A stretch of 64,000 nucleotides of DNA from Escherichia phage EP01, in the sequence record OM135583.1. One strand, given 5' to 3'. Of this stretch, positions 1-64,000 are shown piece by piece (the first letter of the stretch is position 1; the number at the start of each line of letters is the position of its first letter). The translations under genes and the position numbers were made by a program. The notes below the pieces were generated by a model. It was not told where the DNA came from. It made no database searches and worked only from the letters and a program-made list of their open reading frames with translations.

Positions 1-48
1 CGGTTCATTCTGCTGAGTATGTTCCAGTATCTCACGGTATGTCAATGG

Positions 49-56
49 TATAAATA
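49..56 (+). promoter_or_regulatory. late promoter TATAAATA for gene 18
   Basis: Exact 8-mer 29 nt upstream of ATG. Confidence 0.65.
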
Positions 57-84
57 TATTAAAGCATATTAAAGAGGATTAAAA

Positions 85-2064
85 ATGACTTTATTATCTC
101 CGGGCATTGAGCTCAAAGAAACTACGGTTCAAAGCACCGTGGTTAATAACTCTACTGGTACAGCAGCTTTGGCCGGTAAATTCCAGTGGGGTCCTGCTTT
201 TCAGATCAAACAGGTTACAAATGAAGTAGATTTAGTTAATACTTTTGGTCAACCTACAGCTGAAACTGCTGACTATTTTATGTCTGCAATGAATTTCTTA
301 CAATATGGAAATGATTTGCGAGTTGTGCGTGCTGTCGATAGAGATACCGCTAAAAACTCATCTCCGATTGCTGGTAATATTGAATACACTATTTCTACCC
401 CAGGTAGTAACTACGCGGTTGGAGATAAAATCACAGTTAAGTATGTTTCAGAAGACATTGAAACGGAAGGTAAAATTACCGAAGTAGATGCTGATGGAAA
501 AATTAAGAAAATTAATATTCCTACTGCAAAAATTATCGCTAAAGCGAAAGAAGTTGGTGAATATCCAGCATTAGGTTCTAACTGGACCGCGGAAATTTCT
601 TCGTCTTCCTCTGGTTTAGCTGCAGTAATAACTCTTGGAAAAATTATTACTGATTCTGGTATTTTATTAGCTGAAATTGAAAATGCCGAAGCTGCTATGA
701 CAGCGGTTGAATTTCAAACAAATCTCGAAAAATATGGAATTCCAGGAGTAGTAGCTCTTTATCCGGGCGAGTTGGGCGATAAAATCGAAATTGAAATCGT
801 ATCTAAAGCTGACTACGCAAAAGGTGCTTCTGCATTACTCCCAATTTATCCAGGTGGCGGGACACGTGCATCTACTGCCAAAGCAGTGTTTGGATATGGA
901 CCACAAACTGATTCGCAATACGCTATTATAGTTCGTCGTAATGATGCTATTGTTCAAAGCGTTGTTCTTTCAACAAAGCGTGGTGAAAAAGATATTTACG
1001 ATAGTAACATCTACATTGATGACTTTTTCGCAAAAGGCGGTTCAGAATATATTTTCGCAACTGCACAAAATTGGCCAGAAGGATTCTCTGGAATTTTAAC
1101 TCTGTCTGGTGGATTATCATCAAATGCTGAAGTAACAGCAGGAGATTTGATGGAAGCTTGGGACTTCTTTGCTGACCGCGAATCTGTTGACGTTCAGTTG
1201 TTTATTGCGGGTTCTTGTGCCGGTGAATCTTTAGAAACAGCATCTACTGTCCAAAAACACGTCGTTTCAATTGGGGATGCTCGTCAAGATTGCTTAGTAT
1301 TATGCTCACCACCACGTGAAACTGTAGTTGGAATTCCTGTAACTCGCGCTGTTGATAACTTAGTCAATTGGAGAACTGCAACAGGTTCATACACTGATAA
1401 TAACTTTAATATCAGTTCAACCTACGCAGCAATTGATGGTAACTACAAATATCAGTATGACAAATATAATGATGTCAATCGCTGGGTTCCATTAGCAGCT
1501 GATATTGCAGGTTTATGCGCAAGAACCGATAACGTTTCTCAGACTTGGATGTCTCCAGCTGGTTATAATCGTGGCCAGATTCTTAACGTTATTAAACTTG
1601 CTATTGAAACTCGCCAGGCGCAGCGCGACCGTTTATACCAAGAAGCTATCAACCCGGTAACCGGTACAGGTGGTGATGGTTACGTATTATATGGTGATAA
1701 AACAGCTACTTCTGTTCCTTCTCCATTTGATCGTATTAACGTTCGTCGTCTGTTTAATATGTTGAAAACGAATATCGGACGTAGTTCAAAATATCGTTTG
1801 TTCGAATTAAACAACGCGTTTACTCGTTCATCATTCCGCACAGAAACTGCCCAATACTTGCAGGGAATTAAAGCTCTCGGTGGAATTTATGAATATCGTG
1901 TAGTTTGCGATACAACAAATAACACTCCGTCAGTAATTGATAGAAATGAGTTTGTTGCAACATTCTACATCCAACCGGCTAGAAGCATTAACTACATTAC
2001 CTTGAACTTCGTAGCAACTGCTACAGGTGCAGATTTCGATGAGTTAACTGGTCTTGCAGGTTAA
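85..2064 (+). CDS. 18: contractile tail sheath protein, 659 aa
   Basis: Length and sequence match remembered T4 gp18; AGAGGA SD upstream of ATG; TATAAATA at 49-56. Confidence 0.95.
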   Translation: MTLLSPGIELKETTVQSTVVNNSTGTAALAGKFQWGPAFQIKQVTNEVDLVNTFGQPTAETADYFMSAMNFLQYGNDLRVVRAVDRDTAKNSSPIAGNIEYTISTPGSNYAVGDKITVKYVSEDIETEGKITEVDADGKIKKINIPTAKIIAKAKEVGEYPALGSNWTAEISSSSSGLAAVITLGKIITDSGILLAEIENAEAAMTAVEFQTNLEKYGIPGVVALYPGELGDKIEIEIVSKADYAKGASALLPIYPGGGTRASTAKAVFGYGPQTDSQYAIIVRRNDAIVQSVVLSTKRGEKDIYDSNIYIDDFFAKGGSEYIFATAQNWPEGFSGILTLSGGLSSNAEVTAGDLMEAWDFFADRESVDVQLFIAGSCAGESLETASTVQKHVVSIGDARQDCLVLCSPPRETVVGIPVTRAVDNLVNWRTATGSYTDNNFNISSTYAAIDGNYKYQYDKYNDVNRWVPLAADIAGLCARTDNVSQTWMSPAGYNRGQILNVIKLAIETRQAQRDRLYQEAINPVTGTGGDGYVLYGDKTATSVPSPFDRINVRRLFNMLKTNIGRSSKYRLFELNNAFTRSSFRTETAQYLQGIKALGGIYEYRVVCDTTNNTPSVIDRNEFVATFYIQPARSINYITLNFVATATGADFDELTGLAG

Positions 2065-2080
2065 TACGGTGCATTCTAAA

Positions 2081-2098
2081 GGCCTGTTTCGGCAGGCC
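2081..2098 (+). terminator. hairpin after gene 18
   Basis: GGCCTG, 6-nt loop, CAGGCC, 17 nt past stop. Confidence 0.5.
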
Positions 2099-2099
2099 A

Positions 2100-2107
2100 T
2101 ATAAATA
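2100..2107 (+). promoter_or_regulatory. late promoter TATAAATA, distal, gene 19
   Basis: Exact 8-mer just after gene 18 terminator hairpin. Confidence 0.55.
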
Positions 2108-2158
2108 CACTATATCCTTAATTCTTTAATTCTATATGCCCTAGGTTAAACATAGGGA

Positions 2159-2166
2159 TATAAATA
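2159..2166 (+). promoter_or_regulatory. late promoter TATAAATA, proximal, gene 19
   Basis: Exact 8-mer 15 nt upstream of ATG. Confidence 0.6.
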
Positions 2167-2180
2167 CTACAGAGGCTAAT

Positions 2181-2672
2181 ATGTTTGTAGATGATGTAAC
2201 ACGAGCGTTTGAATCTGGTGATTTTGCTCGACCTAACTTATTCCAAGTAGAAATTTCTTATCTTGGACAAAATTTTACGTTTCAATGTAAAGCCACTGCT
2301 TTACCAGCTGGTATTGTAGAAAAAATTCCAGTCGGATTTATGAACCGTAAAATTAACGTAGCAGGCGATCGTACATTCGATGACTGGACTATTACAGTAA
2401 TGAATGATGAGGCGCATGATGCACGTCAGAAGTTTGTTGACTGGCAAAGCATTGCTGCTGGGCAAGGAAACGAAATTACTGGTGGAAAACCAGCAGAGTA
2501 TAAAAAGAGTGCTATTGTACGCCAATATGCTCGTGACGCTAAAACTGTAACAAAAGAAGTCGAAATTAAAGGCCTGTGGCCTACTAACGTGGGTGAACTT
2601 CAGTTAGATTGGGATTCAAACAATGAAATCCAAACCTTTGAAGTAACTCTCGCTCTCGATTATTGGGAATAA
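2181..2672 (+). CDS. 19: tail tube protein, 163 aa
   Basis: Size and position after sheath gene; matches T4 gp19; two TATAAATA motifs upstream. Confidence 0.93.
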   Translation: MFVDDVTRAFESGDFARPNLFQVEISYLGQNFTFQCKATALPAGIVEKIPVGFMNRKINVAGDRTFDDWTITVMNDEAHDARQKFVDWQSIAAGQGNEITGGKPAEYKKSAIVRQYARDAKTVTKEVEIKGLWPTNVGELQLDWDSNNEIQTFEVTLALDYWE

Positions 2673-2677
2673 AATGA

Positions 2678-2695
2678 ATGGGGAGAAATCCCCAT
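2678..2695 (+). terminator. hairpin after gene 19
   Basis: ATGGGGA, GAAA loop, TCCCCAT. Confidence 0.5.
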
Positions 2696-2704
2696 CCTGC
2701 TTAA

Positions 2705-4329
<1,625 letters not shown>

Positions 4330-4330
<1 letters not shown>

Positions 4331-4572
4331 TGGAAGGTTTAATTGAAGCTATTAAATCAAACGACCTCGTAGCCGCTCGTAAATTATTTGCTGAAGCCAT
4401 GGCTGCAAGAACGATTGATTTAATTAAAGAAGAAAAAATCGCTATCGCCCGTAATTTCTTAATCGAAGGTGAAGAACCTGAAGACGAGGATGATGACGAA
4501 GATGGTGATGATAAAGACGACAAAAAAGACAAAGACTCTGACGAAGATGACGAAGACGAGGATGATGAATAA
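4330..4572 (+). CDS. 67: prohead core protein with poly-acidic C-terminal tail, 80 aa
   Basis: ATGA-type junction with gene 20; D/E-rich tail; size and position as T4 gp67. Confidence 0.85.
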
Positions 4573-4997
4573 TGCTTCTGATCCCTGAAACTCATGAATT
4601 AGTTCTCGAGAATGTCGAAGCACTTATTCCTGAAGCACAGGGTCGCTTTGACGAATTGTCTTCTGCTTTAAATAAAGACGATATAAATACAATTATCGAG
4701 AATATGCTTGATGATGAAACTGATTTAGCAGTTGCATTAGCTTCTATTAATGAAAATATGCCGTTAAATGAATTCATTGTTAAGCATGTTTCAGCTCGTG
4801 GTGAAATTACACGTACTAAAGACCGCAAAACACGCGAACGTAATGCATTTCAAACCACCGGGCTGTCTAAAGCAAAACGTAGACAAATTGCTCGCAAAGC
4901 TACCAAAACGAAGATTGCCAATCCAGCAGGTCAATCTCGTGCTCAGCGTAAGCGTAAAAAAGCTCTTAAACGCCGTAAAGCATTAGGATTAAGCTAA
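4572..4997 (+). CDS. 68: prohead core protein, 141 aa
   Basis: Overlapping junctions with 67 and 21; basic C-terminus; size as T4 gp68. Confidence 0.85.
4682..4689 (+). promoter_or_regulatory. possible internal late promoter TATAAATA inside gene 68
   Basis: Exact 8-mer ~300 nt upstream of gene 21; could be chance in AT-rich DNA. Confidence 0.3.
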
Positions 4998-5635
4998 TGA
5001 ATGAACCCCAATTACTAATTGAAACTTGGGGTCAACCTGGCGAAATTATTGATGGTGTGCCAATGCTTGAATCCCACGATGGAAAAGACTTAGGTTTAAA
5101 ACCGGGTTTATACATCGAAGGAATATTCATGCAAGCAGAAGTCGTCAATAGAAATAAACGTCTTTATCCAAAACGCATATTAGAAAAAGCGGTAAAAGAC
5201 TATATTAATGAGCAAGTTTTAACTAAACAGGCTCTCGGAGAATTAAATCATCCTCCACGCGCTAATGTTGACCCGATGCAAGCCGCTATCATTATAGAAG
5301 ATATGTGGTGGAAAGGAAATGACGTATACGGACGAGCTCGTGTTATTGAAGGTGACCACGGTCCTGGAGATAAATTAGCAGCTAATATTCGTGCCGGATG
5401 GATTCCAGGAGTTTCTTCTCGTGGATTAGGTTCATTGACTGACACAAATAAAGGTTATCGTATCGTAAACGAAGGATTCAAATTAACTGTAGGTGTTGAT
5501 GCAGTATGGGGTCCAAGTGCTCCAGATGCATGGGTAACTCCTAAGGAAATTACCGAATCACAGACGGCGGAAGCCGATACAAGTGCCGATGACGCCTATA
5601 TGGCTCTCGCAGAGGCCATGAAAAAAGCGTTATAA
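4997..5635 (+). CDS. 21: prohead core protease, 212 aa
   Basis: Size and synteny match T4 gp21. Confidence 0.92.
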   Translation: MNEPQLLIETWGQPGEIIDGVPMLESHDGKDLGLKPGLYIEGIFMQAEVVNRNKRLYPKRILEKAVKDYINEQVLTKQALGELNHPPRANVDPMQAAIIIEDMWWKGNDVYGRARVIEGDHGPGDKLAANIRAGWIPGVSSRGLGSLTDTNKGYRIVNEGFKLTVGVDAVWGPSAPDAWVTPKEITESQTAEADTSADDAYMALAEAMKKAL

Positions 5636-5638
5636 ATA
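5631..5638 (+). promoter_or_regulatory. late promoter TATAAATA for gene 22
   Basis: Exact 8-mer 28 nt upstream of ATG. Confidence 0.65.
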
Positions 5639-5665
5639 TTATTATCTAAACAACAGGACTACAAA

Positions 5666-6475
5666 ATGCTTAAAGAACAACTGATTGCTGAAGCGCAAAA
5701 AATTGATGCTTCCGTTGCTCTTGATAGTATTTTCGAATCAGTTAATATTTCTCCGGAAGCAAAAGAAACTTTCGGCACTGTATTCGAAGCTACCGTCAAG
5801 CAGCACGCCGTTAAATTAGCTGAATCTCATATCGCTAAAATTGCTGAAAAAGCAGAAGAAGAAGTAGAAAAAAATAAAGAAGAAGCCGAAGAAAAAGCTG
5901 AGAAGAAAATCGCTGAGCAAGCTTCTAAATTCATCGACCATCTTGCGAAAGAATGGCTCGCTGAAAATAAATTAGCAGTTGATAAAGGCATCAAAGCCGA
6001 ACTGTTTGAATCCATGCTTGGTGGATTAAAAGAGCTCTTTGTTGAACACAACGTTGTTGTTCCAGAAGAATCAGTTGATGTTGTGGCTGAAATGGAAGAA
6101 GAGCTGCAAGAACATAAAGAAGAATCAGCTCGTCTGTTCGAAGAACTCAATATGCGCGACGCATATATCAATTATGTGCAGCGTGAAGTGGCATTGAGCG
6201 AAAGTACTAAAGATCTGACTGAGTCTCAAAAAGAAAAAGTCTCTGCTCTGGTCGAAGGTATGGATTATTCAGATGAATTCTCAAATAAATTGAGTGCCAT
6301 CGTAGAAATGGTGAAGAAGTCTAATAAAGATGAAAGCACTATTACTGAGGGTATAAATACTCCTGATACTGAAGCAGCCGGACTGAATTTCGTCACTGAA
6401 GCTGTAGAAGATAAAACTGCACCTGGTGCAGAAGATATTGTAAGTGTATATGCGAAAGTCGCATCTCGTTTCTAA
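5666..6475 (+). CDS. 22: prohead core scaffold protein, 269 aa
   Basis: E/K-rich coiled-coil-like protein; size and position as T4 gp22; TATAAATA at 5631-5638. Confidence 0.92.
   Translation: MLKEQLIAEAQKIDASVALDSIFESVNISPEAKETFGTVFEATVKQHAVKLAESHIAKIAEKAEEEVEKNKEEAEEKAEKKIAEQASKFIDHLAKEWLAENKLAVDKGIKAELFESMLGGLKELFVEHNVVVPEESVDVVAEMEEELQEHKEESARLFEELNMRDAYINYVQREVALSESTKDLTESQKEKVSALVEGMDYSDEFSNKLSAIVEMVKKSNKDESTITEGINTPDTEAAGLNFVTEAVEDKTAPGAEDIVSVYAKVASRF
6352..6359 (+). promoter_or_regulatory. late promoter TATAAATA for gene 23, inside gene 22
   Basis: Exact 8-mer 135 nt upstream of gene 23 ATG. Confidence 0.6.
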
Positions 6476-6493
6476 TTTTAAAGGTTAACACAA

Positions 6494-8059
6494 ATGACTA
6501 TCAAAACTAAAGCTGAACTTTTGAACAAATGGAAGCCATTACTGGAAGGTGAAGGTTTACCGGAAATTGCTAATAGCAAACAAGCGATTATCGCTAAAAT
6601 CTTTGAAAACCAGGAAAAAGATTTCCAGACAGCTCCAGAGTACAAAGACGAAAAAATCGCTCAGGCGTTCGGTTCTTTCTTAACAGAAGCTGAAATCGGT
6701 GGTGACCACGGTTACAATGCTACTAACATCGCTGCAGGTCAGACTTCTGGCGCAGTAACTCAGATTGGCCCAGCTGTTATGGGTATGGTACGTCGTGCTA
6801 TTCCTAACCTGATTGCTTTCGATATTTGCGGTGTTCAGCCGATGAATAGCCCGACCGGTCAGGTATTCGCACTGCGCGCAGTATATGGTAAAGACCCAAT
6901 CGCTTCCGGCGCTAAAGAAGCATTCCACCCAATGTATGGTCCAGATGCAATGTTCTCTGGTCAGGGTGCTGCTAAGAAATTCGCTGCTTTGAAAGCAAGT
7001 GATACTCTTGAAGTTGGAACTATTTACACCCACTTCTTCCAGGACACTGGTACTGTGTATCTGCAAGCTACAGAAGCTAAACAAATTGATTCCGCTGCAT
7101 CTGACGCAGACAAATTAGATGCTGAAATTAAGAAACAAATGGAAGCTGGTGTACTGGTAGAAATCGCTGAAGGTATGGCTACTTCTATCGCTGAACTTCA
7201 GGAAAGTTTCAACGGTTCTACCGATAACCCATGGAATGAAATGGGCTTCCGTATCGATAAACAAGTTATCGAAGCTAAATCTCGCCAGCTGAAAGCTGCT
7301 TACTCTATCGAATTAGCACAAGACCTCCGCGCTGTTCACGGTATGGATGCTGATGCTGAACTGTCTGGTATTCTGGCTACCGAAATCATGCTGGAAATTA
7401 ACCGTGAAGTTGTTGATTGGATTAACTACTCAGCTCAGGTTGGTAAATCTGGTATGACCCTGACTCCAGGTTCTAAAGCTGGTGTATTTGACTTCCAGGA
7501 TCCGATTGATATTCGTGGTGCTCGCTGGGCGGGTGAATCCTTTAAAGCTCTGCTGTTCCAGATTGACAAAGAAGCAGTTGAAATTGCTCGTCAGACCGGT
7601 CGTGGTGAAGGTAACTTCATTATCGCTTCCCGTAACGTAGTTAACGTTCTGGCTTCAGTTGATACTGGCATTTCTTATGCTGCACAGGGTCTGGCCACCG
7701 GCTTTAACACTGATACTACCAAGTCAGTATTTGCTGGTGTTCTGGGTGGTAAATACCGTGTATATATCGACCAGTATGCTAAACAGGATTATTTCACCGT
7801 AGGTTATAAAGGTCCGAACGAAATGGATGCAGGTATTTACTATGCTCCATATGTAGCTCTGACTCCGCTGCGTGGTTCCGATCCGAAGAACTTCCAACCA
7901 GTAATGGGATTCAAAACTCGTTACGGTATCGGTATCAACCCATTTGCAGAATCCGCTGCTCAGGCTCCGGCTTCTCGCATCCAGAGCGGTATGCCTTCTA
8001 TTCTGAATAGCCTTGGTAAAAACGCTTACTTCCGCCGTGTATATGTTAAAGGTATCTAA
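6494..8059 (+). CDS. 23: major capsid protein, 521 aa
   Basis: N-terminus MTIKTKAELLNKWKPLLEGEG and length match T4 gp23; high-expression codon usage; UUCG hairpin terminator follows. Confidence 0.97.
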   Translation: MTIKTKAELLNKWKPLLEGEGLPEIANSKQAIIAKIFENQEKDFQTAPEYKDEKIAQAFGSFLTEAEIGGDHGYNATNIAAGQTSGAVTQIGPAVMGMVRRAIPNLIAFDICGVQPMNSPTGQVFALRAVYGKDPIASGAKEAFHPMYGPDAMFSGQGAAKKFAALKASDTLEVGTIYTHFFQDTGTVYLQATEAKQIDSAASDADKLDAEIKKQMEAGVLVEIAEGMATSIAELQESFNGSTDNPWNEMGFRIDKQVIEAKSRQLKAAYSIELAQDLRAVHGMDADAELSGILATEIMLEINREVVDWINYSAQVGKSGMTLTPGSKAGVFDFQDPIDIRGARWAGESFKALLFQIDKEAVEIARQTGRGEGNFIIASRNVVNVLASVDTGISYAAQGLATGFNTDTTKSVFAGVLGGKYRVYIDQYAKQDYFTVGYKGPNEMDAGIYYAPYVALTPLRGSDPKNFQPVMGFKTRYGIGINPFAESAAQAPASRIQSGMPSILNSLGKNAYFRRVYVKGI

Positions 8060-8073
8060 GATATAACCTTATT

Positions 8074-8095
8074 ATGGGAGACTTCGGTCTCCCAT
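8074..8095 (+). terminator. hairpin with UUCG tetraloop after gene 23
   Basis: GGGAGAC, TTCG loop, GTCTCCC, then T-rich tract. Confidence 0.7.
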
Positions 8096-8108
8096 TCTTG
8101 TTTCTATA

Positions 8109-8375
8109 CTACGCAATCTTAACTCGACGGTTGATGATGTCACGGAAGTCAATACGATTTTCTTGGATTTTCAGCCAGTTACCAGATTTGTCTTTGGTAT
8201 GGGTAGAATATTCACCGTTCCACCAGAAGTCAGTAGCATAAGCCATGGTTTCATATTTCTTAACTAGGGCATTCACTGCATTACCGTTAGGATTGGAACC
8301 ATATTTTTCTACCAGGGCTTTGATGTCTTTATCAAGAGCGGACAGAGTAGTACGAATAAAGTTTAACTTGTTCAT
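8109..8375 (-). CDS. hypothetical protein, 88 aa, opposite strand between genes 23 and 24
   Basis: Track ORF 93 aa; internal ATG at 8375 is preceded by GAGGAGA SD at 7 nt; sigma70-like promoter upstream on minus strand; no recognisable motif. Confidence 0.45.
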   Translation of the reverse strand: MNKLNFIRTTLSALDKDIKALVEKYGSNPNGNAVNALVKKYETMAYATDFWWNGEYSTHTKDKSGNWLKIQENRIDFRDIINRRVKIA

Positions 8376-8405
8376 TTTTAATCTCCTCATGTTTTTGATA
8401 GGTCT

Positions 8406-8434
8406 ATAGTAACATGTGATAACCTTGCTGTAAA
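8406..8434 (-). promoter_or_regulatory. sigma70-type early promoter for the 88-aa ORF
   Basis: Minus strand TTTACA, 17-nt spacer ending TGT, TACTAT. Confidence 0.5.
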
Positions 8435-8441
8435 CAACTTT

Positions 8442-8449
8442 TATAAATA
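8442..8449 (+). promoter_or_regulatory. late promoter TATAAATA for gene 24
   Basis: Exact 8-mer 29 nt upstream of ATG. Confidence 0.65.
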
Positions 8450-8477
8450 AACATATACTCTCAACAAGGAAAGCGCA

Positions 8478-9761
8478 ATGGCTAAAATCAACGAACTTCT
8501 GCGCGAATCAACCACAACGAATAGCAACTCAATCGGTCGCCCAAATCTCGTTGCTTTGACTCGCGCTACCACTAAATTAATATATTCTGACATTGTAGCA
8601 ACGCAAAGAACTAATCAACCTGTTGCTGCTTTTTATGGTATCAAATACCTTAACCCAGATAATGAATTTACATTTAAAACTGGTGCTACTTACGCTGGCG
8701 AAGCTGGATATGTAGACCGAGAACAAATCACAGAATTAACAGAAGAGTCTAAATTAACTCTCAATAAAGGCGATTTATTCAAATATAATAATATCGTTTA
8801 TAAAGTATTAGAAGATACACCATTTGCTACCATTGAAGAAAGCGATTTAGAATTAGCTCTTCAGATTGCAATTGTTCTTTTAAAGGTTCGCCTATTTTCT
8901 GACGCAGCGTCAACAAGCAAATTTGAAAGCTCTGATAGCGAAATTGCTGATGCTAGATTCCAGATTAATAAATGGCAAACCGCAGTTAAATCTCGTAAAC
9001 TTAAAACTGGTATCACAGTTGAATTAGCACAAGATTTAGAAGCAAATGGATTCGATGCTCCTAATTTCTTGGAAGATTTGCTTGCAACTGAAATGGCGGA
9101 TGAAATCAATAAAGATATTCTACAGTCTTTGATTACAGTATCAAAACGCTATAAAGTTACAGGAATTACTGATACCGGATTCATTGATTTGAGTTATGCA
9201 TCTGCACCTGAAGCTGGTCGTTCATTATACCGAATGGTATGTGAAATGGTTTCGCATATCCAAAAAGAATCAACTTATACAGCAACGTTCTGCGTTGCTT
9301 CAGCTCGTGCCGCTGCGATTCTTGCTGCATCAGGTTGGTTAAAACATAAACCAGAAGATGATAAATATCTTTCACAAAATGCCTACGGGTTCTTAGCTAA
9401 TGGTTTACCGCTTTATTGCGATACTAACAGCCCATTAGATTATGTAATCGTTGGCGTGGTAGAAAATATTGGCGAAAAAGAAATTGTTGGATCAATTTTC
9501 TATGCCCCGTATACAGAAGGTCTGGACTTAGATGACCCTGAACATGTAGGTGCATTTAAAGTTGTAGTTGATCCAGAAAGTTTGCAGCCATCTATTGGTT
9601 TATTAGTTAGATATGCTTTATCTGCAAATCCTTACACTGTAGCAAAAGATGAAAAAGAAGCAAGAATAATTGATGGTGGAGACATGGATAAAATGGCGGG
9701 TCGTTCAGATTTGTCTGTTTTATTAGGTGTTAAGCTACCAAAAATTATCGTTGATGAATAA
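8478..9761 (+). CDS. 24: head vertex protein, 427 aa
   Basis: Size and sequence as T4 gp24; TATAAATA at 8442-8449. Confidence 0.94.
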   Translation: MAKINELLRESTTTNSNSIGRPNLVALTRATTKLIYSDIVATQRTNQPVAAFYGIKYLNPDNEFTFKTGATYAGEAGYVDREQITELTEESKLTLNKGDLFKYNNIVYKVLEDTPFATIEESDLELALQIAIVLLKVRLFSDAASTSKFESSDSEIADARFQINKWQTAVKSRKLKTGITVELAQDLEANGFDAPNFLEDLLATEMADEINKDILQSLITVSKRYKVTGITDTGFIDLSYASAPEAGRSLYRMVCEMVSHIQKESTYTATFCVASARAAAILAASGWLKHKPEDDKYLSQNAYGFLANGLPLYCDTNSPLDYVIVGVVENIGEKEIVGSIFYAPYTEGLDLDDPEHVGAFKVVVDPESLQPSIGLLVRYALSANPYTVAKDEKEARIIDGGDMDKMAGRSDLSVLLGVKLPKIIVDE

Positions 9762-9766
9762 AACAA

Positions 9767-9788
9767 AGGGACCGAAAGGTCCCTTTTT
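9767..9788. terminator. bidirectional hairpin between convergent gene 24 and rnlB
   Basis: GGGACC, GAAA loop, GGTCCC, then TTTTT; A-run on the other side. Confidence 0.65.
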
Positions 9789-9790
9789 AT

Positions 9791-10795
9791 TTAACTTACC
9801 AATTCAATCCAAGCCGGACGAAGTACATCTTGTACCATTTTAACTAATTCCTTTTTAATCAAAGAAGGATTATCAGCTTGAGTTAGAGTAATACCTTCAC
9901 GAGAAGTTTCTTCCAAAATATCTTGCACAGTTAGTCCCATCACCTTTCCAAAATCCTTCGGACCAATTTCGCCAATTTTAGAAATAACGTTATTTACTCG
10001 GTTCAGTGTAACGTAGCAAGCTAAAATTCCCAGCAATTTATTATCAGCTTCTGACAGCTCAACTTTAGCTTTAATAGGCTTATCAGACTTTTTCTTTTCA
10101 CTAAATTTAGAGTTCTTGCATTTAATCGCTACGCGATTGCCATTAGGCATCCAAGAAGGATAACAAGGTTTCAATACATAACCTTCAGCGGTAAATACTT
10201 CGCCTTTTGCTTCAGCATTCCAAACGCATTTATTTGCATCAACTAATCCAGCATGGTCTACTGTAAAATTATAATCCTGGACGACAGAATCTAAATCATT
10301 TGGCAATTTAATAAGTTCTTCAAATTTACCACGACCCAAAAGTGGAGCCATTTTAAATTTGAATGTATTACAGAATGATTCCATCATATAATCATCGACA
10401 TAAGTCACATCACCACTTTCTGTAGTAACAATAATGTCAAATACATAAAAATCTTTATCACCATAATCGACATTCTTCTGAATGCCAGGTCCAGCGAATT
10501 CGCCGAAGACTTGATAAGATACAACTGCTGAAGTTTCCATAATATCTTGTACTGCTTTAATGGAATCAGCGTAATTCTTTAGAATAATTTCATACCCAAA
10601 GAAATCTTCAGCAGGAAGAATCGGTCCAGTACGTTTAGCACAAGTTGCTTTATCGCGTTCAATAATCAGTGAGAAATTTGTACCATGAATCTTTTCACGA
10701 GCTACCCATTCGCCGCCAGTCAATCCTAAACTATAAAGTTTTTCAATGAATTTAGAATTATAATGATTTTCAAGACTGCTATACTTTTTAAACAT
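9791..10795 (-). CDS. rnlB: RNA ligase 2, 334 aa
   Basis: KIHGTN nucleotidyltransferase motif (active-site Lys) near N-terminus; length and sequence as T4 Rnl2. Confidence 0.93.
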
Positions 10796-10804
10796 AATTA
10801 ATCC

Positions 10805-11083
10805 TCAAAATGTAATTTCTAACCAATCACCATCACGCTGGTCACTATTGACTTTAAAGCTAAATCCTTCTTTTCTCAGCCAATCACCAATTTCTTCAGT
10901 AATCAATTTATCACGAGCAGTACAATAATAACTAAAATATGTTTTACCTTGTTCAGCTGCTTTATTAGCAAGTTCCGAAAAATCTTTAATAAAACACTCT
11001 AGTTTAAACTGTTTACTTTTAAGTGCTTTTTCGCGTAATTGATTAGCAAAAGATTCATTTTCATAAAGATCATACTGTTCCAT
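10805..11083 (-). CDS. hypothetical protein, 92 aa (position of T4 24.2)
   Basis: Same-strand ORF in compact array downstream of hoc. Confidence 0.6.
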   Translation of the reverse strand: MEQYDLYENESFANQLREKALKSKQFKLECFIKDFSELANKAAEQGKTYFSYYCTARDKLITEEIGDWLRKEGFSFKVNSDQRDGDWLEITF

Positions 11084-11285
11084 TTTTCACCTTTTTATTA
11101 ATATGTCTTTTTCTATAGACAACTTTTTCTCGAGTCTCAAATTTATTCTTAGCAGTCATAGCTCGAGCCCATAATACAGCCACTTCTTTTGCCTGTAAGT
11201 TCAATTCACGAGCAATTTCAATGAATGACTTTCCAGACTCATGGAGTGTAAACACCACAACCTCAGTTCTCATAATCAATCTCAT
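11070..11285 (-). CDS. hypothetical small protein with helix-turn-helix-like segment, 71 aa (position of T4 24.3)
   Basis: Segment SFIEIARELNLQAKEVAVLW resembles an HTH; overlaps downstream ORF by 14 nt. Confidence 0.55.
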   Translation of the reverse strand: MRLIMRTEVVVFTLHESGKSFIEIARELNLQAKEVAVLWARAMTAKNKFETREKVVYRKRHINKKVKNGTV

Positions 11286-11353
11286 GTTATCGAGTTGGTG
11301 CCATTATATACATCGTTTTCTGATTGTGTTTTGTGTGCTTTCAAAATGAAGAA

Positions 11354-11369
11354 AGGGGCCGAAGCCCCT
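11354..11369 (-). terminator. hairpin after hoc
   Basis: GGGGC, CGAA loop, GCCCC. Confidence 0.5.
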
Positions 11370-11373
11370 AAGA

Positions 11374-12225
11374 TTATGGATAGGTATAGATGATACCAGT
11401 TTCTAAAGCAGTTTTATGAATGATGTATCCATTGCGCGATTCTTGAACATCAACTTCTGGATAGTCTTTCATCATCTTCTGAAGAGTGTAACGATGCAAG
11501 TAATATTTACTATCTGGGTCGTCAGTTTTCCAATCTTTACCTTCTTCGGTCATTTTTTGGATTTCATCCATAACCCACCAACCGCACCAGATATAAGCTG
11601 AAGTACGATGTGGAAGAGGATGAACATAAGGTAATTCACCTTCTGGTTCTTGAGCAACTTTATCATTCACAGTCAGTGATACTTCATTCGAAGTAACTTC
11701 CTTTGCATCATAATCTGTCGCGGTTACTTGAGCCACACACTTAATTGTTTTAACTCCGCTTGTGGAAGGAGTGTAATTAAATGTAGCGGAAGTTGCTTCA
11801 CTAACAGGAGAATCATCTACATACCATTGATATGTAGCAGATGCGCCTGATGGTTGAGAAGCTAAGGCAGCAGTAAATTGAACTGGGGTTCCAATTACTC
11901 CAGCAGCAGGACTAGCAGGAGTTACAGCTAAGGTAGTTGTCTGTGTCTTATTTTGAACTGTGATAGTTGTAGAAGCTTCTGCTGTTTCAGCATCAGAATC
12001 AGGAATAGTATTTGTTGCAACTACTTTAATAGTCTTTTGACCGGCAGGTCCTTTTAATACATAATCAAAAGTTGCTTCAGCTCCATCTTGTGGAACATTA
12101 TCTACAGTCCAAGCATAGGTAATAGTTCCACCTCCAGTTTCACCACTGGGTGTAGCAGTAAACTGCTGAGTCTGATCTATAACTCCAGTAGGTGTTTTAG
12201 GAGTTATATCAACTGTAAAAGCCAT
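11374..12225 (-). CDS. hoc: highly immunogenic outer capsid protein Hoc, short form, 283 aa
   Basis: N-terminal Ig-like repeats and C-terminal capsid-binding region match remembered T4 Hoc; only two Ig-like repeats visible. Confidence 0.88.
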   Translation of the reverse strand: MAFTVDITPKTPTGVIDQTQQFTATPSGETGGGTITYAWTVDNVPQDGAEATFDYVLKGPAGQKTIKVVATNTIPDSDAETAEASTTITVQNKTQTTTLAVTPASPAAGVIGTPVQFTAALASQPSGASATYQWYVDDSPVSEATSATFNYTPSTSGVKTIKCVAQVTATDYDAKEVTSNEVSLTVNDKVAQEPEGELPYVHPLPHRTSAYIWCGWWVMDEIQKMTEEGKDWKTDDPDSKYYLHRYTLQKMMKDYPEVDVQESRNGYIIHKTALETGIIYTYP

Positions 12226-12234
12226 AAGTTATCC

Positions 12235-12915
12235 TTATTTTAATGTTACGAAAGAAGAGTTGCGTGTTTCACGAATTAAAACTGATCCGTCACGGTTAAT
12301 GTAGTAAATTAAGCTAAATAAAGTTTGGTGTGCTGACGCGTGTTCAAAACTAGTTGGGTGAGATTTCCAATCCGGAGTTTCAGCAATCCATTGATAAATC
12401 CACCAAGGAACAGTACAGAATCCTGGATTTTTTCCAATCAACTGAAGATTCGGGCTAAAGTTTTCCGGAAGAGTAAATACAGACGGCTTTTCAGATTCAA
12501 TAATCTCAGCTACAGCCTGCTCAAATTTTTCTTCAACAAAAGGAGTATCTTCAATCAAAACATCGATATTTTCAGGAATTTTATCCGTTTCTACCACTTC
12601 AATTTTAATGTCAGATTTAACCGGAGAATCAATTAGAAGTGCTGCTTCTGGATTGACCTCTTCATCGTCATATTTTAATCCCTCTGCAGCATCAGCAGCA
12701 TTAATTAAGTCTTTAATAGATAACCCATCAGTCTCTGGCATAGGTTCACTAGCGAGCTTCTGGAGGGCTTCTTCAATATCAACAACGATATTATCAAAAG
12801 ATTTATTCTTTTTGACCTTTATACCAAACTGTTCAGCATATTCAGTTAATTTAGCTTTAGCTTCTTTATTATCATCAAGAGCCTTCAGCTCTGCAATATA
12901 ATCTTTATCTATCAT
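12235..12915 (-). CDS. inh: inhibitor of prohead protease, 226 aa
   Basis: Size and synteny (hoc-inh-segE) as T4; GAGGAAA SD. Confidence 0.82.
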   Translation of the reverse strand: MIDKDYIAELKALDDNKEAKAKLTEYAEQFGIKVKKNKSFDNIVVDIEEALQKLASEPMPETDGLSIKDLINAADAAEGLKYDDEEVNPEAALLIDSPVKSDIKIEVVETDKIPENIDVLIEDTPFVEEKFEQAVAEIIESEKPSVFTLPENFSPNLQLIGKNPGFCTVPWWIYQWIAETPDWKSHPTSFEHASAHQTLFSLIYYINRDGSVLIRETRNSSFVTLK

Positions 12916-12928
12916 AATATTTCCTCAG

Positions 12929-12936
12929 TATAAATA
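12929..12936 (+). promoter_or_regulatory. late promoter TATAAATA upstream of segE
   Basis: Exact 8-mer 29 nt upstream of segE ATG. Confidence 0.55.
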
Positions 12937-12964
12937 TAGATATATTTATTACTCGGAAAATAGT

Positions 12965-13582
12965 ATGTATCACTTTGTATATGAAACGACAAATCTAATA
13001 AATGGTAAAAAGTATATAGGAAAACACTCTACTGATGACTTGAATGATGGCTACCTTGGTTCCGGTAAGGCAATTCAGCAGGCTATAAAGAAATATGGTG
13101 AAAAGAATTTCTCTAGAACAATACTAAAAGAGTTTAAAACTTCCGAAGAAGCGTACATGTATGAAGAAGAAATTATAACTCCTGAACTAATAAAAAGCAA
13201 AAATTATTATAATATGAAACCTGGTGGAATTGGTGGAATTGTTATGACTGCAGAGGTTATAGCAAAGATGAAAGAATCTTCCGCTAAGAGATTTGAAAAC
13301 TCACCGGGCACGGTATTAGGTACAACTTGTTACACCAATGGAACTAAAAATATTTTTATTAAACCCGGAGAACTTGTTCCAGAAGGATTTGTAAAAGGGA
13401 TGGTTCATCTTAATAGAAAGTCCAGAAAAGGATGTAAAGTCAAACCGACTACCACAGGAACTTTTTGGGTCAATAATGGAGCAATAAATAAATTAATACA
13501 ACCAGACGGTATTATTCCCGATGGATTTATTAAAGGTCGTCTCATGAAAAGAGACTCTAAAGGCAAATTTAGTAAGGCATAA
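12965..13582 (+). CDS. segE: GIY-YIG homing endonuclease, 205 aa
   Basis: N-terminal GIY-YIG module (YHFVYETTNLINGKKYIGKH); size and position between inh and uvsW as T4 SegE. Confidence 0.9.
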   Translation: MYHFVYETTNLINGKKYIGKHSTDDLNDGYLGSGKAIQQAIKKYGEKNFSRTILKEFKTSEEAYMYEEEIITPELIKSKNYYNMKPGGIGGIVMTAEVIAKMKESSAKRFENSPGTVLGTTCYTNGTKNIFIKPGELVPEGFVKGMVHLNRKSRKGCKVKPTTTGTFWVNNGAINKLIQPDGIIPDGFIKGRLMKRDSKGKFSKA

Positions 13583-13584
13583 TT

Positions 13585-15093
13585 ATGGATATTAAAGTAC
13601 ATTTTCACGACTTCAGTCATGTACGCATCGATTGTGAAGAGAGCACGTTCCACGAATTAAGAGATTTCTTTTCGTTTGAGGCCGATGGATATAGGTTTAA
13701 TCCTCGCTTCAGATATGGCAACTGGGATGGACGAATCCGTCTTTTAGATTATAATCGCCTTCTTCCGTTTGGTTTAGTCGGGCAAATTAAAAAGTTCTGC
13801 GATAACTTTGGCTATAAAGCCTGGATTGACCCACAAATTAACGAAAAAGAAGAATTATCAAGAAAAGATTTTGATGAATGGCTTTCTAAATTAGAAATCT
13901 ATTCAGGAAATAAAAGAATTGAACCGCATTGGTATCAAAAAGATGCAGTGTTCGAAGGATTAGTTAATCGTCGTAGAATTCTTAATCTTCCAACATCCGC
14001 AGGTAAATCCTTAATTCAAGCTTTGCTTGCACGTTATTATTTGGAAAATTATGAAGGTAAAATTCTTATCATTGTTCCAACAACTGCTTTAACAACTCAG
14101 ATGGCTGATGACTTTGTTGATTATCGTTTATTCAGTCATGCAATGATAAAGAAAATTGGCGGTGGAGCATCAAAAGATGATAAATATAAAAATGATGCAC
14201 CGGTAATTGTTGGTACATGGCAAACTGTAGTAAAACAACCAAAAGAATGGTTCTCACAGTTTGGAATGATGATGAATGATGAATGCCATCTTGCCACAGG
14301 AAAAAGTATTTCATCTATCATATCAGGTTTAAATAACTGCATGTTCAAATTTGGTCTATCGGGTTCATTGCGTGATGGCAAAGCTAATATCATGCAGTAT
14401 GTTGGAATGTTTGGTGAAATATTTAAGCCAGTAACGACTTCTAAATTAATGGAAGATGGACAAGTAACTGAGTTAAAAATTAATAGTATTTTTCTTCGCT
14501 ATCCTGATGAGTTCACTACTAAATTAAAGGGAAAAACTTACCAAGAAGAAATAAAAATTATTACTGGGCTCAGTAAAAGAAATAAATGGATCGCTAAATT
14601 AGCTATTAAACTTGCACAAAAAGATGAAAACGCTTTTGTCATGTTTAAACATGTATCACATGGTAAAGCTATTTTCGATTTAATTAAAAATGAATACGAT
14701 AAAGTTTATTACGTATCAGGAGAAGTTGATACTGAAACCCGTAATGTAATGAAAACTTTAGCTGAAAACGGTAAAGGAATAATTATAGTAGCTAGTTATG
14801 GTGTATTTTCTACTGGTATTTCAGTTAAAAATCTGCATCACGTTGTTTTAGCGCACGGCGTTAAATCTAAAATTATTGTATTGCAAACAATAGGTCGCGT
14901 ATTACGTAAACATGGTTCTAAAACAATCGCAACGGTCTGGGACCTCATTGATGATTGCGGTGTTAAGCCAAAATCTGCTAATACGAAAAAGAAATACGTT
15001 CATTTGAACTATCTTTTAAAACACGGCATTGATCGTATTCAGCGATACGCAGATGAAAAATTTAATTACGTAATGAAAACAGTTAATTTATAA
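13585..15093 (+). CDS. uvsW: UvsW SF2 helicase, 502 aa
   Basis: Walker A-like LPTSAGKS and DEAH-like MMNDECH motifs; size as T4 UvsW. Confidence 0.92.
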   Translation: MDIKVHFHDFSHVRIDCEESTFHELRDFFSFEADGYRFNPRFRYGNWDGRIRLLDYNRLLPFGLVGQIKKFCDNFGYKAWIDPQINEKEELSRKDFDEWLSKLEIYSGNKRIEPHWYQKDAVFEGLVNRRRILNLPTSAGKSLIQALLARYYLENYEGKILIIVPTTALTTQMADDFVDYRLFSHAMIKKIGGGASKDDKYKNDAPVIVGTWQTVVKQPKEWFSQFGMMMNDECHLATGKSISSIISGLNNCMFKFGLSGSLRDGKANIMQYVGMFGEIFKPVTTSKLMEDGQVTELKINSIFLRYPDEFTTKLKGKTYQEEIKIITGLSKRNKWIAKLAIKLAQKDENAFVMFKHVSHGKAIFDLIKNEYDKVYYVSGEVDTETRNVMKTLAENGKGIIIVASYGVFSTGISVKNLHHVVLAHGVKSKIIVLQTIGRVLRKHGSKTIATVWDLIDDCGVKPKSANTKKKYVHLNYLLKHGIDRIQRYADEKFNYVMKTVNL

Positions 15094-15108
15094 GGGCTTC
15101 GGCCCTTT
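15094..15108 (+). terminator. short UUCG hairpin between uvsW and uvsW.1 (function uncertain)
   Basis: GGGC, TTCG loop, GCCC, TTT; only a 4-bp stem. Confidence 0.3.
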
Positions 15109-15118
15109 GGAGAAAAAG

Positions 15119-15349
15119 ATGTTACTAGAATTTAAACAATTTCTTTATGAAGCTTCTATTGATGAATTTATGGGTAAAATTGCCTCTTGTCAAACATTAG
15201 AAGGTCTAGAAGAACTTGAAGCTTATTATAAGAAAAGAGTTAAAGAAACTGAATTAAAAGATACTGATGACATCTCTGTGAGAGATGCTTTGGCAGGAAA
15301 AAGAGCTGAATTAGAAGATTCAGACGATGAAGTAGAAGAAAGCTTTTAA
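15119..15349 (+). CDS. uvsW.1: UvsW.1 small acidic protein, 76 aa
   Basis: Track ORF starts at TTG 15107; ATG at 15119 gives MLLEFKQFLYEA as in T4 UvsW.1. Confidence 0.8.
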   Translation: MLLEFKQFLYEASIDEFMGKIASCQTLEGLEELEAYYKKRVKETELKDTDDISVRDALAGKRAELEDSDDEVEESF

Positions 15350-15404
15350 ATTAAAAAAGGCCCAACCAAAAAGGAAGGGCCAAAACTATAGACTAAAGGT
15401 CACA

Positions 15405-15572
15405 CTATAGCAAAAGTTGTGTTTCATTTAATTGTTCTTCCGAACTTTCTGAAACTGGTAGTTCTTTAATGTAATTATAGCAAGGCCCAGGATGTACAGG
15501 ACCTTTGTCTGTTTCAACAACCAATGCAGAATCGATTGGAGTTTTACAGACAACACAAATCTTATCTGACAT
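15405..15572 (-). CDS. small Cys-containing protein, 55 aa (position of T4 uvsY.-2); absent from ORF track (<60 aa)
   Basis: My translation: MSDKICVVCKTPIDSALVVETDKGPVHPGPCYNYIKELPVSESSEEQLNETQLLL; minus-strand TATAAATA 25 nt upstream. Confidence 0.5.
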   Translation of the reverse strand: MSDKICVVCKTPIDSALVVETDKGPVHPGPCYNYIKELPVSESSEEQLNETQLLL

Positions 15573-15597
15573 GATTGTCTCCTCTAAATTATATATC

Positions 15598-15605
15598 TAT
15601 TTATA
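15598..15605 (-). promoter_or_regulatory. late promoter (TATAAATA on minus strand) for the 55-aa ORF
   Basis: Plus-strand TATTTATA, 25 nt upstream of minus-strand ATG 15572. Confidence 0.5.
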
Positions 15606-15825
15606 TAACTCTCATATGCATATCAATGCCCATATCTTTAGAATAAAAATATTCATCAAGATATCCGGCAAATTTTCCTTTAATATAAAGTACATCTTCA
15701 CCGCATGGGTGGTCGGCCAGGATACGAATATCCTGACGCTTGAGATTATACTTTTTCATTAAGAATTGAATTTCCGTTTCGAATTCTTCTTCATAATTAA
15801 AAGCATCATCAATGCTATATTTCAT
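15601..15825 (-). CDS. hypothetical protein, 74 aa (position of T4 uvsY.-1)
   Basis: Start overlaps the uvsY stop; same-strand compact array. Confidence 0.7.
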   Translation of the reverse strand: MKYSIDDAFNYEEEFETEIQFLMKKYNLKRQDIRILADHPCGEDVLYIKGKFAGYLDEYFYSKDMGIDMHMRVI

Positions 15826-16238
15826 TATTTTCCAGCCTCAAATGCTCGCATGTCTTGAATATGCTTAATAGCAAATCCACGTGATTTAATAGCATCAAGA
15901 GCTCCGCTACAGAAATCCAATAAAATTCCCCAATATTGTAATGAAGTATCAACTTTTAAAACATCCTTATCAGCTGATAGAACTGTCTTCATTTCTGATT
16001 TCTCATAACGGTCCATACTAAATTCATCACCATCTCCTCGTCCCGAGTAGTAGTCTAATTTAGCTTTAAGAGCAACTTTTTTCTGTGCATCAATTCTAAG
16101 CATTTCCTTTTTAATACTTGAATGCTTATTAAGCCATTTACTATATAACATCACATTATTAGCTGCTTCATACTGTAATTTAGTCGAATCTATAAACACA
16201 TCTTTCTTCAATTCTTCTTGAAGATCTTCTAATCTCAT
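15825..16238 (-). CDS. uvsY: recombination mediator UvsY, 137 aa
   Basis: Size and sequence as T4 UvsY; MotA-box middle promoter upstream. Confidence 0.95.
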   Translation of the reverse strand: MRLEDLQEELKKDVFIDSTKLQYEAANNVMLYSKWLNKHSSIKKEMLRIDAQKKVALKAKLDYYSGRGDGDEFSMDRYEKSEMKTVLSADKDVLKVDTSLQYWGILLDFCSGALDAIKSRGFAIKHIQDMRAFEAGK

Positions 16239-16278
16239 ATTGTTCTCTATTCAATTGTTATTGGATGGACTTAGATTC

Positions 16279-16306
16279 ATTATACCACGTTTACACGTGA
16301 AGCATT
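16279..16306 (-). promoter_or_regulatory. MotA-dependent middle promoter for uvsY
   Basis: Minus strand AATGCTTCA, 13-nt spacer, TATAAT. Confidence 0.75.
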
Positions 16307-16703
16307 ATACTCTATTACTGGAAGCCAGTTGTAGTTTTATCTGTTCAATATCATCAGGGTTATCGATGACCGAAAAGCGTATTTCTACTATCAGAGTATA
16401 ATCATCATAAACTGGTATTACATTAACTGCTAATTTATCAATACGTGGCTCGTAGTTTCTTACTGCGCTTTCGATGTTACGCTCAACTGTATCAGCAGTA
16501 AGAGGAGTCATATTCTCAAAAAGTTGATCAGATAAATCACATCCAAATTCTGGGTCAAAAGGTCTCGACCCCTTTCTGGTTGTAATAATTCCTAAAAGAC
16601 TGTTTTTAATTGACCTTAATCCAAGAGATCTGGAAACGTCTTTGTCCCAATCCATTTTCATTTCTGGGTCAATGTCAGAATAAAGCTTATTAATATTTGC
16701 CAT
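16305..16703 (-). CDS. 25: baseplate wedge protein, 132 aa
   Basis: Size and synteny (26-25) as T4 gp25. Confidence 0.92.
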   Translation of the reverse strand: MANINKLYSDIDPEMKMDWDKDVSRSLGLRSIKNSLLGIITTRKGSRPFDPEFGCDLSDQLFENMTPLTADTVERNIESAVRNYEPRIDKLAVNVIPVYDDYTLIVEIRFSVIDNPDDIEQIKLQLASSNRV

Positions 16704-17329
16704 TACAATAGCTCAAAGAATTCTTTGAGTCCTCTTATTACATGAGCGTGAGATTTTCCACACTCTGGACATTTAATTGGAACAGCCAAATAAACAGTAG
16801 GCTTTAAAAGCATATCTTTTATAGCTACAATATCTGACTCTGTGATGATAGAATATAAATCTTCCAACTCTTTTTCATTTAAGTCTTCAACTGGAATGCT
16901 TTCACCGTTAGCATGAATCGTTTCTATACATGATACTATCATGTGGGCTATATTTTTATCATCAAAAATTTTAGGGTAATGGAACTTAATTTTAATGTCA
17001 CCCAGTGTATACCAGAGGTCTTCTGGTGCATCTATTTGTGTATGTAATAGATTTATATGGGTTGGTATTTCAGTTCCACAGGTGCACTTCCAGGAGTTTT
17101 CGTGATTAACTTCTCCAAGAGAATGTGCCCATAAATGAATCAGCAGTAGTTCTGATTCTTGGCGGTTTAAATCTTTTGCATTTGTGCAGTCTTTGATTAG
17201 CTTTTTAACAATCTCTTCGACTGAACCGTTCTTTTTAGCAGTAATAAGTTCTAGATATTCTTTAAGAGTAAATGCGCGACAGTTGATTATTTTAGAACCA
17301 ACTCTCACGTCAAATTTGTATTTATACAT
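16703..17329 (-). CDS. 26: baseplate hub protein, 208 aa
   Basis: Size and synteny, divergent from gene 51; late promoter upstream. Confidence 0.9.
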
Positions 17330-17350
17330 ATTTAGCTCCTTTATTTATCA

Positions 17351-17358
17351 TATTTATA
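17351..17358 (-). promoter_or_regulatory. late promoter (TATAAATA on minus strand) for gene 26
   Basis: Plus-strand TATTTATA, 21 nt upstream of gene 26 ATG. Confidence 0.6.
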
Positions 17359-17362
17359 AATA
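17355..17362 (+). promoter_or_regulatory. late promoter TATAAATA for gene 51
   Basis: Exact 8-mer 18 nt upstream of ATG; overlaps minus-strand motif. Confidence 0.65.
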
Positions 17363-17379
17363 GAATAAAAGGAGCATCT

Positions 17380-18129
17380 ATGGCAAACATTATTCGTTGT
17401 AAATTACCAGATGGTGTTCATCGTTTTAAACCATTTACGGTAGAAGATTATCGAGATTTTTTGTTAGTTCGAAACGATATAGAACATCGGTCACCACAAG
17501 AACAAAAAGAAATAATTGCTGATTTAATTGCCGATTATTTTGGAGACTATCCGAAGACTTGGCAGCCATTTATATTTTTGCAGGTATTTGTAGGGTCAAT
17601 AGGTAAAACTAAAGTACCGGTCACATTTGTATGTCCAAAATGTAAAAAAGAAAAGACAGTTCCATTTGAAATATATCAAAAAGAACTAAAGGAACCTGTT
17701 TTTGATGTAGCTAATGTTAAAATTAAATTAAAGTTTCCTTCTGAGTTTTATGAAAATAAAGCAAAGATGATTACTGAAAATATTCATTCTGTTCAAGTAG
17801 ATGAAACATGGTATGATTGGAAGGAAATTAGCGAATCAAGTCAAATAGAACTTGTTGACGCCATCGAGATAGAAACATTAGAAAAAATTCTCGATGCAAT
17901 GAATCCTATTAATTTAACATTGCATATGTCGTGTTGTAATAAGTATGTAAAAAAATACACTGATATAGTAGATGTGTTTAAGCTATTAGTTAACCCAGAT
18001 GAGATATTTACTTTTTATCAAATTAATCACACACTCGTAAAAAGTAATTATAGTTTAAATTCAATAATGAAAATGATTCCTGCCGAGCGCGGATTCGTAT
18101 TAAAACTGATTGAGAAGGATAAACAATAA
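17380..18129 (+). CDS. 51: baseplate hub assembly catalyst, 249 aa
   Basis: Size and synteny as T4 gp51; TATAAATA 18 nt upstream. Confidence 0.9.
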
Positions 18130-19304
18130 TGAGTATGTTGCAACGCCCAGGATATCCAAATCTCAGCGTTAAATTGTTTGATAGCTACGACGCTTGGAGT
18201 AATAATAGATTTGTTGAATTAGCTGCTACTATTACCACATTAACTATGCGGGATTCTCTTTATGGCCGAAATGAAGGAATGCTGCAGTTTTATGATTCTA
18301 AAAATATCCATACAAAAATGGATGGAAATGAAATAATTCAGATTTCTGTAGCTAATGCAAACGATATTAATAATGTTAAAACAAGAATTTATGGATGTAA
18401 GCATTTTTCAGTGTCAGTAGATTCAAAAGGTGATAACATCATTGCTATTGAATTGGGAACTATTCATTCTATAGAAAATCTTAAATTTGGCAGACCGTTT
18501 TTCCCTGATGCAGGTGAATCTATAAAAGAAATGCTTGGCGTCATTTATCAAGACCGTACGCTATTGACTCCACCTATAAATGCTATAAATGCTTATGTTC
18601 CTGATATTCCGTGGACTAGTACATTTGAAAACTATTTGTCATATGTCAGAGAAGTTGCTCTAGCTGTAGGAAGTGACAAATTTGTGTTTGTGTGGCAAGA
18701 CATCATGGGAGTTAACATGATGGACTATGATATGATGATAAATCAAGAACCGTATCCAATGATTGTCGGTGAGCCATCTTTAATAGGTCAATTCATCCAA
18801 GAATTAAAATATCCATTAGCGTATGATTTCGTTTGGTTGACTAAATCGAATCCTCACAAACGCGACCCAATGAAAAACGCTACTATCTATGCTCATTCAT
18901 TTTTGGATTCTTCATTGCCAATGATTACTACAGGAAAAGGCGAAAACTCTATTGTAGTGTCAAGGTCAGGTGCTTATTCTGAAATGACTTATAGGAATGG
19001 ATATGAAGAGGCTATTCGTCTTCAAACTATGGCACAATACGATGGCTATGCTAAATGTTCTACTGTCGGTAATTTTAACTTGACACCTGGCGTTAAAATT
19101 ATTTTTAATGATAGTAAAAACCAATTTAAAACAGAATTTTACGTTGATGAAGTTATCCACGAATTATCCAATAATAATTCAGTAACTCATCTATATATGT
19201 TCACTAATGCAACGAAACTGGAAACAATAGACCCAGTTAAGGTTAAAAATGAATTTAAATCTGATACTACCACTGAAGAAAGTAGTTCTTCCAATAAGCA
19301 ATAA
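18129..19304 (+). CDS. 27: baseplate hub protein, 391 aa
   Basis: ATGA-type junction with 51; size as T4 gp27. Confidence 0.92.
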
Positions 19305-19782
19305 AGAAGTTTCTATTCCTAAAATGGGTCTTAAACATTATAACATTTTAAAAGATGTTAAAGGTCCTGATGAAAATTTAAAACTTCTTATTGATTCTAT
19401 TTGTCCGAATTTATCACCGGCAGAAGTTGATTTCGTTTCTATTCATTTATTGGAATTTAATGGAAAGATTAAATCTCGTAAAGAAATAGATGGTTATACT
19501 TATGACATTAATGATGTTTATGTATGCCAAAGATTGGAATTTCAATACCAAGGAAATACATTTTATTTTAGACCGCCTGGAAAATTTGAACAATTTTCAA
19601 CTGTGAGCGATATGTTATCCAAATGCTTGCTTAAGGTCAATGATGAAGTTAAAGAAATTAATTTTCTTGAGATGCCAGCATTCGTTTTAAAATGGGCAAA
19701 TGATATTTTTACAACTTTAGCAATTCCTGGCCCTAATGGTCCAATAACCGGAATTGGCAATATTATTGGATTATTTGAATGA
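19249..19782 (+). CDS. 28: baseplate hub distal subunit, 177 aa
   Basis: Overlaps 3' end of gene 27 in another frame; size as T4 gp28. Confidence 0.82.
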
Positions 19783-21551
19783 AAAAGCCACAAGAAATGC
19801 AAACGATGCGTAGAAAAGTTATTTCAGATAATAAACCAACACAGGAAGCGGCTAAATCCGCTTCTAACACTTTATCTGGACTTAACGATATATCTACGAA
19901 ATTGGATGATGCTCAAGCTGCTTCTGAATTAATTGCTCAAACTGTCGAAGAAAAATCGAATGAAATAATTGGAGCAATTGACAGTGTAGAAAGCGCAGTG
20001 AGTGATACTACTGCTGGTTCTGAGTTAATTGCTGAAACTGTCGAAATTGGCAATAATATTAATAAAGAAATCGGTGAATCACTCGGGAGCAAATTAGATA
20101 AATTAACAAGTTTACTAGAGCAAAAAATTCAGACAGCTGGAATTCAACAGACTGGAACTAGTTTAGCCACAGTTGAAAGCGCTATTCCTGTTAAAGTTGT
20201 TGAGGACGATACAGCTGAATCTGTGGGTCCTTTATTACCAGCTCCTGAAGCAGTTAATAATGATCCTGATGCTGATTTTTTCCCTACCCCTCAGCCAGTT
20301 GAGCCCAAACAAGAATCGCCAGAAGAAAAACAGAAAAAAGACGCATTTAACTTAAAATTATCTCAAGCTTTAGATAAATTAACGAAGACTGTTGATTTTG
20401 GATTTAAGAAATCCATTTCAATTACTGATAAAATATCAAGCATGCTATTTAAGTATACCGTCAGTGCTGCTATTGAAGCTGCTAAAATGACTGCAATGAT
20501 ATTGGCTGTTGTTGTCGGAATAGACCTGCTGATGGTTCACTTTAAATATTGGTCAGATAAATTTTCACAGGCTTGGGATTTGTTCAGTACAGACTTTACT
20601 AAATTCTCTAGCGAAACCGGAACATGGGGTCCTTTATTACAGAGCATCTTTAGTTCTATTGATGAAATTAAAAAATTCTGGGAAGAGGGAGATTGGGGCG
20701 GTTTGACGGTAGCTATTGTAGAAGGGCTTGGAAAGGTTCTTTATAATTTAGGAGAACTTATTCAATTAGGTATGGCTAAATTATCTGCGGCAATTCTTCG
20801 AGTCATTCCTGGTATGAAGGATACTGCTGATGAAGTAGAAGGAAGAGCACTAGAAAATTTCCAAAATTCTACTGGAGCATCTCTCAATAAAGAAGACCAG
20901 GAAAAAGTTGCAAATTATCAAGATAAACGAATGAACGGAGACCTTGGTCCGATAGCAAAAGGATTAGATAAAATTGCTAATTGGAAAACTCGTGCATCTA
21001 ACTGGATTCGTGGCGTTGATAATAAAGAAGCACTAACTACCGACGAAGAACGTGCAGCGGAAGAAGAAAAATTAAAGCAACTTTCACCTGAAGAAAGAAA
21101 AAATGCTTTAATGAAGGCTAATGAAGCCCGTGCCGCAATGATTCGCTTTGAAAAATATGCTGATTCAGCTGATATGAGTAAAGACTCAACGGTTAAATCA
21201 GTTGAAGCTGCCTATGAAGACCTTAAAAAACGGATGGATGACCCGGATTTAAATAATTCACCGGCAGTTAAAAAAGAACTTGCTGCTAGATTTTCTAAAA
21301 TTGATGCTACTTATCAAGAGCTCAAGAAAAATCAGCCTAATGCCAAACCTGAAACTTCTGCTAAATCGCCAGAAGCAAAACAAGTCCAGGTAATAGAAAA
21401 GAACAAAGCACAGCAAGCTCCTGTTCAACAAGCATCTCCTTCGATCAATAATACTAATAATGTTGTTAAGAAAAATACTGTCGTTCATAATATGACACCC
21501 GTAACGAGCACGACTGCTCCTGGTGTATTTGATGCGACTGGAGTTAATTAA
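19779..21551 (+). CDS. 29: baseplate hub / tail length determinator, 590 aa
   Basis: Size and synteny as T4 gp29. Confidence 0.9.
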   Translation: MKKPQEMQTMRRKVISDNKPTQEAAKSASNTLSGLNDISTKLDDAQAASELIAQTVEEKSNEIIGAIDSVESAVSDTTAGSELIAETVEIGNNINKEIGESLGSKLDKLTSLLEQKIQTAGIQQTGTSLATVESAIPVKVVEDDTAESVGPLLPAPEAVNNDPDADFFPTPQPVEPKQESPEEKQKKDAFNLKLSQALDKLTKTVDFGFKKSISITDKISSMLFKYTVSAAIEAAKMTAMILAVVVGIDLLMVHFKYWSDKFSQAWDLFSTDFTKFSSETGTWGPLLQSIFSSIDEIKKFWEEGDWGGLTVAIVEGLGKVLYNLGELIQLGMAKLSAAILRVIPGMKDTADEVEGRALENFQNSTGASLNKEDQEKVANYQDKRMNGDLGPIAKGLDKIANWKTRASNWIRGVDNKEALTTDEERAAEEEKLKQLSPEERKNALMKANEARAAMIRFEKYADSADMSKDSTVKSVEAAYEDLKKRMDDPDLNNSPAVKKELAARFSKIDATYQELKKNQPNAKPETSAKSPEAKQVQVIEKNKAQQAPVQQASPSINNTNNVVKKNTVVHNMTPVTSTTAPGVFDATGVN

Positions 21552-21559
21552 GGAATAAT

Positions 21560-22654
21560 ATGGCAATTGTTAAAGAAATAACTGCTGATTTAATTAAAAA
21601 GTCCGGTGAGAAAATTTCAGCCGGACAGAGTACTAAATCAGAAGTAGCAACTAAAACATACACTGCCCAGTTTCCAACTGGGCGTGCTAGTGGTAATGAC
21701 ACTACAGGGGACTTCCAGGTAACAGATCTATATAAGAATGGATTATTATTTACTGCATACAATATGTCATCTAGGGATTCTGGAAGTCTTAGATCGATGA
21801 GATCTAACTACTCTTCTTCATCTTCGAGTATTTTACGTACAGCCAGAAACACTATTAGTAGTACAGTATCAAAACTATCAAATGGATTAATATCAGATAA
21901 TAATTCAGGAACAATAAGTAAAGCACCTGTTGCAAATATTCTTTTACCAAGATCTAAATCCGATGTTGATACATCATCACATAGATTTAATGATGTTCAA
22001 GAAAGTCTTATCAGCAGAGGTGGAGGTACTGCCACTGGTGTGCTAAGTAATATTGCTTCAACTGCAGTATTTGGTGCGCTAGAAAGTATAACGCAAGGTA
22101 TAATGGCTGATAATAATGAACAGATTTATACGACAGCCAGAAGTATGTATGGTGGTGCTGAAAATAGAACTAAAGTGTTTACATGGGATTTGACTCCACG
22201 TTCAACAGAAGATTTGATGGCTATTATTAATATCTATCAATATTTTAACTATTTTTCTTATGGTGAAACGGGCAAATCTCAATATGCTGCTGAAATAAAG
22301 GGGTATTTAGATGATTGGTATCGTTCTACATTAATTGAACCTTTATCTCCGGAAGACGCGGCTAAAAATAAAACACTATTTGAGAAAATGACATCGAGTT
22401 TAACTAACGTTCTAGTAGTTTCAAACCCGACAATTTGGATGGTGAAAAACTTTGGTGCAACATCTAAGTTTGATGGAAAAACGGAAATATTTGGCCCATG
22501 CCAAATACAAAGCATCAGATTTGATAAAACACCTAATGGTAACTTTAACGGATTAGCTATTGCTCCAAACCTCCCTAGTACATTTACTCTTGAGATTACT
22601 ATGAGAGAAATTATCACGTTAAACCGTGCTTCTTTATATGCGGGGACTTTTTAA
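21560..22654 (+). CDS. 48: baseplate tail tube cap protein, 364 aa
   Basis: Size and synteny as T4 gp48. Confidence 0.9.
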   Translation: MAIVKEITADLIKKSGEKISAGQSTKSEVATKTYTAQFPTGRASGNDTTGDFQVTDLYKNGLLFTAYNMSSRDSGSLRSMRSNYSSSSSSILRTARNTISSTVSKLSNGLISDNNSGTISKAPVANILLPRSKSDVDTSSHRFNDVQESLISRGGGTATGVLSNIASTAVFGALESITQGIMADNNEQIYTTARSMYGGAENRTKVFTWDLTPRSTEDLMAIINIYQYFNYFSYGETGKSQYAAEIKGYLDDWYRSTLIEPLSPEDAAKNKTLFEKMTSSLTNVLVVSNPTIWMVKNFGATSKFDGKTEIFGPCQIQSIRFDKTPNGNFNGLAIAPNLPSTFTLEITMREIITLNRASLYAGTF

Positions 22655-23619
22655 TGTATTCTTTAGAGGAATTTAATAATCAAGCAATAAACGCAGATTT
22701 CCAACGTAATAATATGTTTAGCTGCGTTTTTGCGACAACTCCATCAACTAAAAGCTCTTCGTTGATAAGTTCAATTAGCAACTTTTCTTATAATAACTTG
22801 GGCCTAAATTCAGATTGGTTAGGATTAACTCAAGGCGATATTAATCAGGGAATTACCACGCTAATTACTGCTGGCACACAAAAACTGATAAGAAAATCAG
22901 GGGTTAGTAAATATCTTATTGGTGCCATGAGTCAACGTACAGTTCAAAGTTTATTGGGCTCATTTACAGTTGGTACATATTTAATTGACTTCTTTAACAT
23001 GGCATATAACTCATCTGGATTGATGATATATTCTGTAAAAATGCCAGAGAATAGATTATCCTATGAAACTGACTGGAACTATAATTCTCCTAATATTCGT
23101 ATAACTGGGAGAGAATTAGACCCTTTGGTTATTTCATTTAGAATGGATTCAGAAGCATGTAATTATCGTGCAATGCAAGACTGGGTTAACGCTGTTCAAG
23201 ACCCAGTAACTGGATTGCGTGCTTTGCCACAAGATGTCGAGGCAGATATTCAGGTTAATCTTCATGCTCGTAATGGATTACCTCATACTGCGGTGATGTT
23301 CACTGGATGCATTCCAGTGTCAGTGAGCGCTCCTGAGTTATCATATGATGGAGATAACCAAATAACTACATTTGATGTTACTTTTGCGTATAGAGTCATG
23401 CAGGCTGGATCGGTTGATAGACAAGCTGCGCTTGAGTGGCTTGAATCTGCTGCTATAAACGGTATTCAAAGCGTTCTCGGAAATAGTGGAGGTGTTACTG
23501 GACTATCTAATTCGCTTTCACGACTTAGTAGATTAGGAGGAACTGCGGGAAGCATTTCAAACATTAATACTATGACGGGAATTGTCAACTCGCAAAGTAA
23601 AATATTAGGAGCAATATAA
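22654..23619 (+). CDS. 54: baseplate tail tube initiator, 321 aa
   Basis: ATGA-type junction with 48; size as T4 gp54; hairpin terminator follows. Confidence 0.9.
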   Translation: MYSLEEFNNQAINADFQRNNMFSCVFATTPSTKSSSLISSISNFSYNNLGLNSDWLGLTQGDINQGITTLITAGTQKLIRKSGVSKYLIGAMSQRTVQSLLGSFTVGTYLIDFFNMAYNSSGLMIYSVKMPENRLSYETDWNYNSPNIRITGRELDPLVISFRMDSEACNYRAMQDWVNAVQDPVTGLRALPQDVEADIQVNLHARNGLPHTAVMFTGCIPVSVSAPELSYDGDNQITTFDVTFAYRVMQAGSVDRQAALEWLESAAINGIQSVLGNSGGVTGLSNSLSRLSRLGGTAGSISNINTMTGIVNSQSKILGAI

Positions 23620-23623
23620 CAAT

Positions 23624-23641
23624 GGGGACCTTTCGGTCCCC
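23624..23641. terminator. bidirectional hairpin between convergent gene 54 and the 96-aa gene
   Basis: GGGGACC, TTTC loop, GGTCCCC, then ATATTTTTA. Confidence 0.65.
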
Positions 23642-23647
23642 ATATTT

Positions 23648-23938
23648 TTATTTACGGAATGAAATAAAAGCAGCAACTGAAGCAACTAAACTGTCTTCAA
23701 TATAAACTTCAATTTTTACCGGAGCTTCTGATTCAAATTTACCTGTTACTACACCATGGAAAATGCTTTCAGTCTGTTCTGGCTTTGAAAAATTTTCAGA
23801 AGGAAAAATTCCGAACTTTTTATCTGTTCCAAAAATTTTGATAAATTCATCGTAAACTGCTTCATTAAAAGCGTTATCAGCAGGAATAACGCCTTCAACT
23901 ACAAGTTCTTGACCTAAAAAGCGTAAAGAAGATTTCAT
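23648..23938 (-). CDS. hypothetical protein, 96 aa (position of T4 alt.-3)
   Basis: GAGGAA SD 6 nt upstream; early promoter cassette upstream. Confidence 0.6.
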   Translation of the reverse strand: MKSSLRFLGQELVVEGVIPADNAFNEAVYDEFIKIFGTDKKFGIFPSENFSKPEQTESIFHGVVTGKFESEAPVKIEVYIEDSLVASVAAFISFRK

Positions 23939-23946
23939 TTTGTGTT

Positions 23947-23999
23947 CCTCATGTTATGTCAGTAAGATTATTATAACACAACACGAGGGACTTGTAAAC
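23947..23999 (-). promoter_or_regulatory. early promoter plus leader cassette, copy 1, upstream of the 96-aa gene
   Basis: Minus strand GTTTACA, 17-nt spacer, TGT-TATAAT, leader with GAGGAA SD; 49/53 identical to copy at 39103-39155. Confidence 0.6.
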
Positions 24000-26056
24000 T
24001 ACATTTTGAACTTTTTAGACATTCCGTTGATGTTAATCAAAGAAGCCAAGATTTGAGAAACTTCGTTTTCCTCTTCTTTTGATTCTTCTACAAGGAATTG
24101 ATTAAATCCAGCCATTGGACGAACTTCACCAGTTTCCATCAGGTGGTCGCCATCATATACCGATTCTTCTAATTGTTCAGAAGGAGGAACGATTGTGCCT
24201 TCGATTAGATACTTGTTATAAGCAGTTTCTTTCATCATGTACGTACTCACTTTATTAATCTTCAGCAAAATTCCACGTGGTAAAATAACTTCAGCTTCTG
24301 ATGGAAATCCTGATAAATGACCCGGAACGATAACTTTGATTCGCTCAGCTCCTTTAATTACCATACCCACGCTAGTTTCAGCATCTTCATTCGCATAAGC
24401 AGAGTGACTGCCCATATGCATCAAATCTTCTGCGTCAACTGAACCTTCTCCTTCACCAGAAAATACTGCACCGGAATCATCTAGAGCCATATAGTTTTTA
24501 CCATACTCACCGAAGATATTTGGTTTAAGCGATGTTGATACGAAGTTCTTGAAATAGAACATTCTATTTTCAATATTATGACGTAAAGTTTTAAAGGTAA
24601 CTTCTTGTCCACGGTAAAGTGTAGTTCCTGGAGGAAGAACTGATCCTTTGGCAAAGGCAGAATCCATTGTCTCGATGTGTTTAATAGCTCGTTCCATATA
24701 TTCTTCACGGGTAGAATCTGGTTTACCTAAAAGGAACGAGTTCATTTCAACATATGAATCTGCACAATAATCTTCAATTACATCAGACTCAGCCTGAGTT
24801 AATCCTTTTGGGGGTACTTCAGTACTTGCATATTCATACGCTTGAGAAGCAGACTCATTAATCAATTTATAAATGCCATTCATGACAAATTGAACAATAG
24901 CTACCTTTTCATCTGGCGTGGCTTTAGAACCTTTAACTAAATCATTGACGATTTTCTTAATAACATCAAAGCTATTAGAAATATTAATGTCAGCAAGATC
25001 GCTTAAAATTTTATCAGTTTTATAATCAAAAAATTCTTTATTCTTTAAATATTCTTGAGAACCTTGATATGTTATATCGCTCTGTAACTTGATAGATGGA
25101 TCACGTAAACGTGCATGAGCCAATGCAATATGATTTCGGAAGCTTTCTAGTTCATAATCATTAGATTTAAAACGAGAAGCACTTCTCATACCACCGATAG
25201 CTCCTTTGCTGAAGTTTGAACCAACCTGAATAACGCCAGAGTTCATTGGTCCTTCTGCTTTATATACTGGAACTTTAGATTCAAACTCTTGATATTTCTT
25301 AGCAGCGAAGCTATCACCCTGAAGTGAAGCATCGACAGTAGAATATTGAGCTTGTGCTGCTAATCGACGACTAATTTTAGTTTTCTGAATTACAGCTTGA
25401 TCCGTGCGCTTATCATTTTCTAAAGCAATAGAAGCAGCAACAGCAACAGCTTTAGGAACAGCATTACCTGTTTTAACGTCTACATAAACATCACCAACCT
25501 TTGATTCAACTTTTGTGAATAACTCAGTTGAAATAGGAGGTACACCTGGAATGTCTTCTAAATTGGCATTTTTACGGTAAACCATAATATATGCATATTT
25601 CTTATCATAGTCCCAGATTTCCTTTAAAAGAACATATCGACCTGCTCCTTTAGTACGCACTAAACGGTCGGCAATAACTTGCATTTGACGAGCAGCGCCA
25701 TTTGTTTTACTCTTTAATACGCGGAATAGGCATGCGTCAATTTTGTACTGTTTCATTGTTTGAAGAGCAGTATCAAAAACCGCATTAATGACACCAATTG
25801 GATTTCCACCCAAGTTTTTAAGTTTAACTAATGATAGTTTCTCGTTGACACCTATCATTACGATATGCATCATTTTATCGCCTGGCTTAACGTTTTTATT
25901 TGTATCACCACCAGAGGTGTATGTACAAAATCTAAATCCAGGAAGCACGCTTTCTTCACCGGCTTGAATAGCAAAAATTTGAGGTATTTTATGCTTAGGA
26001 TTTAAGTTAACAACCGGCGCCGAAGCGCCGTCAAATAATTCTGTAATAAGTTCCAT
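23999..26056 (-). CDS. Alt-like mono-ADP-ribosyltransferase paralogue, 685 aa
   Basis: N-terminus MELITELFD as in Alt; C-terminal YRGQ...FVSTSL...EAEVILPRG consistent with an R-S-E ART core; AAGGA SD. Confidence 0.85.
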   Translation of the reverse strand: MELITELFDGASAPVVNLNPKHKIPQIFAIQAGEESVLPGFRFCTYTSGGDTNKNVKPGDKMMHIVMIGVNEKLSLVKLKNLGGNPIGVINAVFDTALQTMKQYKIDACLFRVLKSKTNGAARQMQVIADRLVRTKGAGRYVLLKEIWDYDKKYAYIMVYRKNANLEDIPGVPPISTELFTKVESKVGDVYVDVKTGNAVPKAVAVAASIALENDKRTDQAVIQKTKISRRLAAQAQYSTVDASLQGDSFAAKKYQEFESKVPVYKAEGPMNSGVIQVGSNFSKGAIGGMRSASRFKSNDYELESFRNHIALAHARLRDPSIKLQSDITYQGSQEYLKNKEFFDYKTDKILSDLADINISNSFDVIKKIVNDLVKGSKATPDEKVAIVQFVMNGIYKLINESASQAYEYASTEVPPKGLTQAESDVIEDYCADSYVEMNSFLLGKPDSTREEYMERAIKHIETMDSAFAKGSVLPPGTTLYRGQEVTFKTLRHNIENRMFYFKNFVSTSLKPNIFGEYGKNYMALDDSGAVFSGEGEGSVDAEDLMHMGSHSAYANEDAETSVGMVIKGAERIKVIVPGHLSGFPSEAEVILPRGILLKINKVSTYMMKETAYNKYLIEGTIVPPSEQLEESVYDGDHLMETGEVRPMAGFNQFLVEESKEEENEVSQILASLININGMSKKFKM

Positions 26057-26059
26057 GAT

Positions 26060-28153
26060 TTATCCTTGAACGAACTTGTAAGGCATGTTTGTAATATCTA
26101 TGCAAGACGCAATAATTCCGAGAGATGATTCTGCTTTCTGTTTAACATTTGATGAAACAAATGATGCAAAGTCAACTCTGTCTTCTATTTCAATATCACC
26201 TGTCATTGCAACTACTTCACCGGTTTCCATTAGACGGTCACCGTCATAAATGACTGATTCGGTGAGTTCTTCCGTAGTCATAACTTCAGCTTGAATGAGT
26301 TTTGTGTTATTAGATGTTGTTCCGTCATTATTAGAAGCATCAGTTATTTTATTAACTTTGACCATCAATCCGCGTGGTAGAATTACTTCAGCTTCTGTTG
26401 CTATTCCGAGACTCCCTGGATATACAACATTAACTTTATGAGCTCCATCAATTGCCCATCCTATTTGAACTTTAACGTATTCAGGATTTTCTTTATACGC
26501 TCTTATTTCGTTCGGATTAATAGTTATTCCTTCTTCATTTTTATCAACTGTTAATTCATTACGAGCTTCTGGTTCTAAAAGACCGATACCAGCATGTGTA
26601 ATTCCAAAACGTCCAAAAATGATAGGAGTTAAAGAAGTAGATACAAAATTTCTGAAATAGAACACTTTATTTTTAACTAGTGCTTCGTATATAGGAGCAG
26701 TCATACTTTGAGCACGATAAACTGTAATGCCTTCTGGTATACGGTCACCATTTTCAAAAGCTGAATCTAAATTATTTATCGCAGATTCAATTTCTTTTTC
26801 ACTCATTACATCATATCGTTCTGGATTGTAGCGGCCTAAAAGAAGATTATTGATGTCAGTATATCCTGATCCACAATATTCTCTAATGCCGCGCTTTTGC
26901 GATGGAGTATATTTAGAACCATCACGTGCAATGGTAATATCAATCATTGGACCTGCACCAATTCCAGAAAAGCTGTAAATCATTCTTTTGAGGAATTTAG
27001 TTTTTGCTGCGTTCCAGGAATTTTTAGTTATTTCTTCCCAGACTTCATCTGGCTGTCCTTTACGGGTTTTATTATGTTTATCAAGCCAAGTATCTTTATA
27101 TTCTTCAAAGAATTTATTAATAGCTGCTGCATACTTCTCTAAACATTTTATTGAAGTAGTTGGTTCATTTTTAATCGCATTAAGAATTACATCTTTAATT
27201 TTTTCAGAAACTTCATTAACCTCACTTTTTGAAAAGAATTTATAATCATAGTGAAGTTCATCTGCAGTTCCTTCGGCAATAATTTTTGCTGCTTTAGTTT
27301 TAGAAGCTAATGAATTAATTCCAAGTTTCATTTCTTCTGCTTCAGGAATTAAAGGAGCTGTAGCAGGTTTATTGAAATTAGCTGCGGTAGATTCATACTT
27401 CTGAAATAATTCATTTTCAAATCTAGAAGATTCTAATGATTGACTTTGCGCAATTGCTCTACGGGAAATTTTAACTTTAACGATTACAGCTTGGTCAGAA
27501 CGTTTATCATTTTCTTGCGCAATAGATGCTGCAATTGCCTCATTTTTAGTTACTTGGGCTCCAGTATCTTTATTGATATAAACATCGCCGACCTTCGATT
27601 CAACTTTAGTAAAGAGCTCGGTACTAATTTCCGGAACTCCTGGAATGTCTTCTAGTGATACATTTTTGCGATGTATAAGAATATATGCATACTTTTTATC
27701 GTAATCCCAGAGTTCCTTAAGAAGGACGTATCTGCCACCTGAACGACTACGGATAAGTCTATCAGCAATAACTTGAATTTGTCGAGCTTGGCCAGCAGTT
27801 TTAGACTTAAGAATACGAAGCATGCAGGCATCAATTTTATACTGACGCATCGTTTGCATCGCAACAGTAAAAACTGAATTGATGTAATTAATTGGGCTTG
27901 GACCGAGACCTTTCAATTTAGCAATTGAACCTTTAGCAGTTAATGTAAAAGGAACAATGTGCATCATTTTATCGCCCATCTTTAGATCACGGTTAGTATC
28001 ACCTCCAGATGTATAGGTACATAAACGAAAGCCTGGTTGTTCAATTGCGTCATCAACATGAACTGAAAAAATTTGCGGTATTTTCTTCTTTGGATTTAAG
28101 TTTGTAATCGGAAGAGTAGTATCTTCGTCAAATAATTCTGTAATGAGTTCCAT
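26060..28153 (-). CDS. alt: ADP-ribosyltransferase Alt, 697 aa
   Basis: N-terminus MELITELFDEDTTLPITNLNPKKKIPQIF matches remembered T4 Alt; adjacent to gene 30; second ATG chosen on SD spacing; late promoter 20 nt upstream. Confidence 0.85.
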   Translation of the reverse strand: MELITELFDEDTTLPITNLNPKKKIPQIFSVHVDDAIEQPGFRLCTYTSGGDTNRDLKMGDKMMHIVPFTLTAKGSIAKLKGLGPSPINYINSVFTVAMQTMRQYKIDACMLRILKSKTAGQARQIQVIADRLIRSRSGGRYVLLKELWDYDKKYAYILIHRKNVSLEDIPGVPEISTELFTKVESKVGDVYINKDTGAQVTKNEAIAASIAQENDKRSDQAVIVKVKISRRAIAQSQSLESSRFENELFQKYESTAANFNKPATAPLIPEAEEMKLGINSLASKTKAAKIIAEGTADELHYDYKFFSKSEVNEVSEKIKDVILNAIKNEPTTSIKCLEKYAAAINKFFEEYKDTWLDKHNKTRKGQPDEVWEEITKNSWNAAKTKFLKRMIYSFSGIGAGPMIDITIARDGSKYTPSQKRGIREYCGSGYTDINNLLLGRYNPERYDVMSEKEIESAINNLDSAFENGDRIPEGITVYRAQSMTAPIYEALVKNKVFYFRNFVSTSLTPIIFGRFGITHAGIGLLEPEARNELTVDKNEEGITINPNEIRAYKENPEYVKVQIGWAIDGAHKVNVVYPGSLGIATEAEVILPRGLMVKVNKITDASNNDGTTSNNTKLIQAEVMTTEELTESVIYDGDRLMETGEVVAMTGDIEIEDRVDFASFVSSNVKQKAESSLGIIASCIDITNMPYKFVQG

Positions 28154-28176
28154 CATATCCTCTCTAGTGTTTATTC

Positions 28177-28184
28177 TATTTATA
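28177..28184 (-). promoter_or_regulatory. late promoter (TATAAATA on minus strand) for alt
   Basis: Plus-strand TATTTATA, 20 nt upstream of alt start. Confidence 0.6.
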
Positions 28185-28189
28185 AAATT

Positions 28190-28207
28190 AAAGGCCCGAA
28201 GGCCTTT
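28190..28207 (-). terminator. hairpin after the gene 30 operon, before the alt late promoter
   Basis: AAAGGCC, CGAA loop, GGCCTTT, overlapping the 62-aa ORF stop. Confidence 0.55.
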
Positions 28208-28394
28208 AATAATCTAATGGTAAGAGAGTACGATATATTTCAAACTTTGGACCTTTTTCATAGGCATCAAATGTTTCTGTGAATTTATTATAAGCATATG
28301 CATCTACAAATTCGAGAATGACTTGTGATACAGAAGTAGAAACATCTCCACCTTCTTTTTGAGCAATGACAATTGTTTCTAAGTAAGCTTTCAT
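28206..28394 (-). CDS. hypothetical protein, 62 aa
   Basis: ATG overlaps gene 30 stop (ATGA); hairpin terminator immediately downstream. Confidence 0.5.
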   Translation of the reverse strand: MKAYLETIVIAQKEGGDVSTSVSQVILEFVDAYAYNKFTETFDAYEKGPKFEIYRTLLPLDY

Positions 28395-29854
28395 AGACCA
28401 GTTACCTCATGAAAATCACCAAATACATCCTCGAATGTATTAGCTTTAGTTTTATCTTCACGTAAACGAATCGCAATCGGAAGAAATAATTTAACGTAAT
28501 CAGTGCGGCCATCAGATTTTAACCAACCGTTGCATTCGCACTCTAGAATTTTTCCAATATAATAATTTTGGTTTTCCATAATGCGAGTACGGTCAAGTTC
28601 ATGTGATTTTACACCGGCTTTATCTTTTAAGCCTGAACCAGCATTTACTTTAATTTTTCCACATTCTGATTCAAGAATAAATCCACCCGCTTTAGTAGGG
28701 TCTTTACGGTGAGGATAAATTCCTACAATTTTTAAATCAACATCAATTACTTCTTTAAATTTATAGAGATTTTTTGAACGAGCATTTTCCCACAATCCAT
28801 CGGTATTTTTGAGAATAATACCTTCAAGACCTTGGTCAATATATTTTTTATAAATTACCTTAGCTTCATCTAGGTTATTTACTACCTGGTTTTCAATTAA
28901 AATTACTTTATCATATACTGATGTCATTTGTTCTAGTTTAGAAAAACGTACATCATATTTTAAACGAAACGCCGGAAGACCGTATATTTCTACCAACGGG
29001 ACATAATCCCAGACCTGAAACTTCATGCATTGAGCTTCTTTTTCAGAAATGGTTCCTTTTAAGGATTTATTGGCGATTCCATTAGAAGTAGTACGAGATT
29101 CCGCTACTTCGGCGAATTCATTAGCTTTACTAATTTCAGGATAAGCATCAAAAAGAAAATCTAGGCCTTCTGGTTCCTTTTTAACTTGCTCATGGTATAC
29201 CAATTCACCATCGATTAACACACCTTCTGGATGAATCTGGCGGGCTTCAGCAGTCATTTTGATTAACTCTTCCTTAAGAAGATCTAATCCTAGATATTCA
29301 TTACCAGCTCGTGATAAAAGACGAACATCATCTAATTCATCTCCTCGGACTTCAGCAAAACACCGAGCTCCATCTGCTTTTAACTGCGCAAAAGCTGGAA
29401 ACTTGATATTCTTACTAATGCCTTTTTCATCATAAGAACTTGCCAGCATTTGAGGTTGTTCAGGAATTAAACCTGGCCAAACTTTGTTTGCAATAGATAC
29501 TGAAGCACCGCATTCAAGGTCTCGCATCATCACTCGACGTAAAACTTCAACATCATCCTTTTTACCATCAGTGATATATCCAGTTAATTCCTCAATTGCT
29601 GCATTTCCAGTCAATTTCCGAGTAGCTAACGTGAATTCAATGAAGTCAAGCATATCGGTAATAGTCAGCATTCCAAAACTCTGGGTAGCAATACCAGGTT
29701 TAGGCCATTTCTTGATATAATACTGTAACCCACGAGAATAAGTCAGACGATATACTCGTTTAAGCAATTCATTATTTTTATTCTTTTCAAGAATTGCTTG
29801 CTTCTGTTTAGTTGATCCAATAGATGCTATTTCATTCAGAATTTTAAGAATCAT
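28391..29854 (-). CDS. 30: ATP-dependent DNA ligase, 487 aa
   Basis: Adenylation motif KADGAR (active-site Lys); size identical to T4 DNA ligase. Confidence 0.95.
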   Translation of the reverse strand: MILKILNEIASIGSTKQKQAILEKNKNNELLKRVYRLTYSRGLQYYIKKWPKPGIATQSFGMLTITDMLDFIEFTLATRKLTGNAAIEELTGYITDGKKDDVEVLRRVMMRDLECGASVSIANKVWPGLIPEQPQMLASSYDEKGISKNIKFPAFAQLKADGARCFAEVRGDELDDVRLLSRAGNEYLGLDLLKEELIKMTAEARQIHPEGVLIDGELVYHEQVKKEPEGLDFLFDAYPEISKANEFAEVAESRTTSNGIANKSLKGTISEKEAQCMKFQVWDYVPLVEIYGLPAFRLKYDVRFSKLEQMTSVYDKVILIENQVVNNLDEAKVIYKKYIDQGLEGIILKNTDGLWENARSKNLYKFKEVIDVDLKIVGIYPHRKDPTKAGGFILESECGKIKVNAGSGLKDKAGVKSHELDRTRIMENQNYYIGKILECECNGWLKSDGRTDYVKLFLPIAIRLREDKTKANTFEDVFGDFHEVTGL

Positions 29855-30120
29855 TGTTCATCCTTCAGAGTTTGATTTACATCTCTATTATAAATCAATT
29901 CATCATTAAGCTCAGGCAAAGACTTATGATATGTCGTTCTAACTTTATTTCCTTGCATCCAGTGCTTGACGTAAATGAAACCTTGCTCTACACATTTTTT
30001 AAAAATTCGTTCATCCTTTTGAGCACGGAACTCTGGATTGCATCTAAAAAATTGATTTACGTGACCATAATCACGTGTAGTATTACCTTCATTTTCATAA
30101 ATAGTATGAACAACAAACAT
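29851..30120 (-). CDS. hypothetical protein, 89 aa (gene 30 cluster)
   Basis: Same-strand ORF with 4-nt overlaps on both sides. Confidence 0.6.
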   Translation of the reverse strand: MFVVHTIYENEGNTTRDYGHVNQFFRCNPEFRAQKDERIFKKCVEQGFIYVKHWMQGNKVRTTYHKSLPELNDELIYNRDVNQTLKDEQ

Positions 30121-30959
30121 TAGAATGCTCCTTGAAAAATATTATCACCACTAGTAGGTCTATTATACAAATACTCTATGCCACCAGGTTTAATATAGTT
30201 CCATGTCTGAAACGGATGTGTCTGATATGGATGATATAGATGATTATAAGGATTTAATCCAGGCGTTCTCCAGGTAGTGTTCCAAGGAAAAGAATCGTTT
30301 TTAACCATCTTCTCAATTAAATCTTTTATAGCTTTTTCACTATCAAAACTTTCTTTATTTTCCTTCGGCGAAAAAAGCTTATTTTCTACATCATTCCATG
30401 TATAAACTCGCTGCGCAGTTTTTGGAATATTGTCACGCTCTCCTCGAGCCATCCAATAAACTGGAACATTTAATATTTCACTCGCATGATCGCAGTGATG
30501 AGCGAGATCGTCAATATAACAAATTACGTTATATTTCTCTTTTGCCTTTTTGAACAGCTCTTCTTTTGAAGAATCATGACCACACATCATTACTTCTGAG
30601 AAGGCACCAGGAAAAAGAGCGTTCAAATTAAATTGACGATTCAACAGAGCGTCAATAGAATCACCCAATGCTGTAACAGCTACAAAATTATAATCTTCTT
30701 TTAATTTGTTAATTACACACAGGGCATCTTTATACGGAGACAAGTAACGAATAAAATCTGAACGATTGTATTTTTCAATTAACTTGACGCCAAGTTCTTC
30801 GTCACAATTAAAGAGTTTACCTGGAGAAATAAATTTCTCATCTTGGATCATTTTTAAAATATGTTCTAATGGAAGATTATATTTCTGAGCAAAATAAGGA
30901 AGGCCTGATTGCCAGCTTAAACATACTCCATCAATATCAGTCAAAATAGTTGGCTTCAT
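30120..30959 (-). CDS. HAD-like hydrolase family protein, 279 aa
   Basis: N-terminal ILTDIDGV (DxDG motif I of the HAD superfamily). Confidence 0.65.
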   Translation of the reverse strand: MKPTILTDIDGVCLSWQSGLPYFAQKYNLPLEHILKMIQDEKFISPGKLFNCDEELGVKLIEKYNRSDFIRYLSPYKDALCVINKLKEDYNFVAVTALGDSIDALLNRQFNLNALFPGAFSEVMMCGHDSSKEELFKKAKEKYNVICYIDDLAHHCDHASEILNVPVYWMARGERDNIPKTAQRVYTWNDVENKLFSPKENKESFDSEKAIKDLIEKMVKNDSFPWNTTWRTPGLNPYNHLYHPYQTHPFQTWNYIKPGGIEYLYNRPTSGDNIFQGAF

Positions 30960-31420
30960 AGAGAGTCTCTTAATAGGTTTAACACATCAATAAATTCAGC
31001 TTCGGTTAGTATTGTATCATCTTTTGTTAGACCATTAGCCATGCTGTGCTTCAAAACTTTTCCTTTCGAGGCTTGTAATGCATCACGAAAACCCCTGTTT
31101 TGGATCGCTGCTTCAAAATATGCATTTGTGTATAATTCTTTCCATGCTTCGGAATATCTTGAAAACGGAGTTCCAAGCCAGAACAACGTGCCACGGTCCT
31201 GAGCTCTAGCATAAGACCTTCCAGCTTGTTGGGCGGCAAGCCCGGATAACCCAAATATACGTCTTTGCTGTTCAACATTTTTCACCTTACATCCTTGGAG
31301 GAATCCTTCGAGACCTCCAAATTGGATACCATCCATAACGAAAGGCCATTGGGCGAAATTGCTTAATGCACATGATGGCCATCTAAAATTGCTTCTTATC
31401 TCTAGCTCAGACATTTTCAA
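30956..31420 (-). CDS. NADAR/YbiA (DUF1768)-family protein, 154 aa
   Basis: LSNFAQWPFVMDGIQF aligns by eye with the E. coli YbiA core FSNFAAWPIKVDGKTW. Confidence 0.7.
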   Translation of the reverse strand: MKMSELEIRSNFRWPSCALSNFAQWPFVMDGIQFGGLEGFLQGCKVKNVEQQRRIFGLSGLAAQQAGRSYARAQDRGTLFWLGTPFSRYSEAWKELYTNAYFEAAIQNRGFRDALQASKGKVLKHSMANGLTKDDTILTEAEFIDVLNLLRDSL

Positions 31421-31613
31421 TACTTATAATTTCAACATCAGCCCAATGACCATAGCAAGGAAGACGAAATTCAACTGGCCAGTTAGGGTCCTTTTCTAAT
31501 ATAATAGACTGAACTTGTGGCTCTTCATATTCATCGGTATACGGACCTTTATACGTTACTTTATATGTGACCTTAATGTACTGAATTCCAAAAATCTTAT
31601 TAATTATATTCAT
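31407..31613 (-). CDS. hypothetical protein, 68 aa
   Basis: Same-strand ORF in compact array. Confidence 0.5.
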   Translation of the reverse strand: MNIINKIFGIQYIKVTYKVTYKGPYTDEYEEPQVQSIILEKDPNWPVEFRLPCYGHWADVEIISIENV

Positions 31614-31807
31614 ACTAATTCCTTTAATCCGTAAATAGGAGATAATTCATCACCCATACGAAGGTCTTCATTTCCATCTACCCAAGAAACAATATAAGCT
31701 TCTTTTATTTGAACGTCTCTCCATTTAAATGCAGGCAAAACCTTAGAAATTAATCCAGGTATACCGACTCCCTTTAATTCAACAGTTTGACCTAAAAAGA
31801 ATTTCAT
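31610..31807 (-). CDS. hypothetical protein, 65 aa
   Basis: Same-strand ORF with overlapping junctions. Confidence 0.5.
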   Translation of the reverse strand: MKFFLGQTVELKGVGIPGLISKVLPAFKWRDVQIKEAYIVSWVDGNEDLRMGDELSPIYGLKELV

Positions 31808-32094
31808 TAGAACCTCATCTGAAAACCGTGCGATTTAACATTACCGCCGTCAATATCAGAAATGTTAATTTCACGCGCAATTGAAGGGTCAATGTCAATT
31901 TCACGATTGAGTTTAGCGATAGCTAGAGTATCACGCCCATTTACAGTACGGAACTCTAAAGGGCAGACTGTATTAACATAGTTTTTAATCGATTCACTGG
32001 TAGGCTGCAAATGAGCAGGAAGGTCTTTAGGTGCCTTAGAGAAAACCACTTCACAGAAATTTTTGCGGGTATCAAAATAAGTAGTCATAAACAT
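31807..32094 (-). CDS. hypothetical protein, 96 aa
   Basis: Track ORF (112 aa) runs through the hairpin at 32112-32125; ATG at 32094 has GAGGAAA SD at 7 nt. Confidence 0.55.
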   Translation of the reverse strand: MFMTTYFDTRKNFCEVVFSKAPKDLPAHLQPTSESIKNYVNTVCPLEFRTVNGRDTLAIAKLNREIDIDPSIAREINISDIDGGNVKSHGFQMRF

Positions 32095-32111
32095 AGTATT
32101 TTCCTCAGTAA

Positions 32112-32125
32112 GGGGCCGAAGCCCC
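32112..32125 (-). terminator. hairpin between the 126-aa and 96-aa genes
   Basis: GGGGC, CGAA loop, GCCCC. Confidence 0.45.
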
Positions 32126-32134
32126 TGTTTTATT

Positions 32135-32515
32135 TTAAATATCAAATTCGTTAAGAACTACATCAAAGATTGCTTCAAGATGCTCAGGTTTAGCTCTGTT
32201 ACTCAGAATATGACGAATCCAAGTTTTAACCAGAAGCTTACGATTGACGCCATTCCAGCAAGGATGAGTCCCTAAATCGCGTTGACGGAAATCATCATCT
32301 AATGCGATTTTGAAAGAAGAACCTTCTTTCGTGATTGAAACCGTGATGCCGCCATTTTCAAATCGCATATAAACGTAGTTAGGAGTCATATACTGTTCAA
32401 TTTCGCATACTGATCCATTTTGATGTTTCCAAAGGCAGATAGTATCAATAGAACCTGCAATACCGTTAGAAACATATTTACGTTCAAAGTTGATGTAGTT
32501 CATTTTATTCTCCAA
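32135..32515 (-). CDS. hypothetical protein, 126 aa
   Basis: Same-strand ORF; hairpin terminator downstream. Confidence 0.6.
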   Translation of the reverse strand: MENKMNYINFERKYVSNGIAGSIDTICLWKHQNGSVCEIEQYMTPNYVYMRFENGGITVSITKEGSSFKIALDDDFRQRDLGTHPCWNGVNRKLLVKTWIRHILSNRAKPEHLEAIFDVVLNEFDI

Positions 32516-32570
32516 GGTGTTTAATTGCGGTACAGGTATATAATATCATATCCTGTACCAAAGTAAACAA

Positions 32571-32903
32571 TTATTTTACTACTTTCCAATGCTTCATGTC
32601 AAGTTTACCAACTTTTTTCATCTTCTCAATTAAGCGTTCGGCACGTTGGCGAGCTGTAACATAATACCATTCACCCAATTCATTTTGTTCAATTTTTCCA
32701 ACGATTACTGTATTCAATTCATAAATCCAACCAGTAAAGAAATTATGAACTTGAATTGTAAAGGTGAAATCTGTTCCCATACCTTCTGTTGTTTCTACTT
32801 CAATAATATCACCTTCAACTGCCATTAAGAACCACATAGTTTCGTTATATTCACCATTGAAACATTTAGCTTTAACCGCAGCGTTCAGATTAATCGTTTT
32901 CAT
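32571..32903 (-). CDS. hypothetical protein, 110 aa
   Basis: Same-strand ORF; early promoter and GGAGAA SD upstream. Confidence 0.6.
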   Translation of the reverse strand: MKTINLNAAVKAKCFNGEYNETMWFLMAVEGDIIEVETTEGMGTDFTFTIQVHNFFTGWIYELNTVIVGKIEQNELGEWYYVTARQRAERLIEKMKKVGKLDMKHWKVVK

Positions 32904-32930
32904 TTTATTCTCCTTTGTTTGTGTAAGATA

Positions 32931-32959
32931 ATACTATCACAAAGGAACTATACTGTAAA
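32931..32959 (-). promoter_or_regulatory. sigma70-type early promoter for the 110-aa gene
   Basis: Minus strand GTTTACA, 17-nt spacer ending TGTGA, TAGTAT. Confidence 0.5.
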
Positions 32960-32990
32960 CAACTTTGTGCAATCTTTGGAAAATAAAAAA

Positions 32991-33008
32991 GGACTCCCGA
33001 AGGAGTCC
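32991..33008 (-). terminator. intrinsic terminator after the 72-aa basic protein gene
   Basis: GGACTCC, CGAA loop, GGAGTCC, then U-run on minus-strand RNA. Confidence 0.65.
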
Positions 33009-33013
33009 TTAAC

Positions 33014-33232
33014 TTATGCTTTCTGCTTACCAAAACGAGAAGCATCATCTCGAAGAACCGCACGTGCTCGGCGCATGATCTTCTCAACAGTTTGATTGAT
33101 ACGAGAGTTCGACCCACGCTTGTAACCAGCGCGTTTAGAATCACCAACTTTCTTTTCAACTGCTTTCTTTGCTTTAGCTTGTTTTGCCATTATAAATTCT
33201 CTTTTAAATGAAAATGCAGGACTTATTGGCAT
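33014..33232 (-). CDS. hypothetical small basic protein, 72 aa
   Basis: K/R-rich ORF followed by a hairpin plus T-run on the minus strand. Confidence 0.55.
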   Translation of the reverse strand: MPISPAFSFKREFIMAKQAKAKKAVEKKVGDSKRAGYKRGSNSRINQTVEKIMRRARAVLRDDASRFGKQKA

Positions 33233-33310
33233 TGCCTGCGAAAGCCCTCAAAGGGGTACTTAGGTTTTGAATATTTACCGACAGGATAACCATAAACCTC
33301 GTCAACATAA

Positions 33311-33559
33311 TTACTTCAGTGTTACCACAAAGTGACGAACTGCTTTTCGTGCAGCAGAAGCCAGAGGCTTAGCATATTTAAGTTCATCTTTTTCCTGGAG
33401 CTCAGCAGCTAGTGCAGTTTGAGCAGGATTCAGATGTTTGAAATAACGCAGGATTTCAAGAGCTTCGGCTTCAACATCAATAGATGCGCCATAGTTTTCG
33501 TGACCATTATTCCATGCGTTTCGTTGCAGTTCGAGAGCGTGTTGTAATTGTTTAATCAT
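33311..33559 (-). CDS. rIII: lysis inhibition accessory protein rIII, 82 aa
   Basis: Size and sequence as T4 RIII; position between gene 31 and the gene 30 cluster. Confidence 0.9.
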   Translation of the reverse strand: MIKQLQHALELQRNAWNNGHENYGASIDVEAEALEILRYFKHLNPAQTALAAELQEKDELKYAKPLASAARKAVRHFVVTLK

Positions 33560-33706
33560 TTAAAAATTCTCGTTAGAGATTAAAACTCGGTAGCCACGTT
33601 CTTCTGAATTTCATCTTCTTTCGACAGATCTCTCAGTTGTAGACTACCACATAGAATTGTTCGGTTAACTTATTATTCCGACACCCAATTCATATTATTA
33701 TTTATA

Positions 33707-34042
33707 TCACTTATAAAGACACGGAATAGCTTTATAGTGACAGGTAACGAATTTTTGTTTAATTTCTTTTGGCTGCTTAAGACCCAGAGCTACAAAAGGA
33801 TGCGGAACGTTTCGAATTTGACCAACTGGAAGAGAAGTCAAATCACCAACTTCACAGAAACCTTCAGGAACATCAGGACCAACAGAGTGAACTACACACA
33901 GTTCAGGAACTTCACCTTGAACACGTTTACCGATGATAAGTCCTGATTCTGTGACTTCTTCATCACCGGCTTGCGCAGGTTCAGAAACTAAAATAACATA
34001 TTCACCGACAGCATGAATTGGTAGCTGTTGTACTTCAGACAT
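33707..34042 (-). CDS. 31: GroES-like co-chaperonin for capsid folding, 111 aa
   Basis: Size and sequence as T4 gp31; MotA-box promoter and AAGGA SD upstream. Confidence 0.93.
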
Positions 34043-34072
34043 CGTTTTTCCTTTTTGTTAACAGATGAATTA

Positions 34073-34099
34073 ATAATAACAAATAATTCTTAAAGCATT
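34073..34099 (-). promoter_or_regulatory. MotA-dependent middle promoter for gene 31
   Basis: Minus strand AATGCTTTA, 12-nt spacer, TATTAT; 30 nt upstream of ATG. Confidence 0.65.
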
Positions 34100-34407
34100 T
34101 ATTTACCAATAAATTGAAGCAAATGCTCAACTTTCATACCATTAACGGAAATCAATTTGTCAATAGAAAAACCTCGCCATGCGCCGAGTTCAACATCAAA
34201 TACTGGAATCATATCAGTAGATTCTTTCCGAGTAGATTCAGTCAATTTACCGGTTTGCATGGTTGGCATAAAGTCTGCATCACGAGTACCTTTCATAGTA
34301 CGAATAGTACCATCAGACTTTTCAAAAACCACGTTTGAAATACCCATGGACAATTTAGTTTTCAAAATTTCACGAATTGCTACTTTTTGTTCAGTCGTCA
34401 GTTTCAT
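34099..34407 (-). CDS. hypothetical protein, 102 aa (position of T4 31.1)
   Basis: Same-strand ORF between cd cluster and gene 31. Confidence 0.6.
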   Translation of the reverse strand: MKLTTEQKVAIREILKTKLSMGISNVVFEKSDGTIRTMKGTRDADFMPTMQTGKLTESTRKESTDMIPVFDVELGAWRGFSIDKLISVNGMKVEHLLQFIGK

Positions 34408-34644
34408 TTATTTACCTATCACAGTTTTAATATGGGTTGTTCCACGTTCTTTAAGTGTGGAAAGCAGTTTTTTGCATTTTTCTAAATCAGATTTCCAACT
34501 ATATGGATTATCAATACAAACCCAGTTTGACTTATAATACTGCTTCCATTTAGAGAAAAAATATTTCTTATACTCTACAGCAAATGAAATGTTCTCATTA
34601 GAATAAGAACTAATTGCTGTGAGTTGTACCAAACGAAATTTCAT
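34408..34644 (-). CDS. hypothetical protein, 78 aa (position of T4 31.2)
   Basis: Same-strand ORF abutting neighbours. Confidence 0.55.
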   Translation of the reverse strand: MKFRLVQLTAISSYSNENISFAVEYKKYFFSKWKQYYKSNWVCIDNPYSWKSDLEKCKKLLSTLKERGTTHIKTVIGK

Positions 34645-35225
34645 TATTCACCGCAGAATTCGTTGATATTTTCCCAGTTTAACTTATTCAAGTTTTTCTT
34701 AGGAACATTAAACACTTCAATACCTGCATTTCGCAGAATATCATCCCAGCCAGGTTTATTTTTATCGTATGTTTCGCAATAAACCAGCTTTTTAATACCA
34801 GATTGAGCTATCGCTTTTGCACAATCTGGGCAAGGAGAAAGTGTTACATACATAGTAGCACCTTCAATTGAAGAACCGTTTCGTGCAGCAAACAAAATCG
34901 CATTTAGTTCAGCATGAATTTCATTTTTAGACGACCATTCAGAGTGAGCGCTGCGGTGTTCTTTCGCCAAAACAAAACGATCAGTTGAACCAAATGATGC
35001 ACATTCGGGCTTATGACCTTGAATGATAGTTTGTTTAGGCTTATTCAGCAACCAACCTTGCTCGGCAGCATAATCGCAGCAATTCACACCACCTGCCGGA
35101 GAACCGTTATATCCGGTAGAAATAATACGTCCATTCTTTTCAATTACTGCTCCTACCTTCCAGGAGCAACATTTGGATTCTTGTGATACTAAATATGCAA
35201 TTTGAAGTACTGTACTCGCTTTCAT
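34644..35225 (-). CDS. cd: dCMP deaminase, 193 aa
   Basis: Zinc-binding deaminase motifs (H-x-E and PC-x-x-C); size as T4 Cd. Confidence 0.93.
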   Translation of the reverse strand: MKASTVLQIAYLVSQESKCCSWKVGAVIEKNGRIISTGYNGSPAGGVNCCDYAAEQGWLLNKPKQTIIQGHKPECASFGSTDRFVLAKEHRSAHSEWSSKNEIHAELNAILFAARNGSSIEGATMYVTLSPCPDCAKAIAQSGIKKLVYCETYDKNKPGWDDILRNAGIEVFNVPKKNLNKLNWENINEFCGE

Positions 35226-35560
35226 TTCATAATCACCAGATAAGCAGATTTAGCAGTTTCAACACGATAAATTTCGTGACGAAGTTTAGTTATACTTTTA
35301 ATAACAGAACTAATTATATTCTGCCCATCTTTAAAGCGGTTTTTCTTATCAATAAAAATTGCACCAGCCATCTTTTTGTGAAGCTCAACTGGATACTTCG
35401 TCACAATAATAGCATCATACACAGAAGGATGAATACTATTCACTAGAGTATCATTCATTAAAGTTATTCTAATGAACTGTGCTGTTTCAGAGTCAAGCGC
35501 TCTATGATCGCCAGTATCATTTTCAAGACAATTATCAATTATATCAGTTAAATTCATCAT
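35222..35560 (-). CDS. hypothetical protein, 112 aa (cd.x array)
   Basis: Same-strand ORF, 4-nt overlaps. Confidence 0.55.
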   Translation of the reverse strand: MMNLTDIIDNCLENDTGDHRALDSETAQFIRITLMNDTLVNSIHPSVYDAIIVTKYPVELHKKMAGAIFIDKKNRFKDGQNIISSVIKSITKLRHEIYRVETAKSAYLVIMK

Positions 35561-35793
35561 AGTACGCCATACACCCTTTGTGCTTCAACTAATCCATCAA
35601 AATCCAGTTTAAGATGTGTTATTTGGTCACCATCACCTGGATTCACAATTACTAATACTGAACGAGGAGTTTCGGTAATAACACGAACCGATGTTTCAGG
35701 AAATCGTTCAGAAACCTTATTTACCAATTCCTGAGCAAATAGTTTAATTTTTTCTTGAAATTCTTTAACAGTAATTGGTTTTTCACTTAGCAT
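35557..35793 (-). CDS. hypothetical protein, 78 aa (cd.x array)
   Basis: Same-strand ORF; early promoter upstream at 35823-35851. Confidence 0.55.
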   Translation of the reverse strand: MLSEKPITVKEFQEKIKLFAQELVNKVSERFPETSVRVITETPRSVLVIVNPGDGDQITHLKLDFDGLVEAQRVYGVL

Positions 35794-35822
35794 TTCAATT
35801 TCCTCATTTGTTTGGTAGAGCT

Positions 35823-35851
35823 ATAATATCACAACTCTACCGTAAAGTAAA
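35823..35851 (-). promoter_or_regulatory. sigma70-type early promoter for the 78-aa cd.x gene
   Basis: Minus strand TTTACT, 17-nt spacer ending TGTGA, TATTAT. Confidence 0.5.
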
Positions 35852-35854
35852 CTA

Positions 35855-36130
35855 TTAAATTGCTTTGAATTCTGATGTCTGTGATTCAAAACGAATATCG
35901 CCTTTGATGACTAGCTCAGCATCAAGACCGAATACGACAATGATATGCGCGGAACCTGGATACAGCGTAATTGCAATAGAATCCACTTGGTCTGGAAGCA
36001 AAGCGTTCAATACATGAGTCACTTGAGCGTGGATTCGAAGTTCAGCTGCATTATCAAGCTTTTCAAACATGTTATTAGCGATAATTTGGCTAAACACTAC
36101 TTCTACGATTTTAGAGTAAGTCGGAAACAT
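35855..36130 (-). CDS. hypothetical protein, 91 aa (cd.x array)
   Basis: Same-strand ORF. Confidence 0.55.
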   Translation of the reverse strand: MFPTYSKIVEVVFSQIIANNMFEKLDNAAELRIHAQVTHVLNALLPDQVDSIAITLYPGSAHIIVVFGLDAELVIKGDIRFESQTSEFKAI

Positions 36131-36132
36131 AT

Positions 36133-36333
36133 TTACCTCACATAATTTTCTTCAAGCCAATCAATAACATCCAAAGCGTTATCAAAAATTGAACCATCTA
36201 CTTTGTCTTCTGTTTCATAATCAAGAACATCTAAGCCTACTCTTCCGTCAACAATAGGCCATAGACAAAATAGATATTTCTTTTCTTTTTCAATTTTATC
36301 ACAAAGACGATAAATCTTTTCTAGATTATTCAT
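36133..36333 (-). CDS. hypothetical protein, 66 aa (cd.x array)
   Basis: Same-strand ORF. Confidence 0.5.
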   Translation of the reverse strand: MNNLEKIYRLCDKIEKEKKYLFCLWPIVDGRVGLDVLDYETEDKVDGSIFDNALDVIDWLEENYVR

Positions 36334-36522
36334 AAGTTTTCCATGGTAAAGGCAGTTTAGTTTTCTTTACTGTTAGTTCAACATCAGGATTCTTTTCTCT
36401 TAATTTGAGGCATTCCTCCCAAGCTCTGATTTCACTAGTGAATATACAAAATTGCCCATTACTAGTACCAACTAAACCGCTATTTACAATAACAATAGAC
36501 CATGTTTCATGATGCCAAGCCA

Positions 36523-36523
<1 letters not shown>
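36326..36523 (-). CDS. hypothetical protein, 65 aa (cd.x array)
   Basis: Same-strand ORF abutting pseT. Confidence 0.5.
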
Positions 36524-37723
<1,200 letters not shown>

Positions 37724-37727
<4 letters not shown>

Positions 37728-37954
37728 TTATTTTTCTCAACCAATGATTGAATATAATCATGCAGGTCTTTAGATGCTTTACCCCACTTATTTTGGTATT
37801 CATTTTTAAGATTAGCCCGAGATTGAGCTAATAAAACATCATTAGTTGGAGGTAAAGATTCTAATCGTTGAATCTGGCGTCCATAAATCATTGCAGCCAT
37901 CTCGGATTCATAAATCAATCCTTTGAGATGTTCAAATTGATGCCATGAAATCAT
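37724..37954 (-). CDS. hypothetical protein, 76 aa
   Basis: Same-strand ORF with 4-nt overlaps. Confidence 0.55.
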
Positions 37955-38250
37955 TTACATTTATCCTCTTTTAGCTCTTGACGATAATAACATATCATAG
38001 TTTTTTGGTCATGTACATATCGTTTTACATCATTAAGCCAAATACGAAATTCCTGAGAATCTTCGAATGGCATACCGACCCAAGCTTTACCATCAATAAC
38101 TTTAACTTGCCAAGATAGTTTAGCTTCGTCATATGACTTTATTTGCACGGGCCAATTAGGATGAACTGTTTCTTTCTTTACTTCTAGAGGCTTTGTCGAA
38201 CAACCAACTAGAAGACCAATAGATAATATTACTGCTGATAGTTTAATCAT
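37951..38250 (-). CDS. pseT.2: outer-membrane lipoprotein, putative o-spanin (Rz1-like), 99 aa
   Basis: Signal peptide with lipobox LLVGC; start overlaps stop of the upstream TM coiled-coil gene; T4 naming from memory. Confidence 0.6.
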   Translation of the reverse strand: MIKLSAVILSIGLLVGCSTKPLEVKKETVHPNWPVQIKSYDEAKLSWQVKVIDGKAWVGMPFEDSQEFRIWLNDVKRYVHDQKTMICYYRQELKEDKCK

Positions 38251-38600
38251 TTAGAAAGGTCCTGGATGTCTTCTGCGAACTTGTTGAAGGAGTTGTTGAT
38301 TTGTTTTTCAACCAATCCTGGCTTATGAGCCACCACATCCGCCTTCTTTGCATCTTTGCGCAGTTTTTCATTTTCACGCTCAATAGCAGCAATTGCCTCA
38401 CGATTTTTATTATTCATCGCATCAATATAATTATATTGAATTTTTAAATCATTCAATGCTAAAGCGTTTTCATTGGCCGTTTTTGTAATTTCAGTAACCG
38501 ATGTTTCTAATCTTTCTACCTTATTTTTTAAAATAATAGATGTTCCGCCAAATGCTATTACAAGTAATAGCAATCCAGCTGTAAAATTACTTACATGCAT
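38247..38600 (-). CDS. pseT.3: N-terminal TM plus coiled-coil protein, putative i-spanin (Rz-like), 117 aa
   Basis: Hydrophobic stretch AGLLLLVIAFGGTSIIL then charged helical region; paired with downstream lipoprotein; T4 naming from memory. Confidence 0.6.
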   Translation of the reverse strand: MHVSNFTAGLLLLVIAFGGTSIILKNKVERLETSVTEITKTANENALALNDLKIQYNYIDAMNNKNREAIAAIERENEKLRKDAKKADVVAHKPGLVEKQINNSFNKFAEDIQDLSK

Positions 38601-39094
38601 AAAGTTTTAATAACCTCTACAATATCGTCTTGAGAAAGACCGTTAATTAAAATATGATGTTCAGCCGGAGATTTAGAAATTTTAAAGCATGCCTCAACAT
38701 CTTCTGCCATATCTGATGCACTACGATTTGGATTACTAATTCCAAGACGATGCTTTTCTGTCAAAGGATTAACAATGATGTAGCATTTACAGTTATTAAT
38801 ATGAACATTAGGTTGAGTCTGATTAATGAACACTTCACAATTATATTTCGCAAGCTGATTTTCTAAAAAGACTTTCATCTCCTCAACCGCATCAGGAAGC
38901 ATATCACGGGCTTGCTCAAGACGACGATTTCGATATTCTTTGATGGTCGTTTTCCGCTTAACTTGCTTAGCTAAATCTTTCTTAAGATCGGTGATATATC
39001 CAACTCGACGATTTCCTTTAAATACAGAAATCCCATCTGTAGTATCACCATATGCTTCAACGACCATCTCAGTAGTAATAAGCTGCAAATCCAT
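38591..39094 (-). CDS. alc: Alc, transcription terminator of dC-containing DNA, 167 aa
   Basis: Sequence from MDLQLITTEMVV matches T4 Alc; second ATG chosen on SD spacing; early promoter cassette upstream. Confidence 0.85.
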   Translation of the reverse strand: MDLQLITTEMVVEAYGDTTDGISVFKGNRRVGYITDLKKDLAKQVKRKTTIKEYRNRRLEQARDMLPDAVEEMKVFLENQLAKYNCEVFINQTQPNVHINNCKCYIIVNPLTEKHRLGISNPNRSASDMAEDVEACFKISKSPAEHHILINGLSQDDIVEVIKTLCM

Positions 39095-39102
39095 CATAAA
39101 GT

Positions 39103-39155
39103 CCTCATGTTATGTCAGTAAGTCTACTATAACACAACATGAGGGACTTGTAAAC
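39103..39155 (-). promoter_or_regulatory. early promoter plus leader cassette, copy 2, upstream of alc
   Basis: Minus strand GTTTACA, 17-nt spacer, TGT-TATAGT, leader with GAGGA SD; near-identical to 23947-23999. Confidence 0.6.
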
Positions 39156-39158
39156 AGC

Positions 39159-40746
<1,588 letters not shown>

Positions 40747-40754
40747 AATAAAAT

Positions 40755-40768
40755 GGGCCTTGCGGCCC
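40755..40768 (-). terminator. hairpin between nrdB and denA
   Basis: GGGCC, TTGC loop, GGCCC, in the 27-nt gap. Confidence 0.45.
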
Positions 40769-40773
40769 ACTCC

Positions 40774-41952
40774 TTAAAAGTATTTTTTAAAACTCATCAT
40801 AACTTTATCATCAACATCATTATCAATCTGTGCAACAAGGTAAGATGACAGTTCTACTTCTTGTGGCGCGGATTGAACATTATCAGAATTAAGATATTCA
40901 CGAATCCAAGGATATGGATGTTTAACCGGAGCATCGGTAATTGGGCATGGAAGACCACACTGTTTCATACGAGATACAGTTAAGTAATCAATAAAGCTCC
41001 ACATGCTATTTGTATTTAATCCAGGAACATCACCATCTTTAAATAAATGAACTGCCCAATCTTTTTCTTGGCGGTTAACTTCCATGAAAATATCAACTGC
41101 TTCTTGTTCACACTCTTGAGCAATTTTAACCCATTCATCACCATCAGTACCGGATTGAAGTTGACGAATAATATATTGAGTGCCTTTAAGGTGAAGCTGC
41201 TCATCACGCGCAATGAACTTCATAATCTTGGCATTACCTTCCATGATTTCCATGTTCTTATGGAAGTTAAAGGTACATGCAAAAGATACATAAAAACGAA
41301 TAGCTTCTAAGGCATTAATAACGTGCAAACAGAGGTAAAGAGATTTCATTAGTGCTCGTTTAGCTTCGGCTTCTTGTTTAATAGCTCGATTTAAACGAAA
41401 AACAGCATCAGGAGATTCTTTAGCTAGTTCTGTAAATTCTTTAGCATTTTCCCATTCACGGGTTTTAGTCAGAACATCATCATAATAGCGACCGATAGAT
41501 TCAGCACGTTTCATGATAGCTTCATCTAGTACAATCTCATCAAATACCTTCGATGGATCAGTATAAAGATTTCGCATGATATGGGTATATGAACGGCTAT
41601 GAATAGTTTCACTAAAAGTCCATGTAGCAACCCATGTATCAAGACTTGGGTCTGAAATTAATGACATAAGTACAGCAGATGGCGCACGACCCTGAATGCT
41701 ATCTAGAAGTGATTGATACTTCAGATTATTAGTAAAAATATCTTGCTGATATTGAGGAAGCTTGTTAAATTGTGCAGCATCCATCATTAAGTTTACTTCT
41801 TCAGGACGCCAGAAAAATGACAACTGCTTTTCGGTTAAATCTTCAAAAACTTTATGACGTTGAATATCATAACGCGCAATACCAAGACCTGAACCGAAGA
41901 ACATAGGTTCTTTTAAAACATCAACTGGATTTGTATTAAAAACTGTGCTCAT
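40774..41952 (-). CDS. nrdB: ribonucleotide reductase small subunit, 392 aa, uninterrupted
   Basis: Continuous ORF, di-iron R2 family; synteny nrdA-nrdB-denA. Confidence 0.94.
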   Translation of the reverse strand: MSTVFNTNPVDVLKEPMFFGSGLGIARYDIQRHKVFEDLTEKQLSFFWRPEEVNLMMDAAQFNKLPQYQQDIFTNNLKYQSLLDSIQGRAPSAVLMSLISDPSLDTWVATWTFSETIHSRSYTHIMRNLYTDPSKVFDEIVLDEAIMKRAESIGRYYDDVLTKTREWENAKEFTELAKESPDAVFRLNRAIKQEAEAKRALMKSLYLCLHVINALEAIRFYVSFACTFNFHKNMEIMEGNAKIMKFIARDEQLHLKGTQYIIRQLQSGTDGDEWVKIAQECEQEAVDIFMEVNRQEKDWAVHLFKDGDVPGLNTNSMWSFIDYLTVSRMKQCGLPCPITDAPVKHPYPWIREYLNSDNVQSAPQEVELSSYLVAQIDNDVDDKVMMSFKKYF

Positions 41953-42003
41953 AAATTTTCCGCTTAGTTAATAGATAGTGACTCGTCCGTGAGTCAAATT
42001 ATA

Positions 42004-44268
42004 TCATAATTTACAGGATGAACAATCTTCAGCTTTTGGAGTTTCTATTTCATAATCATCAGTACCAGAACCATCACGGGTATTATGATAATAGAAGTTT
42101 TTAATGCCATAATACCATCCGTATAGCATGTCATCAATCATTACAGACATTGGAACCTTTCCTTTTGGAAAAATCTGCGGGTCATAATATGTATTCGCTG
42201 AAGCTGATTGACATACCCATTTCAGCATAATAGCTACCTGCGTAAGATAAGGTTTATTACCTTTCTTAGCTAATTTCCACGTATAATCATAGAGGTCTAT
42301 GTTATGCTCAATATTGGGCACGACTTGATTAAAGGAACCCTCTTTTGATTCTTTAACAGAGACTGGTCCACGTGGAGGCTCGATACCGTTTGTACTGTTA
42401 GAAACTTGGGAAGATGACTCACATGGCATAAGTGCTGATAATGTGCTATTACGGATGCCAAAGAGCTTAAGGTCTTCCCGCAGCGACGACCAGTCACAAA
42501 CGTATTTTGGAGCTGCGATTTGGTCAATCTTTTTATTGTACCAGTCGATAGGTAATTCGCCTCGAGACCAACGAGTGTCTGAATAATATTCGCAAGGTCC
42601 TTTTTCTTTGGCGAGCTTAATGGATGCTTTAATGAGTCCATACTGTAGTCTCTCAAATAGTTCATGTGTTAAATCGTTAGCATCTTCATAAGAAGCAAAG
42701 TTACTTGCCAGCCAAGCTGCATAGTTAGTAACACCTACGCCAAGGTTTCGACGCTTTTTAGCTTTTTCTGCTTCAGGAACTGGATATCCTTGGTAATCCA
42801 AAAGATTATCAAGAGCACGAACTTGAACTTCTGCTAATTCATTAATTTTATCTTGGTCTTGCCAATCGAAATTATCTAACACAAATGCAGATAACGTGCA
42901 CAATCCAATTTCAGCATCAGGACTATTCACATCATTTGTTGGAATAGCAATTTCACAGCACAAGTTACTCTGACGAATAGGTGCCTTTTCACGAATAAAT
43001 GGAGTATAGTTATTCGTATTATCAATGAACTGTACATAAATCCTTGCTGTTCCTGATCGTTCAGTCATGAGCAATTCAAACAGTTCACGTGCTTTAATAC
43101 GCTTTTTGCGAATATTAGGGTCTTTTTCTGCTGCTTCGTATAATTCGCGGAAACGGTCTTGGTCTTTAAAATAAGAATAATAAAGCTCGCCGCCCATTTC
43201 ATGCGGACTGAACAAAGTAATGTAGTCGTTCTTTCCAAAACGTTCCATCATCAAATCATTCAGCTGGACGCCATAATCCATATGACGGATACGGTTTTCT
43301 TCTACGCCTTTGTTATTTTTCAAAACGAGAAGATTTTCAACTTCCAAATGCCAAATAGGATAATAAGCAGTAGCAGCGCCGCCACGAATTCCACCCTGTG
43401 AACATGATTTAACAGCAGTCTGAAAATGTTTCCAAAAAGGAATAACGCCAGTATGACGTACTTCACCTGTGCCAATCTTAGAACCTTCAGCACGAATCAT
43501 ACCAACGTTAATACCAATTCCAGCACGTTTGGAGATATATTCAACAATTGAAGCTGAAGCCTTATTGATAGACTTCAGCGAATCACCTGCTTCAATAACA
43601 ACGCATGAACTAAATTGCCGAGTTGGAGTACGACAACCAGCCATAATAGGAGTTGGCAGTGAAATCTGTCGAGTGGATACTGCTTCATAAAAACGAATAA
43701 CGTGTTTTAATCTATCAACAGGTTCGTCTTGATGCAATGCCATTCCAATAGTCATAAATGCAAACTGTGGAGTTTCATAAATTTGACCAGTGGTTTTATC
43801 TTTAACGAGATATTTTTCTTTTAATTGCATCGCCCCGGAATAAGTAAATTCCATATCCCGCTCGTGCTTAATTTTTGATTCTAAAAATGTAATTTCTTCT
43901 GCAGAATATTTTGACAACAATTCAGGATCGTATTTACCTTCATTTACACAGTAAGAAATATGGTCAATAAATGAACGGGGCTCATACTGTCCGTACACAT
44001 GTTTACGAAGAGCAAACATTAAACAGCGTGCAGCTACGTATTGGTAATCAGGCTCTTCAACTGAAATAGAATTCGCAGCAGCCTTAATTACAATAGTTTG
44101 AATGTCATCAGTGGTCATTCCATCACGGAGATATGATTTAATATTTTCATATAATTCATAAGGATCTACAGATGTTCCTTCAGCTGCCCAAGATAAAACT
44201 TTAATAATTTTTTGTGAATCAAAGCTCTGAGAAACACCACTACTTTTGATAACATTAATTAATTGCAT
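42004..44268 (-). CDS. nrdA: ribonucleotide reductase large subunit, 754 aa
   Basis: Length identical to T4 NrdA; N-terminal ATP-cone-like region. Confidence 0.95.
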   Translation of the reverse strand: MQLINVIKSSGVSQSFDSQKIIKVLSWAAEGTSVDPYELYENIKSYLRDGMTTDDIQTIVIKAAANSISVEEPDYQYVAARCLMFALRKHVYGQYEPRSFIDHISYCVNEGKYDPELLSKYSAEEITFLESKIKHERDMEFTYSGAMQLKEKYLVKDKTTGQIYETPQFAFMTIGMALHQDEPVDRLKHVIRFYEAVSTRQISLPTPIMAGCRTPTRQFSSCVVIEAGDSLKSINKASASIVEYISKRAGIGINVGMIRAEGSKIGTGEVRHTGVIPFWKHFQTAVKSCSQGGIRGGAATAYYPIWHLEVENLLVLKNNKGVEENRIRHMDYGVQLNDLMMERFGKNDYITLFSPHEMGGELYYSYFKDQDRFRELYEAAEKDPNIRKKRIKARELFELLMTERSGTARIYVQFIDNTNNYTPFIREKAPIRQSNLCCEIAIPTNDVNSPDAEIGLCTLSAFVLDNFDWQDQDKINELAEVQVRALDNLLDYQGYPVPEAEKAKKRRNLGVGVTNYAAWLASNFASYEDANDLTHELFERLQYGLIKASIKLAKEKGPCEYYSDTRWSRGELPIDWYNKKIDQIAAPKYVCDWSSLREDLKLFGIRNSTLSALMPCESSSQVSNSTNGIEPPRGPVSVKESKEGSFNQVVPNIEHNIDLYDYTWKLAKKGNKPYLTQVAIMLKWVCQSASANTYYDPQIFPKGKVPMSVMIDDMLYGWYYGIKNFYYHNTRDGSGTDDYEIETPKAEDCSSCKL

Positions 44269-44585
44269 AAGTCCTCAACTTGAAAATCGTCTTTAAACAA
44301 TCGGTTAACTATATGAGCTATTATATCACCATGACACGGCTTTGGTTTACATGTGCATCCTAGCCTCATTCCACGTAAAGGCTCTAAATGTGCTTTAGTT
44401 ATTTCTCCGGATTTAATTCGACGTATAAAATCTTTTTTGAATAATTCAATGGCAGCCTCCCGGCTGCCAACATCTTTACCGACGTAATTTCCCCAAAATG
44501 TACCACGGTGAATATTAACATCAAAGTCGGATTTATATTTATTCACTACCTGGCATAGACGGCGCGCGCGGTAATAGTTCGTCAT
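44259..44585 (-). CDS. hypothetical Cys-containing protein, 108 aa
   Basis: ATG start; overlaps nrdA start by 10 nt; [12 protein letters not shown] motif. Confidence 0.55.
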
Positions 44586-44802
44586 ATTGTTTTTCCGTTA
44601 AAACAGTAATATCATAATAACAATCTGAAGAAGTTTTAACTGTAGAAATTTTATTATCAAAATACTCACGAGTCATTTTATGAGTATAATATTTTTTGCC
44701 ATAAATGATAATAGGCTGATTTGGTCCTGGAACTTCTAACTCACTTGGATTAGGAAGTGTAAAAAGAACTATACCAGAAGTATCTTTAAATCGTAAAATC
44801 AT
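44539..44802 (-). CDS. hypothetical protein, 87 aa
   Basis: Same-strand ORF overlapping the downstream ORF by 47 nt. Confidence 0.5.
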
Positions 44803-44825
44803 ATATCCTCACAATTAATAATTAA

Positions 44826-45686
44826 TTACACCGCCATTTTTCCTTTAATAGGAGGGTGTGATTCGTAACCTTTAAGAACGAAATCTTTAGGCCTGAGTTT
44901 AAGAATGTATTCCAATTGTTCTTTAGTAGAAAGATAGCGGAATTTATAAGGCAATCCGCCTATTACCAGTTCACAAAGCTCTTTAGGTTCACGACGCAAA
45001 ATTTCTTTACATTGTTCTACGTGATTCATATAGATATGAGTATTACCGCCAGAAAATATCAAATCTCCTGGAATAAGATTACACATCTTAGCTACAATAT
45101 GAACCAACACAGCATATGATGCAATATTAAATGGAAGACCGAGGAAAACATCTACTGAACGTTGGTACCACTGTAAATCCAAATATCCATTACGCACATT
45201 AAACTGATAAAACATATGACAAGGCGGTAATGCCATATATTTAAGTTCAGCTGGATTCCACGCCGACACAATTTGTCGCCTATCATTCGGCAGTTTTTTA
45301 ATACGATCAATAACTTCTACAATTTGGTCTACACCACCAAAATCACGCCACTGTTTTCCATAAATTGGACCAAGTTCACCGCTATGGTATCCTAAATCTT
45401 TTGCTTGATTTTCGTAATTTTCATCCCAGACTGTTTTGCCTTGAATTAATGAATCATGCTGAATTAATCGTAAATCATTTACGTTAGTACTTCCTGACAA
45501 AAACCATATTAGCTCAGCAATACAAGCTTTCCAGGCGAGCTTCTTAGTCGTTACTGCAGGAAAACCTTTAGTTAAATCCCAGCGTAATTTAGTACCGAAC
45601 AAAGCAATTGTTCCTGTGCCCGTTCGGTCATCGGTTTCATAGCCATTTTCAAAAATGTCTTTAATTAAATCTTGGTATTGTTTCAT
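44826..45686 (-). CDS. td: thymidylate synthase, 286 aa, uninterrupted
   Basis: Active-site ALPPCHMFYQF; continuous 286-codon ORF. Confidence 0.95.
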   Translation of the reverse strand: MKQYQDLIKDIFENGYETDDRTGTGTIALFGTKLRWDLTKGFPAVTTKKLAWKACIAELIWFLSGSTNVNDLRLIQHDSLIQGKTVWDENYENQAKDLGYHSGELGPIYGKQWRDFGGVDQIVEVIDRIKKLPNDRRQIVSAWNPAELKYMALPPCHMFYQFNVRNGYLDLQWYQRSVDVFLGLPFNIASYAVLVHIVAKMCNLIPGDLIFSGGNTHIYMNHVEQCKEILRREPKELCELVIGGLPYKFRYLSTKEQLEYILKLRPKDFVLKGYESHPPIKGKMAV

Positions 45687-45731
45687 TTAGTACCTTATAT
45701 AAATTATAATACATTTTATGAAGCTAAATAA

Positions 45732-46082
45732 TCAATACGGTTTAGCATCAAATTTTCTTTCGATTTCAGGAGTGAAATATAATTCTTTACCACGTTTGGA
45801 AAAGCGACCAATAATATGATAATTATTCTCATCAAACGTGATATTGCCGATATCCATAGCTTTCAACCAAATATCGATATTTCTGTCAAGCTTTATATCA
45901 AAATTCCAATACGGAGAACTATTACCGAAAATACTGCAAGCGGATTCAGTGCAATAACTGCTGCTATAAATCTTGTCTTTGGGAACTACTAATTGATAGA
46001 CGCCTTTAATAAACTGAGGACCCTGCCATTTTGGTTGTTTCGCGTCTTTTTCTAATAGAATAGGGTAATAATTAAAGTTCAT
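45732..46082 (-). CDS. hypothetical protein, 116 aa, between frd and td
   Basis: Track ORF (120 aa) starts at GTG 46094; first ATG at 46082; no recognisable motif. Confidence 0.5.
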   Translation of the reverse strand: MNFNYYPILLEKDAKQPKWQGPQFIKGVYQLVVPKDKIYSSSYCTESACSIFGNSSPYWNFDIKLDRNIDIWLKAMDIGNITFDENNYHIIGRFSKRGKELYFTPEIERKFDAKPY

Positions 46083-46102
46083 ATTTTCTGCCACGCGTTA
46101 TT

Positions 46103-46929
<827 letters not shown>

Positions 46930-46939
46930 ATTATTTTCC

Positions 46940-47182
46940 TTAAACAGACTTTTTCACAGTTTTCCAATCAGCTTTAAACTGTTCAACATCAGAATGGTAA
47001 ATCCAAAACCCTGCGCTTTCTCCATCCTCATAAAGAGGGCATCCATCGCATTCATCTTCCCATCCCATATCACGCAAAAGAAGTTCAGCTTTTTCAACAA
47101 GTTCAGAATCTTTACCGATGATATTAAAATACCATTTACCTCTAACTTCTGAATCTTTGATGCTCTGGCGTTGTAATCTCAT
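46940..47182 (-). CDS. hypothetical protein, 80 aa (position of T4 frd.2)
   Basis: Same-strand ORF; early promoter upstream at 47208-47236. Confidence 0.55.
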   Translation of the reverse strand: MRLQRQSIKDSEVRGKWYFNIIGKDSELVEKAELLLRDMGWEDECDGCPLYEDGESAGFWIYHSDVEQFKADWKTVKKSV

Positions 47183-47207
47183 TTTATTCTCCTCAGTTGA
47201 TAGGGTA

Positions 47208-47236
47208 ATAGTATCACACTACTACCCTTCTGTAAA
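47208..47236 (-). promoter_or_regulatory. sigma70-type early promoter upstream of the 80-aa gene
   Basis: Minus strand GTTTACA, 17-nt spacer ending TGTGA, TACTAT. Confidence 0.5.
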
Positions 47237-47602
47237 CTACTTTTTGAAAGTTTTTCGTAAAAGTTCAATGATTTCGTCTACATTGTTTTCGTCAACAATA
47301 CAGTGAATTTTTGTTACGCCAGAAACCTTGTCTTCAACTTCATCTTTTTCAGAAGTCGGTTCTTTATATTCACGGAAACAATGAAATTCGTCTTCACAGA
47401 CGTTGAAGTAAAAATGCTTTCCATTTGCGCATTCAATGTGTTTTATTACTCTAAATCCATCAGCAAAGAAAGCTTCTTTAACTTCAAACCATCCGCCATT
47501 ATCTCGAATAGCTTTAACTATTGATGAATTAGAACGCGGGCGATAATTAATAAATGTATCAATAAGTCTTGGAACAAGTTCATATTTTCTACCAATATAC
47601 AT
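47237..47602 (-). CDS. hypothetical protein, 121 aa (position of T4 frd.3)
   Basis: GAGGAAA SD upstream; preceded by hairpin. Confidence 0.55.
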   Translation of the reverse strand: MYIGRKYELVPRLIDTFINYRPRSNSSIVKAIRDNGGWFEVKEAFFADGFRVIKHIECANGKHFYFNVCEDEFHCFREYKEPTSEKDEVEDKVSGVTKIHCIVDENNVDEIIELLRKTFKK

Positions 47603-47622
47603 TGTGTTTTCCTCATTTTAAT

Positions 47623-47640
47623 AGGGGCTTGATAGCCCCT
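47623..47640 (-). terminator. hairpin between the 75-aa gene and the 121-aa gene
   Basis: AGGGGC, 6-nt loop, GCCCCT. Confidence 0.45.
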
Positions 47641-47646
47641 TAATAA

Positions 47647-47874
47647 TTACTGCTCAATAAATCCTGTGTAAAATTCTACATCTTCAGCATCCATACCGTC
47701 ACAGTATTCATTAACCATAAATTGTTTAAGACGATTTAAAGGACCTTCAATAACAACTGAAACATTGCAATTGGGGTCATTTAGTGCGCTTGTAATACGG
47801 AGTTCAGGATAACGATTACGAATAATTTCTTCAATATATTCAAAATCAACAACATCAATATCAATTTTAGCCAT
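47647..47874 (-). CDS. hypothetical protein, 75 aa
   Basis: Track ORF 83 aa; ATG at 47874 has AGAGGA SD at 7 nt; early promoter upstream. Confidence 0.5.
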
Positions 47875-47920
47875 GTTATTTTCCTCTTTAATCATCATCA
47901 GCAGTATTGCCGATAGTTGT

Positions 47921-47949
47921 ATAGTACCACAGTATGCTTTGGTTGTAAA
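47921..47949 (-). promoter_or_regulatory. sigma70-type early promoter upstream of the 75-aa gene
   Basis: Minus strand GTTTACA, 17-nt spacer ending TGG, TACTAT. Confidence 0.45.
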
Positions 47950-47981
47950 CCGTTTTGTGAAAAAATTTTTGAAATAAAAAA

Positions 47982-48000
47982 GGGGACCTCTAGGGTCCCC
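47982..48000 (-). terminator. intrinsic terminator after gene 32
   Basis: GGGGACC, 5-nt loop, GGTCCCC, then U-run on minus-strand RNA. Confidence 0.7.
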
Positions 48001-48022
48001 AATTAATTAGTAATATAATCTA

Positions 48023-48931
48023 TTAAAGGTCATTCAAAAGGTCATCCAGGTCCGTGTCATCAGCACTAGATGAACTGCCAGAGCTTGAGCTCATAAAATC
48101 ATCTTCAGTTTTTGTTTTGAAGTCATCAACATTGAATGCATCCAAATCATCAGCAACTTTATCAGCTTTCTTAGCAGCAGTTGCAGCGGCACCACCCATA
48201 GCAGCAGTTCCCATAACTTGACTGAACTTAGTGCTCAGTTCTTCAAACGATTTGAATTTATCTTTAGAAGTCATTTCAGAAAGGTCAACCATTTGTTCGA
48301 ACAGTTCTTTCTGGAAAGATTCATCATCAATGTTTGGAATCGCAGATTGATTCAGGAATTTAGATTCGTCGTAGTTACTAAAACCAGAAACTTGTTTAAC
48401 TTTCAGTACAAAGTTAGCACCTTCCCACGGACAAGTTACATCAACCGGAGTTTCACCCATTTCAACATCAACTGCAATCATTGCATTGATTTTATCCCAG
48501 ATTTTCTTACCGAAACGATATTTAAATACTTTACCTTCATTTTCTGGAGCAGCTGGGTCTTTTACTACAAGAATGTTAGCCCAGTAAGAAGTTTTACGTT
48601 TAACAAGACTGTACTCTTTATTGTCAGTGTTGTACAAATCATTTTTACTGATGTACTGACATACTGGGCAAGAATCGTAATCACCGTGGGTAGATGAGCA
48701 ATTTTCGATATACCATTTACCGTTTTTCTTGAAACCGTGATTTACAAGAATTGCGAATGGTGCTTGTTCATCATTTTTAGACGGAAGAAAACGAATTACT
48801 GCTTGACCGTTACCCGCATTGTCGAGTTTCAGTTTCCACTCGCCTTTATCTTCAGAAGAAAAACCACCTTTATTTCCAGCCAGTTTAGCCATTTGTGCAG
48901 CGAGTTCAGCAGTAGATTTACGTTTAAACAT
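48023..48931 (-). CDS. 32: single-stranded DNA-binding protein, 302 aa
   Basis: Sequence as T4 gp32 incl. Ser/Asp-rich acidic C-terminus; AU-rich operator upstream; hairpin terminator downstream. Confidence 0.96.
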
Positions 48932-48995
48932 TTTTATTTCCTTTTTAATTTAATTAACAGTTGGTGCTATGACGATGTATGACCTCATAGCTGGT
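48932..48995 (-). promoter_or_regulatory. gene 32 5' leader: AU-rich operator with upstream pseudoknot-forming inverted repeat
   Basis: Minus strand GCUAUGA...UCAUAGC inverted repeat followed by UUAAUUAAAUUAAAAAGGAAAUAAAAAUG. Confidence 0.7.
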
Positions 48996-49005
48996 CAGTG
49001 AGATA

Positions 49006-49030
49006 ATTATAATCTATTTATAATAAGCAA
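49006..49030 (-). promoter_or_regulatory. probable middle promoter for gene 32 (partial MotA box)
   Basis: Minus strand TTGCTTA, 12-nt spacer, TATAAT; overlaps late promoter. Confidence 0.5.
49015..49022 (-). promoter_or_regulatory. late promoter (TATAAATA on minus strand) for gene 32
   Basis: Plus-strand TATTTATA, 83 nt upstream of gene 32 ATG. Confidence 0.55.
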
Positions 49031-49684
49031 TTAATACTTACAAGATTTCACAGTTTCAATGAAAACGCTTTTAGCTTTCTGCGAATCAATATTTAAAATT
49101 TTTCTATAAGCCTTTAACTTTATAGAATAATTATTCCAGACTAAATTATCAGTCTGTTCATCATGTTTATCAATTATATTTAAAAACGAATCAAGCAAGA
49201 TAAACGTCTCAAACGAAATTATATTCGATTGAAGTAGTTTAAAAATATAACTTGATTGAACTTTTGGATTATACTCAAAGATTTCTTTAAAAGCAGAAAC
49301 TTCAACTTTTTTACTAAAATAATAAATGTTGCGAATATCTTCTTCAAACTTAAATTTAATTTGCTTTAAGCGTCCGATATATTCACGATAAAACACAAGT
49401 GCATCAGCGTCAGAGATGTCACCAATCCAAGCATCCTGGTTAGCAACCAGATTGCTTATAAAGATTAAAGCAAGTTCCTTTAATTTATATTTTTCTGATA
49501 ACTTCTGGAAAAAATACTTATCCCTTCGCTTTTGATAAGCGGCATCAGACACCCGCATGCACCAATTATACTTAATTACATCATACTTTCCATTCATATG
49601 TTGTTTTATCATTAAGTATAATTTATAAACTGATTTACCATCAATGTATCTTTCACCACCAGCAGGCATGCGGAGTTTAATCAT
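49031..49684 (-). CDS. 59: helicase loader protein, 217 aa
   Basis: Size and synteny (33-59-32) as T4 gp59. Confidence 0.92.
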   Translation of the reverse strand: MIKLRMPAGGERYIDGKSVYKLYLMIKQHMNGKYDVIKYNWCMRVSDAAYQKRRDKYFFQKLSEKYKLKELALIFISNLVANQDAWIGDISDADALVFYREYIGRLKQIKFKFEEDIRNIYYFSKKVEVSAFKEIFEYNPKVQSSYIFKLLQSNIISFETFILLDSFLNIIDKHDEQTDNLVWNNYSIKLKAYRKILNIDSQKAKSVFIETVKSCKY

Positions 49685-50019
49685 AGTAGAAAATCTAATG
49701 TATTAGTTTTTTCACAACGAACAACAGAAGGACGTAAAAGATTTTCGTCAATAGCTTCTGACTGAATTTTTTCAATTATACCCGAAGGAATAAATTTAGC
49801 AAATTGAGTTTCAGGAATAGAATTTTCTTCTAAGAATGCTGTTGTAGCTTCAAGATAACTCATTCCAAACTCTTCTACCATTTTTTCAATAATAAATCCA
49901 TTTTCTTGACGGTCAAGAAGCTTTGCAATTTCATCCTTTTCTTTCTTAATTGAAAGTTCTTTTTCTGAAAGACCGGTCTCATCGACCGGACGAATATCAT
50001 TTAGAGAAAACTGTGTCAT
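49681..50019 (-). CDS. 33: late transcription accessory protein, 112 aa
   Basis: Track ORF starts at TTG 50028; ATG at 50019 gives MTQFSLNDIRP and the T4 gp33 length. Confidence 0.82.
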   Translation of the reverse strand: MTQFSLNDIRPVDETGLSEKELSIKKEKDEIAKLLDRQENGFIIEKMVEEFGMSYLEATTAFLEENSIPETQFAKFIPSGIIEKIQSEAIDENLLRPSVVRCEKTNTLDFLL

Positions 50020-50266
50020 AAAGTTCAACTACCTCTTCAGTTTCAGCTTCAAACACATCACGGTTATCTTTATGATACAAAGCTAATAGACGATTAAACA
50101 TCTTACCATCAACGCCAAGTTCATCTTTGGCACGAATTCGAATATCTTTAATCAATTCATTATAACCAGAAATTTTCAGTTTATGGTCAGATGCTTCTTT
50201 AATAAATTTAGCTAAATCTTCGCCGTGGATAGCTTCATCAAATTCAACCATTTCTTTTTTAGCCAT
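49997..50266 (-). CDS. dsbA: double-stranded DNA-binding protein, 89 aa
   Basis: Size and position between rnh and 33 as T4 DsbA. Confidence 0.82.
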   Translation of the reverse strand: MAKKEMVEFDEAIHGEDLAKFIKEASDHKLKISGYNELIKDIRIRAKDELGVDGKMFNRLLALYHKDNRDVFEAETEEVVELYDTVFSK

Positions 50267-50274
50267 TATTCACC

Positions 50275-51192
50275 TCAAAATTCGTTAATGCTATTAGTTA
50301 ATTTAGAAAGACCCGCTTTTACAAAATATGAATAAATTTTGCCGCGCGGTGGTAATTTATATGAATTATAGTAATTCACAATGTTTGAAGCAATATTATC
50401 AGGAATATAATCAAAATCAATTAGAACTAAATTTTCTTTGTATCGATTATACTCAGATTCGGTGAGAAGCACCTTAGCTTGCTCACGGTCATTAGCAATA
50501 GCTTCAACAATAGAGGTTTTCATTGAAGGAGTTCGTTCGCCTTCAACTCTGGTAAACCAAAAGTCAGATCGTACTTTAACTGAAGCAACGTTATCCTTTT
50601 TATCGCCCTTAAGAATTTTAGTCATACAGTCAATTTCAGCAGAACCGCTTTTAATTTTAACCCATTTCTTGTGCATCGGTGACCATTGCTTAACATTTGG
50701 GTATTTGTGAAGTTGAGTAAAGTCACCATCCGACGAAATGATTAAAATTTTATGTCCTTCTAAAGAGAACTTTTTAACCAAAACAGCAATATGGTCATCT
50801 GCTTCATACTTATCAATATCCATAACAATGTATGGCATATAAGCTTTCAATTCATCTATAACTTTATGACTGGATTCAAAATAACCTTCCCAGTCCCAAG
50901 TAGATTCTTCTCGTGCTTTTCCACGGTTTTTCTTATAGTAATAAGCGAAATCACGACGCCAGTATCCAGATTTCGCGTTATCGATACACAGTACAATTTT
51001 AGTGTATCCAAGAGTTTTTGCTTTTTTGACATTAAACTTAATTGAGTTCAATATCAAATGACGAACCATTGATAAATTAATTTTTTCTTTATCTGGGAAG
51101 TTTACTAGAGCAGTTGAAAGCGCAATTTGACTAAAGTCAATTAAGCAGATTCCTTCTTTGTAATCTTCATCCAGCATCATTTCTAAATCCAT
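50275..51192 (-). CDS. rnh: RNase H / 5'-3' flap exonuclease, 305 aa
   Basis: Track ORF starts at TTG 51207; ATG at 51192 with GAGG SD gives MDLEMMLDEDYKEG as in T4 RNase H. Confidence 0.9.
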   Translation of the reverse strand: MDLEMMLDEDYKEGICLIDFSQIALSTALVNFPDKEKINLSMVRHLILNSIKFNVKKAKTLGYTKIVLCIDNAKSGYWRRDFAYYYKKNRGKAREESTWDWEGYFESSHKVIDELKAYMPYIVMDIDKYEADDHIAVLVKKFSLEGHKILIISSDGDFTQLHKYPNVKQWSPMHKKWVKIKSGSAEIDCMTKILKGDKKDNVASVKVRSDFWFTRVEGERTPSMKTSIVEAIANDREQAKVLLTESEYNRYKENLVLIDFDYIPDNIASNIVNYYNSYKLPPRGKIYSYFVKAGLSKLTNSINEF

Positions 51193-51254
51193 ATGAACCT
51201 CGTTCAATTAGTGAGATTTCTATTATATACCATCCGAATCTTAAAGTAAACAAG

Positions 51255-51262
51255 TATAAATA
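51255..51262 (+). promoter_or_regulatory. late promoter TATAAATA for gene 34
   Basis: Exact 8-mer 35 nt upstream of ATG. Confidence 0.65.
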
Positions 51263-51296
51263 CTTATTATTGAAAACACAATAGGAGCCCGGGAGA

Positions 51297-54200
51297 ATGG
51301 CCGAGATTAAAAGAAAGTTCAGAGCAGAAGACGGTCTGGACGCAGGTGGCGATAAAATAATCAACGTAGCTTTAGCTGATCGTACCGTAGGAACTGACGG
51401 TGTTAACGTTGATTACCTAATTCAAGAAAACACAGTTCAACAATACGATCCAACTCGTGGATATTTAAAAGATTTTGTAATCATTTATGATAACCGCTTT
51501 TGGGCTGCTATAAATGATATTCCAAAACCGGCAGGAACTTTTAATAGTGGACGCTGGAGAGCATTGCGTACTGATGCTAACTGGATCACAGTTTCATCTG
51601 GTTCATATCAATTAAAATCCGGTGAAGCTATTTCGGTTAACACTGCAGCTGGTAATGATATTACATTTACTTTACCATCTTCCCCAATTGACGGTGACAC
51701 TATCGTTCTCCAAGATATTGGAGGAAAACCTGGAGTTAACCAAGTTTTAATTGTAGCTCCGGTGCAAAGTATTGTAAACTTCAGAGGCGAACAAGTACGT
51801 TCAGTACTAATGACTCATCCAAAGTCACAGTTAGTTTTAATTTTTAGTAATCGTCTGTGGCAAATGTATGTTGCTGATTATAGTAGAGAAGCTGTAATTG
51901 CAACACCAGCGAATACTTATCAAGCGCAATCTAACGATTTTATCGTACGTAGATTTACTTCTGCTGCACCGATTAATATTAAACTTCCGAGATTTGCCAA
52001 TCACGGCGATATTATTAATTTCGTCGATTTAGATAAACTAAATCCGCTTTATCATACAATTGTTACTACATACGATGAAACTACTTCAATACAAGAAGAT
52101 GGAACTCATTCTATTGAAGGCCGTACATCGATTGACGGTTTCTTGATGTATGATGATAATGAAAAATTGTGGAGATTGTTTGACGGGGATAATAAAGCAC
52201 GTTTACGTATTATAACAACTAATTCAAATATTCGTCCAAATGAAGAAGTTATGGTATTTGGTGCGAATAACGGAACAGCTCAGACAATTGAGCTTAAGCT
52301 TCCAACTAATATTTCTGTTGGTGATACTGTTAAAATTTCCATGAATTACATGAAAAAAGGACAAACAGTTAAAATCAAAGCTGCTGGTGAAGATAAAATT
52401 GCTTCTTCAGTTCAATTGCTGCAATTCCCAAAACGTTCAGAGTATCCGCCTGAAGCTGAATGGGTGACTGTTCAAGAATTAGTTTTTAACGGTGAAACTA
52501 ATTATGTTCCAGTTTTAGAGCTTGCTTATATAGAAGATTCTGATGGAAAATATTGGGTTGTACAGCAAAACGTTCCAACCGTAGAAAGAGTTGATTCTTT
52601 AAATGATTCTACTAGAGCGAGATTAGGCGTAATTGCTTTAGCTACACAAGCTCAAGCTAACGTTGATTTAGAAAATTCTCCACAAAAAGAATTAGCAATT
52701 ACTCCAGAAACATTAGCTAATCGTACTGCTACAGAAACTCGCAGAGGTATCGCAAGAATAGCAACTACTGCCCAAGTGAATCAGAACACTACATTCTCTT
52801 TTGCTGATGATATTATCATTACTCCTAAAAAGCTGAATGAAAGAACTGCTACAGAAACTCGTAGAGGTGTTGCTGAAATTGCTACGCAACAGGAAACTAA
52901 TGCAGGTACTGATGATACTACAATCATCACTCCTAAAAAGCTTCAAGCTCGTCAAGGTTCTGAATCATTATCTGGTATTGTAACCTTTGTATCTACCGCA
53001 GGAGCTACTCCAGCTTCTAGTCGTGAATTAAATGGTACAAACGTTTATAATAAAAACACTAATAATTTAGTTGTTTCGCCTAAAGCTTTGGATCAGTATA
53101 AAGCTACTCCAACACAGCAAGGTGCAGTAATTTTAGCAGTTGAAAGTGAAGTAATTGCTGGACAGAGCCAAGAAGGATGGGCAAATGCGGTTGTAACACC
53201 AGAAACGTTACATAAAAAGACATCAACTGATGGAAGAATTGGTTTAATTGAAATTGCTACGCAAAGTGAAGTTAATACAGGAACTGATTATACTCGTGCA
53301 GTAACTCCTAAAACTTTAAATGACCGTATAGCAACTGAAAGTTTAAGTGGTATAGCTGAAATTGCTACACAAGTTGAATTCGACGCAGGCGTCGACGATA
53401 CTCGTATCTCTACACCATTAAAAATTAAAACTAGATTTAATAGTACTGATCGTACTTCTGTTGTTGCTCTATCTGGATTAGTTGAATCAGGAACTCTCTG
53501 GGACCATTATACCCTTAATATTCTTGAAGCAAATGAGACACAACGTGGTACACTTCGTGTGGCTACGCAAGTTGAAGCTGCTGCAGGAACATTAGATAAC
53601 GTTCTAATAACTCCTAAAAAGCTTTTAGGTACTAAATCTACCGAATCGCAAGAAGGTGTTATTAAAGTTGCAACTCAGTCTGAAACTGTAACTGGAACGT
53701 CAGCAAATACTGCTGTATCTCCAAAAAATTTAAAATGGATTGCGCAGAGTGAACCTACTTGGGCAGCTACTACTGCGATAAGAGGTTTTGTTAAAACTTC
53801 ATCTGGTTCAATTACATTCGTTGGTAATGATACAGTTGGTTCTACACAGAGCTTAGAGCTATACGAGAAAAATAGCTATGCAGTATCACCATATGAATTA
53901 AACCGTGTATTAGCAAATTATTTGCCGTTAAAAGCAAAAGCTGCTGATACAAATTTATTGGATGGTCTAGATTCATCCCAGTTCATTCGTAGGGATATTG
54001 TACAGACGGTTAATGGTTCACTAACCTTAACCCAACAAACGAATCTGAGTGCCCCTCTTGTATCATCTAGTACTGCTACGTTTGGTGGATCAGTTTCGGC
54101 AAATAGTACATTAACTATTTCTAACTCTGGAACAGCAACTCGTCTGATTTTCGAAAAAGGTCCTGCATCTGGGGCAAATCCTGCACAGTCAATGAGTATT

Positions 54201-55166
54201 CGTGTATGGGGTAACCAATTTGGCGGCGGTAGTGATACGACTCGTTCGACAGTGTTTGAAGTTGGCGATGAAACATCTCATCACTTTTATTCTCAACGTA
54301 ATAAAGACGGTAATATAGCGTTTAGCATTAATGGTACTGTAATGCCAATAAATGTTAATGCTTCCGGTTTGATGAATGTGAATGGCACTGCAACATTCGG
54401 TCGTTCAGTTACAGCCAATGGTGAATTTATCAGCAAGTCTGCAAATGCTTTCAGAGCAATAAATGGTAATTATGGATTCTTTATTCGCAATGATTCTGCT
54501 AATATCTATTTTCTGCTAACTAATTCAGGTGACCAGACAGGTGGTTTTAATGGATTACGTCCTTTAGCTATTAATAATGCCTCCGGTTTAGTAACTATTG
54601 CCGAAGGTCTTGTTATTGCTAAAGGAGCTACTATTAACTCCGGTGGTTTAACTGTTAACTCGAGAATTCGTTCTCAGGGCATTAAAACTGCTGACCTATA
54701 TACCCGTGCACCGACATCTGATACTGTAGGATTCTGGTCAATTGACATTAATGATTCAGCTACTTATAACCAGTTCCCAGGTTATTTTAAAATGGTTGAA
54801 AAAACTAATGAAGTGACTGGACTTCCATACTTAGAACGTGGAGAAGAGGTTAAATCTCCTGGTACATTGACTCAATTTGGTAATACACTTGATTCTCTTT
54901 ACCAAGATTGGATTACTTATCCAACAACTCCAGAAGCGCGTACCACTCGCTGGACGCGTACATGGCAGAAAACCAAAAACTCCTGGTCAAGTTTTGTTCA
55001 GGTATTTGATGGAGGTAACCCTCCTCAGCCGTCTGATATTGGTGCTTTACCATCTGATAATGCTACAATGGGGAATCTTACTATTCGTGATTTCTTACGA
55101 ATTGGTAATGTTCGCATTGTTCCTGACCCAGTGAATAAATCTGTTAAATTTGAATGGGTTGAATAA
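51297..55166 (+). CDS. 34: long tail fibre proximal subunit, 1289 aa
   Basis: Length identical to T4 gp34; internal ~40-aa repeats; TATAAATA at 51255-51262. Confidence 0.95.
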   Translation: MAEIKRKFRAEDGLDAGGDKIINVALADRTVGTDGVNVDYLIQENTVQQYDPTRGYLKDFVIIYDNRFWAAINDIPKPAGTFNSGRWRALRTDANWITVSSGSYQLKSGEAISVNTAAGNDITFTLPSSPIDGDTIVLQDIGGKPGVNQVLIVAPVQSIVNFRGEQVRSVLMTHPKSQLVLIFSNRLWQMYVADYSREAVIATPANTYQAQSNDFIVRRFTSAAPINIKLPRFANHGDIINFVDLDKLNPLYHTIVTTYDETTSIQEDGTHSIEGRTSIDGFLMYDDNEKLWRLFDGDNKARLRIITTNSNIRPNEEVMVFGANNGTAQTIELKLPTNISVGDTVKISMNYMKKGQTVKIKAAGEDKIASSVQLLQFPKRSEYPPEAEWVTVQELVFNGETNYVPVLELAYIEDSDGKYWVVQQNVPTVERVDSLNDSTRARLGVIALATQAQANVDLENSPQKELAITPETLANRTATETRRGIARIATTAQVNQNTTFSFADDIIITPKKLNERTATETRRGVAEIATQQETNAGTDDTTIITPKKLQARQGSESLSGIVTFVSTAGATPASSRELNGTNVYNKNTNNLVVSPKALDQYKATPTQQGAVILAVESEVIAGQSQEGWANAVVTPETLHKKTSTDGRIGLIEIATQSEVNTGTDYTRAVTPKTLNDRIATESLSGIAEIATQVEFDAGVDDTRISTPLKIKTRFNSTDRTSVVALSGLVESGTLWDHYTLNILEANETQRGTLRVATQVEAAAGTLDNVLITPKKLLGTKSTESQEGVIKVATQSETVTGTSANTAVSPKNLKWIAQSEPTWAATTAIRGFVKTSSGSITFVGNDTVGSTQSLELYEKNSYAVSPYELNRVLANYLPLKAKAADTNLLDGLDSSQFIRRDIVQTVNGSLTLTQQTNLSAPLVSSSTATFGGSVSANSTLTISNSGTATRLIFEKGPASGANPAQSMSIRVWGNQFGGGSDTTRSTVFEVGDETSHHFYSQRNKDGNIAFSINGTVMPINVNASGLMNVNGTATFGRSVTANGEFISKSANAFRAINGNYGFFIRNDSANIYFLLTNSGDQTGGFNGLRPLAINNASGLVTIAEGLVIAKGATINSGGLTVNSRIRSQGIKTADLYTRAPTSDTVGFWSIDINDSATYNQFPGYFKMVEKTNEVTGLPYLERGEEVKSPGTLTQFGNTLDSLYQDWITYPTTPEARTTRWTRTWQKTKNSWSSFVQVFDGGNPPQPSDIGALPSDNATMGNLTIRDFLRIGNVRIVPDPVNKSVKFEWVE

Positions 55167-55174
55167 GAGGTATT

Positions 55175-56293
55175 ATGGAAAAATTTATGGCAGAGTTTGG
55201 ACAAGGATATGTCCAAACGCCGTTTTTATCGGAAAGTAATTCAGTAAGATACAAAATAAGTATAGCGGGTTCTTGCCCGCTTTCTACTGCAGAAGGACCA
55301 TACGTTAAATTTCAGGATAATCCTGTTGGAAGTCAAACATTTAGCACAGGACTTCATTTAAGAGTTTTTGACCCTTCCACCGGAGCATTAGTTGATAGTA
55401 AGTCATATGCTTTTTCGACTTCAAATGATACTACATCAGCTGCTTTTGTTAGTTTCATGAATTCTTTGACGAATAATAGACTTGTTGCTATATTAACTAA
55501 CGGAAAAGTTAATTTTCCTCCTGAAGTAGTATCTTGGATAAGAACCGCAGGAACGTCTGCTTTTCCATCTGATTCTATATTGTCAAGATTTGACGTATCA
55601 TATGCTGCTTTTTACACTTCTTCTAAAAGAGCTATTGCATTAGAACATGTTAAACTAAGTAATAGAAAAAGCACAGATGACTATCAAACTATTTTAGATG
55701 TTGTATTTGATAGTTTAGAAGACGTTGGAGCTACAGGATTTCCTAAAAGAACATACGAAAGTGTTGATCAATTTATGTCGGCAGTTGGCGGAACTAATAA
55801 CGAAATTGCGCGATTGCCAACTTCAGCTGCTATAAGTAAACTCTCTGATTATAATTTAATTCCTGGCGATGTGCTTTATCTTAAAGCTCAATTATATGCC
55901 GATGCTGATTTACTTGCGCTTGGAACCACAAATATATCTATCCGTTTTTATAACGCATCTAATGGATATATTTCCTCGACACAAGCTGAGTTTACCGGAC
56001 AAGCTGGGTCTTGGGAATTAAAGGAAGATTATGTAGTTGTTCCAGAAAACGCTGTGGGATTTACGATATACGCGCAAAGAACTGCACAAGCTGGTCAAGG
56101 TGGCATGAGAAATTTAAGTTTTTCTGAAGTGTCAAGAAATGGTAGTATTTCGAAACCTGCTGAATTTGGTGTCAACGGTATTCGAGTTAATTATGTCTGT
56201 GAATCCGCTTCACCTCCGGATATAATGATACTTCCTACACAAGCATCGTCTAAAACCGGTAAAGTGTTTGGGCAAGAATTTAGAGAAGTATAA
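55175..56293 (+). CDS. 35: long tail fibre hinge protein, 372 aa
   Basis: Size and synteny as T4 gp35; AAGAGG SD. Confidence 0.9.
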   Translation: MEKFMAEFGQGYVQTPFLSESNSVRYKISIAGSCPLSTAEGPYVKFQDNPVGSQTFSTGLHLRVFDPSTGALVDSKSYAFSTSNDTTSAAFVSFMNSLTNNRLVAILTNGKVNFPPEVVSWIRTAGTSAFPSDSILSRFDVSYAAFYTSSKRAIALEHVKLSNRKSTDDYQTILDVVFDSLEDVGATGFPKRTYESVDQFMSAVGGTNNEIARLPTSAAISKLSDYNLIPGDVLYLKAQLYADADLLALGTTNISIRFYNASNGYISSTQAEFTGQAGSWELKEDYVVVPENAVGFTIYAQRTAQAGQGGMRNLSFSEVSRNGSISKPAEFGVNGIRVNYVCESASPPDIMILPTQASSKTGKVFGQEFREV

Positions 56294-56298
56294 ATTGA

Positions 56299-56316
56299 GG
56301 GAGCCTTCGGGTTCCC
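56299..56316 (+). terminator. intrinsic terminator after gene 35
   Basis: GGGAGCC, TTCG loop, GGTTCCC (one G-U pair), then TTTTTCTTT. Confidence 0.65.
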
Positions 56317-56324
56317 TTTTTCTT

Positions 56325-56332
56325 TATAAATA
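56325..56332 (+). promoter_or_regulatory. late promoter TATAAATA for genes 36-37
   Basis: Exact 8-mer 24 nt upstream of gene 36 ATG. Confidence 0.65.
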
Positions 56333-56355
56333 CTATTAAAATAAAGGGGCATACA

Positions 56356-57015
56356 ATGGCTGATTTAAAAGTAGGTTCAACAACTGGGGGCTCTGTCATT
56401 TGGCATCAAGGAAATTTTCCATTGAATCCAGCCGGTGACGATGTACTCTATAAATCATTTAAAATATATTCAGAATATAATAAACCACAAGCGGCTGATA
56501 ACGATTTCGTTTCTAAAGCTAATGGTGGGACATATCTCAAAAAGGTAATCTTTAACGAAGGCGTTGCAGTCAAAACAGCAGATAACCAAAAGAATGGTAT
56601 TTTTCCTGGTAACGGTGATGCAGCTACTTTTGCTATGGCAAATATTGACATCGTTTCGTGGAATGGTATTGGTTTTAAATCATCACAAGGTTCAGCAGAC
56701 CGAACTGTTGTAATTAATTCACGTAATGGTGATATTAGTACAAAAGGCGTTGTGACAGCAGTAGGTCAAATAAGAAGTAATGCAGTTTCTCCTGTATCAG
56801 CAAATGACCTTACTAGAAAGGACTATGTTGATGGAGCAATAAATACTGTTACGGCAAATGCGAACTCTAGAGTGTTACGATCTGGCGACACTATGACGGG
56901 AAACTTAACCGCACCAAACTTTTTCTCGCAGAATCCTGCATCTCAACCTTCACACGTTCCGCGATTTGACCAAATCGTAATTAAGGATTCTGTTCAAGAT
57001 TTCGGCTATTATTAA
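56356..57015 (+). CDS. 36: long tail fibre distal connector, 219 aa
   Basis: Size and synteny as T4 gp36; TATAAATA at 56325-56332. Confidence 0.9.
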
Positions 57016-57023
57016 GAGGACTT

Positions 57024-60000
57024 ATGGCTACTTTAAAACAAATACAATTTAAAAGAAGCAAAACCGCAGGTGCACGTCCTGCTGCTTCAGTATTAGCCGA
57101 AGGTGAATTGGCTATAAACTTAAAAGATAGAACAATTTTTACTAAAGATGATTCAGGAAATATCATTGATTTAGGCTTTGCTAAAGGCGGGCAAGTTGAT
57201 GGAAATGTGACTATCAATGGACTTTTGAAATTAAACGGCGATTATGTACAAACTGGTGGAATGACCGTAAATGGACCTATTGGTTCTACTGAAGGCATAA
57301 CTGCAAAAGTTTTCAGATCTACACAAGGTTCATTTTATACAAGAGCATCAAACGATGCCTCAAATGCCCATTTATGGTTTGAAAATGCCGATGGTACTGA
57401 ACGAGGCGTTATATATGCTCGTCCTCAAACTACAACCGATGGTGAAATACGTCTTAGAGTTAGACAAGGCACAGGTAGCACTGTAAATAGCGAATTCTAT
57501 TTCCGTTCTATTAATGGAGGTGAATTCCAGGCGGCTCGAGTAATTGCTACTACTTCGATGCATACTCCATCTGTAGTTGTTAATACAGTTAACCATGATT
57601 CTAAAACGTTTGGTCAATATGATAGCCAATCGTTAGTTAACTACGTATACCCAGGCACCGGTGAAACAAATGGTATAAACTATCTTCGTAAAGTTCGAGC
57701 TAAATCAGGCGGAACTATTTACCATGAAATCGCTTCAGCTCAAACTGGTAAGAATGATGAAATTTCTTGGTGGACCGGAAATACACTTACTACTAAATTA
57801 ATGGGTCTTCGTAATGATGGCGCAATGGTATTACGTCGTTCACTTGCTATTGGCACAATTACCACTGATGAAAATACTAACAACTATGGTTCTCCTACTC
57901 CAATGGGAGAAAGATATATTGCTTTGGGTGATGCTGCCACTGGTTTAAAATACATTAAGCAGGGCGTTTATGATTTAGTAGGTAATTGGAATTCTGTCGC
58001 ATCTATTACTCCAGATAGTTTCCGTAGTACTCGTAGAGGTATATTTGGACGTTCAGAAGACCAAGGCACCACATGGATTATGCCTGGAAACAACGCCGCG
58101 TTTTTATCGGTTCAAACACAAGCTGATGGAAACACTGCTGGAGACGGCCAGACACATATTGGCTATAACTCAGGCGGTAAAATGAACCACTATTTCCGTG
58201 GTAAAGGCAAAACTAATATTAATACTCAGGAAGGTGTAGACGTTAACCCGGGTATTTTAAAATTAACAACTGGTGCTAACAGTATTAGCTTTAACGCTGC
58301 AACAGGTAATATTGATTCTACATTAGCCTTTCGTCTTAATAAAGGCATAATTATTGATGGGCCTGATAATCAGGGATTCCAGTTTAACGCACCGACGGCT
58401 GCAGATGGTACTAGAAGTATATACTGGAATAGTGGCACACGCCCAGGTCAAAACAAAAGCCCTGTTACGGTTAAGGCATGGGGAAGTGCGTACAGCACAG
58501 GAGATAAATCTCGTGAAACTGTGTTTGAAGTTGGTGATGGGCAAGGATATTACTTTTATGCGCAGCGTGTAGCTCCCGATTCAGGATCTACTGTCGGACG
58601 AATTCAATTTAGAATTGCTGGAGCATTATTAACCGGTGGTATTACATCATCCGGCTCGATTGTTACAGAATCAAGTTTAGTTGCGAATAATGGATTATCT
58701 GTAAATGGTCAAGCCAAATTTGGCGGAACAGCAAACGCACTGAGAATTTGGAATGCTGAATATGGTGCCATTTTCCGTCGTTCGGAAAATAACTTTTATA
58801 TTATTCCAACCAATCAAAATGAAGGCGAAAGTGGAGACATTCACAGCTCTTTGAGACCTGTGAGAATAGGATTAAATGATGGTATGGTTGGATTAGGAAG
58901 AGATTCTTTTATAGTAGATCAAAATAATGCTTTAACTACGATAAACAGTAACTCTCGCATTAATGCCAACTTTAGAATGCAATTAGGTCAGGCTGCATAC
59001 ATTGATGCAGAATGTACTGATGCTGTTCGCCCGGCTGGCGCGGGTTCATTTGCTTCGCAAAATAATGAAAACGTTCGTGCTCCATTCTATATGAACATTG
59101 ATCGTACAGATACAAGTACTTACGTTCCCATTTTAAAACAACGATATGTTCAAGGAAATAGTTGTTATTCTTTAGGTACTTTAATAAATGGCGGTGACTT
59201 CAGAGTTCAATACCATGAAGGTGGAGATAATAATTCAACAGGTCCTTTAATTAAAGACTTTGGATGGGAATTCCGTCGTACTGGTGACTTCCGCGTACCT
59301 GGTAAAATTATTGCCGGTGCTGCTACTCTTGACACTGATGGTAATATTACGGGTGGTTCAGGAAACTTTGCTAACTTAAACAGTACAATTGAATCACTTA
59401 AAACTGATATTGTTTCAAGTTATCCTATTGGAGCTCCAATTCCATGGCCAACGGATACACCTCCTGAAGGTTATGCAATAATGGAAGGTCAGACTTTTGA
59501 TAAGTCTGCATATCCAAAGTTAGCTGCGGTGTATCCTTCCGGCGCTCTGCCTGATATGCGTGGTCAAACTATCAAGGGTAAACCAAGTGGTCGCGCAGTG
59601 TTGAGCGCTGAGGCAGATGGTGTTAAGGCTCATAGCCATAGTGCATCTGCTTCAAGTACTGACTTAGGCACTAAAACCACATCAAGCTTTGACTATGGTA
59701 CGAAGGGAACTAATACTACTGGTGGCCACACACACTCTGGTAGTGGTTCTACTAGCGCAAATGGTGAGCACAGCCACTACATGGAGGCATGGAGTGGTAC
59801 TGGTAAAGGTGGTAATCTGATGTCATCATATGCCGTAGCATATAGGGCTGGTGGGACTAACACTAATGCAGCAGGGAACCACAGCCACACTTTCTCTTTT
59901 GGGACTAGCGGTGCTGGCGACCATTCCCACTCTGTAGGTATTGGTGCTCACAGCCACACGGTAGCGATTGGTTCGCATGGTCATACTATCACTGTAAATA

Positions 60001-60065
60001 GTACAGGTAATACAGAAAACACGGTTAAAAACATTGCTTTTAACTATATCGTTCGTTTAGCATAA
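57024..60065 (+). CDS. 37: long tail fibre distal subunit / receptor-recognising tip, 1013 aa
   Basis: C-terminal His-rich HxH repeats and terminal NYIVRLA as in T4-type gp37; AAGAGGA SD. Confidence 0.93.
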
Positions 60066-60069
60066 GGAG

Positions 60070-60085
60070 AGGGGCTTCGGCCCCT
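60070..60085 (+). terminator. hairpin with UUCG tetraloop after gene 37
   Basis: AGGGGC, TTCG loop, GCCCCT, 5 nt past stop. Confidence 0.55.
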
Positions 60086-60092
60086 TCTAAAT

Positions 60093-60644
60093 ATGAAAAT
60101 CTATCATTATTATTTTGACACTAAAGAATTTTACAAAGAAGAAAATTACAAACCGATTAAAGGTCTTGGTCTTCCTGCTCATTCAACAATTAAAAAACCT
60201 TTAGACCCTAAAGAAGGCTATGCTGTTGTATTTGATGAACGTATTCAGGATTGGGTTTATAAAGAAGACCATCGCGGTAAACGAGCATGGACTTTTAATA
60301 AAGAAGAAATTTTTATAAGTGACATTGGAAGCCCGGTTGGTATAACTTTTGATGAACCCGGCGAATTTGATATATGGACTGATGACGGTTGGAAAGAAGA
60401 CGAAACATATAAGCGAGTTTTAATTCGTAATAGAAAAATTGAAGAATTATATAAAGAGTTCCAAGTTTTAAATAATATGATTGAAGCTTCTGTCGCCAAT
60501 AAAAAGGAAAAATTTTATTATAAAAATCTTAAGCGGTTCTTTGCTCTTTTAGAAAAGCATGAGCATTTAGGTGGTGAATTCCCTGCATGGCCTGAAAAAG
60601 AACGGAAGCCTTGGTATAAGCGTTTATTCAAGCATTACGTATAA
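60093..60644 (+). CDS. 38: tail fibre assembly chaperone (T4 type), 183 aa
   Basis: Size and sequence as T4 gp38. Confidence 0.9.
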   Translation: MKIYHYYFDTKEFYKEENYKPIKGLGLPAHSTIKKPLDPKEGYAVVFDERIQDWVYKEDHRGKRAWTFNKEEIFISDIGSPVGITFDEPGEFDIWTDDGWKEDETYKRVLIRNRKIEELYKEFQVLNNMIEASVANKKEKFYYKNLKRFFALLEKHEHLGGEFPAWPEKERKPWYKRLFKHYV

Positions 60645-60647
60645 ATA
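60640..60647 (+). promoter_or_regulatory. late promoter TATAAATA for holin t
   Basis: Exact 8-mer 19 nt upstream of t ATG, inside last codons of gene 38. Confidence 0.6.
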
Positions 60648-60665
60648 TCTTAAAAAGGAGGGTCT

Positions 60666-61322
60666 ATGGCAGCACCTAGAATATCATTTTCGCCCTCTGA
60701 TATTCTGTTGGGTGTTCTAGATCGCTTGTTCAAAGATAACGCTACCGGGAAAGTTCTTGCTTCCCGGGTAGCTGTCGTAATTCTTTTGTTTATAATGGCG
60801 ATTGTTTGGTATAGGGGAGATAGTTTCTTTGAGTACTATAAGCAATCAAAGTATGAAACATACAGTGAAATTATTGAAAAGGAAAGAACTGCACGCTTTG
60901 AATCTGTCGCCCTGGAACAACTCCAGATAGTTCATATATCATCTGAGGCAGACTTTAGTGCGGTGTATTCTTTCCGCCCTAAAAACTTAAACTATTTTGT
61001 TGATATTATAGCATATGAAGGAAAATTACCTTCAACAATAAGCGAAAAATCACTTGGAGGATATCCTGTTGATAAAACTATGGATGAATATACAGTTCAT
61101 TTAAATGGACGTCATTATTATTCCGACTCAAAATTTGCTTTTTTACCAACTAAAAAGCCTACTCCTGAAATAAATTACATGTACAGTTGTCCATATTTCA
61201 ATTTGGATAATATCTATGCTGGAACAATAACCATGTACTGGTATAGAAATGATCATATAAGTAATGACCGCCTTGAATCAATATGTTCTCAGGCGGCCAG
61301 AATATTAGGAAGGGCTAAATAA
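60666..61322 (+). CDS. t: holin T, 218 aa
   Basis: Single TM (VAVVILLFIMAIVWY) with large C-terminal periplasmic domain; size and sequence as T4 T; TATAAATA at 60640-60647. Confidence 0.93.
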   Translation: MAAPRISFSPSDILLGVLDRLFKDNATGKVLASRVAVVILLFIMAIVWYRGDSFFEYYKQSKYETYSEIIEKERTARFESVALEQLQIVHISSEADFSAVYSFRPKNLNYFVDIIAYEGKLPSTISEKSLGGYPVDKTMDEYTVHLNGRHYYSDSKFAFLPTKKPTPEINYMYSCPYFNLDNIYAGTITMYWYRNDHISNDRLESICSQAARILGRAK

Positions 61323-61595
61323 TTATTTGTTTGTATACATCTCTAGATATCGATATACACCCTCAAAACCCTCGTTGAATTCGTCGATGAGGGTTTTCTT
61401 ATCTTCTTGGGTTAATTCAGAAACAATTTTACGGAATGAATTCTGATTCAACTTTCTACCTTCATGCGTTACTCCAATCTCATTCAGAAATGCGATAAAA
61501 TTAGCACGATTCTCAACAATATCTTCTCTGGAAAATTTAATCAAAATAGACGCAACAGTAATAATTTCACGAACTGTATCAATGTTTTTATTCAT
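61323..61595 (-). CDS. asiA: anti-sigma70 factor AsiA, 90 aa
   Basis: Sequence MNKNIDTVREIITVASILIKFSRE matches remembered T4 AsiA. Confidence 0.93.
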   Translation of the reverse strand: MNKNIDTVREIITVASILIKFSREDIVENRANFIAFLNEIGVTHEGRKLNQNSFRKIVSELTQEDKKTLIDEFNEGFEGVYRYLEMYTNK

Positions 61596-61607
61596 TAACT
61601 ACACCAC

Positions 61608-61760
61608 TCAATTAGTTGACTTTATTATAATATCATCAGACGCTTGATTTGTAAACTGGTCTGTGTTATTTTCTTCAAAAATTTTTTCTACGAATTCCTT
61701 GAACGACTCACGTTCCTGAGCTACATTATGCTCGATTACCTTTTCAAGATTATGACTCAT
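61608..61760 (-). CDS. possible small protein, 50 aa; absent from ORF track
   Basis: My translation: MSHNLEKVIEHNVAQERESFKEFVEKIFEENNTDQFTNQASDDIIIKSTN; ATG overlaps upstream stop (ATGA). Confidence 0.35.
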   Translation of the reverse strand: MSHNLEKVIEHNVAQERESFKEFVEKIFEENNTDQFTNQASDDIIIKSTN

Positions 61761-62035
61761 TCGAAATAATCTTCAATTTCGTAATCATGGACATAAATCA
61801 TTATAGTTTTTAATACATCATCAATACTTTTTCCTGGAGCTGGAATTACGTAAAAATATCCCGCCTTTGAGTTATCTTTATAAGTTCCAACCAAGAAATC
61901 ATTATTCTCAAGATGTAGTTCTTCAACTAATTCATCGACAATTGAGTGGTATAAATTTGGTAGAAACTTATATAGCTTTTCTAGAATGTCAATTTTGATT
62001 GTATATTGAACCACAGATTGAGAATCAATAATCAT
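61757..62035 (-). CDS. arn: hypothetical protein, 92 aa; size and position consistent with T4 Arn (McrBC inhibitor)
   Basis: Position adjacent to asiA and 92-aa length match my memory of T4 arn; sequence not independently verified. Confidence 0.5.
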   Translation of the reverse strand: MIIDSQSVVQYTIKIDILEKLYKFLPNLYHSIVDELVEELHLENNDFLVGTYKDNSKAGYFYVIPAPGKSIDDVLKTIMIYVHDYEIEDYFE

Positions 62036-62118
62036 AGACCTTCCCCTTATGTTTCTGTTTGCGATTAGATTCTTTAAACGCTTTCTTCTTATCTTTATGG
62101 ACAGAAGCTTTATTAAAA

Positions 62119-62337
62119 TTATGTTTTGCGACTAAATTGTTCATAGTGCTGAATTACCTCTCTTAAACATTTGCATGTGAATGAAAACTTTTTAGCTACA
62201 CCACATTCAAATATATGTTCTCTTAAATCACATGTGTCAGTATATCCCATCTCAACAATAAAATGCCGTATTAGATTTTTATCTTTATCATTGAGAGAGT
62301 TAAAATAATCGGATTTTGAATTAATTTCCCTGGCCAA
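62119..62337 (-). CDS. hypothetical protein, 72 aa
   Basis: Same-strand ORF in the asiA-motA array. Confidence 0.5.
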   Translation of the reverse strand: MAREINSKSDYFNSLNDKDKNLIRHFIVEMGYTDTCDLREHIFECGVAKKFSFTCKCLREVIQHYEQFSRKT

Positions 62338-62617
62338 ATTGAATCACCTTCAGTTGACGTTTTAGTTCTTTTATCATTTCTTCGTTCATCGCAATATAAA
62401 GATCGCGTAAAGCAGGTTTTAACATTCCATTTATTGGGGAACTAAATGGACATACATAATCTTTTCCTACGAGCTTTTTAGTGAATTCCATATTACAGAA
62501 CTGAAATGCCGGTTCATTGGCATAAATTCCCCATTTGGTTGACATCATTTTATTGGCATATTCCAATGCCTGGATTTGATTCATAATTCCATCAATTTGA
62601 AACTTTTTAATATTCAT
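62321..62617 (-). CDS. hypothetical protein, 98 aa
   Basis: Same-strand ORF with overlapping junctions. Confidence 0.5.
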   Translation of the reverse strand: MNIKKFQIDGIMNQIQALEYANKMMSTKWGIYANEPAFQFCNMEFTKKLVGKDYVCPFSSPINGMLKPALRDLYIAMNEEMIKELKRQLKVIQFGQGN

Positions 62618-63078
62618 TAGTAAAGGTCCTCAGAGTAAAGTTCTTTTTCACTACCACCACGTTCAATACGCACTTGTCCAGCATAAGTTGCAATAATCAT
62701 TGCTTCTTCACGTGTCCAATAATTACTATATTGGTCAATAAACCCTTGATCATCATCACAAACTTGCTGAGTAACTAATTGAGGTTTAACTACATCTAAA
62801 ACTGCTGCCATATCTTTAGAATAATGACGAGCACCTGGAATAACAAGAGTTCGTCCATCTTTTAATTTAAAACGGTTGGCTGCGCAAACAATCCGTCGTT
62901 GATACTTTTGGTTTTCGTCCCAATATGCAGACTGCCAACAGATTTCAGGAACTTCTTTTAGAATATCTTCTTCTGTGCATTTATAACCATGTGCTTTAAA
63001 TTTTTCAGCAAGACTTTCTGGAGTCTCACGAGATAAAGGAACATTCAGCATTTTTAAACGATTAATAAATAGATTCAT
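62617..63078 (-). CDS. hypothetical protein, 153 aa
   Basis: Same-strand ORF with overlapping junctions. Confidence 0.55.
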
Positions 63079-63404
63079 TTAAACCATCCTTTAATGCGCT
63101 GCCACAAAGTTTTCTGTTGAGCTTTGTTAACACCAATTGAGCGAATAACTGGTTGAGATTCCTGGAATTCTTTATAATCAGCAAGGTAAATTTCGTAAGC
63201 TGAATCCGTAAAGGAACTTATAGCTGCCATGAAATTATTGCGAATGCCTACTGGAGCATCTTTACTTTCACGAATAATCATGTATTTGCCAGTCTTAATC
63301 TTTACGATAGTTCCAAGATAAGCTCCGTGGTACCAGATGTCCCATCCCTCTTGAGTAGGTTCTGCGCAACGACGAAGTTCATTAACAATTTCTAACTTGT
63401 TCAT
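63075..63404 (-). CDS. hypothetical protein, 109 aa
   Basis: Same-strand ORF downstream of motA. Confidence 0.55.
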
Positions 63405-63414
63405 TATTTATTCC

Positions 63415-64000
63415 TCACAGTTCAGATGCTACGGTGATTACAGCTTCAATGTTTTCTGTTGAGCGTTTAATGTCAAGATACACATTACCGTTTTTAGCGA
63501 TTTTACATGACATTCCGATATCAGTAAATTTCTGAATATGATGTTCCATCATTTTGTATCCAAAAATTCGCATATTTCCATTGTTATTAATTTCAAAATT
63601 ACGAATTCCGTGAGTGCGTTTTTCTAAAATAGCGAGATAGTTACTGCGATAAGTTTCAACTTTTTTAAGAACAAATCCATTTTCATCTAAAAGTTTTAAC
63701 ATGAAGTCTTTATCTTCTTCCATATCGGAAGTAATCTCGCGAGCTTTACGTGTTGCTCGTTTTTTCAGCAGTTCAGGAGCGTTTTCCTGTGCGTATAAAG
63801 TTGCCGCATTTGAAATAATATCCTGAGCTTCACCAGTAATGATTAATCCATCACCAGATTTCTCCACCAGGCCTTTTTTAATCAATACCCCAATATTACT
63901 ATTAACTACTGCGTTACCTAAATCTGGATGCACCTCACGAACTTCTGCAGCTGTAATGAAATCTTTCTTAGCAATGGTAATTAAAATCGCAGCAGTTTTT
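63415..64000 (-). CDS. motA: middle-transcription activator MotA, C-terminal part (N-terminus beyond window)
   Basis: Track fragment from HPDLGNAVVNSN matches T4 MotA; reading frame stays open to position 64000. Confidence 0.85.
   Translation of the reverse strand, partial: KTAAILITIAKKDFITAAEVREVHPDLGNAVVNSNIGVLIKKGLVEKSGDGLIITGEAQDIISNAATLYAQENAPELLKKRATRKAREITSDMEEDKDFMLKLLDENGFVLKKVETYRSNYLAILEKRTHGIRNFEINNNGNMRIFGYKMMEHHIQKFTDIGMSCKIAKNGNVYLDIKRSTENIEAVITVASEL

Follow-up and report, generated by a model that had tools for sequence, protein, structure and literature searches.

Ten diverged quasi-repeats in gp34, the probable shaft of the proximal long tail fibre of Escherichia phage EP01

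Introduction

The closest described system is gene 34 of phage T4, whose product, gp34, assembles into a parallel homotrimer and is anchored on the baseplate (PMC3004832). Its quasi-repeats were assigned to the rod portion of the proximal half-fibre, with seven of them listed at residues 438-797 and further copies in gp12 (PMC3004832, citing Cerritelli 1996; Cerritelli et al. 1996 J Mol Biol 260:767). The solved structures of three T4 repeats, 744-776, 780-812 and 822/823-868, show small trimeric domains of mixed alpha/beta type, and a structure-based alignment additionally accepts residues 552-598 as a repeat (PMC5537660; Granell et al. 2017 Viruses 9:168, PDB 5NXH/5NXF). In each solved unit, the chain turns sharply at an invariant glycine and enters a short beta-strand, G-[IV]-x-x-[IV]-A-T, which is followed by a short helix (Q-x-E) and a loop of variable length. 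The unit ends with an [ST]-P-x-x-L helix, which packs against its counterparts from the other two chains into a three-helix bundle on the axis of the fibre (PMC5537660). The same fold extends to the short tail fibre protein gp12, in which residues 182-215 superimpose on the gp34 repeats (PMC5537660).

The T4 gene also contains a replication origin, oriG or ori(34) (Kreuzer and Alberts 1985; Menkens and Kreuzer 1988; reviewed in PMC3016281). Its architecture combines a promoter with an A+T-rich unwinding element, and initiation of replication has been shown for T4; a known recombination hot spot in this region is ascribed to oriG rather than to the repeats (PMC3016281).

The present analysis concerns the corresponding locus of Escherichia phage EP01 (OM135583.1). 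The whole stretch of DNA analysed, 64 kb in length, is referred to as the window. Since the gp34 repeats were already described in 1996 at the level of sequence and in 2017 at the level of structure, the repeat finding as such is ordinary: it is a rediscovery in a gene that hardly differs from its T4 counterpart, and in itself it matters little. The repeat DNA could be of wider interest for the putative origin embedded in it and for a possible conversion tract.

Identity and surroundings of gene 34

By its sequence, the ORF at 51297-55166 (plus strand, 1289 aa) is gene 34 of a Tequatrovirus, encoding the proximal subunit of the long tail fibre; the ORF list, the T4 alignment, PDB and Pfam searches all point to this assignment. 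The ORF is colinear with T4 gene 34, with 1289 codons in each, no gaps and 94.0% nucleotide identity, which bears out the gene name given by an earlier, sequence-only reading of this DNA. The two proteins show allelic differences only, 52 in total, of which five lie inside the repeat block (N589D, E626Q, I678R, S784A and S852D, with the EP01 residue first and the T4 residue second); the last two are the only substitutions within the solved stretch 744-868. The full-length T4 gp34 chain (PDB 9x3r_M) matches EP01 gp34 over residues 1-1289 with E=0. In the C-terminal part, the Pfam families Gp34_trimer (PF21446) and Gp34_2nd (PF21560) score 116.1 and 127.1 bits, respectively, against a cut-off of 27 bits. 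Given this near-identity with T4, EP01 gp34 is expected to form the same trimer and to attach to the baseplate in the same way. No identical gene 34 record was present in the collections searched, the closest being 95.5% identical in DNA and 97% in protein.

The gene order rnh-34-35-36-37 is that of T4. An ORF of 310 aa on the minus strand is followed by ORFs of 1289, 372, 219 and 1013 aa on the plus strand, and the neighbours of gene 34 carry the Pfam domains RNaseH_C, ILEI, Phage_T4_gp36 and Collar, of which ILEI is the fold reported for the gp35 knee-cap. An Rfam scan of 51000-55400, with E up to 0.1, gave no match, and the composition profile showed nothing remarkable.

Organization of the repeat array

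The array was delimited by profile matches, unit alignment and tiled self-comparison. It comprises ten units and one spacer and covers residues 437-871 (52605-53909, plus strand), with the consensus xATExxxG-x4-ATQxE-loop-[ST]PxxL and unit sizes of 36 to 56 residues. The most probable reading, to which a probability of about 0.95 may be given, is that these ten ancient and diverged quasi-repeats make up the rod-like shaft of gp34, which as a trimer is the proximal half of the long tail fibre of T4 type. The sequence-only reading had proposed structural units of the proximal fibre shaft, and the published rod assignment (PMC3004832) and the three solved repeats (PMC5537660) support that proposal.

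The array opens with unit 1 (52605-52724, aa 437-476, 40 aa), which scores 21.6 bits in a leave-one-out profile test, compared with at most 5.9 bits in shuffles. It is followed by unit 2 (52725-52844, aa 477-516, 40 aa, beginning TATETRRGIARIATT; 38.8 bits), which is 88% identical to its orthologue in phage PM2, and by unit 3 (52845-52952, aa 517-552, 36 aa, beginning TATETRRGVAEIATQ; 57.5 bits); these two units are 64% identical to each other in protein and 63% in DNA. Unit 4 (52953-53099, aa 553-601, 49 aa) is divergent and has a long loop, and its 8.8 bits are marginal against a shuffle maximum of 6.6. Three further units come next: unit 5 (53100-53219, aa 602-641, 40 aa; 21.0 bits), unit 6 (53220-53327, aa 642-677, 36 aa; 44.6 bits) and unit 7 (53328-53435, aa 678-713, 36 aa; 27.4 bits). 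The series is then interrupted by an irregular, non-repeat spacer of 30 residues (53436-53525, aa 714-743, 90 nt). Beyond it lie unit 8 (53526-53633, aa 744-779, 36 aa; 32.8 bits) and unit 9 (53634-53741, aa 780-815, 36 aa; 49.6 bits), which correspond to the solved T4 repeats 744-776 and 780-812 (PMC5537660). The array closes with unit 10 (53742-53909, aa 816-871, profile match 823-871), which has a long beta-hairpin loop and a leave-one-out score of 2.6 bits that is not significant; its T4 equivalent is the solved repeat 822/823-868 (PMC5537660). All features of the array lie on the plus strand.

Five units measure 108 nt and three 120 nt, while unit 4 has 147 nt and unit 10 has 168 nt, and the array is not a regular 120-bp tandem, as its periods range from 108 to 168 nt. 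The earlier description of tandem repeats of about 120 bp at 52700-53650 needs correction, in that the period varies along the array, a 90-nt interruption intervenes and the array extends beyond the interval on both sides. The spacer is left unaccounted for by the repeat model. By eye, its TLNIL resembles TPKKL, and it was considered as a degenerate eleventh repeat, but its score of -0.8 bits is no better than that of 1000 shuffles. The spacing of 65-67 aa that the spacer creates is kept in homologues.

The alignment of the units shows the sequence features described for the T4 repeat. The glycine at consensus position 9, where the beta-strand starts, is invariant in all ten units, unit 10 included, and so is the proline that follows a serine or threonine at consensus positions 43-44, at the N-terminus of the central helix. 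A leucine stands three residues past the proline in nine of the ten units. The size classes of 36, 40, 49 and 56 residues differ solely in the middle columns of the alignment, and small indels among homologues likewise map to these loop columns. EP01 gp34 and T4 gp34 have equal gene length and ten units at matching residue numbers, and the published T4 ranges (438-797 and the four individual repeats given above) agree with the EP01 unit boundaries.

The fold and the trimer role are taken over from the published T4 structures and would apply to EP01; for units 1-7 the fold is assigned by homology of the sequence motif and is probable. Stacked in a parallel trimer, the ten units would build a stiff shaft, with the N-terminal domain that binds the baseplate at one end and the beta-helical domains of the C-terminus at the other. 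According to a proposal in the literature, units 4 and 10 contact the tail sheath through their long loops in the retracted fibre.

Significance of the repeats

The motif had been said to recur at least six times, and this estimate proved conservative: ten recurrences are present, eight of them significant by sequence. These eight units score 21-57 bits in the leave-one-out tests, whereas 500 shuffles never exceed 7.6 bits. Units 4 and 10 are not convincingly recognized by sequence, and their repeat status rests on the published structure-based T4 alignment, in which the equivalent of unit 4 is accepted at 552-598 (PMC5537660). A dot-plot of the gene against itself had been suggested as a check. 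Its equivalent, a tiled self-comparison in which tiles are searched against a masked copy of the protein, reveals internal repeats, and the repeat-type matches are confined to tiles 441-820. Self-BLAST of the whole protein and of the whole gene returned the trivial self-match alone. In a six-frame scan of all 64 kb the motif is confined to gene 34.

At its own threshold, no Pfam family matches the repeat block, the best being gp12-short_mid with 16.7 bits against a cut-off of 25. A search of PDB with the repeat profile recovered 10 stretches in T4 gp34, 8 in a second gp34 structure and 3-4 in each of three gp12 chains; beyond gp34 and gp12, there was no match below E=0.001. The motif is therefore common to EP01 gp34 and T4 gp12 (PDB 5IV5, 5LYE and 9F4B; E 2.7e-24 to 1.7e-16), and gp12 is also matched in PDB by the full-length gp34 query (E 5.7e-14 to 9.7e-11). 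T4 gp12 is nevertheless a separate protein with fewer copies (six according to PMC3004832), and gene 12 lies outside the window.

It could be argued that the similarity is an effect of chance or composition in an A+T-rich gene, and one observation fits such an origin, namely that most unit pairs have low identity in DNA. The separation between the leave-one-out scores and the shuffles, the failure of 100 shuffles to produce a single match to the 24-nt sequence discussed below, and the presence of the identical motif in the gp12 structures make it negligible as an explanation.

Unit number among relatives

The sequence-only reading regarded the repeats as possible sites of recombination or length variation. 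On this idea, unequal crossing-over in a recombination-prone tandem array would alter the number of units, and with it fibre length, between phages. A comparison of repeat number among relatives had been put forward as a check, and it yields no pattern of variation. Of 121 gp34 homologues, which reach down to 46% identity, 113 have all ten units; in a further seven the spacing is retained and unit 4 falls below threshold. Unit order and individual lengths are unchanged in homologues at 97% to 46% identity, the lengths being identical even at 50%. Family-wide, 1488 of the 1502 phage records give one unbroken, end-to-end alignment of the repeat block (80% or more of its length), and the block is intact in Aeromonas, Vibrio, Acinetobacter and Klebsiella phages. 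In three comparisons, the positional orthologue is the closest match for all ten units (30/30), with protein identities of 66-86% between orthologous units vs about 30% between paralogous ones.

Two sequences at first sight speak for changes of length. A metagenomic gp34 (L007/P0044) is without 31 residues of unit 5 and in that respect favours crossing-over; however, the underlying in-frame deletion of 93 nt is not a whole period, and it ends at non-equivalent positions of two units, out of repeat register. Gene 34 of BYEP02, the one apparent length variant among isolates, looks 154 nt longer, but its ORF is broken into three by direct duplications of 80 and 77 nt. This pattern is typical of unmerged contig joins; the extra length is an artefact of assembly, and the apparent insertion does not support crossing-over. 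The sharing of a 23/24-nt and a 19/21-nt tract by the adjacent units 2 and 3 speaks for such exchange. On the other side, Tandem Repeats Finder detects no array, unit pairs are only 33-63% identical in DNA with a longest exact match of 17 nt, and number, order and lengths are fixed as described above. Crossing-over that changes fibre length is accordingly very improbable, and the idea of length variation is already largely refuted.

Variation in fibre length does not arise from the shaft repeats. Phages from T4 to those of Aeromonas, Vibrio and Acinetobacter share one number, one order and one set of unit lengths, which argues for a tightly constrained shaft. The duplications are older than the sampled Straboviridae, with number and order fixed since then. 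The fibre of adenovirus is built from 15-residue triple beta-spiral repeats, the number of which varies between serotypes. There, too, short sequence repeats are stacked on a trimeric axis and set the length of the shaft; however, they are not homologous to those of gp34, adopt another fold and vary in number, whereas the gp34 number is fixed in the relatives examined.

Similarity between units at the DNA level

The DNA repeat reported around 52725 and 52845 is present. It consists of two 24-nt tracts on the plus strand, 52725-52748 in unit 2 and 52845-52868 in unit 3, both encoding TATETRRG and identical at 23 of 24 nucleotides; the first base of the repeat as reported is t in copy 1 and a in copy 2. 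With up to three mismatches allowed, ACTGCTACAGAAACTCG[C/T]AGAGGT occurs in the 64-kb window at these two places only, and in none of 100 shuffles. This is the sole near-exact DNA repeat in the array; units 2 and 3 additionally share the 19/21-nt tract. Tandem Repeats Finder, run on 50000-57000 with a minimum score of 30, returned 0 rows, and BLASTN between repeat copies found patches of 16-78 nt only. The DNA similarity between units is best seen as a by-product of the conservation of residues.

Compatible with the shaft-repeat explanation, and doubtful on the present evidence, is short-tract gene conversion, which would keep units 2 and 3 alike while leaving copy number unchanged. The TATETRRG tracts of the two units differ by 0-3 nucleotides in Tequatrovirus, 2-3 in Mosigvirus and 0 in PM2, while 5-7 synonymous changes separate these lineages from each other. 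A test corrected for codon usage was applied to 16 genera, and PM2 alone was clearly significant: 19 of 20 same-residue codons are identical vs 10.2 expected from its codon usage (P ~1e-4), and units 2 and 3 agree at every position of both conserved ends (24/24 and 21/21 nt). Mosigvirus (P=0.035) and Jiaodavirus (P=0.033) lean in the same direction. Among Tequatroviruses, both paralogous sites segregate for the same synonymous alleles (ACA/ACT at codons 479/519, CGC/CGT at codons 482/522). The EP01 value, however, with 15 of 23 codons identical vs 11.4 expected, is not significant (P=0.09), and P is above 0.09 in 12 of the 16 lineages, EP01 among them. Slopekvirus and Tulanevirus have the same residues yet 3-5 synonymous differences per tract. 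The 29:1 quartet count for units 2/3 is too high, because its lineage pairs are not independent and because PM2 adds to it. Alternatively, the two units could have codon preferences in common where their peptide context is identical. Across 44 unit pairs, no excess of concerted evolution at synonymous sites was found (124 vs 138 quartets). Conversion between units 2 and 3 is thus a weak hint, significant in PM2 only, and it is not claimed for the EP01 lineage. A conversion tract in some lineages would be of side interest for the fields concerned with T4 replication and overlapping constraints.

The putative origin oriG within the repeat DNA

A MotA-type middle promoter of the putative EP01 oriG/ori(34), ATTTGCTTCA-N13-TATAAT, lies at 53506-53534 on the minus strand, antisense to codons 737-746. 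It was found by pattern match, and the pattern of MotA box and -10 hexamer has a single match in gene 34. The stretch is identical to its T4 homologue at 28 of 29 bases, with one difference in the spacer, and it is without a -35 element, as expected for the MotA type. A scan of 53100-53700 for sigma-70 promoters and terminators found nothing. A candidate unwinding element, 83% A+T, is located at 53411-53440 (minus strand), 65-95 nt downstream of the -10 hexamer. It coincides with the homologue of the T4 oriG mark, which the T4 record places on the minus strand (T4 point 152947 corresponds to EP01 53435). The DNA at this place is nearly identical to that of T4, and the EP01 origin is predicted from this likeness. 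The origin overlaps the repeat feature and is not part of the repeats. Literature searches on the conservation of oriG among T4 relatives returned nothing specific.

At least three genera retain the antisense MotA promoter, and even the substitutions L743S and E744K leave its MotA box intact. In two separate clades, gene 34 has its lowest synonymous diversity over the approximately 330 nt that follow the promoter in the direction of the origin transcript, yet divergence between the clades is normal in the same stretch. It may tentatively be suggested, at somewhat less than even odds, that the DNA of units 5-7 and the spacer doubles as the putative oriG and that this has shaped the evolution of gene 34. 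If so, the cause would be either clade-specific selection, acting on the R-loop region and the origin RNA, or repeated homogenization at the origin-linked recombination hot spot. An antisense origin in repeat DNA, together with suppressed synonymous variation, could be of interest for T4 replication and for overlapping constraints in phage genes. An antisense ORF of 80 aa with a TTG start (52713-52955), for which there is no support, sits within the conserved coding region of gene 34.

Repeat architecture of gene 34

The open reading frame that holds the repeats (ORF list: 51297-55166, plus strand, 1289 codons) had been labelled gene 34, and this label is correct. It follows from the alignment with T4 gene 34 (94.0% DNA identity, equal length, no indels), the match to the full-length T4 gp34 chain 9x3r_M across residues 1-1289, the presence of both gp34 C-terminal Pfam domains, and a T4-like gene order, with rnh on one side and genes 35, 36, and 37 on the other. 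The gene matches 730 phage records, mainly of Tequatrovirus. The closest is 95.5% identical in DNA and 97% in protein, and the exact allele of the window is absent from the collections searched.

Ten quasi-repeat units and a spacer occupy 52605-53909 (plus strand). The units comprise amino acids 437-476 (unit 1), 477-516 (unit 2), 517-552 (unit 3), 553-601 (unit 4), 602-641 (unit 5), 642-677 (unit 6), and 678-713 (unit 7). After an interruption of 90 nt (53436-53525, amino acids 714-743), the array continues with amino acids 744-779 (unit 8), 780-815 (unit 9), and 816-871 (unit 10). The unit consensus is xATExxxG-x4-ATQxE-loop-VTPKxLxxR, in which G and P are invariant and L is nearly so. The sequence-only reading, which had placed imperfect tandem repeats of about 120 bp at 52700-53650 with at least six motif copies, is thus confirmed as an observation and exceeded in copy number, with its boundaries and period corrected.

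Because a profile made from the units themselves is circular, each unit was withheld in turn, and 500 whole-protein shuffles served as the null. Eight units scored 21-57 bits against a shuffle maximum of 7.6 bits; unit 4 was marginal (8.8 bits) and unit 10 was not significant (2.6 bits). The spacer, tried as a further repeat, was rejected at -0.8 bits. The periodicity expected in a self dot-plot was recovered by tiled comparison of the protein with itself, where repeat-type internal matches are confined to tiles 441-820. A six-frame scan of the entire window with the unit profile found no motif outside gene 34, nor did it detect the single shaft-repeat copy reported for gp37 in the literature.

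At the DNA level, the tract ACTGCTACAGAAACTCG[C/T]AGAGGT, on which the sequence-only reading drew, is indeed present at 52725-52748 and 52845-52868. No third copy occurs in the 64 kb with three mismatches tolerated, and none occurs in 100 shuffles. The units measure 108 nt (five), 120 nt (three), 147 nt, and 168 nt and share 33-63% DNA identity; Tandem Repeats Finder does not report the array, and BLASTN yields only patches of 16-78 nt. Consequently, what repeats is the protein sequence, with a weak trace in the DNA, and the feature is not a 120-bp DNA tandem.

Structural interpretation

The shaft-repeat feature is already known (Cerritelli et al. 1996, summarised by Leiman et al., PMC3004832), having been described as seven quasi-repeats at 438-797 that were correlated with the rod and are also present in gp12. 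The structure of gp34 residues 744-1289 was solved by Granell et al. 2017 (PMC5537660), who describe three repeats, 744-776, 780-812, and 822/823-868, as small mixed alpha/beta trimer domains. In each repeat, a tight turn is followed by a conserved glycine, a beta-strand, a short helix, and a loop of variable length, and then by a Ser/Thr-Pro-capped helix, which forms a three-helix bundle along the three-fold axis. An additional repeat was assigned at 552-598, corresponding to unit 4, and contact with the tail sheath was suggested for the long loops of this repeat and of 822-868 (unit 10) (PMC5537660). The unit boundaries and invariant residues found here coincide with those published, and the proposal that the repeats are structural units of the proximal fibre shaft is supported. 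Since just five residues of the repeat block differ between the window and T4, the T4 structural description should carry over directly to the gp34 encoded here.

The profile of the window units was also searched against all PDB sequences with a cut-off of E=0.001. Ten stretches were matched in T4 gp34, eight in a second gp34 structure, and three to four in each of three gp12 chains; only gp34 and gp12 chains fall below the cut-off, while one further short tail fibre gave one stretch at E=0.0078. The T4 short tail fibre protein gp12 therefore shares the motif but carries fewer stretches of it than gp34 (3-4 vs 10). In Pfam-A, the repeat block of about 435 residues is not covered by any family at the gathering threshold, a gap that persists despite the structural characterisation of the repeat. 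The only match is a sub-threshold one to gp12-short_mid (16.7 bits vs 25).

Copy number and length among relatives

Units were counted in 120 homologues, ranging from 97% to 46% identity, together with the protein of the window. All ten units are present in 113 of these 121 proteins; another seven have nine, with a double-length gap exactly at the divergent unit 4. Measured from the first unit to the last, the array covers a median of 433 residues. Unit lengths of 44, 40, 36, 49, 40, 36, 36, 36, 36, and 56 are shared by the window, one Mosigvirus, a phage that is 69% identical, and Pectobacterium phage PM2, which is 50% identical. The best match of each unit in another phage was its positional orthologue in 30 of 30 cases, with 66-86% identity between orthologous units vs approximately 30% between paralogous ones. 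Of 1502 records in the phage collection, 1488 cover at least 80% of the 439-residue block in a single unbroken alignment, among them Aeromonas, Vibrio, Acinetobacter, Klebsiella, and Shewanella phages; in the most distant of these, the units can be recognised at unchanged positions. The remaining length differences among homologues lie in loops, by a few residues, or in C-terminal domains.

Two apparent exceptions were considered. In Escherichia phage BYEP02 (OR757454.1, 301-4324), gene 34 lies in three pieces annotated as three "hypothetical proteins", and the frame is broken by direct duplications of 80 nt (query 1614-1693) and 77 nt (2571-2647). This record was rejected as a length variant, the duplications being most likely the signature of unmerged contig joins. 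The sole natural shortening of the array was seen in a Mosigvirus-like gp34 of 1260 aa on a 6-kb metagenomic contig (L007/P0044, IMGVR_UViG_3300030021_000019), where an assembly error is possible. A clean 93-nt in-frame deletion (junction CAA CAA G|...|AG AAA), the homologue of window amino acids 609-639, removes 31 of the 40 residues of unit 5, and its ends fall at non-equivalent positions of two units.

The array is thus old, and the number and order of its units are fixed. Consequently, the proposal that the repeats are sites of recombination or length variation is not supported by the comparison of repeat number among relatives.

Possible gene conversion between units 2 and 3

Beyond the literature found, the analysis yielded only two features: codon homogenisation of units 2 and 3 in some lineages, and a putative embedded origin with a trough in synonymous diversity. 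In Tequatrovirus, in Mosigvirus, and in PM2, units 2 and 3 carry near-identical versions of the 24-nt tract, and 5-7 synonymous changes separate these lineages from one another. Quartets for units 2/3 were paralogue-concordant in 29 cases vs orthologue-concordant in 1, compared with 124 vs 138 for all remaining unit pairs. Because this count re-uses lineages, codon identity in units 2/3 was compared with each lineage's own codon usage in 16 genera. In PM2, same-residue codons in the homologue of 52725-52952 are identical at 19/20 positions vs 10.2 expected (P ~1e-4), and the two conserved ends match in full (24/24 and 21/21 nt). Significance is marginal for Mosigvirus and Jiaodavirus (P ~0.03), the window is not significant (15/23 vs 11.4 expected, P=0.09), and the other eleven lineages give P >0.1. 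It is plausible that these adjacent units occasionally undergo short-tract gene conversion in some lineages. Such conversion is not demonstrated in the lineage of the window, and it would leave copy number unaltered.

A predicted replication origin within the repeat array

In the T4 record, the replication origin oriG (ori34) is marked at 152947 of the minus strand, a point equivalent to window 53435. A pattern match for a MotA box and -10 hexamer, ATTTGCTTCA-N13-TATAAT, lies at 53534-53506 (minus strand) and is the sole match of its type in gene 34. Downstream of the -10 hexamer, at a distance of 65-95 nt, is a stretch with 83% A+T (53411-53440) that coincides with the position homologous to the T4 oriG mark. 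In the published architecture of oriF and oriG, a middle promoter is combined with an A+T-rich unwinding element, and an R-loop serves as primer (PMC3016281); the predicted promoter and the A+T-rich stretch, a candidate unwinding element, match this layout.

The promoter runs antisense to H737-Y738-T739 and L743-N746, codons located where the spacer meets unit 8. It is kept in 17/17 Tequatrovirus sequences and in two phages at 69% identity. Four Mosigvirus-like sequences also keep it, with TTTGCTTTA as the box; here L743S and E744K alter the protein and the MotA box is preserved. PM2 retains it partly (TATAAT and TGCTTCC), and it was not found in Aeromonas phage 65 and two Vibrio phages.

Among 17 Tequatrovirus genes, codons 629-748 (53181-53540) have a mean synonymous diversity of 0.034, compared with 0.122 in other repeat codons and 0.143 in the whole gene. 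Variable codons number 17/115 vs 113/285 in other repeat codons (Fisher P ~1e-6, a rough value as sites are linked), and the lowest 120-codon window of the gene begins at codon 635. Four Mosigvirus-like genes likewise reach their lowest value in this interval (0.010 vs 0.088 gene-wide), while synonymous divergence between clades is ordinary there (0.40-0.49 vs 0.37 gene-wide). These data cannot decide between clade-specific selection on the origin region and homogenisation at a recombination hot spot. T4 origins coincide with such hot spots, going by work named in the reference list of PMC3016281. If this stretch does recombine in a special way, the cause would lie in the origin and not in the protein repeats.

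Other features of gene 34 and gene 37

Synonymous diversity among Tequatroviruses is also low in codons 1-60 (51297-51476; 0.02-0.07 vs 0.14 gene-wide), and divergent rnh and gene-34 promoters are annotated in records immediately 5' of the gene. The C-terminal domains of gp34 are mosaic and fast-evolving, since 53997-54146 and 54447-54746 show just 79-84% identity to T4 vs approximately 95% in the rest of the gene, and the amino acid varies at up to 77% of codons in this part among Tequatroviruses. A second internal protein repeat, unrelated to the shaft units, pairs amino acids 901-960 (53997-54176) with 1021-1060 (54357-54476). It falls in the C-terminal beta-helix and beta-prism region and is consistent with the repeated domains of PMC5537660. 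Gene 37 (57024-60065) encodes a gp37 of 1013 aa vs 1026 aa in T4, and its residues 493-614 match the Gp34_trimer domain, in agreement with the published similarity of gp37 and gp34 (PMC3004832).

Follow-up and report, generated by a model that had tools for sequence, protein, structure and literature searches.

How does late transcription of the holin gene t come to an end when the gene that follows it, asiA, encoded on the opposite strand, leaves no room for a terminator? The question is raised by the 64,000-nt stretch of Escherichia phage EP01 DNA analysed here (OM135583.1; the whole stretch is called the window and its coordinates are used throughout), which belongs to a Tequatrovirus (T4-type) genome. 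The genes t and asiA are convergent and 0 nt lie between them, confirming the absence of a dedicated intergenic region noted in the initial annotation of this DNA, which proposed that an inverted repeat inside asiA may terminate the late t transcript. AsiA matches its T4 counterpart at 100% identity, the T4 coordinate equals the window coordinate + 99,555 along the t/asiA stretch, and ~500 Tequatrovirus genomes, T4, T2 and T6 among them, are 97–99% identical over 1.2 kb around the repeat. The features discussed below are listed in Table 1.

Table 1. Features of the t/asiA region and of the late transcription units upstream of it.
Feature	Position	Strand	Remarks
Full RNA hairpin	61365–61397	+ (t strand)	5′ arm 61365–61378, loop AUUCG 61379–61383, 3′ arm 61384–61397
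Terminator core	61369–61393	+	10-bp stem CCCUCGUUGA / UCGAUGAGGG, 5-nt loop, −13.6 kcal/mol (sub-hairpin energies)
U-rich tail UUUUCUUAUCUUCUU	61394–61408	+	6 U in first 8, 11 in 15
Gene 37	57024–60065	+	
Gene 38	60093–60644	+	
Gene t (holin, 218 aa)	60666–61322	+	ORF; holin annotation in T4 and about 500 related records
asiA (anti-sigma-70 factor, 90 aa)	61323–61595	−	ORF; codons 67–77 encode the hairpin
asiA.1, arn		−	Same side as asiA
Late-promoter motif TATAAATA	51255	+	Before gene 34; exact match
Late-promoter motif TATAAATA	56325–56332	+	Upstream of gene 36; exact match, just after tetraloop terminator 56297–56318
Late-promoter motif TATAAATA	60640–60647	+	18 nt before t start codon, overlaps gene 38 stop codon; exact match
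Sigma-70-type promoter-like site (TTTACA, 17 nt, TG-TATTAT)	61627–61655	−	Upstream of asiA

Anatomy of the hairpin

At the DNA level the repeat is as first described, with two 9-bp arms, AAAACCCTC (61365–61373) and GAGGGTTTT (61389–61397), on either side of a 15-nt spacer, GTTGAATTCGTCGAT (61374–61388), that includes GAATTC; on the plus strand it is followed by CTTATCTTCTT. It does lie downstream of t, at a distance of 42 nt from the end of the t stop codon (61322) rather than the ~45 nt originally given. It also lies inside the 3′ part of asiA, though not in its last codons: the repeat coincides exactly with codons 67–77 of 90 (K67–F77, K T L I D E F N E G F, read as AAA ACC CTC ATC GAC GAA TTC AAC GAG GGT TTT), 13 codons ahead of the stop.

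The 9-bp description does not carry over to RNA. On the plus strand the stem comprises 14 uninterrupted base pairs, two of them G·U, and closes on a 5-nt loop, since five further pairs (G·U, U-A, U·G, G-C and A-U) form inside what is the 'loop' of the DNA repeat; the AUUCG pentaloop is closed by A-U. RNA folding, put forward earlier as a check of the terminator proposal, gave a stable plus-strand hairpin of −18.0 kcal/mol (z = −6.0), and none of 200 shuffled sequences folded as well. With flanking sequence added, the hairpin remained in the minimum free energy fold at both 66 nt and 108 nt and, at the latter length, in the centroid too. A consensus terminator scan counted five G-C pairs in the 14-bp stem, and the terminator core (Table 1) is flanked by AAAA upstream and by a U tract downstream.

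The T-rich tract reported after the repeat is also present, with 11 T in the 15 nt counted from 61394. As RNA, this tail is the reverse complement of asiA codons Q63–K67 plus the first base of T68. The segment that follows the G-C core, UUUUCUUA, contains 6 U in 8 nt, enough for the U tract of an intrinsic terminator but not optimal, the tract being interrupted (UUUUCUUAUCUU) by C and A. Lysine 66 is encoded by AAG, the minor lysine codon, whereas AAA would have produced seven consecutive U; the tail has therefore not been optimised. A direct repeat, ACCCTC-AAA-ACCCTC, occupies 61360–61373 of the plus strand (asiA peptide E-G-F-E-G) and offers the GAGGG arm a second, out-of-register 5′ partner; the extended stem forms from the proximal copy only.

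Strand asymmetry

RNA of the asiA strand folds far less well over the same 33 nt (−10.4 vs −18.0 kcal/mol), forming 9 bp with a large internal loop (z = −2.6), and in a 66-nt context it is indistinguishable from shuffles (z = −1.6). Five pairs are lost on the minus strand, where A/C mismatches in the asiA mRNA take the place of the two G·U wobbles of the t-strand RNA. After the hairpin the minus strand continues with UUUUGAGG, without a U tract, and the minus-strand version was absent from both terminator scans. The hairpin is thus not bidirectional, and a minus-strand terminator at this position would also shorten asiA. The codons responsible for the wobbles are ATC and AAC, where the major codons ATT and AAT would give Watson–Crick pairs on both strands. 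To judge from the sequence, codon choice at these two positions appears to keep the structure on the t RNA and to weaken its counterpart in the asiA mRNA.

The hairpin against chance and coding constraint

A 9-bp inverted repeat is in itself unremarkable. The window holds 18 perfect 9-bp repeats with a spacer of ≤20 nt, compared with 7.5 ± 3.0 in dinucleotide shuffles, and what exceeds chance at this site is the plus-strand RNA structure. When both strands of the window were scanned for single hairpins followed by ≥5 T in 8 nt, the best register of the t/asiA hairpin (61366–61396, −17.1 kcal/mol) ranked third among 93 sites, and three sites reached −17 kcal/mol or lower, compared with 0.43 per window in 40 dinucleotide shuffles. 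The strongest of all, at 16537–16585 on the minus strand (−19 kcal/mol), is an irregular 49-nt stem-loop inside an ORF of the same strand (16305–16703). In the consensus scan of 56.5–64 kb the hairpin had the top pair count (14) of six terminator-like sites; the number of sites is uninformative (6 found vs 5.0 expected), and the weight of that scan lies only in the strength and location of the t/asiA site.

Coding constraint was addressed by recoding. When K67–F77 was resampled synonymously with codon usage taken from 35 long ORFs of the window, 0.02% of 20,000 recodings reached −18 kcal/mol or better. When all of asiA was recoded by codon usage and the t strand scanned (4,000 trials), a hairpin-plus-T site of ≤ −17 kcal/mol arose anywhere opposite asiA in 0.075% of trials, and permuting asiA's own synonymous codons gave an equally good site in 0.3%. 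With nulls of 0.0002 for the 11 codons and of 0.00075 and 0.003 for the whole gene, the sequence is biased beyond what coding requires, as expected under selection. Seven of the 11 codons are minor ones (usage: ACC 0.11, CTC 0.06, ATC 0.17, GAC 0.24, TTC 0.32, AAC 0.30, GAG 0.13), and the G-C pairs of the stem are supplied by the ACC, CTC, GAG and TTC codons. Rfam returned no match at E ≤ 1 on either strand of 60000–63000.

Another inverted repeat of 9 bp in the neighbourhood, rich in A/T and lying near the beginning of t (AGAATATCA...TGATATTCT, 60678–60706, plus strand, t codons 5–14), reached z = −5 when folded alone and was rejected as a candidate since in a 62-nt mRNA context it was shuffle-like (z = −0.4).

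Transcriptional context

Three exact copies of TATAAATA precede late genes of the plus strand (Table 1), and we take them to be late promoters from the known T4 late-promoter consensus. The tetraloop terminator at 56297–56318 closes the 34–35 unit, and the motif at 56325 is the probable start of a 36-37-38-t late transcript ending at the hairpin. From 56319 to 64000 no other plus-strand hairpin-plus-T site of ≤ −8 kcal/mol was found, and the hairpin, placed downstream of the last gene of the transcription unit on its own strand, is thus where both the 36-37-38-t and the t transcripts would be expected to end. Read-through past it on the plus strand would run antisense to asiA, asiA.1 and arn, toward motA.

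A hairpin-plus-T site was present at all five other convergent junctions called in the window (near 8.07, 9.77, 11.36, 15.37 and 23.63 kb), the fifth junction resting on a short overlapping ORF call. Four of these sites lie in intergenic gaps of 28–55 nt, two of them scoring on both strands; t/asiA is the only convergent junction of the window with a gap of 0. The two that score on both strands, at 9765–9786 and 23622–23643, are perfect 9-bp tetraloop hairpins (AAAGGGACC-GAAA-GGTCCCTTT and ATGGGGACC-TTTC-GGTCCCCAT); occupying gaps of 28–29 nt at convergent junctions, they look like bidirectional terminators. Hairpins also cluster at 55187–55288, where genes 34 and 35 meet, and may serve as an attenuator or as a structure acting in translation; the cluster comprises a plus-strand hairpin of −16.8 kcal/mol just inside the start of the ORF at 55175 (55187–55223, tail TTTTATCG) and further hairpins at 55265–55280 on the plus strand and 55259–55288 on the minus strand.

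On the minus strand, the site at 61627–61655 is the best promoter-like match in 56.5–64 kb, agreeing at 10 of 12 positions and with an extended −10 element. From its sequence it is probably an early promoter, the transcripts of which would have to cross the hairpin in the antisense direction. After asiA the minus strand has no convincing intrinsic terminator, with only irregular sites of −8 to −9.5 kcal/mol before 57055–57088, so that early transcripts of asiA may continue through t and 38 in the antisense direction. For a motA-amber infection, Patterson-West et al. (2018; PMC6024815) described an increase in t and 38 RNA that they left unexplained, at a time of reduced late factors. Early promoters, read through in the antisense direction, could account for it, and such read-through from asiA might delay holin expression.

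Distribution among relatives and prior annotation

The hairpin is identical in T4. Its stem is invariant in 15 aligned Tequatrovirus sequences, in which the sole change across the 33 nt is a loop G to A in AR1 and BCPEco_001, a synonymous GAC to GAT that leaves the energy unchanged. About 490 Tequatrovirus records are 96–100% identical over a 96-nt segment and the next relatives reach at most 80%. A covariation test was dropped because Tequatrovirus diversity is too low, the stem being invariant there and absent elsewhere. In phage wV7 (NC_019505.1, 850–1000) 88 nt are absent, corresponding to ~61291–61378 of the window, from the last codons of t to the hairpin loop; this removes the 5′ arm, creates a new holin C-terminus (...ICSQFVDEGFLIFLG) and cuts AsiA to 76 aa (...LIDELRTY), and may be a real deletion or an assembly artefact.

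The convergent, abutting arrangement of t and asiA (a gap of 0–17 nt or a 4-nt overlap) is kept in ten genera (Tequatro-, Mosig-, Marfa-, Karam-, Jiaoda-, Gelderland-, Winkler-, Dhaka-, Teguna- and Lazarusvirus), among which the strong hairpin is restricted to Tequatrovirus. The same asiA codons form no conserved hairpin in the other genera: the one partial exception, JD18, offers a weak inner stem of 7 bp (−9.2 kcal/mol) that lacks a usable tail, and RB69 encodes KTLISEFNEGF as AAA ACA CTG ATT AGT GAA TTC AAT GAA GGT TTT, which folds at −3.2 kcal/mol. In Mosig-, Karam-, Jiaoda-, Gelderland-, Dhaka- and Tegunavirus no hairpin-plus-T site was detectable opposite asiA, the few weak flank sites lying at least 500 nt past t, and the abutting arrangement is therefore viable without such a signal. 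Two phages have an embedded hairpin-plus-T site of their own, the Klebsiella phage P545 (Marfavirus; +94 to +124 after t, −12.2 kcal/mol) and the Acinetobacter phage Lazarus (+9 to +32 after t, −10.2 kcal/mol). Neither is individually significant, since 2–9% of recodings reach their energies, and each may have arisen on its own in answer to the same need. In Serratia phage Muldoon and Aeromonas phage avDM2, where an additional ORF and a gap follow t, a canonical terminator stands immediately after t; that of Muldoon is annotated in its record. Given these canonical terminators and the hairpin inside asiA in Tequatrovirus, a transcriptional stop just past t recurs in the family, and the Tequatrovirus lineage would place it inside asiA.

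A 'terminator' at asiA is annotated in three GenBank records, MT682709 (phage SP1), NC_055724 (Yersinia phage fPS-65) and LR215723 (fPS-90), the features of the first two lying on the t strand at the equivalent of window 61358–61405 (48 nt); all three were presumably predicted by software. In the T4 reference records the t/asiA site carries no terminator feature, the 2010 Virology Journal reviews on T4 transcription do not mention it, and in the literature on T4 terminators and 3′ ends we found no experimental 3′-end mapping or termination assay for t/asiA. The element is of a standard kind, sits in a model phage and already figures in the public annotation of a few nearly identical phages; it leaves the concept of termination unchanged.

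Probable function and alternative explanations

We consider it likely that the element is an intrinsic, factor-independent terminator which acts in one direction only, on late transcripts of the plus strand, from a position antisense to asiA codons 67–77. Every computational test available supported the original proposal of a terminator: the anatomy, the strand asymmetry, the rare codons, the sole plus-strand site, the other junctions, the relatives and the GenBank annotations all point to it, with the amendment that polycistronic 36-37-38-t transcripts, and not t alone, probably end there too. The other readings that we weighed all fit less well with what the recoding trials, the asymmetry between strands and the position of the site show.

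It is unlikely that the hairpin is a functionless, chance by-product of the AsiA peptide. The peptide K-T-L...E-G-F is certainly palindrome-compatible, as K/F, T/G and L/E codons can be reverse complements, and such a reading would sit well with the abundance of 9-bp inverted repeats (18 vs 7.5 expected), with the six genera that have the abutting arrangement without the hairpin, some with a near-identical peptide as in RB69, with the AAG codon that leaves the U tract unoptimised, and with a clade so nearly invariant that there is no covariation. It does not account for the rarity of equally good structures among recodings (0.02% over the 11 codons, 0.075–0.3% over the whole gene), for seven minor codons each of which builds the stem or gives a wobble pair, or for a site exactly at the expected terminator position. 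Quite unlikely, in our estimation, is a hairpin that acts solely as a 3′-end stabiliser or processing barrier, with polymerase reading through, Rho or nucleases acting downstream and 3′ exonucleases trimming back to the hairpin, so that the end of the t mRNA is protected. A stem of −18 kcal/mol would be stable enough, the interrupted U tract could make release inefficient, and the downstream RNA is untranslated antisense; untranslated RNA is a natural substrate of Rho. The anatomy nevertheless resembles that of the window's intergenic terminators, which have comparable tails (e.g. TTTCTTTA and TCTTGTTT), and a stabilising role is in any case compatible with termination, since terminator hairpins also stabilise RNA.

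An effect on the asiA mRNA itself, for example a limit on AsiA synthesis set by pausing of translation, by premature attenuation or by mRNA decay, seems very improbable. The 9-bp outer stem can still form on the minus strand and is then followed by UUUU, but it is precisely this version that the two wobble positions weaken; its fold is shuffle-like in the 66-nt context, the tail is that given above for the minus strand, Rfam has no match, and a terminator 13 codons before the stop would generate non-stop mRNAs. We give almost no credence to a signal in the DNA, whether a protein binding site, a cruciform or a recombination or deletion hotspot, which would draw on the centring of the palindrome on GAATTC and on the wV7 deletion with its right end in the hairpin loop. 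The extra five pairs need G·U wobbles and exist in RNA only, leaving the DNA version as one of 18 comparable repeats, and wV7 is a single case that truncates both genes and may be an assembly artefact.

Comparison with known systems

With Rho-independent terminators in general the hairpin shares a G+C-containing stem of 10–14 bp, a short loop, a U-rich tract, an upstream A tract and a position soon after the stop codon of the last gene; it is unlike them in lying wholly inside a convergent coding sequence, in a stem that is longer than usual and contains two G·U pairs, and in its interrupted U tract. The T4-type tetraloop terminators of the window (e.g. 8074–8095, 9765–9786, 23622–23643 and 56297–56318) likewise mark the ends of units or convergent junctions and have T-rich tails. 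These, however, are perfect stems of 7–9 bp with UUCG or GNRA-type tetraloops in gaps of 28–55 nt, two of them working on both strands, and the t/asiA hairpin falls outside this class, with its AUUCG pentaloop, 14 bp including G·U, location in a coding sequence and strength on one strand. Bidirectional terminators between convergent genes have been described for E. coli by full-length RNA profiling; they too combine a convergent gene pair with a palindromic stem that has an A tract before it and a U tract after it. The t/asiA element differs from them in that its minus-strand version loses five pairs, has no U-rich tail and would shorten asiA.

A further comparison is with excludon-type 3′ overlaps, to which the junction is similar in that the predicted t 3′ UTR (about 80 nt) would be fully complementary to the last ~25 codons of the asiA mRNA, and dissimilar in that t is late and asiA early and middle, mutual regulation here being hypothetical. 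We regard as improbable the more elaborate proposal that selection on codons built the terminator into asiA, deliberately making it asymmetric between the strands, and that the ~80-nt overlap acts in an excludon-like manner, a duplex with the abundant late t RNA speeding the late shut-off of asiA.

Proposed mechanism and significance

The analysis shows the structure, its strand asymmetry, the codon bias, the genomic context and the distribution among relatives; termination itself, its efficiency and the position of the 3′ end are what we infer from these features. RNA polymerase starting at the late promoters at 60640 or 56325 would transcribe t and then 42 nt into asiA in the antisense direction, before making the hairpin and then UUUUCUUA. 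The hairpin would form in the RNA exit channel, its core stem CCCUCGUUGA/UCGAUGAGGG pairing behind the polymerase, and together with the weak rU:dA hybrid at UUUUCUUA it would lead to release of the RNA at about 61400–61403, a position estimated from the usual 7–9 nt between stem and release site. The predicted product, a t mRNA whose 3′ UTR measures about 80 nt, would end in a stable hairpin cap, extended by AAAA/UUUU pairs, and this cap should shield it against 3′ exonucleases. With no intergenic base available between t and asiA, the signal would have been written into asiA by synonymous codon choice, and because the wobble positions are A/C mismatches in the asiA mRNA, early transcription and translation of asiA should be little affected. 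Late transcription would in this way be kept from running antisense through the early asiA-arn-motA cluster.

As such, the t/asiA hairpin would be an example of a regulatory RNA signal laid over a coding sequence of the opposite strand by means of rare synonymous codons, which is of practical relevance wherever asiA is recoded or codon-optimised or the t region is engineered. For T4-type phages, it would mark where the late transcription units for tail fibres and holin end on their 3′ side and shield the early asiA-motA regulatory cluster from late antisense transcription.
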